This document shows, one piece after another, positions 1 through 64,000 of a stretch of DNA of 64,000 nt; the stretch's first letter is position 1, and each line of letters begins with the position of its first letter. The position numbers were made by a program, and so were the translations under genes. The notes beneath the pieces were generated by a model. The model ran no database searches, was not told the DNA's origin, and saw only the letters and a list, made by a program, of their open reading frames with translations. The stretch lies in the NCBI RefSeq assembly GCF_009914755.1, contig NC_060938.1, one strand, 5' to 3'. This DNA comes from the human T2T-CHM13v2.0 reference genome, Homo sapiens.

Positions 1-619
1 TTTTGCTTGCTTTTCAGTGTAACATTAAATGATTAATTGGTTCATGTCACCACCAGGTGGCCTCCTATACTCTGTTGTGCTTCTGGTAACCAAAGAAAAT
101 CAGAAAGTGGATCCTATACATTTCTTTCAACTGTGGTTGTCACTGTGCTCACAGGCACTTCTCTGGCGGCTTGACTGCTCTGAAATTGTTCATTGAACCC
201 TACACTTCATGTTTGGCCTTGAAACATAAATAGATTCACACGGACCTTTTTATAAAATGAATTAATGCTTTTAAATGCATACACACACACATACACCAAA
301 ATGGATTTTTAATAAAGAAGCTTGGTTGTCACTAATAGCTTCGCCATGATTCAGTCCCACTCTCATAGGTATACAGAGTTAACTGATCTTGAAGCTTCCT
401 CAGGAAAAGACAAAGGCCAAAGAGGCTCAGATCTCTATATGTTAATTTCCCTTGAAGGGAATGGATGGACCTCATCTCAGTGCCCCAGTTTATGTTATTT
501 TATTCTATAGATCCCCCTTTGAGCTTTCTTTGATCTTATTTTTAAGCTTCACTAAAGACCAGTGTTAGCAAAGGAAGATTGAGAAGCCATGTGATAAAGC
601 CCTGGAGAAGGAGGCCAGA

Positions 620-720
620 TTCCCCTCGGGCAATTATTCTTATCCTCTCAGGCCTCATTTTCTTCATCTGTAAAGTGAGGGGGGTGGACTCAGTGTCTCT
701 CAGGTCCATTCCAACTTCAG
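620..720 (+). mobile_element. MIR-family SINE remnant
   Basis: Core-like gggcaa...cctcattttcttcatctgtaaagtgagg; boundaries approximate. Confidence 0.6.
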
Positions 721-856
721 TATTTTCTCTTTGGTGAAAAAAATCAAAGATTACTTCAATTAGTAATTGACTTTGCCTATAAGCAATTGGACAAAATCAG
801 AATTTTAAGACTTAATTTCACAGGCTAAAAGAACAAACTCATGGGTAAATATAATA

Positions 857-3215
857 CAGGCATACCTAAGAGATATTGCAAGTTCAGGTCCATACCACCA
901 TAATAAGGCAAATATCATAATAAAGCAAGTCACGTGAATCTTTTGGTTTCGCAGTGCATATAAAAGTTGCGTTTACACTATACTGTAGGCTGTTAAGTGT
1001 GCAATAGCATTATGTCTAAAAATGTACTTAATTTAAAAAAATTTTATTGCAAAAAGATCCTAAAGATCATCTGAGCCTTCAGCAAGTCATAATCTTTTTG
1101 CTGGCGAAGGTCTTGCCTCAGTGTTGATGGCTACCGACTAATCTGGGTGGTGGTTGCTGAAAGTTGGGGTGGCTGCGGCAATTTCTTAAAATAAGGCAAT
1201 GAAGTTTGCCACATTAATTGGCTCTTTCACAAAGGATTTCTCTGTACCATACAATGCCGTTTGATAGCATTTTACCCACAGTAGAACTTCTTTCAAAATT
1301 GGAGTTAATCCTCTCAAACCCTGCCGCTGCTTTATCAACTAAGCTTATGTAATATTCTAAATCCTTTGCTGTCATTTCAACAGTGTTCACAGCATTCTCA
1401 ACAGCAGTAAATTCCATCTCAAGAAACTACTATCTTTGCTTATTCTTCAGAAGGAACACATCATTTGTTCAAGTTTTATCTTGCGATTGCAGCAACTCTG
1501 TCACATCTTCAGCCTCTACCTCCAATTCTAGTTCTCTTGCTATTTCCACCACATCTGCTATTACTTCCTCCACTGAAGTGTTGAACCCCTCAGTCATCCA
1601 TAAGGGTTGGAATCAACTTCTTCCAAACTCCTGTTAATGTTGATATTTTGATCTCCTCCTATGAATTTCAAATGTTGTTAATGGCATCTAGAATGGTGAA
1701 GCCTTTTCAGAAGGTTTTCAATGGACTTTGTCCAGATCCATCAGAGGAATCACTATCTATGCAGCTATAGCCGTACAAAATGTATTTCTTAAATAAGACA
1801 ACTTGAAAGTCAAGATTACACCTTGATCCATGGGCCACAGAATGAATGTTGTGTTAATAGGCATGAAAACAGTAGTAATCTCCTTGTACATCTCCATCAG
1901 AGCTCTTGGGTGACCCAGTGCATTGTCAACGAGCAGTAATATTTTGAAAGGAGTCTTTTATTCTGAGCCATAGGTCCCCACAATGGGCTTAAAATATATA
2001 GTAAACTGTGCTGTAAACAGATAAACTGTCATCCAGGCTTTGTTGTTCCACTGATAGAGCACAGGCAGAGTAGAGTTAGCATAATTCTTAAGGGCCCTAG
2101 GATTTTCAGGATAGGAAATGAGCACTGGCTTCAACTCAACGTCATCAACAGCTTTAGCCTCTCACAAGAGGGTCAGCCGTTCCTTTGAAGCTTTGAAGCT
2201 AGGCATTGACTTCTCCTCTCTAGCCATGAAAGTCCTAGATGGCATTTTTTTTTTCCAGTAGAGGGCTGTTTTGTCTACACTGAAAAATCTGTTATTTCGT
2301 GTGGCCACCTTTATCAATGATCTTAGCTAGATCTTCTGGAGAACTTGCTGCAGCTTCTCCATCAGCACTTGCTGCTTCACCTTGCACTTTTATGTTATGG
2401 AGATGGTGTCTTTCCTTAAACCTCATGAACCAACCTCTGTTAGTGTCCAACATTTCTTCTGCAGCTTCCTCACCTCTCTTAGCCTTCATAGAATTAAAAT
2501 GAGTTAGGGCCTTCCTCTGAATTAGGTTTGGCTTGAGGGAATGTTGTGGCTGGTTTGATCTTCTATCTAGACCACTAAAACTTTTTCCCTATCAGCAATA
2601 AGGCTGTTTTACTTTCTTTTCATTTATGTGCTCACTGGAGTAGCACTTTTAATCTCCTTCAAGAACTTTTCTTTTGCATTCACAACTTGGCTAACTGGCA
2701 CAAGAGGCCTCGTTTTCAGACTATCTCAGCTTTTTACCTGAATTGCTCACAAAGCTTAGCTATTTCTAGCTTTTCATTTAGAGTGACTCTTTCTTTCACT
2801 TGAGTACTTAGAGGCCATTGTAGGATTATTACTTGGCCGCATTTCAATATTGTTGTGTCTCAAGGAATAGGAAGGTCTGAGGAACAGAGAGAACTGCTGG
2901 TGGGTGGAGCAATGAGAACATACACAGCACTTACGGATTAAGTTCACAGTCTTATATGGGTGTGGTTTGTGGTGCCTCAAAACAATTACAATAGTAACAT
3001 CAAAGATCACTGGTCACAGATCATCATAACAGATAAAATAATAATGAAAAATTTGAAATATTGACCAAATTACTAAAATGTAACGCAGAGATACAAAATG
3101 AGCACATGCTATGGAAAAATTGTGCCAATAGCCTTGCTTGACACAGGGTTGTCACAAACCTTCCATTTGTAAACATTGTAGTATCTGTAAGGCATAATAA
3201 AACCAAGTATGCCTG
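857..3215 (-). mobile_element. Tigger1 DNA transposon (pogo/TcMar), essentially full length, decayed transposase
   Basis: TIRs CAGGCATAC... (857) and ...GTATGCCTG (3215), each flanked by TA. Minus-strand ORF fragments 2292-2489 (CENP-B-type [13 protein letters not shown]) and 1214-1417. Confidence 0.93.
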
Positions 3216-4784
3216 TATTTTTTTTAAAGTACCATAAAAAGTGTATAATTTCTAAATACTACACTGCTTTTGGTTCATTTCAGACCATAAAAACATAAAT
3301 ATATATTTTATGAAACTTCTTAGACACTTTCCTTTTACTTTTACTTTTTTTCAGTGGCAGATAACTTCCATTGGATTCTCTGCAGTGTCTTTTGCTGCCT
3401 GTAATGGAAATTCAGCTTTCTCTTTGACGTCTTATTTTCCACACATTTTAATTTTTCTACCTTCTTCTTTAGGCAGAATTACCAAATGCCCCTCAGTTTT
3501 TTTCACAGCATGGAACAGATATATTCACTTACACTTCCATTGAAACTAAGTCATTTCATAATATATGAGCAACCTTTTCTTACCTTCTGCTTGTATTGTG
3601 GTACACACATTGGTAGTTTATACAGTATTTGAATTGTCACATTGGATGTCATGGCAAATATGACTAAAGACATTTAGCTGTCTATGAGGAAAGGACCTGA
3701 ATAGTCCCTAAGGCATTTTGGTAAAGAACAGACTCACGTTTGAATTCGAAGTCTACACCCTGGGAGACCTAGTGACAGGCAATCACTCTAATTTCAAATT
3801 CCCTACTGGGGAGGCTTCTCTGGAGAGCTATATGGTCGAAGGCAGATTCATATTTGCTTGAGGAAAAAATGATTACAAATTTTTCTACCTTGCAAACTGT
3901 ACTAATTGGTGTCAAATTCAACTAACAATTTATGAAGTTTGCATCACTTTCTGTGTGTTTAAGCACAAAGACATTTTTCACCTGAATTCTCTTATTTTAT
4001 CACATATATTTTGAAAATTACATATGTCCATCTAATACATATATCAGGAATTAATGGTCTAATTATTTTACTTTTACTTAAAAGGAATAAGGAATGATGT
4101 TATCTCATTTTAGTGACTGTGAGGATGAGACAATAAGAATTCATTAGGATACTATGGTGTGCTGTGGAGAACCAAATAAAGGGAGGTTATCCTTTTCCTT
4201 AAGTAATTTATAATCTACTTAGAAAAGCAAAACGAAAAAACATGAAATAATAGCAAAGATAGCAAATTTATGTGGTATGAAAAATAAGTGCTAGTCTTCT
4301 TAGAAAGTCCTCATGGAATAAATGATATTTGAACTGAACCTTACTGGATAGAATTTAAATAACTGGAATAGAGATAGATGCATTGCAAAATAATGCATTT
4401 TAGGGGGAAAAAAACCTCAGATCTAGGAAATAGCTTGGCATGTTCCTAGGATTTTACCAAAAACAGGAAGACAAACTGGAGAAGAGGAAAATCAGTGACA
4501 AACCATATAGCTTTTATCCCATGTGTTCAGTGAAAGTCAATAAAAGGAAAGATTTTTTAAAAAATTCTAGTGAATTCCTAGATTCAATGTTTCATATAGT
4601 GAAGAGAAGTTATATATACAAATAAGGAATTAGTGGCATAAAAGAGATGAGAAAAGTTATGCCAGAGATCATATTTTCTTAGCATGCAACTCTGCATGCT
4701 AAGAAAATTTTGAACAAACATTTGTATATGGTCTTTACTATGTAACAGAAATTGTTCTAGGATCTTTGCAGATACTGGCTTATC

Positions 4785-4910
4785 CAATCCTCACAGCAAC
4801 CTAATGAAGTATTAACAGTATTCTCAAATGAGCAACTAAGGCACAGGGAAGCACACAGCTAGTAAGCAATGCAAGCAAAGTTTAAATATGGGCAGTCTGA
4901 TTCCAGGCAT
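4785..4910 (-). mobile_element. MIR SINE remnant
   Basis: aatcctcacagcaacc...atgagcaactaaggcacag...cacacagctagtaag; boundaries approximate. Confidence 0.6.
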
Positions 4911-5175
4911 ATATTTAATTTTTTTAATTTTCTTAATCAATAGCCTTTTATCTCATTGATTTACAAATTAAAATGTTTGGCATGGTTTCTGTCACCATGT
5001 TTATGTTTAATCACTCATGAGCGATTAAATGGTTACATATGTATAGGTTTTAAGAAGTAGTATTAATAGGTAATATCAACAAGCTCCCTCCTCCCTTCAT
5101 TAAGAGTCAAGAAAAATAGTAAAACTTTGTCACTGTATATATATATGCACTGTATGTATTACGTACTATATCCTA

Positions 5176-5238
5176 TTAGGCTGGTGCAAAAGTAATTGGG
5201 ATTTTGCCATTGCTTTTAATGGCAAAAACCACAATTAC
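5176..5238. mobile_element. MADE1 (Hsmar1-derived MITE), right end truncated
   Basis: ttaggctggtgcaaaagtaattgggattttgccattgcttttaatggcaaaaaccacaattac matches the MADE1 palindrome; the last ~16 nt of the right TIR are absent. Confidence 0.85.
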
Positions 5239-5313
5239 ATTTAGTATATACTATAGTATACACTATGTATTTAGTATATGCTATAGTATACACTATGTAT
5301 TTAGTATATACTA
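5239..5313. repeat. 30-bp AT-rich tandem repeat (~2.5 copies)
   Basis: Unit atttagtatatactatagtatacactatgt at 5239, 5269 and partially at 5299. Confidence 0.85.
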
Positions 5314-5444
5314 CATATATACTATATACTATGTACTCTCTCTAAATATGTATATATTCCTGTCTTTTAGAAAATACATAATATATATAATTATATATTA
5401 TCTACATTATATAATGTATATTAATTATATATTATATGGTATAC

Positions 5445-5446
<2 letters not shown>

Positions 5447-5487
<41 letters not shown>
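5447..5487. repeat. (TATC)n microsatellite
   Basis: About 10 tandem TATC units. Confidence 0.95.
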
Positions 5488-6392
5488 GTATTTACCTTTC
5501 TAATGACTTCACCCTGATGTGTGATTTCTTTTACTCTCTAATATGGCCAATCTCTAATAACAATAGTTACAATACATTATTTCTAAGACAGAAAATAAAA
5601 ACCATGGGAAATTTGCAGTCTTGCTTTCACATCGGTAGCAAACCAAAAAATCTTATTACAAAACTCATCTGTGTTAAAATCAAAGACTTCTTATTAATGG
5701 TGTATTTTATATCGGGATCTAAAATTTCTTACAAGTATGATCTATTTACCTCTTAAAATACCTGTGTTAGACAAGTGGCAAAGATAGCTTTGTCCCTGTT
5801 TTGCAGATGGGATGACCATGGAAATATGAAATGACTTTCCCTGGAGCAGGTGGATCAGGTGGATCAGGTGGCAAGCCACCAAGAGAACAAAGGCAGAAGT
5901 AACAGTTGCAGGATTGATGGTGCCCAGTGAAGGTGCTTAGGGAAAATTCTCAAAAATCACATGTTTTGGTACTCACATCTTCTTGAAAAGTTATCCCTTG
6001 TTGTGGCTATAAGCTGTGCTAAATGGCCACATCCTTGTACTTCTGCTTCTTTTGGTTCTAATATCCTCTTAATGAATTTTTTTCAGCCTTTATGCAAAAT
6101 GTTTAAGTCATCAACATCATATTCTGTCATCTGTTTATTTCAGGGAAGCCATTCACTAAGACCTTTTCTCCAGCTGTAATTTGCTTCCTTTTCTGCAATG
6201 CTGTTTATTTTTATGTAGTTTTTAGGATTTATTCCCTGTAGACTAGGAATTGTTTTTCCTATCTGGTGAAACCTTTGTAACTTCCCCTATTTACTTATTA
6301 ACTTTCTCTCCATGCATCTATGCATCTCCATCATTACATTCTCCAAATTTTCACTTCTTCCTCCTCTTTACTTTTATCACTCTTGTCTCTTA

Positions 6393-6423
<31 letters not shown>
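6393..6423. repeat. (CA)n microsatellite
   Basis: Direct observation. Confidence 0.95.
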
Positions 6424-6424
<1 letters not shown>

Positions 6425-6939
6425 TCTGTTTCTCTTCGATGTAAGAGAAACTTCTTTGAATATTTATAGCAGACTCCTTTACATAGCTGAAAAAGTGCTC
6501 AAAAGCAGTTATAACCAAGGTTTGTTCTCTATGGTCTTAGTTTATACCAACAAATTTCCACTTGTACCCTAGAGCTTCTTTAAACTGTGAACTGTCATTC
6601 TTCTGAGTGACAGGCATGACCATCAGTGAGAACTCTCCTATCTGCCCTTTTAGCCTCAACCTCAGGCTATTAAAAATCTGTTGGGTTTTTGAGGATGAGC
6701 CTACGCCAAATGAATCTGGCTAAAGAGGTTCAAGAGTAGGGTTCTTAAGTATGTGTTGGCCACTCCATTGTCACTTTGTATGGCATTCTTGACTTTATTT
6801 ACATTATACTCTTAGGGCCCACCAATTTCTTCAGACTTCTGGACTGAGATCTAAAGATGTATTTTCAAGAGCAGTAGTATGGCTTACCAAGCTAAGCTGA
6901 AATTCCTCCTGAAATTCTATTTGTGGATTTTAGTACAAT

Positions 6940-7040
6940 CTTACTGACCTTGGGCAAGTCACTTAGCTTCTATGTATCAATTTTTTATCTGTAAGACAGA
7001 AGTAATATTACTAACTTTCCCCATGGGCTTGCCATAGGAG
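6940..7040 (+). mobile_element. MIR SINE remnant
   Basis: tgaccttgggcaagtcacttagcttct...tttttatctgtaa core. Confidence 0.65.
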
Positions 7041-9484
7041 AACAGCAAAAAAAAGAACAATCCATTGAAATGACAGTCAAGCTTTCTGAGGCTGCAGCAG
7101 CAGCGTTTAAGCCTTAAAGCCTAAAATCTCTAAAATTTATTTTGTCAAAATATTTTTCTGACAAATATGGGTAGGTACCCAAAAGAAACAAAAAGGCCCA
7201 AGGGGTCAGGGGATGGGTAGAACAGAATGGTTTTTAAGCCTGTAGCATACTGGTATCGGAACTAAAAATTAGACTTAGCCTTTCGCATTCTGATCAAATG
7301 TTCTTGCTATGAGAAAACACTGCCTCATAAAAGGTGCCCTTAAAATATTCAAAGAACTACTGCCACCTTCCTCTTTTCTTTGATAGGTTTTCACAGAAGC
7401 TTTTCTTGTGTTAACCGTTCATGGCCATGATAAACAATTAACTTTGTTCATGGTTTCTGTCTGAAAATTGAGAATAATATTCCTGTATTGGATGTTTCAC
7501 CAAATAAGTTTTTCACAGAAAATGAAGCTCAAAGATAAAGCAATCACACTGTACTCATTTCTGTGTACTAACACTGTATCTGGCATATATTTCAACAGCT
7601 CTCTATATCTGCCTGGACTTTCTTTTGGGAGAAATTCAAATGAATAAATATTTTCCAACAACCTCCTACATTTAAACCATAATGCTAAGAATTACAGTGG
7701 GTAAAGAGTGAATGACATGTGGTCTCTGACCTCCTACAGTCCCTTGTAGAAGCTTATAATCTAATTCTGAAACCATACTTATCCTCATCTGAAGTGAAGG
7801 CACCAGAGATATTCTTAAAAAGTAGCATAAGAAATCAGATATTTTCACTATACAGGGATTTGAGCAGTCACCAAGAAAAACTCCATAGCATTATGGATCT
7901 GTTAAGATTATAGATGTGAAAACCCTTTGAAAATTAAAAATACTCTGCCAAAAAAAAAGTCACAATGTGAATACATAAAGGTATAATGGCACTTGCATTG
8001 TGTTTTGGGAACAGGCAACCCTGGAAATGCTTTGATCAGCTCTGTCTTAACACCTACCATCGCATGGTAAATTCTGGGTGCAGCCTCTCAGTGCTGGAGT
8101 CCTTAGTCCTTGGGGAATGCCCATTTGCATGAAACTTGAAAAGATAGTTTTTTGATGATGACAGTAAGGGCGATAATACATTCAGCCTTTATTTAGGCAA
8201 CTGATTCTCATAGATTTCAAAAGTCACCATGTTCTGCAGCAACACCTTTTTGATAAACTACAATGGTTACAGTGTTCTACTTCTCATTTTTCTTCTTATC
8301 CTCAGAGAGAAAGCAAGATATCTCTTTGAGGAAATATCAACAGAGTTAACATAAGAAATATATAGTTTCTTCCTTATGAAATTAATTTGGCATTATTTTT
8401 GAGGTGTGGAGCATCTTGGCAACTGCTTTGGTTTAAAACTCTATGTGATTTGGGAAAAGCACGTTTCAGAATGTTTAATTCAGTGATACAAAAGGCACTA
8501 ATGAAATATGCATGTATGAATTTTATATCATATTAGTTCCCTCTTTCTTGAAATCTGAATAAAAGCCAAACATCTGGATTATGTTTGAAAAGCCTGAATT
8601 TCCAATTTTCAGAGAGATCCAGTCTATTTTGACATTGCACACTTAGCCTTCACATTTACAGTGTGCTATTAACATTACTTGCAATTGTAGAAAAAAAAAA
8701 GTCCAGATTTAAACAAACTTGGTGCCTCCTAATGCTAAAAATAAATCTATATTTGAAATGGCTGCTGCTGCTGCACAACCATACACATCCATAGTTCAGG
8801 CTTCTTCAGCATTTTCATTATAAATACTTGCACTGAACAGGCCTATAATTCAGCTATAAAGATATGTGGTAACCTATGATACATAAATTCTCCTTTGATT
8901 GTATATTAAAACAACAAACAGCAATTCATACATCACTTAGTTTGAGAAACTATTCACTGACTCAAGGCTTTCTGAGGGTCTCAAATATTCAAGATACTCT
9001 GTGGTCAACTAAAGAAGACATAGCCACCATCTTTTAAAGTTTATTCTTCAAATTTACAAGGCAAATAACATTTATGTTTTTATAGATATTTGGGTATATT
9101 TTAGCATCTAGACTAAAGGCAAGTGAATATTTATGGTTTTAGTAGCTTAGAGATGTAAATATGCATATCATTGCTTTATCTCATTTCATTATCATAGTTA
9201 ACTTAGGAGATAGATGGTCAATCAAGTTTTAGGCAAATAGTAGTCTGTCCACACAAGAGGTCATGGAAGATAGAAGAATGTGACTGTTGTGTTTGAAGTT
9301 TGCATAATGGTAATTCTTCAGTGGACTTTAATTTACTACACTTAACTTGTTATTGGATTTCTTATAGCACATATTAGGTAAGTGTTTTCTTTTGTTATGT
9401 TTGGAGAACAGCTAGAATCAAAGATTTTTCTTTTCCTTTTCATCTTATTTTGTGTTATTAGAAAATTCTAAATTAAGTAGTTGT

Positions 9485-9651
9485 GCTGAGTGCAGTGGCA
9501 TGCACCTGTAGTCCCAGCTACGTAGGAGGCTTGAGGCAAGTGGATTACTTGAGCCCAGGAACTCAAGGCTATAGTGTGTGTTCATCATGCCTGTGAATAG
9601 CCAACTGCACTCCAGCCTGGGCAACACAGCAAGAACCTGTCTCAAAAAAAA
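9485..9651 (+). mobile_element. FAM (fossil Alu monomer)
   Basis: Single 7SL-derived monomer with the FAM-type ...gcctgtgaatagcc(a)actgcactccagcctgg segment and an A tail; degenerate TSD aaattaagtagttgt (9470-9484) / aaattatgtagtagt (9659-9673). Confidence 0.85.
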
Positions 9652-11175
9652 CTTTAAAAAATTATGTAGTAGTGCCAAATTCAACAGAAATAGCTGTGTT
9701 TAGAGGTGTTTGTTTAGGTTGGGAAATGGAAAACAAAATAAATGAAACTTTTACATTGGAAACCTTTTTTAAAGGAGAAAACTGAGTTTCATTACATTAA
9801 TTGCTGCGCCTCAAGTCTTTTTTCCTTCCTACATTGCATACTCTGACAGATATTACATAATTGCATAACTATTTTTACTATGTGCAGACATGACATTACA
9901 ACAGCCCTGATATGGTGCATCATAATGAAACCATAATTAGAGTAGTCATGATGTATTATGGCAATGATCCACATCGTCACTAAAGTGCATTGGAATGCAC
10001 AGAAAACCCTTTGAGATGTGTAGATTTTCAATGTAATATAGCACAACTCTGAAGTTTCATAGCATGGAGGAGAAATTGCAATTATGCCCATGCTGCTGGT
10101 AGCAAGGATTAAAATGCACATCTTCGATATCTACCGAAGAAAGTCTGTATTGATGAAGGAAATTTTTGAGGGTGATATTTATCTTGAAGTTTATGTCTTT
10201 TAAAAAAATTTACAGGAAGGACGTTGTTGAAATATGAACCTAACCACATAAATTCTATAGTAGAAGTCTCCTGTATTTATCAGATAAAAAGACTTGAAAG
10301 TTTCATTCTGTACCTCAAATTCAATGAAACGCCTCTCTAAAGTAGGATGGATTGAAGACAGTTTTAGAATTTTCAGTTAACCCTGCCCTTTCTTTTGGTT
10401 CTCTGTAGCCCATCTTAGCTTAGATTATACAGCTTACATTTTATGTGGTTGTGTCTTTGCTCCATTGTTGTTCTCTCAGGTTTTTCTGCATGAGAATCTT
10501 GTTTCTGAATCTTGTTCTAGCGAGTGACAGCTTCTTCTTAACTTGGTGATTTTCAGTCTTGGCATTTCTTTTACCTGGGATAATGTAATTGTTATGGCTG
10601 ATCTTATGAATGTGGATCCAAAGAAGCTCAACTTTCTAAAACAGAGAGGAAATTTAGGCTCTATCTCCCAGGCCAATCCTCATTCAATGCTTCATTTGCC
10701 CATAATATATCCCAGCCAGGTAGACTTCTCATCTCTGCCTGAACACCTCTGATGAATGGGAACCCACTATCTCTCATGCTGTGTTCCTACTCAAGCTTCA
10801 GCATTTGACCCCCAGTCTGACCTCTGAGGTCAGATGGAACAAATTAATATTTTTTATGCAAAAGTCCTCTAAATATTCAAAATCTTCTAACATGTCCTTC
10901 CTCTCTTCTTTCACCTCTAACTTTTATTTGCCCTCTTAGCTGAATACCTTTAGCTCATTCAACAGCTTGACCCTTGGGGAAGTATTGAATCTTCTCCCTT
11001 ACTGAAGTGCTTTTTTTTGGAACATTTAATACATTGTCTAGGTCCCTTTTGGAAAATGGAATGCAAGCAGTACAAGGTTGGGGCCTAGCAAATCACAGTC
11101 AAACTAATATATCCATTACCTTTCTTTTTTTAACCCTGTGTTTTTCTTAATTCAATCCAAAATCATGTTTCCTTT

Positions 11176-11962
11176 CAATATGGACAGGAAGCAGGGAAAT
11201 ATTGGGTAGAAGAGGGCAGGGTCCCTGGCAAGGGCTCCACCTTCAAGCCTGGAACCGCAGCCCTAAATGAGAACATGCATTCCTGTTTTCCTGCCCGAAT
11301 GTTGCCTTTTCCAAAACCACCCTGGCCCACCACGCCCCCTACCCTGTACCCGTAAAAACCCCAAGCTCCACTGGCAGAGCAGAGCAGTGCAGCACAGAAG
11401 GAGAGAAGAGAAGTGTCTGAATGTTAAGAGGAGTTCGGCTGGCTGGGGACAGAGAGGAGTTCAGCCAGGGATGGCCAAACTCTAGGGAAAGATTATCTTC
11501 TCACTCCATCGCCTTCCCAGCTCCCCATCCCAGTGAGAGCCACTTCCATCACTCAGTAAAATCTTCCACATACATCACCTTTCCATCCATTTGTGTGACC
11601 TAATTCTTCCTGGATGCTGGACAAGAATTCAGGATGCACCGGGTGCAGGAACCCAAAAAGGCTATCAAGCTGACTCTTCGCTAAGCTGTTTAACACCATC
11701 CATGGATGGCAAATGCTAAAAGAACATTGTTTGTAACATGTGCCCTCTGAGGCTCCAGAGGTTATGGGCAACCCCTAGATGCTGCCGCGGGCCAGTGCAG
11801 TGTTTTTTCCTGCTGACACCCAAAGTCACTTGCCCTGGCTCCTGCACCCGCTCACCTGCGGGCTCCCCCTCCTGCAAGGGGTTTAACTGCAAGTGGCCGA
11901 GTAAACGAGCCACACCTCTATCACAAGTCTTGTGAAGGGGTCAAGGGAACTCTCCTGTCTCA
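11176..11962 (+). mobile_element. Solo ERV1 LTR, MER50-like
   Basis: Begins (ca)atatggacaggaagcagggaaatattgggtagaagagggc, ends gggaactctcctgtctca; 4-bp TSD CTTT on both sides. Confidence 0.8.
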
Positions 11963-12335
11963 CTTTTTTAAAAATTTACATCTACCTTCTATTGTCTGTT
12001 GACTCACATTGAACCTAAAGGCAAGTGAAGCCTTGTTACCTCCATTCTTTATGCAGTTTAAAACTTTTTATCATTTTGGAGTGGGGGTAGTGGGGTGAAA
12101 TGGGGTGGTTATTAACTCTGCCTGACTTTACATTTGTCATTTCTCCTTCTTAGATTTAACTCATTATGGCAGCATGTTTTTTTCCTTTTAGAGTCTATTA
12201 TCATCTGAAATAGATATTATAAAGTAGTTGCCTGCAGATTCATATCCAGAGACATAGTTTGATCTGTGTAGTGTTAAAAAGTTTTAATGCAACATAGAAC
12301 AATTTTGAGACTTCACATAATATATATATGTGTGC

Positions 12336-12338
<3 letters not shown>

Positions 12339-12381
<43 letters not shown>
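12339..12381. repeat. (TG)n microsatellite
   Basis: Direct observation. Confidence 0.95.
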
Positions 12382-12384
<3 letters not shown>

Positions 12385-12691
12385 GGCTTTAAAATGTATA
12401 TGTCTTGCCATACTGAACCCATGTTGAAGCCATATTTCCACAGGGTAATAGCTGGCAGAACTGAGTTAAGGGTTGCCCCTTTTAGATGAGGCATATGCTC
12501 TCCCATCCTCCACAGTTCACACTATGCCTGCTTATCTCTTACTGATATTAGATATTAGTAATAGTCACATTTATGCATTGTCTTTATTTAAAAAAATAGT
12601 TCTCTTTTTTATGACAGTAGCAATAGTTAGAATATGAAAGAGAGAAGAGGATTTATCCTTGCCCTACTCAATTCCTTGATATCATCTGCCT

Positions 12692-12907
12692 GGTAATGAG
12701 GTGTTGGAGCTGGCTAATACTGACTTATGAGAGCATATTGTTAAATATTCAGGAATTTTACCAGCAGCAACCACCATTGGTAGATTGGAATCAGCCACAG
12801 TGGGAGTATTTACACCAGGGAAATCAACGAACATTACAAATCAGGTCTTTTCTTCTTCTTCTTCTTCTTTTTTTTCCTTAGAGAACCAGTTTACTAGCAT
12901 ACTGCTA
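12692..12907. mobile_element. MER63A-like hAT MITE
   Basis: gtgttggagctggc...gagagc...ttgttaaatattcaggaatttt...gtgggagtatttacacca...ccagtttactagca. Confidence 0.7.
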
Positions 12908-13776
12908 CATTTAGGTATTTGAGTTTATGATCTCTGAACTAAAATACATATTATACTTTATTGATCATTGACGTTAGTATAATCTGCCAATCTGATCAAT
13001 ATGCCATATTCATATTTTCTTTATCTATGTCATTAATAAAATATTTAATAAGAATGGACCAAAGAAGAGACCTATGGCATAACATCCATTAAACAATGAT
13101 CTTTACATATGGTTGTTCAACAGGTCCTCAGTAAAACTCTCCGTGCTTCTAAATGATTGCATCCATCTGCTCACTTTATGCTTATGAAAATCTACTGGAA
13201 GTGCATACGCCTGATCCAGGAATTCACATCCTTGGTGAAGGGATTTAAGTCATTAGATTTTGGGTGTATGTTCTTAGCAATTTAATTATGTTTAAAATCT
13301 GGTTAGTAGTGTAGTAAATAACTGGTATTGCTACAAAATTGCATTGAGAAGATAATAGGATTGAATTTCTACACAAGTTGACACTCAATTAAAATTTCCA
13401 TATATCCAGTGAGTTAGCCAGTTCTTGGCTAAGGAGTTAGAGCAAATGCCTTCCTACTAAGCCGATCACTTCAAAACAGGCAAAATTTATAATAGAGTCA
13501 AATCAGGACTGAATGCATCAACAAAAACTGGAGTTCAGCTTATCAAATACAGATCAAAAGCAAGAAATAGACTAGAGAGCACACGGGATATTTCTTCCTT
13601 AAATTTCTCTATTTTTTATTGACACTGGAGGAAAAAATAGCACATTAAAACCTCCTTGCTGAATTACTGTCCTAAACCAATAGATCCGTGGGGCTTGTTC
13701 AGCTAAAAGCCACAACAGACTTTGTAATGCAATGATGTAATCTTGGCATCTTGGCTTTGTGTCATTTATATTCAAC

Positions 13777-13778
<2 letters not shown>

Positions 13779-13816
<38 letters not shown>
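13779..13816 (+). repeat. Long poly(A) tract
   Basis: About 38 consecutive A, with no recognisable SINE body upstream. Confidence 0.95.
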
Positions 13817-13817
<1 letters not shown>

Positions 13818-16800
13818 AATTTTCCTGAATAGACAGGCTGACAACAATATTGTTCAGTGTGGGTTTTTATTTGGATTCTCTCCAAATGGTTCACATGCCT
13901 TCACAGTAACACATGCCTGCTTACGTTTTTTGCCTGAATTCTAAACTTTTCCCCTTTTACTAGCTTTCTATTTTTCTTTTAAGGTCTCAGTTATGTTTGT
14001 AAAACTAACCAGCTCTACCACAAAATTAGGATGTATCTTGCAGAGAGCATTCATTTTACTTTTTGCATATTTTTCCCGAGGTCATGTCAAGGTTAGTTTG
14101 AATTCCATCCTACATTAAGACTTCTTTCACAGCTATTTAGCTCGGCAGCCTACTCCCCGCTGGGGTCTGCCCCTTGGGCACGTCAAAGCTTCAGACCTGA
14201 CAAATCACACACAGATGAAGCTGTACAGTTTTTTAAACAGTTTCATCAGTAACTTTTTTTTCTTTTTCACTATCCTCCTTCATGTTGAGATTTTTTTTTC
14301 TCTGAATTACCATTTCAGGAATGTTGATTTCCGTTTGAGACAATTTGTTTTTACATCAGAGTTGCAGACTAGCAATATCATTTATTTTATAGTAAAGGAT
14401 ATTAATAGCCTTCTGTCACCAAGACTGCAGACCTACAGACCATTCCTGACTATTCTAACTGTAATTGCTTTATTAAAATCTATTCGTAACAGGAAGTGTA
14501 GTGTTGGAAATGTAGCTATATCATAGAGTCTACCAGAATCTGAAAAAAATATCAACCATAAAAATGCAGTTTATAAGGTATTATGAGTTGAGCCTGGAAA
14601 TGTTTCCTGAATGGTTAATAATATGCTCTTATCCGTATTTTAGCAAATTATGAAACTAAATGATGCAACTCCATTTCCTGTTTAATTGATGAAGTTAAAG
14701 TCCTTGGTTGCTAATGAGTGTATTAGCAAACAATGTCCCCTTTACAGGCTTAAGTAGATCAGGATTTTTAAAAAGCAGCTTACTATCCTTATTTTTATGG
14801 GATGAAAAATATTGACTGCCACAAAATTGCTAGACCAACTGAAGTCATGGTGTAATTATTTCTGTGCAGTCATTTTGGCAATTTCCAACGACCAGATTAA
14901 GGTTTTCTAGTTCCCACACTAGAAAATAGTTATTTTCTTTTACACACCATAGACTTTTCATTACATTTTCATTCAGGACAAACAACACCTGAAGATCTTT
15001 ACTGCAGACTAAGGAGAAAACTTAGAAGTGAGGGGAAAAAATAATATTTGAGTGATTCTTCTCTCCTCAGTCTTCTTTTACAGTTTGCTCAACATGAAAG
15101 TACCCAAATGAAGGGTTCTGTAAAAGGTTGCTTGGTTGAAACTAATTAAAGACAGGTCTAAATAGAAAAAGAAAAGAAAAAGGGATCAAAGGAATTACAT
15201 TAGGTGTCAGGACATCATTTGGGAGCGTTTTGTTTAATTTTTGTAATTTGATTCCAGGAAAACACTAAATTCTAAAAATGTCCATTTTTTGCCGTAATTT
15301 TATACTTGTGTTATTTTTGCAATAAGATACATGTCAACAGGCAAACATCTTGAAGAGATCATTTTGGTATTGGCGCATTAACACGTTATGGTGAAAAGAG
15401 AGGCTTGTGCTTTTCACGCAGTGCATTTCAGTCTTCAATTAATGTGAAAGCACTACAATGCCTATGCAACTTCTCTTGCCTAGTGGTGCACCATTTATCA
15501 TTGCAGTTTTACATTGACCTTGACACCCACTTCATTAGAATAAAGATTGTCTACCATTTAGGTTACATTGTTCCTCTGCACAGAGACCCCATGCAAATTT
15601 CTGTTCAGATAGAAGAGCTGCGGGGCTGTCAGAGGTCATCTGCATTAAATGATTGCAGCTATTTTCCAACTGCTTCTTTTCATTCTACTCAATTCAGGCT
15701 AGGAGGATCAATCAAGTCCTCTGCCTGAAACAGTGGGACTGCTGGGAATATGACTGTTTTTGGTAGTAGTGGATATGCCCTAAACAGTATTAAATATTTA
15801 ATATAAACTCATTAAAGGCCATACAAAGGCTTCAGAAGGATATCAAATTTATGGAAATATCTAAGGGGATAGAGAACCGTTTTAAAAAGTAAATAGAAAA
15901 ATAATAATCAATATTATAATTTTACAGGGTATGATCAAGATAGTTCTTAAACTTACTAAATTTTACCTATAGGAGACTTTTTTCTCACCCTTGACATGGG
16001 AAGGAAAGAAAGGAGACAGGTAGACTTGGCGTCCTTATGCAGTATTTTTTATGAAATTGACATGAAAGTTTTCAGTTATTTGTGTTTTTATTTTTGTTCT
16101 GTAACAGTGACTTCTAGTCTAGCTATATTTATTTTTAAAGGCTTAGATATTTGTTATTTAAAAGAAATGACTGGAGAAATAAGTTGCCAGGTCTCCTACT
16201 TAAGTTTTCTGAGTGGTATGATTGGAATTAAATTATTAATGGCAGATACTTTAAAAAAGATTGTTTTATGATCTTCTATTAGGGAATTTGCAATTCATTT
16301 TAATATTTGTAGTTTGATTTATATTAAAGATAATGCAATCTATGTCCAATTAACAGTACATGGCCAGTGTAATGTGATTTCCAGATCATGCAAATGGAAT
16401 AAGCTAGAAGAGGGGGAAAACTCAATTCTTAACCTCAGGTGTCATTTGCTGTGCGAGTTCTGGCAATTTTAAATGACATTGCACTTTTTAATTTTTCCAA
16501 AGGCTCAGCAGCAAATTTATCCCAATCAGGAAAACCTATTATTAATTTACAAGGACAATTGTAGGAGTCTTTATAATTTCTCTATGCAATTACTCACCAT
16601 AAATTCTACTGGTAAAATACAAGGAGTTTGCAAGAAATAACAACTATTATTTGTCTTGGGCTTGAACCCTTTTCTTCAGTTTTGAACATCTTCTTGAAGT
16701 GTTGGTGGTACTGACTCCATGTGCAGCATCATATGCGTTATGAGATGCTACACACAAGTCTTCTGAAAAGCGGGGCAGCACAAGAGCTGCTGCACAGGCA

Positions 16801-16862
16801 ACACTGGCCTCTGGCAGATTCCTGCACTCCGCATGGACAGCTGAGCTTGGACCCTGGACTTT

Positions 16863-16975
16863 TATATAAAAAGACTCTTTGTTCACCACTGAATGGCATT
16901 AGGCATGGACTTGCTGAGGGGCCACCATGAAGCCTCGAATGAGGAGGGCAAACACTAGCCAGAAAACACGTGAGA
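16863..16975 (+). promoter_or_regulatory. Candidate internal promoter / alternative first exon (TATA box, perfect Kozak ATG, splice donor)
   Basis: TATATAAAAA 16863-16872; GCCACCATGA 16921-16930; CAC|GTGAGA at 16970; E-box CAGCTG 16838-16843. Motif evidence only. Confidence 0.35.
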
Positions 16976-16996
16976 GTTGTAAATAGACACATCCCT

Positions 16997-16999
<3 letters not shown>

Positions 17000-17029
<30 letters not shown>
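17000..17029. repeat. Poly(T) tract
   Basis: 30 T. Confidence 0.95.
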
Positions 17030-17031
<2 letters not shown>

Positions 17032-17146
17032 AAAAATGCATATTTTCACACATTATTTTGCCAGTAGTTTGGTGTTTTGGTATGTTCCTAGCATTTGCTT
17101 TCTTACTGATAGACTAAGTAAGATATATTTTATTTTCTCAGTGTAT

Positions 17147-17147
<1 letters not shown>

Positions 17148-17184
<37 letters not shown>
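17148..17184. repeat. (TATC)n microsatellite
   Basis: Direct observation. Confidence 0.95.
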
Positions 17185-17983
17185 AATCGTATCTATCAGT
17201 CAATCATGCATATATGGGAAAGGGGATCTTGCTGGATAAACAGGTGTTTGTGGCATTATATTTGTACCAGGAAAGACATTCAATCCTGTCATTCTAATAA
17301 CTAGATCATTTTCCTTGTTTTAACTTTTCCTAATATAAAGTCAACTGAAGCTCAGTTAAAAGTAATATGGTGTAAGATGTAAATGCTCAAACCCTGATGA
17401 CACAGAATACAACAGCCCTATTCTAATAATCAAGAAATGTCTTTAGTTTAATTTGTGTGTTTCTCGCAGCCAAAGCTTCACTCTCTGTTCAGCAATGTCT
17501 GGTCTCTTTTCAGCATAACCAACAGAAGCACCATACAAAAGTCTTACAATGGATGTCTTAATCTCTCTGTGTGCTTTTAGAGCATTATTTTGAATTCCAT
17601 CATGCTGCCTTTTTTCTTTCCTCTTCTGAAGTTTTATTACAACAGCAGAATTCCCAGGGAGCTTTGGGGGCAAGGTTCACATAATATAGCCCTCAAGTTT
17701 TGCTTAGGTGGAAGCCATCCCCCAATCCTGGCCATCTTTTGATGATCCCTCTATTTCAAAAAGATTCACTCGGTAGAGTCTTATAGCATTAGCTGTATAT
17801 AGTTTATTTTTTATTTTTTTTATTTACCAGACAGTGAGCATCTACAACCCTTTCATGATGTTTTCTTTCTCTGACCTCACAGTGACAAGGCATCTTGTTC
17901 CTTAACATTGAGGGAGGCAGAAAAATGCTTGAGTTGCTCAATGTGTGCCTTCTATACCAGTTTCAAAATGGCTTATTCTTCTG

Positions 17984-17997
17984 GTTTCCATGGTGAC
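17984..17997. promoter_or_regulatory. RFX X-box motif
   Basis: GTTTCCATGGTGAC (reverse GTCACCATGGAAAC), a near-palindromic RFX consensus; YY1-like CAAAATGGC at 17964-17972. Confidence 0.5.
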
Positions 17998-20900
17998 AAT
18001 TAACACTGTTTCAAGGCATTGTTCCAGTCTCCATTTGGGCAGAATTTTCGGTGTGATTTCTAACAAAAAAAAAGGAGGGGGACTTCGGTGTGGCGGGGAA
18101 GCCTTTAGCGTAACTGTCAAAAAAGTTATCTCAATCAAGTCTTCATGCATTTCTAAGTATATTTATTTCAGAAATTCCTGTTTTTGCTGGCTTTGTTTTA
18201 TAATTCAGTTTTAGCATTTGTGCTAAAAGTAAGTACTCAATAAGAATTTTCTACAACTTCTTTAGTTCTTAGTTAAAATGGTGGGCTAGAGTTTGTAGTT
18301 ATTTTTAACTCCTTTTTTTAAAAGTTTTTCTTTATATTTATATACACAGGGATGGCATTTAGAATAGTACTGTCCTGTGTCTTTAATTTAGATCATTCAC
18401 ATATCTATTAGGAGGCTTCATTAGTCAAAATTGAATTGGCCAAGCAAATACACTTAATAATGTAAATATGGCCTTTCAAGAGAGTATATTTTATTTTTGA
18501 CTAGACAGAGAGGCCCACAGCAGGTGCTGTGGGGAAATTAAATACTGGATGCTTATTTACCTTAGCACTCAAGAAAAGCTTTCTGACTTTAACTTTGCTA
18601 ATCTCATTTTTGCCTATTGAAGAGTAGTCTATATCATAACATCCCCAGACTACAGGACACAATGGGGCAGCCTCTGCTCACTTACTGCTGTGGGTGGAAT
18701 GAATATGAAGATTAAATTATCTTCTCACCACAGGATAAAGTAGCCCCACTTGATAGGATGACCGAAAACTGATAGAGCTGGCAGTTGATTTTCTGAGTCT
18801 AATGCTTCTGAAAAGATGTTAAGAGACAGAAGAGCAAAAACATACTAGCATCAACAAAAATATAAGCTCCTGACATTATTACACATACAGCTTGAGCCCC
18901 TAAACATATTAGATTTAACCTTCAATATGCTTCAAAAATTAAAATAAATATTTTCACCTTAAATTATATAACATTTTAGTACCTTTCATCCATATATCAA
19001 TACATCTAACAATTAACTAGATACTCTTAGCTTTTGTATTAGAGTTTGAAGGCATTGTCCATCAATCACATCTTAAATCAAGCTGTTTAGACAGTCGGCT
19101 ATATGGTGACAAAGACTGAGAGCACACATAAAGACAAGTTTCTTTTAAAGGTAATAACCTTTTATAATAGCTATTGCAGTGACTACTTATACGCATTTAA
19201 CAGAGAAGATTGGTTTATTACATCTAAAATTAAATTAATTGCTTTTTATATTTTTATTTGTGTAAGACTATCATTTTTATGGGACACATCTAAGCTGTTT
19301 CCTTTCTTGACTGATGTGCTGTGTGAGAGCTGTTTAAAGTTGGGGTGAAGAGGGGGGGATGAGCTTGTCACAAGTTAAAGGGATAACTGGTAGAGGCCAT
19401 TCCCAAGTGGCACAGCCAGAGGACTCTTTCTGTCAATGAGTAATACCATGTGGCATAAGTAAAATATTTGAATAAGATTTTCCTGCCTGCCTGAAATACT
19501 GGTTCCCCCAATATTATGTGGAAATCTTACCAAATTAATTATGTAAATCTTTGTCAGCTATATCATTTTAGATGGGAACCTGATTACATAAAGCAGATTG
19601 TCCTCTCCTCCAATCATCGCTCTGACAAATAAAACACTATCTAGGTTTCTAGAATGCTCCTGAATATTGAATCCAGAAAATTCAAGTGGACAGTGTGTTT
19701 CCTAAGTGCTGGAGTAACATGGTCCTGGTAATTGCCTTCCATTAGAAAACGCAATCAGAATTTCTCCTGTATCACAGGCCAGATTCTAAAAGCGCTCTAA
19801 AGCAACCCTTGATTTTCTCCACTATGCATATTCATGTAATTTTGGATACTCTGACACCCTGATCAACATTCATTAATAATATGAAATGCTTTAAATCACC
19901 TCATTTAAAACATTTTGTTCTGTGATCCACAAATGACTAACATTTGGAGAAGTTTACATAATACAAGTGATGTGCATGTTTAGTGTAAATGAAAGATTAA
20001 AATATGAAGCTAAAAGTATGCAAACATATGCACGCAAATGCTGAAGATCTATTAACCGAAACAGTGATTTCATACCTTCTTTTCCTTTAATCTGCTTCCA
20101 ATTGTATTTTTGTTTGGGATCTTATATAATATCATGTTTTCAAGGTGAGTGAAATCACCCAAGTGCTTGGGGACATTTGAACTTATTGATTTATTTATTT
20201 GCCCAGCGAAAAGTTTTTCTCATTAACTCTGATAAAGGTGCTTATCTTAGGGCACCGTTGGTCATGTAGGGCAAAAGAACAAAATACTACCATGGAACTC
20301 AGTGACCTAAATTTGGTGCCTGGAAGAAAAAAGTTTTAAAATTGCTATTATATCTTGGAAATGTGCTGAAAATGTAAAATATGTTTAATATTTTAACCAG
20401 AATCTAGATTTTCTACTCAGAGGAGTTTTTACATGTACATTTATAAAGTACAGTCATAGTCATTTATGGCTATCCATAATATAGGACTAACTATGGAGTT
20501 ATCCAAATAGAGTTATTTGAAGAGAATCACCATAGTAACTGTCACATTAAATAGCACTTACATTATCTCCAGCAAAACATCTTTTAGGAGAGACTCTCTT
20601 GGCAGTTTGTTAGAATATAATACATACTGGGGGAGAGGGTTCTGTAGTCAACTATGATTTGGGGGATATTTTACAGTAATCAATAAAGAAGCATAGATTT
20701 GTAACTACTCCTAAAATGTTGGCTTTCCTTTTTCTCTATATATGTACCTTTTCTCCAAGCCCACACAGAGTTTTTAAGGAAAAGAAAATGAAAACAAAAT
20801 GTTAACTGAGAATTCAGATAACTTACATAATCTTTATGAATAATTTTTTTTCTTTCACTTTGAAACTGGTCCTTTAGGGGAAGAGATGAGAGGTGGACAG

Positions 20901-21047
20901 CACTCTGGAACCAAATAATGGCCAAAATTAACTGTAATATTAAACCCCCCTAGACCAGTTACTATCCTATTTAGAATATTTTAAAGATCAAATATGTGTA
21001 TAAACTTGAGTTTAAGAAGTAAATCTTAGTCAACTAAATGTAATAAC

Positions 21048-21066
21048 TGTGTGTGTGTGTGTGTGT
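21048..21066. repeat. (TG)n tract ~180 nt upstream of the exon acceptor
   Basis: Direct observation. Confidence 0.9.
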
Positions 21067-21243
21067 ATATAATATATTCAGCAATATTCTTCATCTACTC
21101 AAAGTACTTAGGTTTAGCCTCCCCATAAATTTTATTGGGAACAAAAACTTTTAATGCTCGTAAGCATCACAAATTCTGTGTTCAATGATTTTCTAAGAAC
21201 ACCTCTCTCCCTAATGATATCTCTTTTTCTCTTTTCATTTTAG

Positions 21244-21390
21244 CGATACAGTGTGGAAATGTCCATCAGACACCTGAAAAAGACGGAGCTGCTTAGTAAG
21301 GTTGAAGCTTTGAAGAAAGGTGGCGTTTTACTACCAAATGATCTCCTTGAAAAAGTGGATTCAATTAATGAAAAATGGGAACTGCTTGGG
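21244..21390 (+). CDS. AKAP6: AKAP6 coding exon, 147 nt, phase 0/0 (RYSVEMSIRHLKKTELLSKVEALKKGGVLLPNDLLEKVDSINEKWELLG); C-terminal part of spectrin repeat 2
   Basis: Strong acceptor (ctctttttctcttttcattttag|CGA), 49 open codons, spectrin helix-C motif INEKWELL, weak donor GGG|GTATTT at 21391. Confidence 0.93.
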
Positions 21391-21471
21391 GTATTTGCAT
21401 TTTTATTACTGTTTGTAGGTTATGTGTACATTTTTTGCGTAGTGAAGTACTCTGTCCGATTTCTAATTTGA
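21391..21471 (+). CDS. AKAP6: Putative alternative terminal extension (intron read-through) encoding a transmembrane tail anchor VFAFLLLFVGYVYIFCVVKYSVRFLI*
   Basis: In-frame continuation past the weak donor: 18 uncharged, mostly hydrophobic residues, then KYSVRFLI and TGA at 21469-21471 (ORF track 21253..21471). Confidence 0.6.
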   Translation, partial: VFAFLLLFVGYVYIFCVVKYSVRFLI

Positions 21472-24447
21472 GGCACAAATATCTCTCTCTTTCAATTCAC
21501 TACCTACGTTTCAAACAAGCTATTCATGCTATTATGGGAAAGACACTGCTTTTCCTCTTCTGTTGATTTTTTTTTTTTCTGAGCTTGTCCCCTCTCAGAT
21601 TTTAATAATTTTGGTTCTTTAATACATGAAAAAGTAAGTAAAATATGCCATGTATTATGGGTATGCACCAAGTCAACTATAATACAGTATATCTGATATA
21701 TACTGACTGTCATGCTTGAATGAATGTTAATAGAATTTATTCTGAAGGTACATGTGAGAGACATCTACTGTTTAACTATTTACTGTACCCTTAAGATGAA
21801 AAGTGGAGTTGTCACTACAGCTTTCAAGTCACACTAAAGCCACCAAAACAAAGATGCAAATTTGACCCAAATCTGAATTGCAGAATTGAATCAGCCTGTG
21901 TTTTGTGCCTCAATTTCCAGCTCACTTTTAACAAAAGCCAAAAAAAAAAAAAGTTTCATGTAATTCATTTCACGCAATGATGGGCTGGGTCTCAGCCAAA
22001 GACTGAGATGCAAGAATCTGGCAAAAAGGCAATATAGAGATTCTGTTACCCAGAGACCAGGATGGCACTGTGCAGGAGACAGTACTGTCCTTTTGTTGGA
22101 AGACAGCTGAGAGAAAAGTTAAACTGTATTTTTTCATCAGCTTCTCTCCTAAATTGCCTTCACTTCAAATCAAGGGTAAGCTATATTTGTCAATTACCTA
22201 AATAATTAATTATAACAGCCAAGTATGGACGATGTCAGTTATGGAGCATAATTTTGCATGCCTTCCATTTTTCTACCTTTTAAAAAAAATTTTAGATAAA
22301 TAATACTCCAAAAATATTTTGAATAAAAAGCTCTTCATGTACCTTGATGATTTGGAGGAATGCCAGTATTCTGTTTATGCCATGCCTAATCTAGGAGATT
22401 AAAAAACTGCAGGTTTAAGTCCTTGTTTCTCATTTAAATTCACTACACTCTGCAGTTGTGCAAAGTAACTTAAAATGTTAAAAGTTTTTCATCTAACATA
22501 TTGTTGCCTTTTAATAATAATTAATGGCTTTCACTTTATAATACGGTGACTTAAATCAAAACCTGCCGTATTCTACAGCATTCATTGATCTCAAACAGGA
22601 GAAATGTGGTTAGTGTATGACATTTTAAAAGGTTGTTTACTACATAGATAAGAATGGCAACCTTATGTGCTTGATAAAGTAGCGATAAGTCTGTTTACAT
22701 TGCATTTTAATATATCCATTGGTAATTTGATAAATAACAATAATATTTTTAGAAAATTGTTTAAGTTATGTCACATGTATTGCTTCCTCAACAGAATTTT
22801 AAGTCAACATTATTTTGAAAAAAGAAATAATATTTAGCTATCCTTTATGAATCAGAGACTTTAAAAATAGTTGCCATTTTGACAAAAACATCATTCAAAT
22901 ACAACATGCAGGTTTGCAGTGAGAGAGTAGGGTGAGGGAAGATTTTTTTAAATCCTGTACCACACTAACACCACCAGGCATACTGTTTTAATTGGCATGA
23001 TTACATTTTAATTGGCATGAAAAAAATTAAAGACAAGGATTTTAACTTCTAACAATAGTAAAATAGAGGTATATGGTTTTTAATATTACTTTCATCTAAG
23101 GTGAACAGTGTGGAATGGAAATACATTAGAATGAAATGTCAGTGGTGCGTACAGTTTAATCTGTGAAATTGTGTCCCCTGTGCTGCATATTACTCTGTCT
23201 CAATTGCATATTAAACAACCCTATCAAGGCAGGCATTGGCATCTGCTGTGCTGACACAAATTGTGAATTAAATGAAATTGATGTCCTCTGTCGTATATTT
23301 ATGAAGACGGACCATTCTCTGAAGTATTCTGTTTATGAAGAATTTATGATTGCAAACTGTTCCAGAACAAAAAAGTGGCAATAAATTCTTTTTTGTGACC
23401 CTACCCTCCAAGGGCATTGATTTCACCTCCTGCTGCTACTTTTGTTACAGCGTAAAAACAATAGCTAAATCTGGATTCCACTGAGGGTCTTCAAATTATC
23501 AGTATTTTCACCATGAAAATACAAGGGTGTTGCCAAGAAAGGCTATTTTTCTGCTACAGTCTCCTAAAGATACTATTTACAGAACACTACACACCAGATG
23601 AATGTTTGTTGACTTAATTTTATTTATGTTTTAAAGCTTATTTTTGTAGGTTTAATGCATCATTATAGATTTAAATCCTATTGATTGGGACTGCTTTCCA
23701 CCAAAAAGAAAAAAAGAAAACAGCCCTCCCCGACAACACTCTCCTGCCATAGTGGTTAATTTAAGTAGGCTTCTAGTGTAGTGAATTGGGGATTATTTTA
23801 ACACATATTCGGTATTAGAAAGTCCAGCATCCAGAAATGCAAAATGGAAAGAATTGTGGGATTGAACAATTTCCAAGTCAGGTAAAATCAACAACATCAC
23901 CAAGGAGGCTTCCTTTTCTTAAAACCCTTTAGTTATATGGTTTCGGAAATATGTCACAAAACAAAAAATGGAATTTAATTCTCCGTGTTTGATCTACTCT
24001 TGGCCTCTTTAGTATATTTATTAAACTTACATCTCCTGGACATTTTATGTGGAGAGTTTTTTACTATAAACTCCTATCATGATAATTCAAATGAATTTTT
24101 CTCTGTGACCAAAAAATTCAAATGAATTTTTATCTTGCGAACTATGGGCTAAATCTCCTTTCTATTAAAGGAAAGTAAGTGAATGAGGTCTTCTTAAGTA
24201 TCCGCTGGTACTCAGAACAACTTGCACTGAGAATTCGAATACTAAATGGAACAATGACCTAATCTGAACTGAATGTCAGTAGTGAGGTGGCAGGTATAGA
24301 TGGACTCTTCCAGGTGGCTCTCGTTACCAACAAAACTGTGGTGTGTTTTTGGTACCTAAGTTAATCTATGTTTTTGTTTTTTTGTTGTTCGTGGGGTTTT
24401 TTTTTGTTTGTTTGTTTTATTTTTTGTTTTTTAATCTGATGCATTAG

Positions 24448-24672
24448 AAAACCCTAGGAGAGAAGATCCAGGACACAATGGCAGGGCACAGTGGGTCGAG
24501 TCCACGTGACCTGCTCTCTCCTGAAAGTGGAAGCCTGGTAAGGCAGCTGGAGGTCAGGATCAAAGAACTGAAAGGATGGCTAAGAGATACAGAGCTTTTC
24601 ATCTTCAATTCCTGTCTGAGACAAGAAAAGGAAGGAACAATGAATACTGAGAAACAACTGCAATACTTTAAG
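24448..24672 (+). CDS. AKAP6: AKAP6 coding exon, 225 nt, phase 0/0 (KTLGEKIQDTMAGHSGSSPRDLLSPESGSLVRQLEVRIKELKGWLRDTELFIFNSCLRQEKEGTMNTEKQLQYFK); linker and first helix of spectrin repeat 3
   Basis: Long T/G-rich tract then gcattag|AAA; donor AAG|GTAATA at 24673; spectrin helix-A motif IKELKGWLRDTE. Confidence 0.93.
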
Positions 24673-27552
24673 GTAATAAAAAAACAATCAAAGTTGATAA
24701 AAAGCTCTTTTTATGGTAGGGATGAAATATTTATCAAGTACATGAAGTATTATACCCATGTATCTGTGTATCACTGTGCACCTAAATGTTTCCTTGAATT
24801 TATAGACAACCTCCACATTTCTTATATGTCTCTATGTGTATAAAGATGAACATTAAGCATATCACATATACATTGTAGAGGGGAAATCTCTGCTGCATGT
24901 GTGTTTTTTGCAATGCTTGTTGAGGGAGGACTTTGATGAGTTAAAAGCAGACCAGCAAACACTAAAGATTACTAAGGCCTTTGAAGGACAGACCTAAATG
25001 TTCTGTAAATAACTTGGATAAAAATACTTACACAAATTGATATGATAAAAACACATGATTTAATCGAAGTCCATTACTGCTAACAAAAGGAAACATAATT
25101 TTTACATATGAAAGAGTCAACTATTTATGGAGGGAAGAAATAATGTAAAACAAGTTCACACATTACAGGCATATTCCATTATAGAATATACCAACCTGAG
25201 CAATACAATATTCATTTTCACTGTATGTCCATGGAGAGGCATTTCCCCTGGTTTGTTCCTATTGTTTACACAATATCTATTTAAAAGCAATTTAACATTA
25301 GAATGTTTTCCCCTATTGCCCAACCTAGCCCATACTGCTTGAATCTTTCCATAAATGCAGTCATTATTTGGGTTCTGGCTAGTGCTGGCCTGAGGCTTTG
25401 GGGTTGCAGAATTTGAATTTGGTGGCAATAAATCTTCATCATGAGAAATCTTAAAGAGGAGAAAAAGGAAAACCAAGAAGGAAAGAACTTTTTGGAACCA
25501 AGCAACCATTTCTTCTCAAAGCATCGTAGGACCAGGTTTTATTCATCCCACCTTGCCTGCAATCATCCAGTAATCCGTCAGAATCACATGTGATTCACCT
25601 TCTCTCTGCCAAACAGGCAGAGTCATCTTGCTCACCTCTATAACCCTAGTGGAGGCACCCTCAAAGACAAGACCACAATACTTCCCAATAAACTATCTGC
25701 ATTGCACACCTGTAAATTTGCTTTCATTGAAAACCTCCTCTTCTGCCACTTAACTGACAGACTAAACTGGAAGTTAAAGTGTCTTGCCAAAGCAAATGGG
25801 TTTATGGTCTAAAATCTAATACCCAGGTGATTTGCTGTTTTATCTCTACTTGACCCATCCTAACCTCTACTGCAGGGAGATGGAATCTTCAGATCTTTTA
25901 ATGAAACTTTTCAAACTTTTTGAGATTATGGAGCCCTGATGATTTTTCTTTATGACTTGAAACTAGTTCCTTTCTAAAGTTGACCTTGAGGAGTTTGATC
26001 AGATGAGTTAGGGGGATCTAGCATAATGGCACCTTTTTATTGTTTTTAAAGAAAATTTTATTCATGACTGTTGGAATAAATCTTTTTCCTAGCCAGAATT
26101 TTAAATAATTCTGAGCTATTTACTCTTAGTGTTTGGTATATGATTAATCCAGTGTTCTGTGTATTACCACATTCACTGGAAGAATGGAAGCAAATGTTTG
26201 TAATATAATAATAACGTAATATAATGTTTGTAACCTGTCAAAATTATAATTGGTAATAAGCATGTACAGAGTAACAATTTTTTACTTGCCATAAACCCAA
26301 AGAACAGGTACACTCTGCCTTTCTAAGTGATGAAACAGCTCAGACAGGAGAGTGACTGAAGAACCTTTTTACATATGGGAAACCCTCTGCCATGCTCTGC
26401 CTCTCGTGGGTTCCTAAAGGTCTCCTGCCATGACTGGTCACACAGAAGAGGACAGGCTTTATCTACAAGGTTTAGCTTTATGATTCTTTATCCTATAAAT
26501 CCTCAGCCTTTTAACATAACTGAAGTCCTTTATATGACACTAAGAGTAATGACAGATAAACTACAATGTACTCTCCAGGAGAATGGAAGGGAAGGTGCTG
26601 CATATGAAAAGGAAAACCCATAGCTTTGTAGACAGAACTGCGTTTCCTTCTAATAGATTGGTCTGGGATGAGACAAGGGATCAGGATCTTCAGTTTTCAG
26701 AAAAAAGGACAAACCAATTGTGGAACATTTTCCTTTTCTTTAAGCAATACGTATGAGAAATATGGGATTAGACACAGAAGAAAATTCTACCCAACAAAGA
26801 AAGAGTCCAAACTCAGCAAGAGGGAAGAAACATGAAGGTGTGGTCCTAAGAGCTCTGGGATAGGAATGCAGAATTATCAAGGAATGAACACACTCTGATA
26901 ACAAAATGCAGGAGAGTATGTCAGGGATTTAATGAGGCCAGCTGGCAAAGGGTCCCTTTGAGCTGTGTGTGTGCAGCTTCAATGCCATTGGCTGGAAAGC
27001 ACTACTTTTTAATGATGACCCTTCAGAGAGAAAAGAAAATAATTACTTAATCATATGTTCCTTGTATCCCATAACCAAATTCATTATTCTAAAGACTCCA
27101 AATGGGAAGATATTATTCATTACCAGCTAAAGAAGGCCACAGCGCTGGCCTGGTCCCAAAACGAGTCGAGGAAGAGCAAGTTTAGACCTGTTACAAGACT
27201 TTGTCATCAAGAAGGTGAATGAGTGGATTAGATTTAATAACCTTGTTGATGATTAATAACCGAAATCTGCTTTAATAATTTAAATTTGACCAAGCACTTT
27301 TATGCATATTGTTATACTTAAAATATACACTAATTATGTAAGTCAGAAAATTATGATGACCTTCTTATATGTGTGGGTATTTATCTTTATGAATGAAGAA
27401 TTTGAGTTGTGGAAAGGTAATGTGACTCATTTGAATCCCCATAGCAACCAGCAGCAGAGACAGAGGGAAAATGATTGTCTTTAAGTACAAATTCCCATCC
27501 TGTCATTCACTGACTTTTCAAATACACTTTGAAACTTTGCTTTACTTTAAAT

Positions 27553-27763
27553 CAGGGGTTGACAAACATTTTCTGTAAAAGCCGGATAATAGTATAATCT
27601 CTGTATGAATTACTCAGCTCTGCCATCATAGTGCAAAAGCAGCCACAGACAATATCTAAATGAATAAGTATGGCTGTGTTCAATAAAACTAATTTACAAA
27701 ACTACTTACAAAAGTAGGGCAGTGGGCTTGATTTGACCTAGAGGCCATAGTTTCCTGACCCTG
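27553..27763. mobile_element. MER58A hAT-Charlie MITE
   Basis: TIRs caggggttgacaaac / gtttcctgaccctg; internal gcaaaagcagccacagacaata; hAT-type flanks ctttaaat / ctctagat. Confidence 0.85.
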
Positions 27764-30700
27764 CTCTAGATTACAAAAATTATTATAAGCATGGGAATAG
27801 ATACAGTCTGTGTCATCTTTAAAGAAAGGAGACCATGCTACAATTGCATTAGGGGGACAAAAAGTTATTTTAATAATTGTAACAACCACACCTAATATGT
27901 ATGAGGCACACTTTCTAAATGTTTTACCTGCATTCACTTACTTATTCCTCATCACCATCCTGAGACATATTATAGTATGATCGCTATTTATATTTTATTT
28001 TTATTTTTAAAATTTTGAAAATTCGTGGGTCCATAGTAGGTGTATATATTTATGGAGCACATGAGTTTTTTTGTTACAGACATGCAATGGGTACTAATCA
28101 CGTCATGGAGAATGGGGTATCCATCCCCTCAAGTATTTACCCTCTATGTTACAAACAATCCAATTATACTTTTTTAGTTATTTAAAAATATACAATTAAG
28201 TTACTATTGACTATAGTCCCCCTGTTGTGCTATCAAATACTGGGTCTTATTCATTCATTCTATTTTTTTCTTTGTACCCATTAACCACCCTGTTTGCCCC
28301 TACTACCCTTTCCAGCCTCTGGTAACCATCCCCCCTACTCTCTATATGTGTGAGTTCAATTGTTTTAATTTTTAGAGGCCACAAATAAGTGAGAACATGC
28401 AATGTTTGTCTTTCTGTTCCTGGCTTATTTCACTTAACAAAATGATCTCTGGTTCGGTCCATGTTGTTGTAAATGACACGATCTCATTCTTTTTTATAGC
28501 TGAATAGTATTCCATTATGTATATGTACCACATTTTCTTTATCCATTCTTCTGTTGGTGGATACTTAGGTTGGGCTTCCAAATCTTGGCTATTGTGAATA
28601 GTGCTGCAACAAATATGAGAGTGCAGAAATTTCTTCAATATACTGATTTCCTTTCTTTTGGATATATACCTAGCGGTGGGATTGTTGGATCATATGGTAG
28701 CTCTATTTTTAGTTTTTTGGAGAACCTTCAAACTGTTCCCCATAGTGGTTGTCCTAATTTACATTCCCACCAACAGTGAACAAAAGTTCCCTTTTCTCCA
28801 CATCCTCGCCAGCATTTGTTATTGCCTGTCTTTTGGATAAAAGCCATTTTAACTGGAGTGAGATGGTATCTCATTGTAGATTTAATTTTCATTTCTCTGA
28901 TGCTCAATGATGTTGAGTCCCTTTTCATATGCCTGTTTGCCATTTGTATGTCTTCTTTTGAGAAATGGCTATTCAAACCTTTTGCCCATTTTTTGATCAT
29001 ATTATTAGATTTTTTCCCTATACAGTTGTTTGAGCTCCTTGTATATTCTGGTTATTAATCCCTTGTCAGATGGGTAGTTTGCAAATATTTTCTCCCATTC
29101 TGTGGGTTGTGTCTTCATCTTGTTATTTCCTTTGCTATGCAGTAGCTTTTTATCTTGATATGATCTCATTTGTCCATTTTTGCTGAGGTTGCTTGTGCTT
29201 ATGAGGTATTACCCCAGAAATATTTGCCCAGATCAATGCCCTAGAGATTTCCCCTAATGTTTTCTTGTATTAGTTTCATAGTTTGAGGTCTTAGATTTAA
29301 GTCCTTAATCCATTTTTATTTGATTTTTGTATATGGTGAGAGGTAGGGATCTAGTTTCATCTTCTGCATATAGAGATCCAGTTTTCCCAGCACCATTTAT
29401 TGAAGAGACTGTCTCTTCCACAGTGTATGTTCTTGGCAAGTTTGTTGAAAATGAGTTCACTGTAGGTGTGTGAATTCATTTTTGGGTTCTCTGTTCTGTT
29501 CCATTCGTCTATGTGTCTATTTTTAGGTTGGTACCATGCTATTTGGTTAACTACTAATTCTGTAGTATACTTTGAAGTCAGGTATACAGTTTTATTCTTT
29601 TTCCTCAGGATAGCTTTAGCTATTCTGGGTCTTTTGTGGTTCCATATACATTTTAAAATTGTTTTTTCCATTTCTGTGAAGAATGTCATTGGTATTTTGA
29701 TAGAGATTGTATTGAATTTGTAGATTGCTTTGGATAGTATGGATGTTTTAATAATATTGATTCTTCCAATCCATGAAAATGGAGTGTCTTTCCTTTTTTC
29801 TTTTTTTTTTTTTGTGTGTGTTCTCTTCAATTTCTTTCATCAATGTTTTGTTATTTTAATCATAGAGATTTTTCAGTTCTTTGGTTAATTCCTGGTATTT
29901 AATTTTATTTTAGGCTATTGTAAATGGTATCACTTTTATTAATCTCTTTTTCAGATTGTTCACTGTTGACATATAGAAACGCTACTGATTTTGTTATGTT
30001 GATTTTGTATCCCGCAACTTTACTGAATTTATCAGTTTGAATAGGTTTTTTAGGAGTCTAGGTTTTTTCAAATGTAAGATAATATCTGCAAATGCAGATA
30101 ATTTGACATCTTCTTTTCTGATTTGGATGCCTCTATTTCTTTCTCTTGTCTGATCGCTTTAGCTAGGACTTCCAGAACTATGTTGGTGACAGTGAAAGTG
30201 GACATTCTTGCCATGTTCCAAATCTTGGAGGAAAGGTTTTCAGTTTTCTCCCGTTCAATGTGATACTACCTGTGGCTCGGTCGTATATAGCTTTTATTAT
30301 GTTGAGATATGTTCCATCCATCCCCATTTTTTTTTTAGGATTTTTACCATGTAGGGATGTTGAATTCTATCCAGTGCTTTTTCAGCATCAGTTTAAAGGA
30401 TCATATGGTTTTTATCTTTCATTCTGTTGATATGATGGATCACATTGATTGATTTGCATATGTTGAACCATTCTTGCATCCTTCAGATAAATTCCCCTTG
30501 GTCGTGATGAATAATCTTTTTAATGTATTATTGAATTTGGTTTGCTAGTATTTTGTTGAGGGTTTTTGCATCAGTATTTATCAGAGATATTAGCCTGTAG
30601 GTTTTTTTTTTTTTTTTTTTTTTTTTAGTGCGTCTCTGTCTGGTTTCAGTATCAGGGTAATACTGGTCTCATAGAATGAGTTTGGAAGTATGCCCTCCTC

Positions 30701-33072
30701 TATTTTTTGGAATAATTTTAGTAGGATTGGTATTAGTTTCTCTTTAAATGTTTGGTAACATTCAGCAGTGAAGCCATCGGGTCCCTGGCTTTTCTTTACC
30801 GGGGGATTTTTTATTATGGCTTCAATCTCATTACTTGTTATTGGTCTCTTCAGGTTTTGGATTTCTTCCTGGTTCAATCTTGATAGGTTGTATGTGTCTA
30901 GGAATTTGTTCATTTCTTCTAGGTTCTCCAATTTATTGGCGTATAGTTGCTCATAGTAGCCACTAATGATCCTTTGAATTTCTGAAGTATCACTTACAAT
31001 GTTTCTTTTTTCATTTATGATTTTATTTATTTGGATCTTCTCTCTTTTTCTTAGTCTGCCTAAAGGTTTTTCAATTTTGTTGAACTTAAAAAAATGACTT
31101 TTTATTTCCTTGATCTTTTGTATTTTTTCTTCATTTCAATTTCTTTTATTTCTGCTCTGATCTTCATTATTTCTTTTCTTCTACTAATTTTGGGTTTGGT
31201 TTGCTTATGCTTTTCTAGTTCTTTAAGATGCTTTGTTATATTGTTTATTTGAAGTTTTTCCTCTTTTTTTGATGTAGGCACTTATAACTACAAAATTCCC
31301 TCTTAGTACTGCTTTTACTGTATCCCATAGGTTTTGGTATGTTGTATTTCCATTATCATTTGTTTCAAGAAACTTTTCAATTTCCTTCTTAATTTCTTTA
31401 TTGACCCATTGGTCATTCAGGAGTGTATTGTTTAATTTCCTTGTGTTTGTATAGTTTCCAAAATTTTTCTTGTTATTGATTTCTAGTTTTATTCCATTAT
31501 GGTCAGAGAAGATGCTTGATATTATTTACTTTTTTTGGAATGTTTTAAGACTCGTTTTGTGATCTAACATATGGTCTATCCTTGAGAATGATCCATGTGT
31601 TGAGGAAAAAAATGTGTATTTTGCAGCTCTTGGATGAAAAGTTCTGAAAATATCTATTAGATCCATTTGGTCTATAGTGCAGGCTAAATCCAATGTTTTT
31701 TTCTTGATTTTATGTCTAGAAGATCTGTCTGATGCTGAAAGTGGGTGCGTTGAAGTCTCCAGCTATTACTGTATTGGGGCCTATGTCTCTCTTTAGCTCT
31801 AATAATATTTGCTTTATTGATCTGGGTACTCTAGTATTGAGTGCATACATCTTTCAAATTGTATCATCTTGCTGAATTGACCCCTTTATCATTACATAGT
31901 GACCTTCTTGGTCTCTTCTTATAGTTTTTGCCTTGAAATCTATTTTGTCTGATATACACATAGCTACTCCTCCTCTTTTTTGGTTTCCACTGGCATGGAA
32001 TCTTTTTCTGTCCCTATACTTTCAGTCTATGTGTATCTTTATAGTCAAAGTGTATTTCTTGTAGGCAACAGATCAATGGGTTTTATTTTTTCATCCCTTC
32101 AGCCACTCTGTGTCTTTTTATTGGAGAATTTAGTCCGTTACATTCAGCATTATTATTGATAAGTTAGGACTTACTCCTGCTATTTTGTTATTTGTTTCCT
32201 CATTGTTTTGTGGTCTTCTCTTTCTCATTCTTTCCTTCCTGTCTTCCTTTAGTAAAGGTGTTTTTCTCTGATGATATGATTTAGTTTCTTGCTTTTCATT
32301 GTTTGTGTATCCATTTGTGTGTTTTTTGGTTTGAGGTTACCATGAGGCTTGGAAATACTATCTTATAACCCATTATTTTAAGCTGATAACAACAATACTG
32401 TTTGCATAAACCAACAAACAAGCAAAAAGAAAACTAATAAAAACTCTACACCTTAACTTCTTCCTCCTGCTTTTTAGCTTTTTGTTGTTTCTGTTTATAT
32501 TTTGTTGTACTGTCTGTGTCTTGAAAAGTTGTTGTAGTTATTATTTTTTATTGGTTCATCATTTAGTCTTTCTATTAGGATATGAGTAGTTTACATACCA
32601 CAGTTGCATTGTTAAAATATTCTGTTTTTCTGTGTAATTACTGAAACCAGTGAGTTTTTTACCTTCAGGTGATTACTTGTTGCTCACTAACGTCCTTTTC
32701 TTTCTAACTGAAGTATTCCCCTTAGGATTTCTTGTAGGACAGGTCTGGTGTTGATGAAATCCCTCAGCTTTTGTTTGTTTGGGAAAGTCTCTATTTCTAC
32801 CTCATGTTTGAAAGATATTTTTGCCAGATATACTATTCTAGGGTAAAAAGTTTTTTTCCTTCAGCACTTTAAATATGTCATGTCACTTTCTCCTGGCCTG
32901 TAAGGTTTCCACTGAAAAGTCTGCTGCCCGCCATATTGGAGCTCCATTGTATGTTATTTGCTTCTTTTCTCTTGCCACTTTTAGGATCCTTTCTTTATCC
33001 TTGACCTTTGGGAGTTTATTAAATGCCTTGAGGTAGCCTTCTTTGGGTTAAATCTGCTTGGTGTTATATTCT

Positions 33073-33397
33073 GTTCTTTTTTTTTAATTTTTTTATTTTA
33101 TTTTATTTTATTTTTGAGATGGAGTCTCGCTCTGTCACCCAGGCTAGAGTGCAGTGGCACAATCTCGGCTCACTGCAAACTCCACCTCCTGGGTTCACAC
33201 CATTGTCCTGCCTCAGCCTCATGAGTAGCTGGGACTACAGGCACCCGCCACCACACCCAGCCAATTCTTTGTATCTTTGGTAGAGACAGGGTTTCACTGC
33301 ACTAGCCAGGATGGTCTCGATCTCCTGACCTCGTGATCTGCCCTCCTTGGCCTCCCCAAAGTACTGGGATTACAGGCATGAGCCACTGCACCCGGTC
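33073..33397 (-). mobile_element. AluY-like element inserted in the L1
   Basis: Diagnostic ttcacaccatt / tagccaggatggtctcgatc; TSD cttggtgttatattct (33057-33072) / cttggtataatattct (33398-33413). Confidence 0.9.
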
Positions 33398-34237
33398 CTT
33401 GGTATAATATTCTTGTACTTATTGATATTTTTCTTTGGGTTTGGGAAGTTCTTTGTTTTTATTATCCCTTTGAATGAACTTTCTATTCCTATCTCTCTAC
33501 CTCCTCTTTAAGGCCAATAACTCTTAGATTGGCCCTTTTGAGGCAATTTTCTGGACCTTGGAGGCCTACTTCATTGTTTTTATTCCTTTTTCTGTTGTCT
33601 CCTCTGACTGTATATTTTCAAATAGTCTGTCTTCAAGCTCACTAATTCTTCTGCTTGATAAATTCTGCTGTTAAAAGCCTGATGCATTCTTCAGTATGCC
33701 AACTGCATTTTTTCAGATCCAGAATTTCTGCATGATTCTTTTTAATTATTTTAATCTTTATCTGGTAGAATTCTGAATTCCTTCTCTGTGTTATCTTGAA
33801 TTCTTTGAGTTTTTGCAACACAGCAATTTTGAGTTATTTGTCTGAAAGGTCACATATCTCTGTTTCTCCTGGACTGGTCTCTTGTGCCTTATTTAGTTCA
33901 TTTGGTGAGGTCATGTTTTCCTGGAAGGTGTTGATTCTAGTAGATGTTCTTCGGTATCTGGGCATTGAAGAGTTAGGTATTTATTGTAATCTTTACTGTC
34001 TGGGCTTGTTTGTACCTGTTCTTCTTGGGAAGGCTTTCCAGATATTTGAAATGACTAGGGTGTTGTGATCTATGCTGTATCTGTTTTAGGGAGCACCCTA
34101 AACCCAGTAATGCTGTAGTTCTTGCAGACTCAAAGAGGTACTGGCTTGATGGTCTTGGACAACGTCTAGGATAATTTCTGGATTGCCAGGCAGAGACTCT
34201 TGTTTTTTTCCCTTACTTTCTGCCAAACAAATATTTA

Positions 34238-34243
<6 letters not shown>

Positions 34244-34286
<43 letters not shown>

Positions 34287-34311
34287 TCTCTCTCTGTCTG
34301 TCTCTCTCTCT
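34244..34311. repeat. (TC)n microsatellite within the L1 5' region
   Basis: Direct observation. Confidence 0.95.
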
Positions 34312-37019
34312 GTTATGAGCCACCTAAAGCTGGGGGTGGAGTGACACAAGCATCCCTATGGCCACCACCACTATGACTGTGCTGGTTCAGACCTGAAGCC
34401 AGCACAGCACTGGGTCCCGCCCAAGGCCTGCTGCAAACACTCCCTGGCTACTGCCTGTGTTTACTCAAGGCCCTGGGGCTCTACAGGCAGCAGGTGGCAA
34501 AGCCAGCTCTACCTGTGTGCTTCCCTTCAGGGCAGCAAGTTCTCCCAGGCCCCTGTTGGGTCCAAGAGGTGCCTTCCAGGAGTCAGGGACTAGAGTTGAA
34601 AGCCTTAGAAGTCTACCAGGTGTTCTGTTTTACTGTGGCTGCACTGGCACTCAAATCACAAGATGCAGTTCTTCCCACTCTTCCATCCCCTTTCCAAAAC
34701 CAGGGGAGCCTCACCCTATGGCCACCAGCACAGACCATGGAGAGTACTGCCAGACTACCACCGATGTTCCCTTAAGATTCAAGGGCTCTTATGTCAGCTT
34801 ATGGTGAATGCTGCCTGGCCTGGGACTCATCTTTCAGGGAAGTGGGCTCCCCTCTGGCCCAGAGCAAGTCCAGAAATGCCATCTAAGAGTCAAGTCCTGG
34901 AATTGGGGACCCCAAGAGCCCACTTGTTACTCTACCCCTCTGTAGCCAAGCTGATATCTAAGATGCGAGACCAAGTCCTCTTTACTTTTCCCTCTGCTCT
35001 CCTCAAGCAGAAGGAGTTTTGCCCTGTAGCCACCACACATGGAAATCTGCTAAGTCTCACCTGAAGCCGCAAGTCTCAGGGACTCATCCAAGGCCCTCTA
35101 CATAGTACCTGGGTATTACTGCTGGTTTTTCAGGGTTCAAAGGGTCTACAGTTAGCAGGTGATTAATGCTGCCAGGACTTGGACCTTCCTTTCAAGGTAG
35201 TGGGTTTCCTTCTGGCCTAGGATCATGTCTAGAGATGTCATCTGGGAGCTAGGTCCTGGAACGGGGGCCTTAAAATTTTGACTGCTGCCCTATCCTGCTG
35301 TGGTTGAGCTGGTATCTGAGATGCAAGACAGTCAGAGTGGATCATCATTAAATTGGTGTACTTGTCAAGAGGTACAAGGGGAATGATTAGGGAGCCTTCT
35401 ATTCTGGTATCTTGCTCTGCCCCATCCGCTATTATGGATGAGAACACTGAGGTGGGGAAAATTGAAGTAACTTACTCAAGGTCATAAAGTTAGTAAGTGA
35501 TAGAGCCAATAGTCACACCTAGAAACCGTTTCAGAATCTGCCCCTATGTAGACTCAAAAGTCCCTAGGTCAAAGATCTATTACTTGAAAGAGAAAAGCAC
35601 ATAGTTTGCTCTTTTGTTCCTTATTCCATTCTGAATACTTGACAGCCGGCTGGAGGAAGTCAGGGAGTCAACATTTTAAGTCTTGGAAATTAAAATTTAT
35701 AGAACAGGGCCTTTAAAAGGATTTCAAATTAACAATAAAATGTGCACCATTGACAAGTAATTACTCTGAAAAGGAGTATCACTGATTTACTTTTACAGAA
35801 TAAAGGAAGAAAAGAGCTAAGCAGTTCATATGCTTTAAGAAATGTTTCCTAAAACCTCAGTGCATAATTTTCAGAAATAAAAATAAGACCAATTTCATCA
35901 AGTCTTTTAGGGGGAATTTCTCATGTCCACTATAACCAATTTCAAATGGTATCATAAGTAATCTCACTTCCTCTGACCCCAAAACCACATTTAAAGGAGA
36001 TGAGTTTGAAAGACAGGATACAATGTTTTAGCAGTTTTGATGTATAAGAAAAGTAGCCATGATTCCTACAGGTGCCTGGATCATCCCTGCTGCTCTAACT
36101 TGGAGCCATTACAAACTTAGTAATGATGCTGTTGGCAAAGTTGCAAATAAAGAATTACAGTAACTCAGTCTAACCATAACAAAAGCATACAAAACACTTT
36201 CAAATTCAATAGACATCAAACAGGACTTAATCCTTTCTACATATCATAGATACATTTAAAAAAACTATTATATTAACCACGTATATCCATCAAAAGAAAA
36301 CCACGTATATTCATCAACAGTCTTTTATTAGGTTTTTTCCCCACCACATATTAAAAACCCGTCACCTAACACTTCTTTGGAAATAATTTTAAATAATTGG
36401 ATACAGTTCAGGACTGCCTTATAAGAAAAATTGGCTGGGTTAAGGTTGAAATTCAAAGGTAGATTTAATATAAATAAATATTATTCACACTACTGTCTGA
36501 GGGTGGTGGGAAAACCCACAGAACATTTTTACAGGCAGTCCCAGTGCAGTTTTCTAGAGTAAAAGAAAATGGAATAGCAGCCCAATTCTTTCTGATTACA
36601 TATTTTGCTAGAAGAAGATGCTGAATGATTCCTATGAAGTAGAGAGTTCTGCCCTTGATTTGAGAAGGCAGAGATACAGCTGTGTACTCATTTTATATGT
36701 GGTGTTTGCACTGCTGCTGTCAGACAGACCAGATTCATGGAAGTCAAGGGCTGTCATGCTAATCTAGAAAGAGGAAAGGGAGATCTCACCCATCTTTACT
36801 TATTGTCTTGAAAATCAGACAGAACAGCATTTGGCCTCTGAAACCAGAGAATGAATGTTTCTACTCTTAACTGATCTCTTAAATTACTTAAATGTAACTT
36901 TCTTTGTTAGTACATTCAAATAAGGAAAAAACTGGAAGAACATAATTGCAAAGGTATCTCAGTGCTCTCCACTCAAGTAAGTATAGGATGGGAACAGTGA
37001 ATCTGATCCATCATAGTTT

Positions 37020-37235
37020 AGAGGCTTAAGTGTGGATTCAAGTTGCTTGGGTTTGTCCTAGCTCTACCTCTTTCTGACAGATCATCTTCCTGAAAGCTCC
37101 AGGTTTCTTATCTTACAAACAGGGATAATGATATTACTTACCTTAAGAAGTGGTTGTGAGTGTTAAATGAGACAATATATAAATGAAGACTGCTTAAAAT
37201 AGGGCCTGCCTACTAAGAGCTCAATATATTTTAGC
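37020..37235 (+). mobile_element. MIR SINE
   Basis: ttgggtttgtcctagctctacc...ggtttcttatcttacaaacagggataatgata...ggttgtgagtgttaaatgaga. Confidence 0.65.
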
Positions 37236-39217
37236 AGTCAGCATTAGAATTCTAAAGCATGAAACTGTAGTTTCAAAAAAGCATTAACATTTAATAAAGC
37301 AGGGTTATAGTAAATAGATAAAGCAAATTCCTTGGGGTTTCACCTACTTTGGTGAGTTGTATGATCTCTAGGAACTGAATTATCTATTAATTGGATCATT
37401 GACCTGCTTACTACCTAGATAAAACCATAAGAGAACTTTTTTCCCTCCCAAGACTAGGAAAAAAGGAGATAGTCAGTATACCTCCCAAGTTTGCCCTTTG
37501 ACCTGGGAAGGAAGAGCTCTTTTGGGGTGGTAAAAACCAAGTCCCAGATTATTAAGGGTGGGTCTTCACTTTCAGGCTACTTTTCCTCTTTTGAGCAAGG
37601 CGGCACACCATTTACTTCGAGTCCATTTTCTACTCCAACTTCTGTCTCCATGACCTTCTTTTGTAAACCCTCTTTTTACCTCTTGTTTCTCCAAAATTAT
37701 TGCATTATGAGTGCACACACAAGTGTACACACACACACATATACACACACAATTAGACCTTCATTTAAGGAGAGAAACAAAATTTATATTTTAATGACCA
37801 TATTGAATTGCCATTCATCTTCTGTAACTTTTACTACAACATGATTCTTTTATAATTGGCCAATTAATAGTATTTATTGAGTATCATCACTAGTTTCTGT
37901 TAGTTGGCAACCCTATGACCTAGGACTTTCAGCTGTGTAATCTCAGGAAGTAAGTTTTCTTTGCCTGAGACTATTTATAAATTTAGGTTTTTTTGATTGA
38001 GAAGATTCCTTTCAACGCTAGCCTTCTTGTGATTCTGTAAGAGCTACCTTTTTCCATTGGTAAATTTTTCAATTATAGATGTCATTTAATTTCTTTAAAC
38101 AGCACTTTCAGCTTGGCACAAAATTTTAAGTAGATCAGCCAATAGCCAATTCTGTATACCAGGATTTATGTTTCCCTCATCGAAAATGATACTGCAAAAG
38201 GAAAGAAGCATCTTTTGAACTAAAATTGCAGTGTTCTTGCCTTTAGCACACGGTAGCAGTCTTTCTCTTTGTACCCATTTCCTTTCTAGCATTATAATAT
38301 TCAGCACAGACACTGGCCCAAAGAGGGAAGTAAAAAGTCTTCCCATTTATGAATTTCAGCCTCGATAGCCATACTGATAACGTGAATATATTTTTACTGG
38401 CTTATAAATTAACAGAGACTTGTTTGATTGAGTCGTTTTTAAAGTGAAAAGAAATACACTAATAAACTGCTAGTGCGGTGATGGCAAACAAATGTACAGA
38501 TCTATAAGATATGTAAGACATACAATTCTCAGTTAAAATTAATGACCAAGTTGAAGAGATGGAGGATTTGAATCTGGAAGGACTAACCAGAAACCCTACA
38601 ATCATAGGCCTAGCCTCTTCCTTTCTCATCTCTTAGGTAACTTGAAGTCCTTCACAATATATGTAGAGGCTTATAGTATATCCTTGCCTGTCCTTTTGGT
38701 ATCAGTTTTCCACATTGTATTATTTTAGGCAAGTTTCTTACAAATTGCATTCTACCCAAATCTGACAGTTTCTATCTTCTAATAAGAATATTAAGCCCAT
38801 TCATATTTATTTCCTTGATTAAGATTACTGATCTTTTTTCATCTTATGACATTCTTTCATTTAGGCACTGGGCTGAGTTTTAGCAATACCACAAAGCTTA
38901 TATTATGGGCTAGTTTAAATATTTTGCTACATGGAATGTTATTTTCTTTGTTTCCACTGCAGTGAATTGGAAGGATTTTTTTTAATTACGTATTTTCTTT
39001 ATTTACAGTGCCAAGATTGAATCAGATGCCACTTTTACAATTTAAAAATGAGCTTTTTTTTCCTGTGTCCTCCAGCCTATTTCCCTATTTTTGTTGATAT
39101 TATATAATCTTAGATTTAATTTTTAGGTTTTATGATTATTTTACTAATATAATTATGTCCTTTTTCACACCTTCAAGTATTTCTTTTGACATTTGCATTA
39201 TATTGAAAGTAATTCAG

Positions 39218-39895
39218 GTCTAGCTTGGAGGCTCATTCTTGTAATCATAGCACTTTCGGAGACCAAAGCAGTAGGATCAATTGACGTCAGGAGTTTGAGA
39301 CCAGCCTGGGCAACATAGTAAGACCCCATCTCTACAAAAAAAAAAAGATTGTGCTCAATTATCTAAGTGTGGTGGTGGGTGCCTGTAGTCTTAGATACTT
39401 AGGAGGCTGAGGTGAGAAGATTGCTTCACCCCAGGGGTTCAAGGGTACAGTGAGCTACAATTGTGCACTGTAGCCTGGACAAGAGAGCAGGACTGGGTCA
39501 CTAAATTATTTTTGTTTTTTTTTTTTTTTGTTTTTTTTTCAGACGGAGTCTCACTCTGTCGCCCACGCTGGAGTGCAGTGGTGTGATCTCGGCTCACTGC
39601 AAGCCCGGGTTCACGCCATTCTCCTGCCTCAGCCTCCCGAGTAGCTGGGACTACAGGCGCCTGCCACCGCGCCCGGCTAATTTTTTTGTATTTTTAGTAG
39701 AGATGGGGTTTCACCATGTTAGCCAGGATGGTCTCCATCTCCTGACCTCGTGATCCACCCCCTTGGCCTCTCAAAGTGCTGGGATTACAGGCGTGAGCCA
39801 CCGCGCCCAGCCTGTTCATTCTTTATACTGCACTCTAGCCTGGGCAAGATAGTGGGACTGGGTTGCTAAATAATTTTTTTTAATGAATAAAAATA
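39218..39895 (+). mobile_element. AluJ-like element with a duplicated 3' end, hosting an inverted younger Alu
   Basis: Dimeric Alu from 39218; perfect TSD aaagtaattcag at 39206-39217 and 39896-39907. Confidence 0.8.
39514..39812 (-). mobile_element. AluY-like element (CpG-rich, small internal deletion)
   Basis: Poly-T, then agacggagtctcactctgtcgccc...ctgcaagcccgggttcacgccattctc...gagccaccgcgcccagcc. Confidence 0.92.
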
Positions 39896-41261
39896 AAAGT
39901 AATTCAGAATTAATTATATTATTTTCATTGCTGAACTTCAGTTTTTTTTCATATCACAACTTTCCACTAAAAATGTATTTTTAGTACTGGCTATTGGATC
40001 ATCTTCTAATAATTTTCACAGGAAAAGTCCATTCCTAGTATTTTTTCCAAACCCTTGTGTGTCAGAAAATGTATTTTACTTTTACCTCACATATAAACAA
40101 TAGCTTGGCTGAATATAAAATTTTTCTAAGGGCAGCATAATCTTTTGTCATCAAAATTGCTAATGATTCTTTTGGAATTTATAGTCATTAAAGAGAAGAT
40201 ATGCTTCTCTTTTATGTGTGAGTTGTAGCTTTTGTTTTAGTTTCATTTATGTAGGACTAGGTATCTGTCTCTTTTCACTTTTTTTTTTTTTTTTTTTTGC
40301 TGGGAACTTGGTGAGTCCTAAATGATTTTGAAAATCCTACTTTAGATCAGGAAAGTTTTACCCGCTGTTTGATTATCGTAATTTCTCTATATGTTTAGTT
40401 TCGTCTTTTTGGAAGTCCTGCTCTGCGCATATTGAATCTCCCAGATCTTGCCTTCACTTAAAAAAATCTATTTTTATTTTTGTTTCTTCATCTAGGGACT
40501 TCTGGTAGAATTCTCAAGCTTGTTTTCTGTTTCTGCAGAACCTAATTTTGTAATTCATTGTTTTCATTGCAATTTTTAATTCAACAGAAGTTCTTTTCAT
40601 TTTTATACAATCTTTACTGATCTTAAATTGTTCTGTCTTCAAAAGTACCAACTTATCTCAGTGCCATGAATGCAATATCCTTGTGCATATTTTCAAGACA
40701 TGAATTGTTTTCTCTTTTTTGATATTAACTTATTTCAGTATTGTTCTGAGTCTTCAAATTGGGCCCTCATTTGAACTACAGTGTCTGTTGATGTGTGTTG
40801 ATTTTTCTGTCCCTTTTTAAGGAGTTTTTGTTTTCTAACACTGGGTGTTGAGATAGATCCTCTTTGAAATATTATATAAATGGCTCCCTGTACAGATATT
40901 TCAGTCTGAGACAAAAACCAAAGGGAAATTGTAGATTTTCTTCAATTTTATTAAAATTCAGGGATGAGAAACACCATATGTGCGGAATAGCAAATTGTTT
41001 ATTGATATTGAAGCATAGGGTAAACTGTCTGATGTCAAGTGGGGCTGCAAGCAAAGCAAGTAGCCTACTCTTTGTTAATTTACCAGGGATGTCCTCAGTG
41101 TTCCAGAGCAGGAGGGTGGTCTTGCAGAGCATGTTTCAACCAACCTGGAAGGAGAAAGTCCTATTAGGAGGTTGCTATTCTGTAACTTAGGTGATATGCC
41201 CTGAGGGTTTGATATGGGACAATTACAGTGAGAGGGAAGAGACTGGATTTCCACCCCCCAC

Positions 41262-44200
41262 CTCCCAGCTTTATTAAGGTATAACAGACAAATAAGAATT
41301 GAACATATTTACAGTGTACATTGTGATGTTTTGATATATGTATATGTCGTGACATGATTAAATCAAGCTAATTAGCATATCCATCACCTCATATACTTGT
41401 CATTTTTCTTGCTTTCTAACTGAAACTTTGTCACCCTTTGACTAAAATCTCTTCACCCCTGTCACCCCCATCCCCTAGCCCAGTCTCTGGCAACTGCCAT
41501 TCTAATCTCTTCTCTGAGTTCAATTTATTAAAATTTTACATATAAATGAGATCACGCAGTATTTGTCTTTCTGTGCCTGGCTTATTTCACTTAATATAAT
41601 GTCTTCCAGGTTCATCCATGTTGTCACAAATGACAGGATTTCTTTCTTTTTTAAGACTGAATAGCATTTCATTATGTGTGTGTGTGTAAGTGTGTGTATG
41701 TGTATGAATGTGTTTATCCCACATTTTCTATATCCATTGATCAGTTTGGTTTTTTCCATATCTTGATTATTATGAATAATGCAATGAAAATGGTAGTGCA
41801 GACATCTTTTTGACATACTGATTTTACTTCCTTAGGATATATATCCAGAAGTGGTATTGCTGGATCATGTGGTAGTTCTGCTTTTAATTTTTTTAGGAAA
41901 CTTCATATTGTTTTCCATATTTATATTAATTTACATTCCCAACAACAGTGTACAAGGGTTCCCTTTTCTCCATATCCTTGCTAACACTTGCTATCTTTTC
42001 TCTTTTTGATAATAGCCATTCTAACAGGTGTGAGGTGATATCTCCTTATTGCTTTAATTTGTATTTCTCTGATGATTAGTGATGTTGAGCATTTTTTCAT
42101 AAACCTGTCTTCTGTTGAGAAATATCTGTTCAGGGACTTTGCCTATTTGGATTATTTGTTTTCTTGCTGTTTGGTTAAGTTCCTTGTCTATTTGGGATAT
42201 TAACCCCTTATCAGATGTATGGTTTGTAAATATTTTCTTCCATTCAGTAGGTTGTCTTTTCACTCTGTTGATTGTTTCCTTTCTGTGCAGAGCTTTTTAG
42301 TTTGATGTAATTCTATCAATCTGTTTTTGTTTCTTGTGTTTTCGAGGTCATATCCCAAAACTCGTTCAGACCAATGTCAAGAAACTTTTCCCCTATGTTT
42401 TCTAGGGGGAAAGTTTATAGCAATTTTGGTTTTATGTTTTACTTTTAAGTCTTTAATCCATTTTGAGTTGATTCTTGTATATGGTGTGAGATAAAGGTCC
42501 AGTTTCATTCTTCTGCATGTGGATATTCAATTTTCCCAACAATTTATTCAAGAGATTGTTATTTTCCCATGGCGTGTTCTTGCTACCTTTGTTGAAAATA
42601 AATTGATCATGAATGTGTGGATTTATTTTGGGGCTCTCTCTTCTGTTCAATTGGACTACATGTGTTTGTTTTTAATGTGAGTACCATGCTGTTTTGATTA
42701 CTATAGCTTTGTGGTATATTTTGATATCAGGAAGTGTGATCTCTCCAGCTTTTTACTTTTTGCTTAATATTATTTTGGCTCTATAGGGTCTTTTGTAGTT
42801 CTACATAAATTTTATAATTATTTTTTCTATTTCTATAGAAAAAGTCATTGGAATTTTGATCTGTCCATTATTGAAAGCAGGGTATTGAAGGCTCCTACTA
42901 TAATTGTATTGCTATTTCTCTCTTCGTTTCTGTCAATATTTGCTTTAGATATAAAGGTGCTCTGGTGTTGGGTGCATATATATTTATAATTGTTATATCC
43001 TTTAGATGAATTTACGCCTTTATCATTATAAAATGACCATCTTTGTCTCTTGTGAAAGTTTTTGTCTGATAAAAGTATAGCCACCCTGCTCTCTTTTGGT
43101 TACCATTTGCATGGAGTATGCAACTGATGTTAACAGCTTAACTGTGACCACATACAAAAACTACATTTTAACTTCTCCTCCTCCCCCATTTTGCTGATGT
43201 CACAATTCACATATCTTACATATGTAATGTAAAATGTATTCATTACCAAACTATTTTAGCTATAATTATTTTATTACTTTTGTCTTTTACCTTTTATACT
43301 AGAGTTACAAGTGATTTATGCACCACCACTTTATTGGAATATTCTGAATTTGACTTTATCTTTACATTTACACTAAGTTTTATACTTTCATGTGTTTTCA
43401 TGTTTTTAGCATCCTTTTGTTTCAACTTGAACTTCCTTTAGCATTTCTTGTAAGGCAGGTTTAGTGGTGATGAACTTCCACAACTTTTATTTCTCTAGGA
43501 AAATCCTTATCTCTCCTTTATTTCTGAAGGACATCATTGCCAAATATGGTATTCTTGGTTGCCAAGAATACTTTCTTTTCCTTTAGCACTTTGAATATAT
43601 CTTCCCACTCTTTCCTGCCCCGCAAAGTTTCTGCTGAAAAATCTGCTGATAGTGTTAAAGCTACCCTTGTAAATAATGAGTTGCTTTTCTCATGCTGCTT
43701 TCAATATTCTCTCTTTGTCTTTGACTTTTGAGAATTTGATTATAATTTGTCCTGGTGAAGATATCTGTATTTAATTGATTTGGGGTTCTTTGAGATTCTT
43801 AGATCTGAATGTTCATGTCCCTCTTCAGATTTTGGAAATTTTCTCTCACTGTTTCTTTAAATAAGCTTTTTGCCCCCTTCTCTGGCTTTGCTTATTCTGA
43901 GACTTTCATATGCATGCATTGGTTCACTTGGTGTGGCTCAATAAGTACTGTTGGCTTTCTTCACTCATTTTCATTATTTTTTTCTTTTTGTTCTACTTAC
44001 TAGGTAATCTCAAACAATGTTTTCAAGCTCTGTGGTTTTTTTTCTTCTTCTTGAGTCTGCTGTTGAAGCTCTTTATGGAATTTTTTGGTTCAGTCATTAT
44101 GTTATTTAGCTCCAAAATTTCTCTTTGGTTCATTTTTATTGTTTCTTTTTGTTGAACTGTAGTTTTGTTTGTGTATTGCTTACCAGATTTTGTTTAGTTG

Positions 44201-46110
44201 TTTAATTTTATTGTTGTTTGTTAGTTTTGTTAGTTGTTTGTTTTGTTTAGTTGTTTATTTGTGTTCTCTTGTAGCCCACTGAGATTAAGGCAATTATTAT
44301 TATTATTATTATTATTATTAATTTTTGAGACAGGATCTCACTCTCTCTCCCAGGCTGTAGTGTAGCAGCATGATCTTGGGTCACTGCAGCTTCAACCTCT
44401 TGGGCTCAAGGGTTCCCTCCACCTTAGCCTCCTGAGTAGCTGACACTACAGGTGAATACCACCACACCCAGCAACTTTTTGAATTTTTTGTACAGACAAG
44501 GTTTCACCATGTTGCCCAGCTGGTCTCAAACTCCTGGGCTCGAGTGATTCTCCCAAAGTGCTGGGATTACAGGCATGAGCCCAGCCAAGACAATTATTTT
44601 TAATTATTTGCCAAGAAGACATTTAGGGCCACTAACTCATGGTTTATTTTGTTTGTTTGGTACTGTCATGTTTCTCTGATTATTTGTGATCCTTGGGGCT
44701 AGGCATTTGTGCCTGCACATTTCAAGAAGTAGCCACCTATTCCAGTCTTTACAGACTCACTTCATCAGGGAAAACTCTTCACCAGTCAATTGGTCTAGAG
44801 ATTCTGAGTGTGACATCTGGTAGGGTCCATGGCCAGGCTGGCCTGCTACCTGGGTCAGCAGGTGGGTGGGCTTGGCACCTGGATTCATAGGGACTTGCCT
44901 TGAGCCTGGGTCTATAGGATCATGCCTGGAGCTAGGTCCACTGGGATGAGCCTGGAGCTAGAATCTACCAGGACAGGCCTGAAGCTTGTGTCTGTGGTGG
45001 CTGGGTGCAGCCAGGGTTCTCTAGTGTCAACCTGGTACTCTGTGGGCCTTGAGCCTGAGTCTGTGGGGGCTGGCCTAACACTGGGATAGGCCAGTGCTTG
45101 GGTCTTTGGGGATAGGCCTGGAGTCTGAGTCATGGAGGTGGACCTGGCTTCTGGAGCTGTACTAGGGTGAGCCTGGATCCTGGGCTCACAGGGGTAATCC
45201 TGGAGCCTGAGTGTGTGGGTATCAGCCCAGTGCTGGAGTATATTAGGGCACACTGGAGCCTAAGGCAACAGTGACTGGCCTGGAGCCTGGGTCCATGAGG
45301 CGTTGGTCTGGAACCTCTATCATTGGCTTCAGCCCATGGGTTCTAGCCTGGTACCTGGGGCTATGGATGCTGACCTGAAGCCTTGCTCTGCAGGGTAGGG
45401 CGTGGAGGCTGGGTTTGTGCATAATGGCCTGGAGGCTATCTCTGCAGGAGCTAGCTTAGAGCCTAAGGCCACAGGGGCCAGCCTGATGCTGGAATAGGCC
45501 TCCAAGGCTGGTTCCCCAGTAGCTGTCCTGGTGCTAGGGTCTCCTGGGATGGGTTTTGACTGTGAGTCCATTGCAGTGTGATGCTGCAGGGGCTGGCCTG
45601 GAGACTGGGACAGTGGATAGCAGCCTCCTGCCTAGAATCACGGGTGCCATCCTGGTGTCTGAAGTTGCACGTGCTGACCTGGAGCTGGGGTGTGCATGTG
45701 CCAGCCTGACAGTGGGGGAGGCTTGGAGACTGGGTCCATGAGTGCCAAGCTGTAGTCTGGGGCTGCAAAGGCCAGAGTGGTGCCTGGGGTTGTAGGGGCT
45801 AGCCTGGTGCTAGAGTCCCAGATAAAGTCAGGTACTCAATTCATTCTCCTTGCCTCAAATGGTGGGTGTCTTTCCATGTTGTGCTGCCGAGGCTTGGGGA
45901 AGGAGAGACAGCTATAATGTAAAAGTTTCCTTCCTAGCCTTTTCAATACATCTTTTCTTGTCTCTGTGCTACCCCCAAGTGCTGTAATCTCTCATCTGGT
46001 TTCCTTAGCTCTTGTGAAGGTATGTTTGTGTATGAATAGTTGTTCAAATTGATGTGTCTGTTTAGGGGATGAGCACTGGAAAGTCCTATTTTGCCATCTT
46101 GCTGACATCC
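41262..46110 (-). mobile_element. L1MA6-9/L1M3-type LINE-1 with a ~2 kb internal ORF2 deletion, antisense
   Basis: 3' UTR cagctttattaaggtata..atcaagctaattagcatatccatcacctc; ORF2 C-terminal fragments 41520-42650; EN at 42845-43084; 5' end gccatcttgctgacatc (CAAGATGGC on minus) near 46093-46109. Confidence 0.85.
44299..44586 (-). mobile_element. AluJ-like element with (ATT)n tail inserted in the L1
   Basis: tgggctcaag diagnostics; TSD aaggcaattatt (44287) / aagacaattatt (44587). Confidence 0.88.
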
Positions 46111-47159
46111 TCCTAGGAGGCTAGGTTAGAGATGATAGGATTTCTGAACTGGTTTGTTGGTAGGGGTGGGGAAGAGGGAGGAGGTCTTCTGAGAACGCCT
46201 CACTCCCATGAAAAGTCCATCTGTCCCTGGAATGCTAACTGTTGGATCAGCCCAGGCTCCCCTTTAAATAAGGAAGGGAATGTTTAATGAAAGGCATTGT
46301 AAGTAATAGAATGTATGTAAGAATGGAGAGGTTCTGGTAGTTAGAAATGAGAACTAGTTCAAGATGATTTGGGGAGTATAAGTAGAGATATTTTTAATTT
46401 ATTCAACACCCTTCTCTTCAGCAAACATCTGTGTCAAGTGCTGGGCATGGTGGATACTGTGGTGAGCCATATATAGTCCTCTTCCAAGGAACACACAGGC
46501 TAAACGGAGATACAGACAGTGAAACATGCAAGTTGAGTAGGATGTGGATGTGGTTGGATGGGAGTTAACATAGTGTGCTATGGAAGTGCACAAGACATTC
46601 CTGGGAGGGCTTGGGTGTTTTCTCGTGAAGAGAAGTGAGGAAATTCCTGGAATAAGTGACTATAAAATGAGATCTGAAGTGGAGGGGACGAAACAGAACA
46701 ATATATGCATGTGTGGAGGCCTGGAGATAAGCGATGGAAGAAATTCCTGTGTTGTTTTGTGTGCTTATTTGAATATTATTCAAATATGTGTACTTATGAG
46801 TCTGTGTATCTTGTCAACAGACTAAAGTATAAACTTTTAGAAAGTATCTTGAAGTTTTATTTGTTTTGCATGCCCTTTATAGTATTATAGACAATGCCTT
46901 GGAGTCACTAGATACTCAAGAAGTGCTTAGAAGATGGTAGAATATCCTCACCAATTGATACCTGAGCTCATCTAGCTAACTTAGCCTCCTTATTCCGAAG
47001 AGAAGAAAACCAAATCTCTGATAAATTAAATGACTCACCCAGGATCACACAGTCAGAGCCAGCTGGCAGCCTACATCAGAATACCAATCCAGGCCATAGT
47101 CCAGTAACGTTGAACCATTGGTTTCTTGTGGGTTATCCTTGATGGCTTTGTAACTTTCA

Positions 47160-47582
<423 letters not shown>

Positions 47583-48299
47583 TTATTAATACTACTAAGT
47601 ACTATTTTAAACAGAATTAAAAACACATATGACAACAGACCAAGGCTCCTCTGGCATTGGAACTCAGAGATTTACCATCTCAACTTGCAACAGTTTCTCG
47701 TTCCCAGGGGCTTTACTTTTGGGAGCTCAACTCAGCATAGAGTTTGCTAACATTTTTCACCTTGTGTTTATGTTGCACCTCCATACAAGGAGCTTAAAGA
47801 GCTTTACAGACATTAGCTCATTAATCCTCCCAAAACCTCTCAGAGAGGGCGGAGACATAAATCATTATTCCCGTCTGGGAAAAAAAATGGCCTAACTTAT
47901 CTCTTTTAATTTTACTGGTGCTCTAAATGGCTGATTAAATCCCAAGTTATACCCTCTACATTTAGAATATCACATTCTTTTTTCTCAAGGATATTTTTCT
48001 TTCTTTTTTGAAATTAATATTATTAGGATAAGTGTAATAATAGATTGAAAGGTTTGATGTTGAATGTTCTTTTGAGAAGCATAGACTAGGCAGTAACCTA
48101 GGTTCCTCTTTTCCGTCATGCCCTCTGCCTTTTTCCTCGTGCCCTCTGCCTTTTCTCAAAATATCCTTCTTTATTTTTCTTTAGTCATGATTGGGAGAAA
48201 TGACTTTTAGGAAATGGAAGGATGTTTCAAGACCCATTTACTCCTTATCCAAGCCAAGACCACCAGCAAAAGAGCCAATGAGTGTCTGTTTAGTCATGC

Positions 48300-48707
48300 T
48301 GTATGAAGCCATTCTTGCATTGCTATAAAGAGATACCTGAGACTGGGTAATTTATAAAAAGAAAAAAGAGGTTTAATTGGCTCACAGTTCTGCAGGCTTC
48401 ACAGGAAGCATGGTGCTGTCATCTGCTCAGCTTCTAGGGAGGACTCAGGAAGTTACAATCATAGTGGAAGGCAAAGGGGGAGCAGGCACAACACAAGGCA
48501 AAAGCAAGAGCAAGCAAGGGGGATGGGGAGGTGCCACACACTTTTAAATGACCATATCTTGCAATAATTCACTGTCATGAAGACAGCACCAAATCGTGAG
48601 GGATCTTCCCCCGTGACCCAAACACCTCCCACCAGGCCCCACCTCCAGCATAGGGGATTACACTTCAACATGAGATTTGGGCAGGGACAGCTGTCCAAAC
48701 TATGTCA
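48300..48707 (-). mobile_element. MSTA-like MaLR solo LTR
   Basis: TG...CA termini, ataccTGAGACTGGGTAATTTATAAA core, perfect 5-bp TSD CATGC (48295-48299, 48708-48712). Confidence 0.9.
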
Positions 48708-51700
48708 CATGCCATTCTAACTCTTAATAAAATACTGGTGCAACAAATTTCAAAACTTTATCAAAGCAACAATGGAAGTTACATTTTCAATCTTGTTTGC
48801 TTTGCTTACGCATGTGGTTCTCACTATAATGTTATTTGGAGTTAGACTTTGAAGGTGTTAGAACACGACCAAGACATGAACGGAATCTGAGACCAAACAA
48901 GGTTGTTTCATGCAAATTGTTGCAACAACACACTTATCCAGTTAAAGCCAGCAATAAAGGCATATTGAAATTAATATTCTGACACCCCTAGAAGTTAATC
49001 AGAGAAGATGAGAACCAACTTATATCTTATGTGAGAGATATTCAAAATTGTATTTTATAATTATTTTTTAAAAGTCCATCTTAGATCACCAGAGGACATT
49101 TATCCTGTCTCAGAATAAGGTTATATAATATTTGATCCCAGAAGATGTTAGAGCCTAAAGGATCAATGCATTTTAGAGAAAGAGTATGGAGGGCACATAG
49201 AAGTTACATGTTTTACCTGAGATTGCACAAGTAGTTATTATCAAACTAGGAGAAAACTCTTAAGTTGTGGTTTGTTTTTCAATCCACATTGCTTCTCAGA
49301 TATTCAAATAAAACACCTTTATGATTAGTGACTTGTGTTCTGTCTTGCTGCCAAAATGTTAGATGGCATAAATGAAAGTACTACCCTCCCGTGTATTCAA
49401 TCTTCTTTGAGAGAGCAGGCAGGAGAGAGGTGTGGTGTCTTTTCCCAGAAGAAAATAAAATTTATTCCTCTAAAGGAAAATTAGCTTTATTCAAGAAAAT
49501 GGTCTTGAAAAATTCTCCTAGATCTTCACTTTGTTTTAGCTATAAGAGTGTTTGATGAATGAAGTTATTATATTTCCTTTTCACAGGGTTGAAATACTGC
49601 TTGAAGCTAAATAATCATTATAACAATTTACCAGTTGACTAATATTTAGTCAATATCTCTCTACTACCTAATATCATATTTGAAGAGTATTTTGCTGTTA
49701 TGTATTGGTTAAACTTCTAAATGACCCTGAGAGTATTACCACACATCTGGGAATACTGAAAACTGGTGAAAAGGAATCAAGTTGCCTTGAGCTTCCACCA
49801 CAAACGGAAAGGAAAGAGCTAAGAAGCAAATACCCAGTGGTCCGAACTCATAGGAAAATGTACTATTTATTTTAGACGCTATGAAAATAAAAACAGAAAT
49901 ATGAAGTTTATAAAGCCATCTCTACCTTTGCCTCTTCCGAGTCACAGAGGAGTAAATGAATAAACAGTATGTCTTTTCTAATGTTGACTTTTTCTCTCTA
50001 GTATCATTTTCCTTCTTTTTAGAGGTGTTATTTCCCCATGCTTGACTCTCTTCCTGCATTCTTGTTATGTCCCTAGAGTTCTTGAATCCATTTATTTCCC
50101 TTCTGTAGCATTCTGGAATAATAGGAAAACTTTCCTAAAATACCTTTTCCTAGCGTTTATACTTCAAGTAACAGTCTGAACTTTGTGACGAGTTCTAGGA
50201 GTGGCTTGTTAGAAAATTAAGAATATATTAGCTAAAAATAAGTCTGGAAAAATAAGGCTTGCTAGAGGAGAAGGGTGGAGAATAGCCAACTACGTATGGA
50301 TGAGAGAGCAAGAAAAATACCATGCAGCAGGGTTGAGCAAGTCATGAAACTAATTAGTAAATAATCTGTCCTCTCCCATGAGTCAGGTCGCCTGTGTGTT
50401 CTACATTATCCCTAGGAATTCCTCTTGGGTCATCATCCTAGCTCCTGTGTTCTCTTGCTTTCTTTCTTAATGTTATTTCATACCCTTTTGTGGCCTTTTA
50501 TTATGATTCTTTTTTCAGAGAGTTTACTGACGGGGTGTATGGCACCGTACCCTCTCATACTGAATCATTTCCTTCCTTTCTTCAAGACTGTCCTGCATAT
50601 CCTTTGACCTGACCAGTGAATACCCAAGATCTATTAAAAGCAAAGATGATTTCAGGTAGCTAGGATCAACAAATAATCTAGAGAAGGAAAATGCCTTCAT
50701 CCATTCCCCAGAATTACTTTGAACTAATTCCCACAGAATCAATAAAAGATAAAAAGCACAGTGGGTGTTGTAAATAGATTTCAAAATATAATAATATAAA
50801 AATAAATGGCAATTAATGCTTATCTGCTTAGGAAAAGTGTGATTGTGGGGTTTTAAGGAAAAGTATTTTGTAGTATAATGGCTAAGTCGTGTTTATATCC
50901 AGCACCTTTTTCCCCCTACTACTAAAAGTTACCTTCCTATAATTGCAATCTATTTGAGCATTTTAACAATAATGGACATGTTTTTAACAGATTATTGCTA
51001 AAATTGCATACTTTATTCCAGGGAGACTCTGTAATAGATACCAGCATTTTAGTAATGATACAAGCAATCTGTAAGCTATTACAGTTTTCTTTAGAGTAAC
51101 TTAATCTTCATATTGTTTTATATGTCTGGAATTTTAATAGTGTTTTTAATTTAGAAAAGGAGCGATATAACATATTATTAATTACATGTGAATATGAACT
51201 AAACACTGAGCTTGACTGGCCACTGAGCTTGACTCTTAAAAACAAACATATTTAAAAGTATGTAACTTAGTTTAGGGAAAGTAACAAAGAAATTAAAGAA
51301 TGCCACACAGAGATAACCGCAGCTTTCGTGGGATAACTCACTGAGGGTCTACATTTTTAGAATGGTTATTATATTTTGGCCCTCAGCTACACAAAAGCCA
51401 AGAGGAATAGAAATGCCCCTTTCCAAGTAAAATTAATACATATTTTTTCCAACAGAAAAAAATACAAACTATTAAAACAAAATTGTGAATGTTTGTAAAA
51501 GAATGATTCTTTTCCCTTGATGTATCTATTCATCCAAGGATCTTCAAGAATTTACAGTATTAATTAATAATCCTGGTTGCCCTTAATGATTCAACTTGAT
51601 TGGTGAGTATACCAGATGGCAAGAAAAATTAAGATCTTTAGGTCAAAAGGTCAGTTCAATAAGGCCATGGAGGTAAAGGTGATTGCGGTAACTTTAGACC

Positions 51701-53344
51701 TCACTTATTTGTGGACTGGGTAAACAAACAGAGGGGAGGTAATTTTTCTTAAAAATGAAAAGACTTACTGAAAATATTTTTATTTTAAATGGTTATAAGA
51801 AATAATTTAGTGTTTGAATCTAGACTTATAATATCATGTACAATGTCGAAACTATTTTGGCACACTACCCAACTCCTCTTCAAGAGCCAATAGAAATATG
51901 CTTGGTGAACCAACTCAGGAAGCTTTAATGCTATTTTTAAAATCTAGCTTTTACATTGAATAAACCAGTTTGCTGTTTTGAAAGAAGTTATAATCTACTT
52001 AAAACTGTCATTCTCTGTTTCTGACTTGCAATTAGATGATATTTCCAAAATGTCAAACTTAGATTCTGCTTCTACCATCACCATAATAAAATGTGACAGC
52101 CAAGATATTATATCAATACCTTTTCCATAATTAGCAATAAGGATCCTGCCAAGGGTTAACTAGAAAAGTTTCATAAACGTTTTTCTACAAATGGTCCTGA
52201 AGACAGTGTTATGCTTTTAAAATCTGCTAATGTGGCAAAGACTCATGACAACCAGGAGACAAATCTATGAGCAAAACTATTTGGAGAGAATAGTTTTGTA
52301 GTATATGATGTATGTTATGTAAATGAGCTTATTAGGACTCTCATCTATTTTATTATTGGTGACCAATTTAATAGAGGCTTTTAAAAAACAATATTTCTGC
52401 CTGACTCCTAGAAATGAAGAAGATACATTGATATAATTGAGAGCAAATGATTGCATGTTGTGCCATTTAATCATGTCATTTTTCAATTGCTATTTTTTGC
52501 ACTTCACTGCATGCTTATAGAATATTTAGCTTCAATATAGATTAAGTTCCAGGGTTTGCAACTGAGCTGAATCTCTATATTGGCTGACGTTGTCTTTTAA
52601 GTTTGTAATCAGTTAAAACACCCAGATGTCATTTGCCTATATTTTCTTTAAAATATGCAAGTCATTATTCATACTTCATTTGAGGTATTTTAATGTTTTG
52701 CTATTTTGAAGAATTACTTCTTACAATTCCAAGATACAAATTCTTATTTGCAACATTTATATGCAAGGTATAGTTAAACACATAATTGGCTAGAGAATAG
52801 AGCTATCAGGACCAAAAGAGCTTCTGACCCCTTGCTGGAAATGTTGATAATCACTTGCCTAAATGAATGTTTCCTACCTTTTTAATCTCTTCTTTATTAT
52901 TTATATAATTTACATCTTCCTCAGGAAAGAGATTACTCCCACTGTCCCCAGGAATATGAGGTCTTTGAGAAAAGGTTTTGTCTGTTTTGTTCACTGAAAT
53001 TCTGAAGTACTTACAACACTGTCTATTATGAAAAGTGTTCCATAAATATTTGTTCAATGAATGAATCAGTATTTTTCCCATCCCTGTTATTATAACCACC
53101 CTGAGCTTAAATTCTGTATAGATTACTAACTGTTACATATTTGCAGGCCTGTGAAGATTGGACCTCTAAAAAGGTTCAATCTCCTTCCCTTTGCAGAAAG
53201 AGGTTGTTGGCTGTCTTAACAATAACTTTATGGCTATGGCCACTTCTGGTTAGAAATCAGGGACAAGATTGTCTGAAAATGTAGAAATCATACAGGCTTC
53301 TTCAGCTTTCTTATGAAAAGCAATGTAGCATATTGTTTTTGTGA

Positions 53345-53476
53345 ATCAGCTTTGGATTCAGGCTGCCTGGGTTAAAATCCTGCCTTTGTTGCTTATTAGC
53401 TGTGTACCTATGGTCAGCTACTTAACCACTCTGTGTCTCCATTTCCTCGTTTGTCAAATAGGTAGATGACAATAAT

Positions 53477-53507
<31 letters not shown>

Positions 53508-53610
53508 CACATATTGTAGTGTTGCTGTGAGGATTAAATGATTCAATACATATAAAGTACCTTTTAAAATGTGTGGCACACATAAATATACAAAAAATGT
53601 TGGTCATTAC
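53345..53610 (+). mobile_element. MIR SINE containing a (CA)n tract
   Basis: gctttggattcaggctgcctgggttaaaatcc...cttaaccactctgtgtctccatttcctc...gtgaggattaaatga. Confidence 0.75.
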
Positions 53611-53690
53611 TGCTGGAGATTAGTGAAAATAACCAAGAAAATATTATTTAAAATAGTGCTCCAGCAATTGATAAGTCCCAATGATTATAG

Positions 53691-54014
<324 letters not shown>

Positions 54015-54704
54015 TTCAAGTGAATCTTGATGAAATATTTGAAGAGAATGTAACATTATTTTTATTTTGTATTGGTTCAGATGCATATAGTCGACTCAGA
54101 ATGATCTTTGGTAAAGTATGTGAAGCACATCTGATATGTCAGGTCTCTCATTTTTGCACTGATACTAACACCACAATAGATTACAGTTTCATAAGATGTA
54201 TATGATTATATATGAAATTCATCACTGCAATAATTAGATTTAGTTAACATTCTTCATTTCCCACATTTGCTTTAACTCCTCTTTCAGATTCATAGTCTTC
54301 TATGTTTACTTTTATGTTTATGTTTTATGCTATTTCTAGGAGTAGGACAGCTATATTAAAAATGACACTGCATTATTTTTATCATACAGCAGAATGTCTG
54401 ATCTGTTGGCAGAAATACATAGATGTATATGGCAGAATGTATGTATAATGTAGTAATGACTCTATCCGAGGACACTTTATAGCCATAACTTAAAAAAAAA
54501 AAAAAAAACCTACAAGTTTGCATTGGTAAATTAATCCTTGTATCCACCCATGGTTGCAGAACCATAGTGATTGTATGGTATTAGTTATATCATTAGCATC
54601 TGTTGTATGACACACCCTAGCAGAATGGTAAATTCTCTGATTGTATAATCATTTATGGGGTTGATAATATATTTCTGGCCTTACCAAGAGGTTTTCTTAA
54701 AATA

Positions 54705-55860
54705 ATATTTTCATTGAGATATAATTTACATACCAGAAAATCTTATTTCAGAATGTTTTCACCACTCTTAAAAGAAACCCCTTACCCATTAGCTCGCTTT
54801 TTGCCCCTCACTGGAGGCCATGGCAATCACTATTCCACTTTCTGTTTCTATGTATTTGCCTATTCTGGACATTTCATATAAAAGGAATCGTAAAATATGT
54901 GACCTTTTGTATCTGTCTTCTTTCACTTAATATGATGTTCTCAAGGTTCATCCATGTTATGATATGTATAAGTACTTCATTTTTAAATGCCAAATAATAT
55001 TACATTATGTGTATTTACTGCATTTTTTTAATCCACTCACAGTTGATGGGTGTTTGACATGTTTCCACTTTTTGGCTTTATGAATAATGCCATTATGAAT
55101 ATTTGTGTGTAGGTTTTTATGTGGTCATATGTTTTCAGTTCTCTTGGGTATATATTCAAAAGGAAATCGCTGGATCATACAGTAATTATATGTTTAACTT
55201 TTTGAGGAAATGTCATACTGTTTTTTCATGTGGCTGCACCATTTTGCAATCCCACTAATGGATGAGGGTTCCAATTTCTCCACATCCTTGTTAACACTTG
55301 TTATTTCCTTTTTAGCCATCCTACTAGGGGGTGAAGTAATATCTAATCATGGCTTACATTTGCATTTATCTGATGACTGATTGTGTTGAGCCTTTTTTCA
55401 TATTTTTTTGCCATTTGTATGTGTTTGCAGAAATGTCTATTCAAATACTTTGTCCATTTAAAAAATTGAGTTACTGGTCTTGATATTTTCTCCCATTCTG
55501 TGGTTTTTCTTTTCACTTTTCTATGGTATCATCTGAAGTGCAAAAGCTTTAAATTTTGATGAAGCCCAAAAGTTGCTTATACTTTTGTGTCATAAAGAAG
55601 AAGCCATTGCCTATGAAGTCAAAAGCTGTTTCTACTTTTGATGTAATATCTACAAAATCATTGTCTAACCCAACATGATGAATATTTACCTCTATATTTT
55701 CTTCTAAGATTTTTATAGTTTTAGCTCTTACAATTAAGAGTATGATCCATTTTGTGTTAGTTTTGTAGATGGTGTGGGATAGGGGTTCAATTCATTCTTT
55801 TGCATGTGGATATCCAGTTGTCTCAGCACCATTTGTTGAAAAAACTATTCTTTCCTGACT
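54705..55860 (-). mobile_element. L1MB-type 3' fragment
   Basis: tttcattgagatataatttacatacc..; atttgcctattctggacatttcatataaa; ends gcaccatttgttgaaaa. Confidence 0.85.
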
Positions 55861-56059
55861 TAATTATACCAGAGCTTTTTAATTTTACTTATTTTATTGA
55901 AAGGTATCTTATATTTAATCTTTAATATGCCATAATTAACTGTAAAAGAAGTCTTTTATGGCATAAATTAGTCTTGATTGTATGAACATTATCTTGTCTA
56001 CACTATTACAGCATCAGAACACTAGGTGATATTTTGTTTCTACATTGAACTTGTTATTA

Positions 56060-56365
56060 TGTGAAGTCACCTTCTCAGAGAAGCTTTATTGAAAACCCAA
56101 ACGAAAATAACTCCCAAGCCACTTTCTGTCATATCACCCTGTTTTATTTGATAGCTTTTAGCACTATCTGATATTTTCTTGTATATTTCATGTTTTGTTT
56201 CCAGCCTCTCATCATTCACATGCATACAAATGTGAATGTAAATTCTATGAAAGTAGACATTTTGTGTGTCTTGCTCACTGCTATATCCCCACCACTGAGA
56301 GCACTGCTTGGCAAATAAAAGGCACTCAATAAGTACATTTGGATGGATAGATCAATACTTGAATA
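56060..56365 (+). mobile_element. L2 3' end
   Basis: gtcaccttctcagagaag...tgtcttgctcactgctatatcccc...ggcactcaataagta. Confidence 0.75.
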
Positions 56366-57527
56366 ATGATTATTACCACACCCCACTTGAACTTCCATCT
56401 TGTTTTAAAATGTTACAAAAATTATGGCTTCTTGGCCTTTTTAAATGTGTGCTCCCCAACCTGTAATGCCTATCCTCTCTTCTCTCCACCTTTCTTACCT
56501 TCAGCAACTTTCACAGCCTGGTTTTAGTCCCATGAATCCTAATCTGTCTACTCCAGTTAATAATGATCTTTTTTATTCTCAAACTCAGTGCCCATAGTTT
56601 AGCATATATATCAATCACACCTTACATTTGGGTCATGGCCTCACTATTCTCAAAGCACATTCACCTCCCTTACCTTATTTAGAACCTACTACAACCTGAT
56701 GGTCTTACAGAAAACCTTTGCCTCGTATTTATTTCTCTCACTTTGAGGAATCAGTGTCTTCTCTTTGCCACCAGCTCTTAAGAACAGGTACATTTTATTA
56801 CATGCCTCTTATCCACCAACACTAATTCCATAATGAAAAGTATAAAGTTTGGCACATAAATGGTGCCCAATGAATGCTTATTTGCTATGAAAATTATCAT
56901 TTGCCAACCTTCCCCCACAAAACAATGATCCCAAAGCAGCCAGACAAATGCGTCTTCTAAAGAAGCATAGAGGTACCAGAATAGCCTCTTATTTTCCCCA
57001 CTTGCTCTATTTCTTATTAGAGTATAGCTTCAGGCATTAACATTATCTGTACCTGAATAGCTTGTACCTTCCAAGTAATCATCATTGTTTTGCTTTATTA
57101 TGTGTGCTTTCTGGGAGCAGAGTTTCTTTTTAGCTTAGCAAAATGCCATATGTATTAGAGTCATTAATTAGCAAATGACTTATTTGATAAAAATGACAAA
57201 AAAGAGTAAAATCACCAAATACTGGATCCAAATGACCTAATACATAATTGCACTGGAAATTCTGGAGATCATCAAGAAAATACTAGTAACATAAAGATAT
57301 CACTGGATGAAAAGATCTATTCATTGATTCACTCATTTCTTTTCAGTCATTTGATAAAAATAGGAAAGTAATTGATCATCAACAATTGTGGTCCCTAGGC
57401 TCTTGGCTACCAGTTTCATTCCAGAATTAGAACATAAAATTTCTATTACTATTTTTATACTTTAAAAAGTCTACTCAGCTAGATTAATCCTCTTACCTAA
57501 AAACTAAGTTTCTTTATTTCCTGTAGA

Positions 57528-57722
57528 CTAGTGTTCTCAAACTTTAGCATGTATTGGAATCACCTATAGGGCTTGCTTGTTAAAGCATGGTTCATTGGGC
57601 ATCACCCCAGTATTCCTGATTCAGAAGACGTATAGTAGCATCAGAGAATTTGCAGTTCTAACAAGTTTCTGGGTGATGTGAATACTGCTTGGCGTGGGCA
57701 CCGTACTCTGAGGACCCTTGTT
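57528..57722. mobile_element. MER5A hAT MITE
   Basis: tgttctcaaactttagcatgtattggaatcacct...gaatttgcagttctaacaagtttctgggtgatg. Confidence 0.8.
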
Positions 57723-57818
57723 GTAGAAAATCTGGTCATAGGTAGCAGACAAAGAGGAGACAGCAAAACACATGGAAAATTTTAGGAAACTTACAACTAG
57801 GGGATGCAGCTGCTCTTT

Positions 57819-58144
<326 letters not shown>

Positions 58145-59349
58145 CTCTTGATAATATTTAAACTAGAAGTCACCTGTGTTTGTTCACACTTCCCTTCTCT
58201 CTCCAGCTAGATTGAAGGCAGGTACATTATCATATATGCAGATTATACCTTCTTTGTTGTGCTTGCCACATAGAAGCCATGCTCAACTGATGTTAAACAG
58301 TTGATCAGTTTAGAAGGCGAAGTCTGAAAGTGGGAATTGCTTCATGGGTTTTTTGTTTTTTTTTTTAACAGATCAGCTAAAGTCCCACCACTTTGTTCAT
58401 ATTGGCCTACCTAATGATGTTTAATCAACCTACAAAGTTAAATTATGTAATAAATATTGGAGACAAATTGCTTTGGAGTTTCTCAGCTAAATTTGTTTCT
58501 CTCTGTTTTTAATATATACTTAGTTTTGGTGTTTTTAAAGTATTATTTTCCTTCTCATCTCTCTTTTTTTCTGATCTGGTTCTTACATCTCATTTGCTGT
58601 AACAGTTCTTGGTGTAAATAAAGCTGTTCTTTTATTATAAGCTTATTTATATCCTTTTATAAACTATATGACATTCAATGTCAAGTATGTGTATACAAGT
58701 AAATATAAGTAAATATCTATCTGTTTGCATATATGCACATATTTGATATATAATGAAGACTAAATACCAGTATTGAAAGTCTTAACTTCAATGGTGTTAA
58801 ACTGAAGCCAATGTGAGGAATAATATTGCACATTTGCTCAATAATATGATTGGTTTAAACAGTTGAAAAGAGTGACAGAGGAAGTCAGTAGAGGAATAAA
58901 ACCCAGATAAACCAAAAAACACCCCTGCACATTGCCACTGGTAAATTGAAAATCAAATTGACGGTTTACAAATGTGAAACAAAAGCCTTAAGCCTGTTGG
59001 TAACTACCTTATAATGTGGATCGGAGATCATTATAAAGGGGGAAAAAAGACAGATAATGACCTCCATTCTAACAGATTTAACCTTGCAAGACGAAATTGC
59101 CTAAAGATTATCAAATTATAGGTAAATATAAAAGCACTTGCAATCCCTTTCTTAGGCATATTGATAGTTGTGTTTTTCTTTCTTTTTAAATTTTGTTTCC
59201 CTCTTCTTTATAGTTTTCTAGGAAGGCAATATGACTATGCATGGGAACCAACATGATCTCATTAGATATCAAGGAAAATGCTTAAAAATGGCAATAATGA
59301 AAAGCATTTCAAACTTTTCTGTTTCCTACTTCCTTTTCCAGCTCAGCTG

Positions 59350-59690
59350 CTTCACTGTCTCTCCCCAACACACCAGGCACTCCCACTGCCAGAGGCTACT
59401 TACTTGTTTTCCACTTTAACATACCTCTCAGCCTTCTACCCATGTAACCACCACCACCCATCTTGGTCCATCTGGTTCACACCATTCCCCTGAATATTTC
59501 ATTGACTCTTCAATAGCAACTTGCACATACTTCTGTTAGCACCTTCCTCTTTGATATTATACTTATTTGTATAGTTTACTTCCAGTAGACTCTCAACTCC
59601 TTGAGGGTAAAAGGGAACTTGCTCCTTTTTGAAAGCTTCATTCCTGAAACGGTGCCTAGCATATGGAAAGTGCAGTACACATTTGAGGAG
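59350..59690 (+). mobile_element. L2 remnant
   Basis: agactctcaactccttgagggtaa...ggtgcctagcatat; boundaries approximate. Confidence 0.55.
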
Positions 59691-62472
59691 ATCAGGGAGG
59701 TAGGGATGTGTTTGTCTTATTTCTGTGCTTTACTTAGGTTACTTACCTTGAGTTTCTGTTTCAAAGCACATTTTCTCTGAAATGAAGCCAAAGATAGTTA
59801 TAATAATTGTTTCTATCTATGCATATTTTATTATGGAATTAATATAAACTACTGATTCTAAGAAATGTTGCCAGCACATCCACTGATTTTATTATGAATT
59901 TTTGATTACGAATGCATATGTATATTTTAATGGCTGTCATGGAAGCCCATTTATGTAGAAAAATGTTATTTTATTAATTATATCTTCTAGGTATAAAAAA
60001 GTACTGAAAAATATGTTGGTCATGTAAAATTTCCAATTTTCCCCTCCTTTTTAAAAGTAGCATTATTTCCCAAGTGCACATGTAGGATAAATTTTTAATT
60101 CAGAATGTAGACTAAGCCCTGTGTTCATTTAAAGGAAAAAAAAAAAAAAACCCTGCAGAATTGTGAATATCCAAAAATCAGATATTGAATATCAACAGTA
60201 ATTGCCTTCTTAGTTTTTAAACCACTGTATTCATCTTGATTATTCATCTTAAGATAGGAGTGGGGATCACCTAGATACTTAAAATACTGGATACATTCTA
60301 GATACTTACAAAAAAATTTATGGCCAATGATCTTTATGAAAAATTTCTCCTAGCAACCTCAGATGTCCTGTTTCAGAACTTTGAAAATGCCTATAAGGTG
60401 AATGAAGTCTGTTTGGGGTGCTTTGCAAATGTTGCCTGATGTGGCCTGTGCTAACTCTGCACATACCTTTAGTGCCATCCATTGCAAATTTTCATTTGGC
60501 TAAGAACTTTGGGACTTTTTGTTGGCTTAAGAAATACAGTTATTATGCTAGTTAACTTTATTTTAAAGACAGTTTTGCAAAATTCAGTTCTATGGCACAG
60601 AAACATCTCTTTTGATTTTTCTAGGCCTTTACGCTTAACAAGTTAACAAAACAGAAAGAAAACCCCAAATCCTTAATATTAATATTTATAGGACTCACTT
60701 GGGCCAATTTCATTTGGCCGTAATGTTATCTTGAAGTGTTTAATATTGGGCCCCAAATTGGCAGGTATTAGGTGGCCTTCATAGTTTGACTTGCCCAACA
60801 GTCATTCTAGAGCAAGAGATAAATTGAAGGGTGTGTGTGGATGTGTGTGTGTGTGTTTGTGCGTTTGAGTGAAAAGAAGAGACAGAGAGGGAGAGAGAGA
60901 AAGAGAACATGCACGTGGGGTTGAGGGGAGACATTTGACAGGGTTGTAGGAAGAGATGGTAACAATGCTGGTTGCCTTAGTAGGCTTAGGTTTTATCTTT
61001 GAATGTCTTAGGGATTTCTCCTCATTCAGCACTGAACCAATTAATAGCAGCAGTAAAGAAATTTGTCAGACATGGTGGTTATATCAGGACTTATATAGGA
61101 AAATAGTAATGAACTCTAGGAAAATAAATAAGGATAAGTTCAAGAAACATAACTGAAACTGCTGCGCTGGTATAAATTGAATAATAAAATTTCTAGTCAT
61201 ATTTTGCCATAAATAGAGGTTTGGGAATTTGTCATTCACCTTATTTAAAATTCAGAAATATTAAAGGTACAGAGTTCTCTCATTACAGAAATAATAGAAT
61301 TCCAGCCATTACTGAGTCAGGGTCATTTAAATGGCTCTAGCATGCATTATATCAGTAAGTGGGACATCTGTATGAAATGTCCACCTGCTGATCTGATACC
61401 CCCACTCCAAGCACATTTCAGCGCACCACACTTAATCATTTTAAGATTTCTTCTAATGAAGCCTTATCTAGATTAACATTTTAAGCACAAATACTTTCAG
61501 GCATTAAAACTCTCACACTAAATGAAATTGCATTGTCTTGTTTACCCTTGTTGATTAATAAGCACTCTGTTAACTGTTAGAACAGTCCAATTGTGGCAGT
61601 AGAAGGAGATTAGTAATTCAGTGATGTTTGTGGATATAATCATCATTTCTCCTGAAGGCTCCGAATTAGAATATCACTTACACACTATCTGTAGGCAAAG
61701 AAAGGATATAATATTTTTAGACATGTGTACCCACTATTTTGCTTGAATCATTCAGTTTAGGGTCACTGCAGCAATACAAATGCTTCTGGGGGCAAAATGC
61801 TATTTTGGTGCCGGCATGTCCTTCTTAAATAGTGTGAATGTCTATTAAAAGAAACACAGCAACCAACAAATAGTGCAGTAATAATCCAGTATCTTAATTT
61901 TCGCTTTCAGAACATTATTGCTTTGTTAATCAAGCTTCGGAAGAGGAATATTGCTTATCTTTTTTTTTCAGATAATAGATTTTATATATAAAAATTCTTT
62001 GCAATCTTGTTTAACTTGTTCTCAGCCAGTAGAAAACTGAACTTTTTGCCTCCAAAGAATGTAGGAGTAAATTTGGAAAAATTCTATTTCTTTTCGGAGG
62101 ATTTTTCTATCTTCTGCGTTTCCTTCGACCTTATGTCAAAGCATGTCAATCTGTTTGGCATTCATGTGACCTAAATGATTTATTTCATTAGGCTAGAAAT
62201 TGTTAATTACCCAGGTGTCTAGGGAGGACCCTACATTTCGGAGGGATAAATCAGTGAAAAGTGTGGAGGAATGGGATGCAGCTAAATTCTTTAGCATATT
62301 GGACTTCTGTAGGAGGCCTCCATTCTAAAAGGGACATCAGAGCTCTTCTTGTCCTATTGTTGGTAGCTGAGTGTATCACTACAATTTGAAATTATGATGG
62401 AAGAAGGTGTTTCATGTTTTAGGGAACTCTGCCCTATAAACACTCATAGATCGGTTTCTCTCTATGTTGCAG

Positions 62473-62688
62473 TCCCTCTGTCGTGAAATCAAGCAACGAC
62501 GTCGAGGAGTTGCCTCCATTCTGCGACTATGCCAGCATCTTTTGGATGACCGGGAGACTTGCAATCTGAATGCAGACCACCAGCCCATGCAGCTGATCAT
62601 TGTAAATCTTGAAAGAAGGTGGGAAGCCATTGTCATGCAAGCCGTCCAGTGGCAAACACGTCTACAAAAGAAGATGGGAAAGGAATCT
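62473..62688 (+). CDS. AKAP6: AKAP6 coding exon, 216 nt, phase 0/0 (SLCREIKQRRRGVASILRLCQHLLDDRETCNLNADHQPMQLIIVNLERRWEAIVMQAVQWQTRLQKKMGKES); helices B/C of spectrin repeat 3
   Basis: Acceptor tttctctctatgttgcag|TCC; donor TCT|GTGAGT at 62689; spectrin helix-C motif NLERRWEAI; locally CpG-retaining. Confidence 0.94.
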
Positions 62689-62786
62689 GTGAGTGATGCT
62701 TTTTTTAAGCATAATTGTCTGTCATTTTCTCAGACAAAAAATAATTCTTTCAGGCTTGGAAACGGTGTTCATCTTATAAATGGTTT

Positions 62787-62841
62787 TACTAACTAACTTA
62801 AAGTGGTTTTGCCATCTTACAAGTGGTTTTAACTAACTAAA
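62787..62841 (+). promoter_or_regulatory. Cluster of QKI (STAR-family) ACUAAY splicing elements
   Basis: TACTAACTAAC 62787-62797 and ACTAACTAA 62832-62840, ~100-150 nt after the donor at 62689. Confidence 0.55.
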
Positions 62842-63539
62842 GCTCATAGTTTTACTACGAACTAGCTGTCCACTAAATGAAACTCCATTTGTCATAACAC
62901 TGACATTTATTTGCTTTATTAAAATTCCTTTAGTGTACCTCATTGTCTTTTTGAAAAAAATCACATGGAGATTTCGCTTAACCTTACCAACCTAAGCCAT
63001 TAATTCTTTCAATCATTCCTTCACTAACAATATTCATTAATCATACAATAACCCATGAATATTTTGCTAGAAAGTAGCTTAGTACTGTCAGAGCATATGG
63101 AGTAATGTGTATGCTCTGCAGATAATACAACGAAATAAAGTACATTGTTTACTTTTCCCTGACATGACATGAGTTAACATCATCTATTTGTACAGTAATC
63201 TCCTAGTGTTCCTGCTTAGAGCTTCTTCTGATAGTTACATTGCTGAGAATTGGCAAGTTTCCTCTTAGAGTTTTAATGCAGTGCTCAAGGTGGTGAGTAG
63301 AGATTCCTTTTAAGGATTTTCCAAATTGAGTACAGGTTTAAGCTGTTGCTAGATGAAGGAAATAGATATAACTAGAAGTTGTTTCCTTGTAATATACGAT
63401 GCATATTTGTCCAGAGAGCCTTCATATCCTTTAGGAAAGAATTTATCGATAAAAAAGATTGCATACTCCAAATGACCTTGAGGTCAATGTCTATTAGTTG
63501 AAGGCCCAACTCCCATGTTTGACTTATATAAATGGAATG

Positions 63540-63571
63540 CATACATACATACATACATACATACATACATA
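63540..63571. repeat. (CATA)n microsatellite
   Basis: Direct observation. Confidence 0.95.
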
Positions 63572-64000
63572 GAATGGAAAGTTTTCCTTATATGTTTATA
63601 TTTTTCAGTTCTATAACTTTGGAAAGTTCAGGATCCAAAATTGAAAAATCAAATGTAAAAATCATGAAAAATCCTCCTATGAATTCTGATTTTAACGAAG
63701 CCTTAATATCTGCTCTTTGACGTGTTAGGCACTTGGGACTGGGAACAGAAGGGACAATGAATCAGCAAGCCATCTAATTCTTTTTGCATCTGTAGATATA
63801 TTGAGTCTAGGGGGTGATTTTATCGTCAATAGTTCTGTTTAATTGTTTTAAGCTGAAGTTGTTAAATTTCTTAAGACTTCCAAGTTATTACTAGTAATCA
63901 GAGTCAACATAATTAGATGTCTTTTCTTGAAATGACCTGTTTTTTTGTAAAGCTATTTAGCTGGCATGTTTTTTGTTTGTTTTGAGAGTGTTTGGAAGGG

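What the first reader, a model, noticed from the sequence alone, without database searches (positions are those of the whole stretch)
21244..21471. Hidden tail-anchor: intron read-through converts AKAP6 into a membrane-inserted, nesprin-like spectrin protein
Seen: the exon ends in a poor donor (GGG|GTATTT, lacking +4A and +5G). The frame stays open for 26 more codons: VFAFLLLFVGYVYIFCVV (18 uncharged residues, preceded by WELLG), then KYSVRFLI-stop. This is the classic tail-anchored layout of a TM helix plus a short basic C-terminal tail. The read-throughs of the other two exons have no comparable segment. Established: mAKAP has no TM domain and reaches the nuclear envelope through spectrin repeat 3 binding nesprin-1alpha; its PKA-RII helix lies far C-terminal. 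Inference: skipping this donor gives an isoform that keeps the N-terminal scaffold and SR1-2, loses SR3 and the PKA-binding C-terminal half, and gains its own anchor (ER/SR/outer nuclear membrane, or mitochondria given the shortish TM and K/R tail). This would be a splice-versus-polyadenylation switch of localisation. A truncated transcript may already be annotated, but I know of no function described for this anchor.
Basis: partly seen in the sequence, partly recalled or inferred. Interest (0 to 1): 0.88.

Follow-up and report, generated by a model that had tools for sequence, protein, structure and literature searches.

The report
Known short AKAP6 isoform, hydrophobic intron tail
Reading past a very weak splice site in the human AKAP6 gene gives a short protein ending in a greasy, membrane-anchor-like tail; that protein is already in the public databases as "isoform 2", but nothing I could test shows the tail is more than a by-product of T-rich intron sequence.

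Summary
AKAP6 coding exon 9 (21244-21390, codons 1001-1049, phase 0) ends in GGG|GTATTT, one of the weakest donors in my sample (3 of 227 real chr14 donors score lower). The frame runs 26 more codons to TGA at 21469-21471. With the exon's last LLG this makes 21 uncharged residues (mean Kyte-Doolittle 2.70), then KYSVRFLI.

The product is not hidden. A 1075-aa human protein named "A-kinase anchoring protein 6" (NCBI) and "Isoform 2 of A-kinase anchor protein 6" (UniRef) is exactly residues 1-1049 plus this tail.

Nothing I could test supports a selected membrane anchor.
- All 23 RefSeq models splice the exon normally.
- Of 31 partial AKAP6 proteins holding exon 9, 30 continue into exon 10. Only the human record has the tail.
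- The intron start is 50% T. Tails this hydrophobic follow 0.4-0.5% of pseudo-donors here and 1 of 60 real long-intron donors.
- No poly(A) hexamer lies within 850 nt. A genomic A13 run 470 nt downstream could explain a cDNA by internal priming.

Conservation and expression could not be tested. Most likely this is a non-selected by-product.

The parts
21244..21390 (+). AKAP6 coding exon 9 of 12 (codons 1001-1049, phase 0 at both ends); it encodes most of the last two modelled helices before the cut
   Evidence: Annotation and phase arithmetic. Translation. Residues 1001-1049 of P0070. Helices 992-1025 and 1032-1073 in the model, with pLDDT 80-89 over 991-1050.
21388..21396 (+). Very weak 5' splice site GGG|GTATTT, used in every RefSeq model
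   Evidence: PWM score 2.3 bits, 1 of 167 real donors lower. 3 of 227 lower. All 23 models join 21390 to 24448.
21391..21468 (+). 26 in-frame intron codons, 50% T; they are the C-terminal 26 residues of database protein P0070 ('isoform 2')
21382..21444 (+). 21 uncharged residues (LLG from the exon plus 18 from the intron), mean Kyte-Doolittle 2.70: the transmembrane-like segment
21469..21471 (+). TGA stop of the read-through frame. It lies upstream of the later AKAP6 exon junctions, so a merely intron-retaining mRNA would be expected to be an NMD target
   Evidence: Exon list. The NMD rule is established knowledge, not tested here.
21415..21420 (+). In-frame GT 24 nt into the intron (TTT|GTAGGT), scoring slightly above the annotated donor. 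No model uses it
   Evidence: PWM 2.81 against 2.30 and 3.16 against 2.51.
21939..21951 (+). Genomic A13 run 470 nt after the stop, with no AWTAAA on the + strand between 21472 and 22321: a possible oligo(dT) internal-priming site on unspliced RNA
22322..22327 (+). First AATAAA on the + strand after the stop (851 nt downstream), with a G/T-rich stretch after it: the nearest candidate intronic poly(A) signal by sequence only
   Evidence: There are 8 AWTAAA in the 3,057-nt intron, against about 7.4 expected from the window-wide density of 308 per 128,000 strand-bases.
24448..24672 (+). Next coding exon (codons 1050-1124), which follows exon 9 in 30 of the 31 exon-9-holding proteins. It is preceded by a long T-rich polypyrimidine tract (about 24371-24447)

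Best explanation
The 26 codons are ordinary intron sequence, not a selected coding extension. Exon 9 of AKAP6 has an exceptionally weak 5' splice site followed by a T-rich stretch. Some transcripts stay unspliced here or end in the intron, and at least one was captured and recorded as the 1075-aa 'isoform 2'. The tail is hydrophobic because T-rich sequence read in any open frame gives F/L/I/V-rich peptides.

If such an RNA is translated, the product would be a truncated scaffold holding residues 1-1049, that is SR1 and most of SR2. It would lack the nesprin-binding SR3 and the C-terminal half. Its hydrophobic C-terminus would be handled by the BAG6/TRC triage that deals with intron-encoded tails: mostly degradation, possibly some insertion into the ER membrane. 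A transcript that merely retains the intron would be expected to be removed by NMD.

Shown: the sequence, the weak donor, the database record, the T-richness and the chance rates. Inferred: the origin of the record, NMD, and the BAG6 fate. A compatible but unproven addition is that the U-rich start of the intron helps U1 recruitment to the weak donor through TIA1/TIAL1-type binding.
For: - All 23 RefSeq models, Gnomon models included, splice 21390 to 24448, and none ends in the intron.
- Only the human record has the tail. Of 101 truncated or partial AKAP6 cluster representatives of 421-1497 aa, 31 hold exon 9 and 30 continue into exon 10. The junction EKWELLG|KTL is kept in mammals, birds, reptiles and a caecilian.
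- Composition explains the tail. The 78 nt are 50% T. Of 20,000 shuffles of the 81 nt, 18.5% give an 18-mer mean of at least 1.6 and 0.8% reach 2.74. Of 5,476 window positions with T of at least 0.47 over 80 nt, 26.5% reach 1.6 and 2.6% reach 2.74. Frame +2 is open even longer, at least 40 codons.
- Rates of 0.3-0.5% per donor, and 1 of 60 real long-intron donors, predict many such tails genome-wide.
- No AWTAAA lies within 850 nt of the stop, hexamer density in the intron is at chance, and an A13 run sits 470 nt downstream.
- Kesner et al., bioRxiv 10.1101/2022.07.20.500724 (abstract and passages): U-rich noncoding sequence, introns included, typically yields hydrophobic C-terminal tails that BAG6 captures for degradation or membrane targeting.
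- PMC2964331 (passages): TIA proteins bind U-rich sequence just downstream of 5' splice sites and recruit U1, equally at constitutive exons.
- The model shows no linker. Helix 1032-1073 runs from the exon straight into the tail, and pLDDT falls from 87 to 69, 53 and 43.
Against: - A public protein record with exactly this product exists, representing a cluster of 44 member sequences and 4 contigs. So the RNA is probably real at some level, and I could not see whether non-human members of the cluster carry the tail.
- The tail is in the top 0.3-0.5% of read-throughs for hydrophobicity, and the donor is in the bottom 1-2% for strength. The coincidence of the two is what a regulated splice-versus-termination switch would look like.
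- Even given the local composition, only 0.8% of shuffles match the hydrophobicity.
- The segment is long and hydrophobic enough to be an authentic transmembrane helix, so by the Kesner model it could be inserted rather than degraded.
- My test of the TIA-type idea found nothing: donor score against T content at +7 to +36 gave Spearman rho -0.04, p = 0.6, n = 167.
- Conservation of the intron frame was not testable.
Confidence: 0.72

Rival explanations
1. A regulated choice between splicing at the weak donor and ending the transcript in the intron makes a tail-anchored AKAP6 isoform. It inserts into ER/SR or outer nuclear membrane on its own, without nesprin-1alpha, and carries the N-terminal scaffold and SR1 there.
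For: - The exact product is a recorded human isoform.
- It is the only transmembrane-like segment in the protein, lies 8 residues from the C-terminus, has 2 basic residues after it, and there is no N-terminal signal-like segment.
- The donor is very weak.
- AATAAA at 22322 has a G/T-rich downstream stretch.
- SR1 alone binds the PACT domains of Pcnt and AKAP9, and a farnesyl-anchored SR1 drags PACT to the plasma membrane (PMC7725499, passages). A membrane-anchored 1-1049 fragment would therefore plausibly be active.
- An old discrepancy between SR and perinuclear staining of AKAP6 has been attributed to unspecified variants (PMC6642276, passages).
Against: - It is in no RefSeq model.
- No other representative carries the tail, 0 of 30.
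- Composition gives such tails by chance.
- There is no nearby poly(A) hexamer, and an internal-priming site is present.
- There is no linker between the last bundle helix and the membrane segment, and SR2 is probably cut short.
- The field counts two isoforms, alpha and beta (PMC12863296, passages).
- Paper searches for AKAP6 with tail-anchored, intronic polyadenylation or intron retention, and for the isoform accession, found nothing on it.
Confidence: 0.08
2. The 'isoform 2' record is purely a cloning artefact. Oligo(dT) primed on the genomic A13 run at 21939-21951 of nuclear, not yet spliced pre-mRNA, so no cytoplasmic mRNA or protein of this kind exists at all.
For: - The A13 run lies 470 nt after the stop, with no AWTAAA between the stop and 22321.
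- AKAP6 is a 633-kb gene with long-lived nascent RNA; the gene span comes and the rest is inference.
- The form is absent from the 23 RefSeq models.
Against: I could not see the cDNA record or its 3' end. A full-length clone would also need all eight upstream coding introns removed while this 3-kb intron stayed, which fits slow splicing at a very weak donor but is not proof of an artefact. The cluster has 44 members.
Confidence: 0.3
3. Not exclusive of the best explanation. The T-rich first 40 or so bases of the intron are a selected intronic splicing enhancer (TIA1/TIAL1-type) that rescues the weak donor, and the open hydrophobic frame is its side effect.
For: - T fraction at +7 to +36 is 0.53. 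Only 2 of 167 donors, the candidate included, reach that.
- T falls from 0.46 and 0.44 in the first 200 nt to 0.18-0.37 further in.
- The mechanism is published (PMC2964331, passages).
Against: - There was no correlation between donor weakness and downstream T content in my 167 donors (rho -0.04, p = 0.6).
- 4.9% of all 80-nt windows in this window reach 50% T.
- No binding data were available.
Confidence: 0.3

Closest known systems
AKAP6 'isoform 2' (1075 aa) in NCBI and UniRef (P0070)
   Same: Identical: residues 1-1049 of AKAP6 plus the 26 intron-encoded residues.
   Different: Nothing differs at sequence level. No function, localisation or membrane anchor for it was found in the literature I could search. 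Supplements were closed and subscription papers are not held.
Hydrophobic C-terminal tails from translated noncoding or intron sequence, triaged by BAG6 (Kesner et al., 10.1101/2022.07.20.500724)
   Same: An intron-encoded, U-rich-derived hydrophobic C-terminus added to a normal N-terminal protein, the class the paper describes for intron retention and intronic polyadenylation.
   Different: This tail is at the extreme of the distribution (18-mer mean 2.74, 21 uncharged residues). It could therefore pass as an authentic transmembrane domain rather than a defective one. Its fate is untested.
Tail-anchored membrane proteins, for example SLMAP3 at the nuclear envelope MTOC (PMC11461071)
   Same: A single hydrophobic segment at the extreme C-terminus, no signal peptide and a large N-terminal part. 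SLMAP3 works in the same nuclear envelope/MTOC setting as AKAP6.
   Different: There is no evidence of expression, insertion or conservation. No linker separates the folded domain from the segment.
Nesprins / KASH proteins (nesprin-1alpha)
   Same: Spectrin repeats followed by a C-terminal membrane segment.
   Different: There is no KASH domain. Pfam reported none, only 8 residues follow the segment and there is no PPP motif (the PPPX feature of KASH is recalled). It could not bind SUN proteins in the way KASH does.
Splice-versus-polyadenylation switches that change membrane anchoring (immunoglobulin mu secreted/membrane forms; recalled, no call)
   Same: Competition between a 5' splice site and termination in the downstream intron would decide the C-terminus.
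   Different: There the poly(A) site and both products are demonstrated. Here no intronic poly(A) site use is shown, and hexamer density is at chance.

Membership tests
Tail-anchored (TA) membrane proteins | A single transmembrane segment close to the C-terminus (about 30 residues or fewer after it) | tested here: met
   19-mer Kyte-Doolittle maximum 2.58 at 1049-1067, next best 1.33. 8 residues follow.
Tail-anchored (TA) membrane proteins | No N-terminal signal sequence or other membrane segment | tested here: met
   Maximum 19-mer mean in residues 1-60 is 0.28, and no other segment reaches 1.6. This is hydropathy only; no dedicated predictor was available.
Tail-anchored (TA) membrane proteins | The protein is made and inserted post-translationally (TRC40/GET, EMC) and resists carbonate extraction | not testable with these tools
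   There is only a database record and no expression or fractionation data.
Tail-anchored (TA) membrane proteins | The anchor is conserved in orthologues | tested here: inconclusive
   0 of 30 other exon-9-holding representatives have a tail. These are mostly partial gene models, the members of the P0070 cluster could not be listed, and no vertebrate genomes were available.
KASH / nesprin family | A C-terminal KASH domain: a membrane segment plus a luminal peptide of about 30 residues ending in PPPX (recalled) | tested here: not met
   Pfam on P0070 reported only Spectrin and a weak IPK match at E up to 0.1. The tail after the segment is 8 residues with no PPP.
Spectrin-repeat proteins | A match to the Pfam Spectrin repeat PF00435 above the curated cut-off | tested here: met
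   P0070 residues 781-882, 33.0 bits against a cut-off of 29.9. Only this one repeat is detected; SR2 and SR3 are too divergent for Pfam.
Intronic-polyadenylation (composite terminal exon) isoforms | A used poly(A) site in the intron downstream of the skipped donor | tested here: inconclusive
   8 AWTAAA on the + strand in 3,057 nt, against about 7.4 expected. The first is at 22322, and there is an A13 run at 21939-21951. Usage cannot be seen with these tools.
U12-type introns (considered as a reason for the odd donor) | A 5' splice site /RTATCCTT (recalled consensus) | tested here: not met
   The donor is /GTATTTGC, with TT where CC is required. The intron ends in a long polypyrimidine tract typical of U2-type introns.

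The most novel reading that the evidence does not exclude
The recorded but unstudied 1075-aa AKAP6 isoform is a genuine tail-anchored protein. When U1 fails at the very weak exon-9 donor, the transcript ends in the intron. The product inserts into ER/SR or outer nuclear membrane independently of nesprin-1alpha. There it places SR1, and with it Pcnt/AKAP9 and the N-terminal signalling partners, without PKA. This would explain the disputed sarcoplasmic-reticulum staining of AKAP6.
Probability: 0.07. Interest if true: 0.65.

Novelty: already known. Interest (0 to 1): 0.27.

Why it matters
If the tail really anchored a truncated mAKAP in membranes, AKAP6 would have a second, nesprin-independent way to reach membranes. 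It would be a PKA-less scaffold able to recruit pericentrin and AKAP9 through SR1. It would also offer a concrete candidate for the old SR-versus-perinuclear staining discrepancy (PMC6642276; PMC7725499).

As the evidence stands, the case is mainly a caution. A database "isoform 2" with a near-perfect tail-anchor layout can arise from a weak donor followed by T-rich intron sequence. My chance rates predict roughly 19 such layouts on chr14 alone, if its 5,219 MANE coding donors had this window's composition.

Tried and rejected
- A 75-aa query (exon 9 plus tail) against named proteins found nothing. The tool only sees proteins of 41-131 aa for that query, so the blank was uninformative. The later search with a 940-aa partial orthologue found the isoform.
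- Pfam on the three exon translations and on the 75-aa peptide gave nothing useful: one sub-threshold RGS_DHEX match on exon 11.
- Pfam on fish, bird and beaver partial proteins gave only one listed spectrin stretch each, or none for the beaver protein. I could not place SR2 and SR3 by Pfam and used published rat construct borders instead.
- Rfam over the whole window at gathering threshold gave 0 matches.
- Bases 21391-21700 are unique in the genome, with only the self-match. None of the masked-repeat intervals of 100 bases or more listed for the window overlaps 21391-21471. The tail is therefore not a repeat fragment.
- ORFs on both strands of 21000-22000 are short and unremarkable.
- I rejected a U12-type intron as the reason for the odd donor (see membership test).
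- My test of the TIA-type idea found no correlation between donor weakness and downstream T-richness in 167 donors.
- Paper searches gave the following. AKAP6 with intronic polyadenylation: 0 papers. AKAP6 with tail-anchored: 2 papers. One concerns SLMAP3 (passages read); the other I saw only in the listing. AKAP6 with intron retention: 1 paper, irrelevant passage. AKAP6 with alternative polyadenylation: 3 papers held, 2 listed; one passage read concerns 3'-UTR variants. The isoform accession, recalled from memory: 0 papers. AKAP6 or mAKAP isoform, transcript and splice phrases: 6 papers, 5 listed; passages of 2 read. A last search for tail-anchored isoforms made by alternative splicing returned only unrelated reviews.
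- I did not ask for supplementary files, which are closed. Poly(A)-site atlases, long-read isoform tables and proteomics tables that could bear on this isoform would be in such files.
- The structure model is low in confidence overall (mean pLDDT 46.2, pTM 0.33). I used it only for the 960-1050 region (pLDDT 77-89) and did not run fold searches.
- The count by script is 23.
Full report
WHAT IS IN THE SEQUENCE

The finding's coordinates and letters are right. Window 21244-21390 is chr14:26929244-26929390, coding exon 9 of 12 of AKAP6 (NM_004274.5). Exactly 3000 coding bases precede it, so it begins and ends in phase 0 and encodes residues 1001-1049. The exon ends ...TGG GAA CTG CTT GGG and the intron begins GTATTT. 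Read on in frame, the intron gives VFAFLLLFVGYVYIFCVVKYSVRFLI and then TGA at 21469-21471.

Together with the exon's last three residues (LLG) there are 21 consecutive uncharged residues with a mean Kyte-Doolittle value of 2.70. Eight residues follow, with two basic and no acidic side chains. The read-throughs of the other two exons of the window (56 and 35 codons) have no hydrophobic segment; their best 18-mer means are 1.14 and -0.33. None of the other ten AKAP6 donors gives one either.

THE DONOR IS VERY WEAK

I built a 9-position log-odds matrix from real GT donors of MANE transcripts on chr14, leaving the candidate out.
- With 167 donors the candidate scores 2.3 bits and one donor scores lower.
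- With 227 donors, three score lower.
- About a fifth of all GT dinucleotides in the window (646 of 3369) score as well or better.

Even so, all 23 RefSeq AKAP6 transcript models join 21390 to 24448, and none ends inside the intron. It is not a U12-type site: it reads /GTATTT, not /RTATCC (consensus recalled), and the intron ends in a long polypyrimidine tract. An in-frame GT 24 nt downstream (21415, TTT|GTAGGT) scores slightly higher than the annotated donor. No model uses it.

THE PRODUCT IS ALREADY ON RECORD

A search with the 75-aa peptide was blank, because that tool only sees proteins of similar length.
- A search with the 590-aa exon 3 returned 69 partial AKAP6 proteins. Four held exon 9, and all four continued into exon 10.
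- A search with one of those, a 940-aa beaver partial protein, returned 97 proteins. Among them is P0070, named by NCBI 'A-kinase anchoring protein 6 [Homo sapiens]' and by UniRef 'Isoform 2 of A-kinase anchor protein 6'. It is 1075 aa long and stands for a cluster of 44 member sequences and 4 contigs.
- Its sequence is residues 1-1049 followed by exactly the 26 intron-encoded residues.

Pooling both searches gives 101 representatives. Of these, 31 hold an exon-9 homologue, 30 run on into exon 10, and only P0070 has the tail. The junction EKWELLG|KTL is kept in mammals, birds, squamates, an alligator and a caecilian. I could not list the 44 members of the P0070 cluster, so I do not know whether any non-human member has a similar tail.

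HOW SPECIAL IS THE TAIL?

Per donor it is unusual. Across a genome scan it is expected.
- Pseudo-donors in the window: of 62,209 non-exon + strand start positions, 22% stay open for at least 26 codons. 6.8% give an 18-mer mean of at least 1.6, and 0.36% reach the observed 2.74. For the 3,266 positions that begin with GT the figures are 8.5% and 0.46%.
- Adding the tail-anchor layout (at most 30 residues after the segment) leaves 12 of 3,266, or 0.37%. That corresponds to about 19 cases among the 5,219 MANE coding donors of chr14 if they had this composition.
- Real donors from gene-dense loci: 161 donors of 13 genes gave 2 at 1.6 or more and none at 2.0 or more. Those loci are G+C-rich.
- Real donors before long introns: a random 60 of the 261 donors before introns of at least 20 kb gave 3 at 1.6 or more and 1 at 2.74 or more, in RGS6. 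Six of these had no stop within the 324 nt fetched and were scored on the partial peptide.

The cause is composition.
- The 78 nt are 50% T, against 35% for the intron and the window.
- 4.9% of the window's 80-nt windows reach 50% T.
- Shuffling the 81 nt gives an 18-mer mean of at least 1.6 in 18.5% of 20,000 trials and at least 2.74 in 0.8%.
- Frame +2 of the same stretch is open for at least 40 codons, so openness is not special to the coding frame.

This is the general behaviour described by Kesner et al. (bioRxiv 10.1101/2022.07.20.500724; abstract and passages). U-rich noncoding sequence, introns included, yields hydrophobic C-terminal tails. The BAG6 membrane-protein triage complex captures them, mostly for proteasomal degradation and sometimes for membrane targeting.

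COULD THE TRANSCRIPT END IN THE INTRON?

- The 3,057-nt intron has 8 AATAAA/ATTAAA hexamers on the + strand. The window-wide density is 308 on both strands of 64 kb, which predicts about 7.4.
- The first hexamer is AATAAA at 22322, 851 nt after the stop. The stretch after it is G/T-rich.
- Closer in, at 21939-21951, there is a genomic run of 13 A with no hexamer before it. Oligo(dT) could prime on that site in unspliced RNA.

I could not see the cDNA behind the database record, so I cannot say which of the two produced it. An mRNA that only retains this intron would carry the stop upstream of the later exon junctions. By the established rule it should be an NMD target; this is inference.

WHAT THE PROTEIN WOULD BE

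Rat construct borders are SR1 585-915, SR2 915-1065 and SR3 1065-1286. SR3 binds nesprin-1alpha, and SR1 binds the PACT domains of pericentrin and AKAP9. A farnesyl-anchored SR1 is enough to pull PACT to the plasma membrane (PMC7725499, passages). mAKAP reaches the nuclear envelope through nesprin-1alpha (PMC7920539, passages).

The 1075-aa form therefore keeps SR1, loses SR3 and the whole C-terminal half, and ends about 16 residues before the SR2/SR3 construct border. The position of the PKA-binding helix far C-terminal is recalled, not checked. Pfam sees only one spectrin repeat (781-882, 33 bits, cut-off 29.9) and no KASH domain.

An AlphaFold2 model built on a 27-sequence alignment is poor overall (mean pLDDT 46.2). 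It is confident for 961-1050 (block means 77-89). It shows helices 959-987, 992-1025 and 1032-1073, and the last helix runs from the exon straight into the tail as confidence falls to 69, 53 and 43. The hydrophobic segment would thus follow the last bundle helix with no linker, and that helix is probably cut short. This is not what one expects of an evolved anchor, although it does not exclude insertion.

By hydropathy the formal tail-anchor layout is met: one segment, at the extreme C-terminus, with no N-terminal signal-like stretch. 'Nesprin-like' holds only loosely, as spectrin repeats plus a C-terminal hydrophobic segment. The defining KASH peptide is absent.

LITERATURE

The field counts two AKAP6 isoforms, alpha and beta (PMC12863296, passages). 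One paper attributes conflicting SR and perinuclear staining to unspecified 'transcriptional or splicing variations' (PMC6642276, passages). The following searches found no description of this form or of a membrane anchor in AKAP6:
- AKAP6 with intronic polyadenylation (0 papers);
- AKAP6 with tail-anchored (2 papers, about SLMAP3 and a review seen in the listing only);
- AKAP6 with intron retention (1 paper, irrelevant);
- AKAP6 with alternative polyadenylation;
- the recalled isoform accession (0 papers);
- isoform, transcript and splice phrases.

Supplements were closed and subscription papers are not in the library, so this absence is limited.

THE U-RICH STRETCH

TIA1 and TIAL1 bind U-rich sequence just downstream of 5' splice sites and recruit U1 snRNP, as often at constitutive as at alternative exons (PMC2964331, passages). 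The candidate has T = 0.53 at +7 to +36, a value reached by only 2 of 167 donors including itself. T content falls further into the intron. However, donor weakness and downstream T content are uncorrelated in my sample (rho -0.04, p = 0.6, n = 167). This remains a plausible but untested reason for the composition.

VERDICT

That it is a selected, membrane-inserted, nesprin-like isoform has no support from anything I could test, and several results weigh against it: it is absent from RefSeq models and from other species' records, composition explains the tail, no nearby poly(A) signal exists, an internal-priming site is present, and there is no linker.

The most likely account (about 0.7) is a non-selected by-product of a very weak donor followed by T-rich intron sequence. 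The tail-anchor reading keeps a probability of about 0.07. The decisive data were outside these tools: mammalian alignments of the 81 bases, the 3' end of the underlying cDNA, 3'-end and long-read data, and a tail-fusion experiment.

Other checks were negative: no Rfam family in the window, no repeat copy elsewhere in the genome, and no notable ORF on either strand nearby.

Noticed in passing
window 7094-7104, 14995-15002, 21241-21243: RefSeq model XM_054377087.1 begins with two micro-exons of 11 and 8 nt. It joins 15002 to 21241, 3 nt upstream of the normal acceptor. That junction is flanked by TG..TT instead of GT..AG. It looks like a model or lift-over artefact, and it explains why the merged exon in the given annotation starts at 21241.
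   Followed up: partly
window 21415-21420: An in-frame GT 24 nt inside the intron (TTT|GTAGGT) scores slightly higher than the annotated donor in my matrix. Using it would insert eight hydrophobic residues at the SR2/SR3 border. No model uses it.
   Followed up: partly
window 21939-21951: A genomic run of 13 A lies 470 nt after the read-through stop with no poly(A) hexamer before it. It is a likely internal-priming site that could generate apparent intron-terminated cDNAs.
   Followed up: partly
window about 24371-24447: An unusually long T-rich polypyrimidine tract of about 75 nt precedes the next exon. The weak donor is thus paired with a strong-looking acceptor.
   Followed up: no
proteins P0030, P0032, P0059 (fish AKAP6 gene models): 3 of the other 100 truncated AKAP6 representatives also end in hydrophobic stretches, with 18-mer means of 1.8-2.4 in the last 40 residues. 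One is a C/V repeat that looks microsatellite-derived. This shows how easily truncated gene models acquire greasy C-termini.
   Followed up: no
L-loci (RGS6 and MARK3 donors on chr14): The read-through of one RGS6 donor gives a 76-residue tail with an F-rich segment (18-mer mean 2.86). One MARK3 donor gives a 19-residue tail with mean 1.73. These are chance analogues of the AKAP6 case among only 60 sampled donors.
   Followed up: no
window 62473-62688 (AKAP6 coding exon 11): A sub-threshold Pfam match to the RGS_DHEX domain (E 0.051, 14.2 bits against a cut-off of 22.5). It is probably noise.
   Followed up: no
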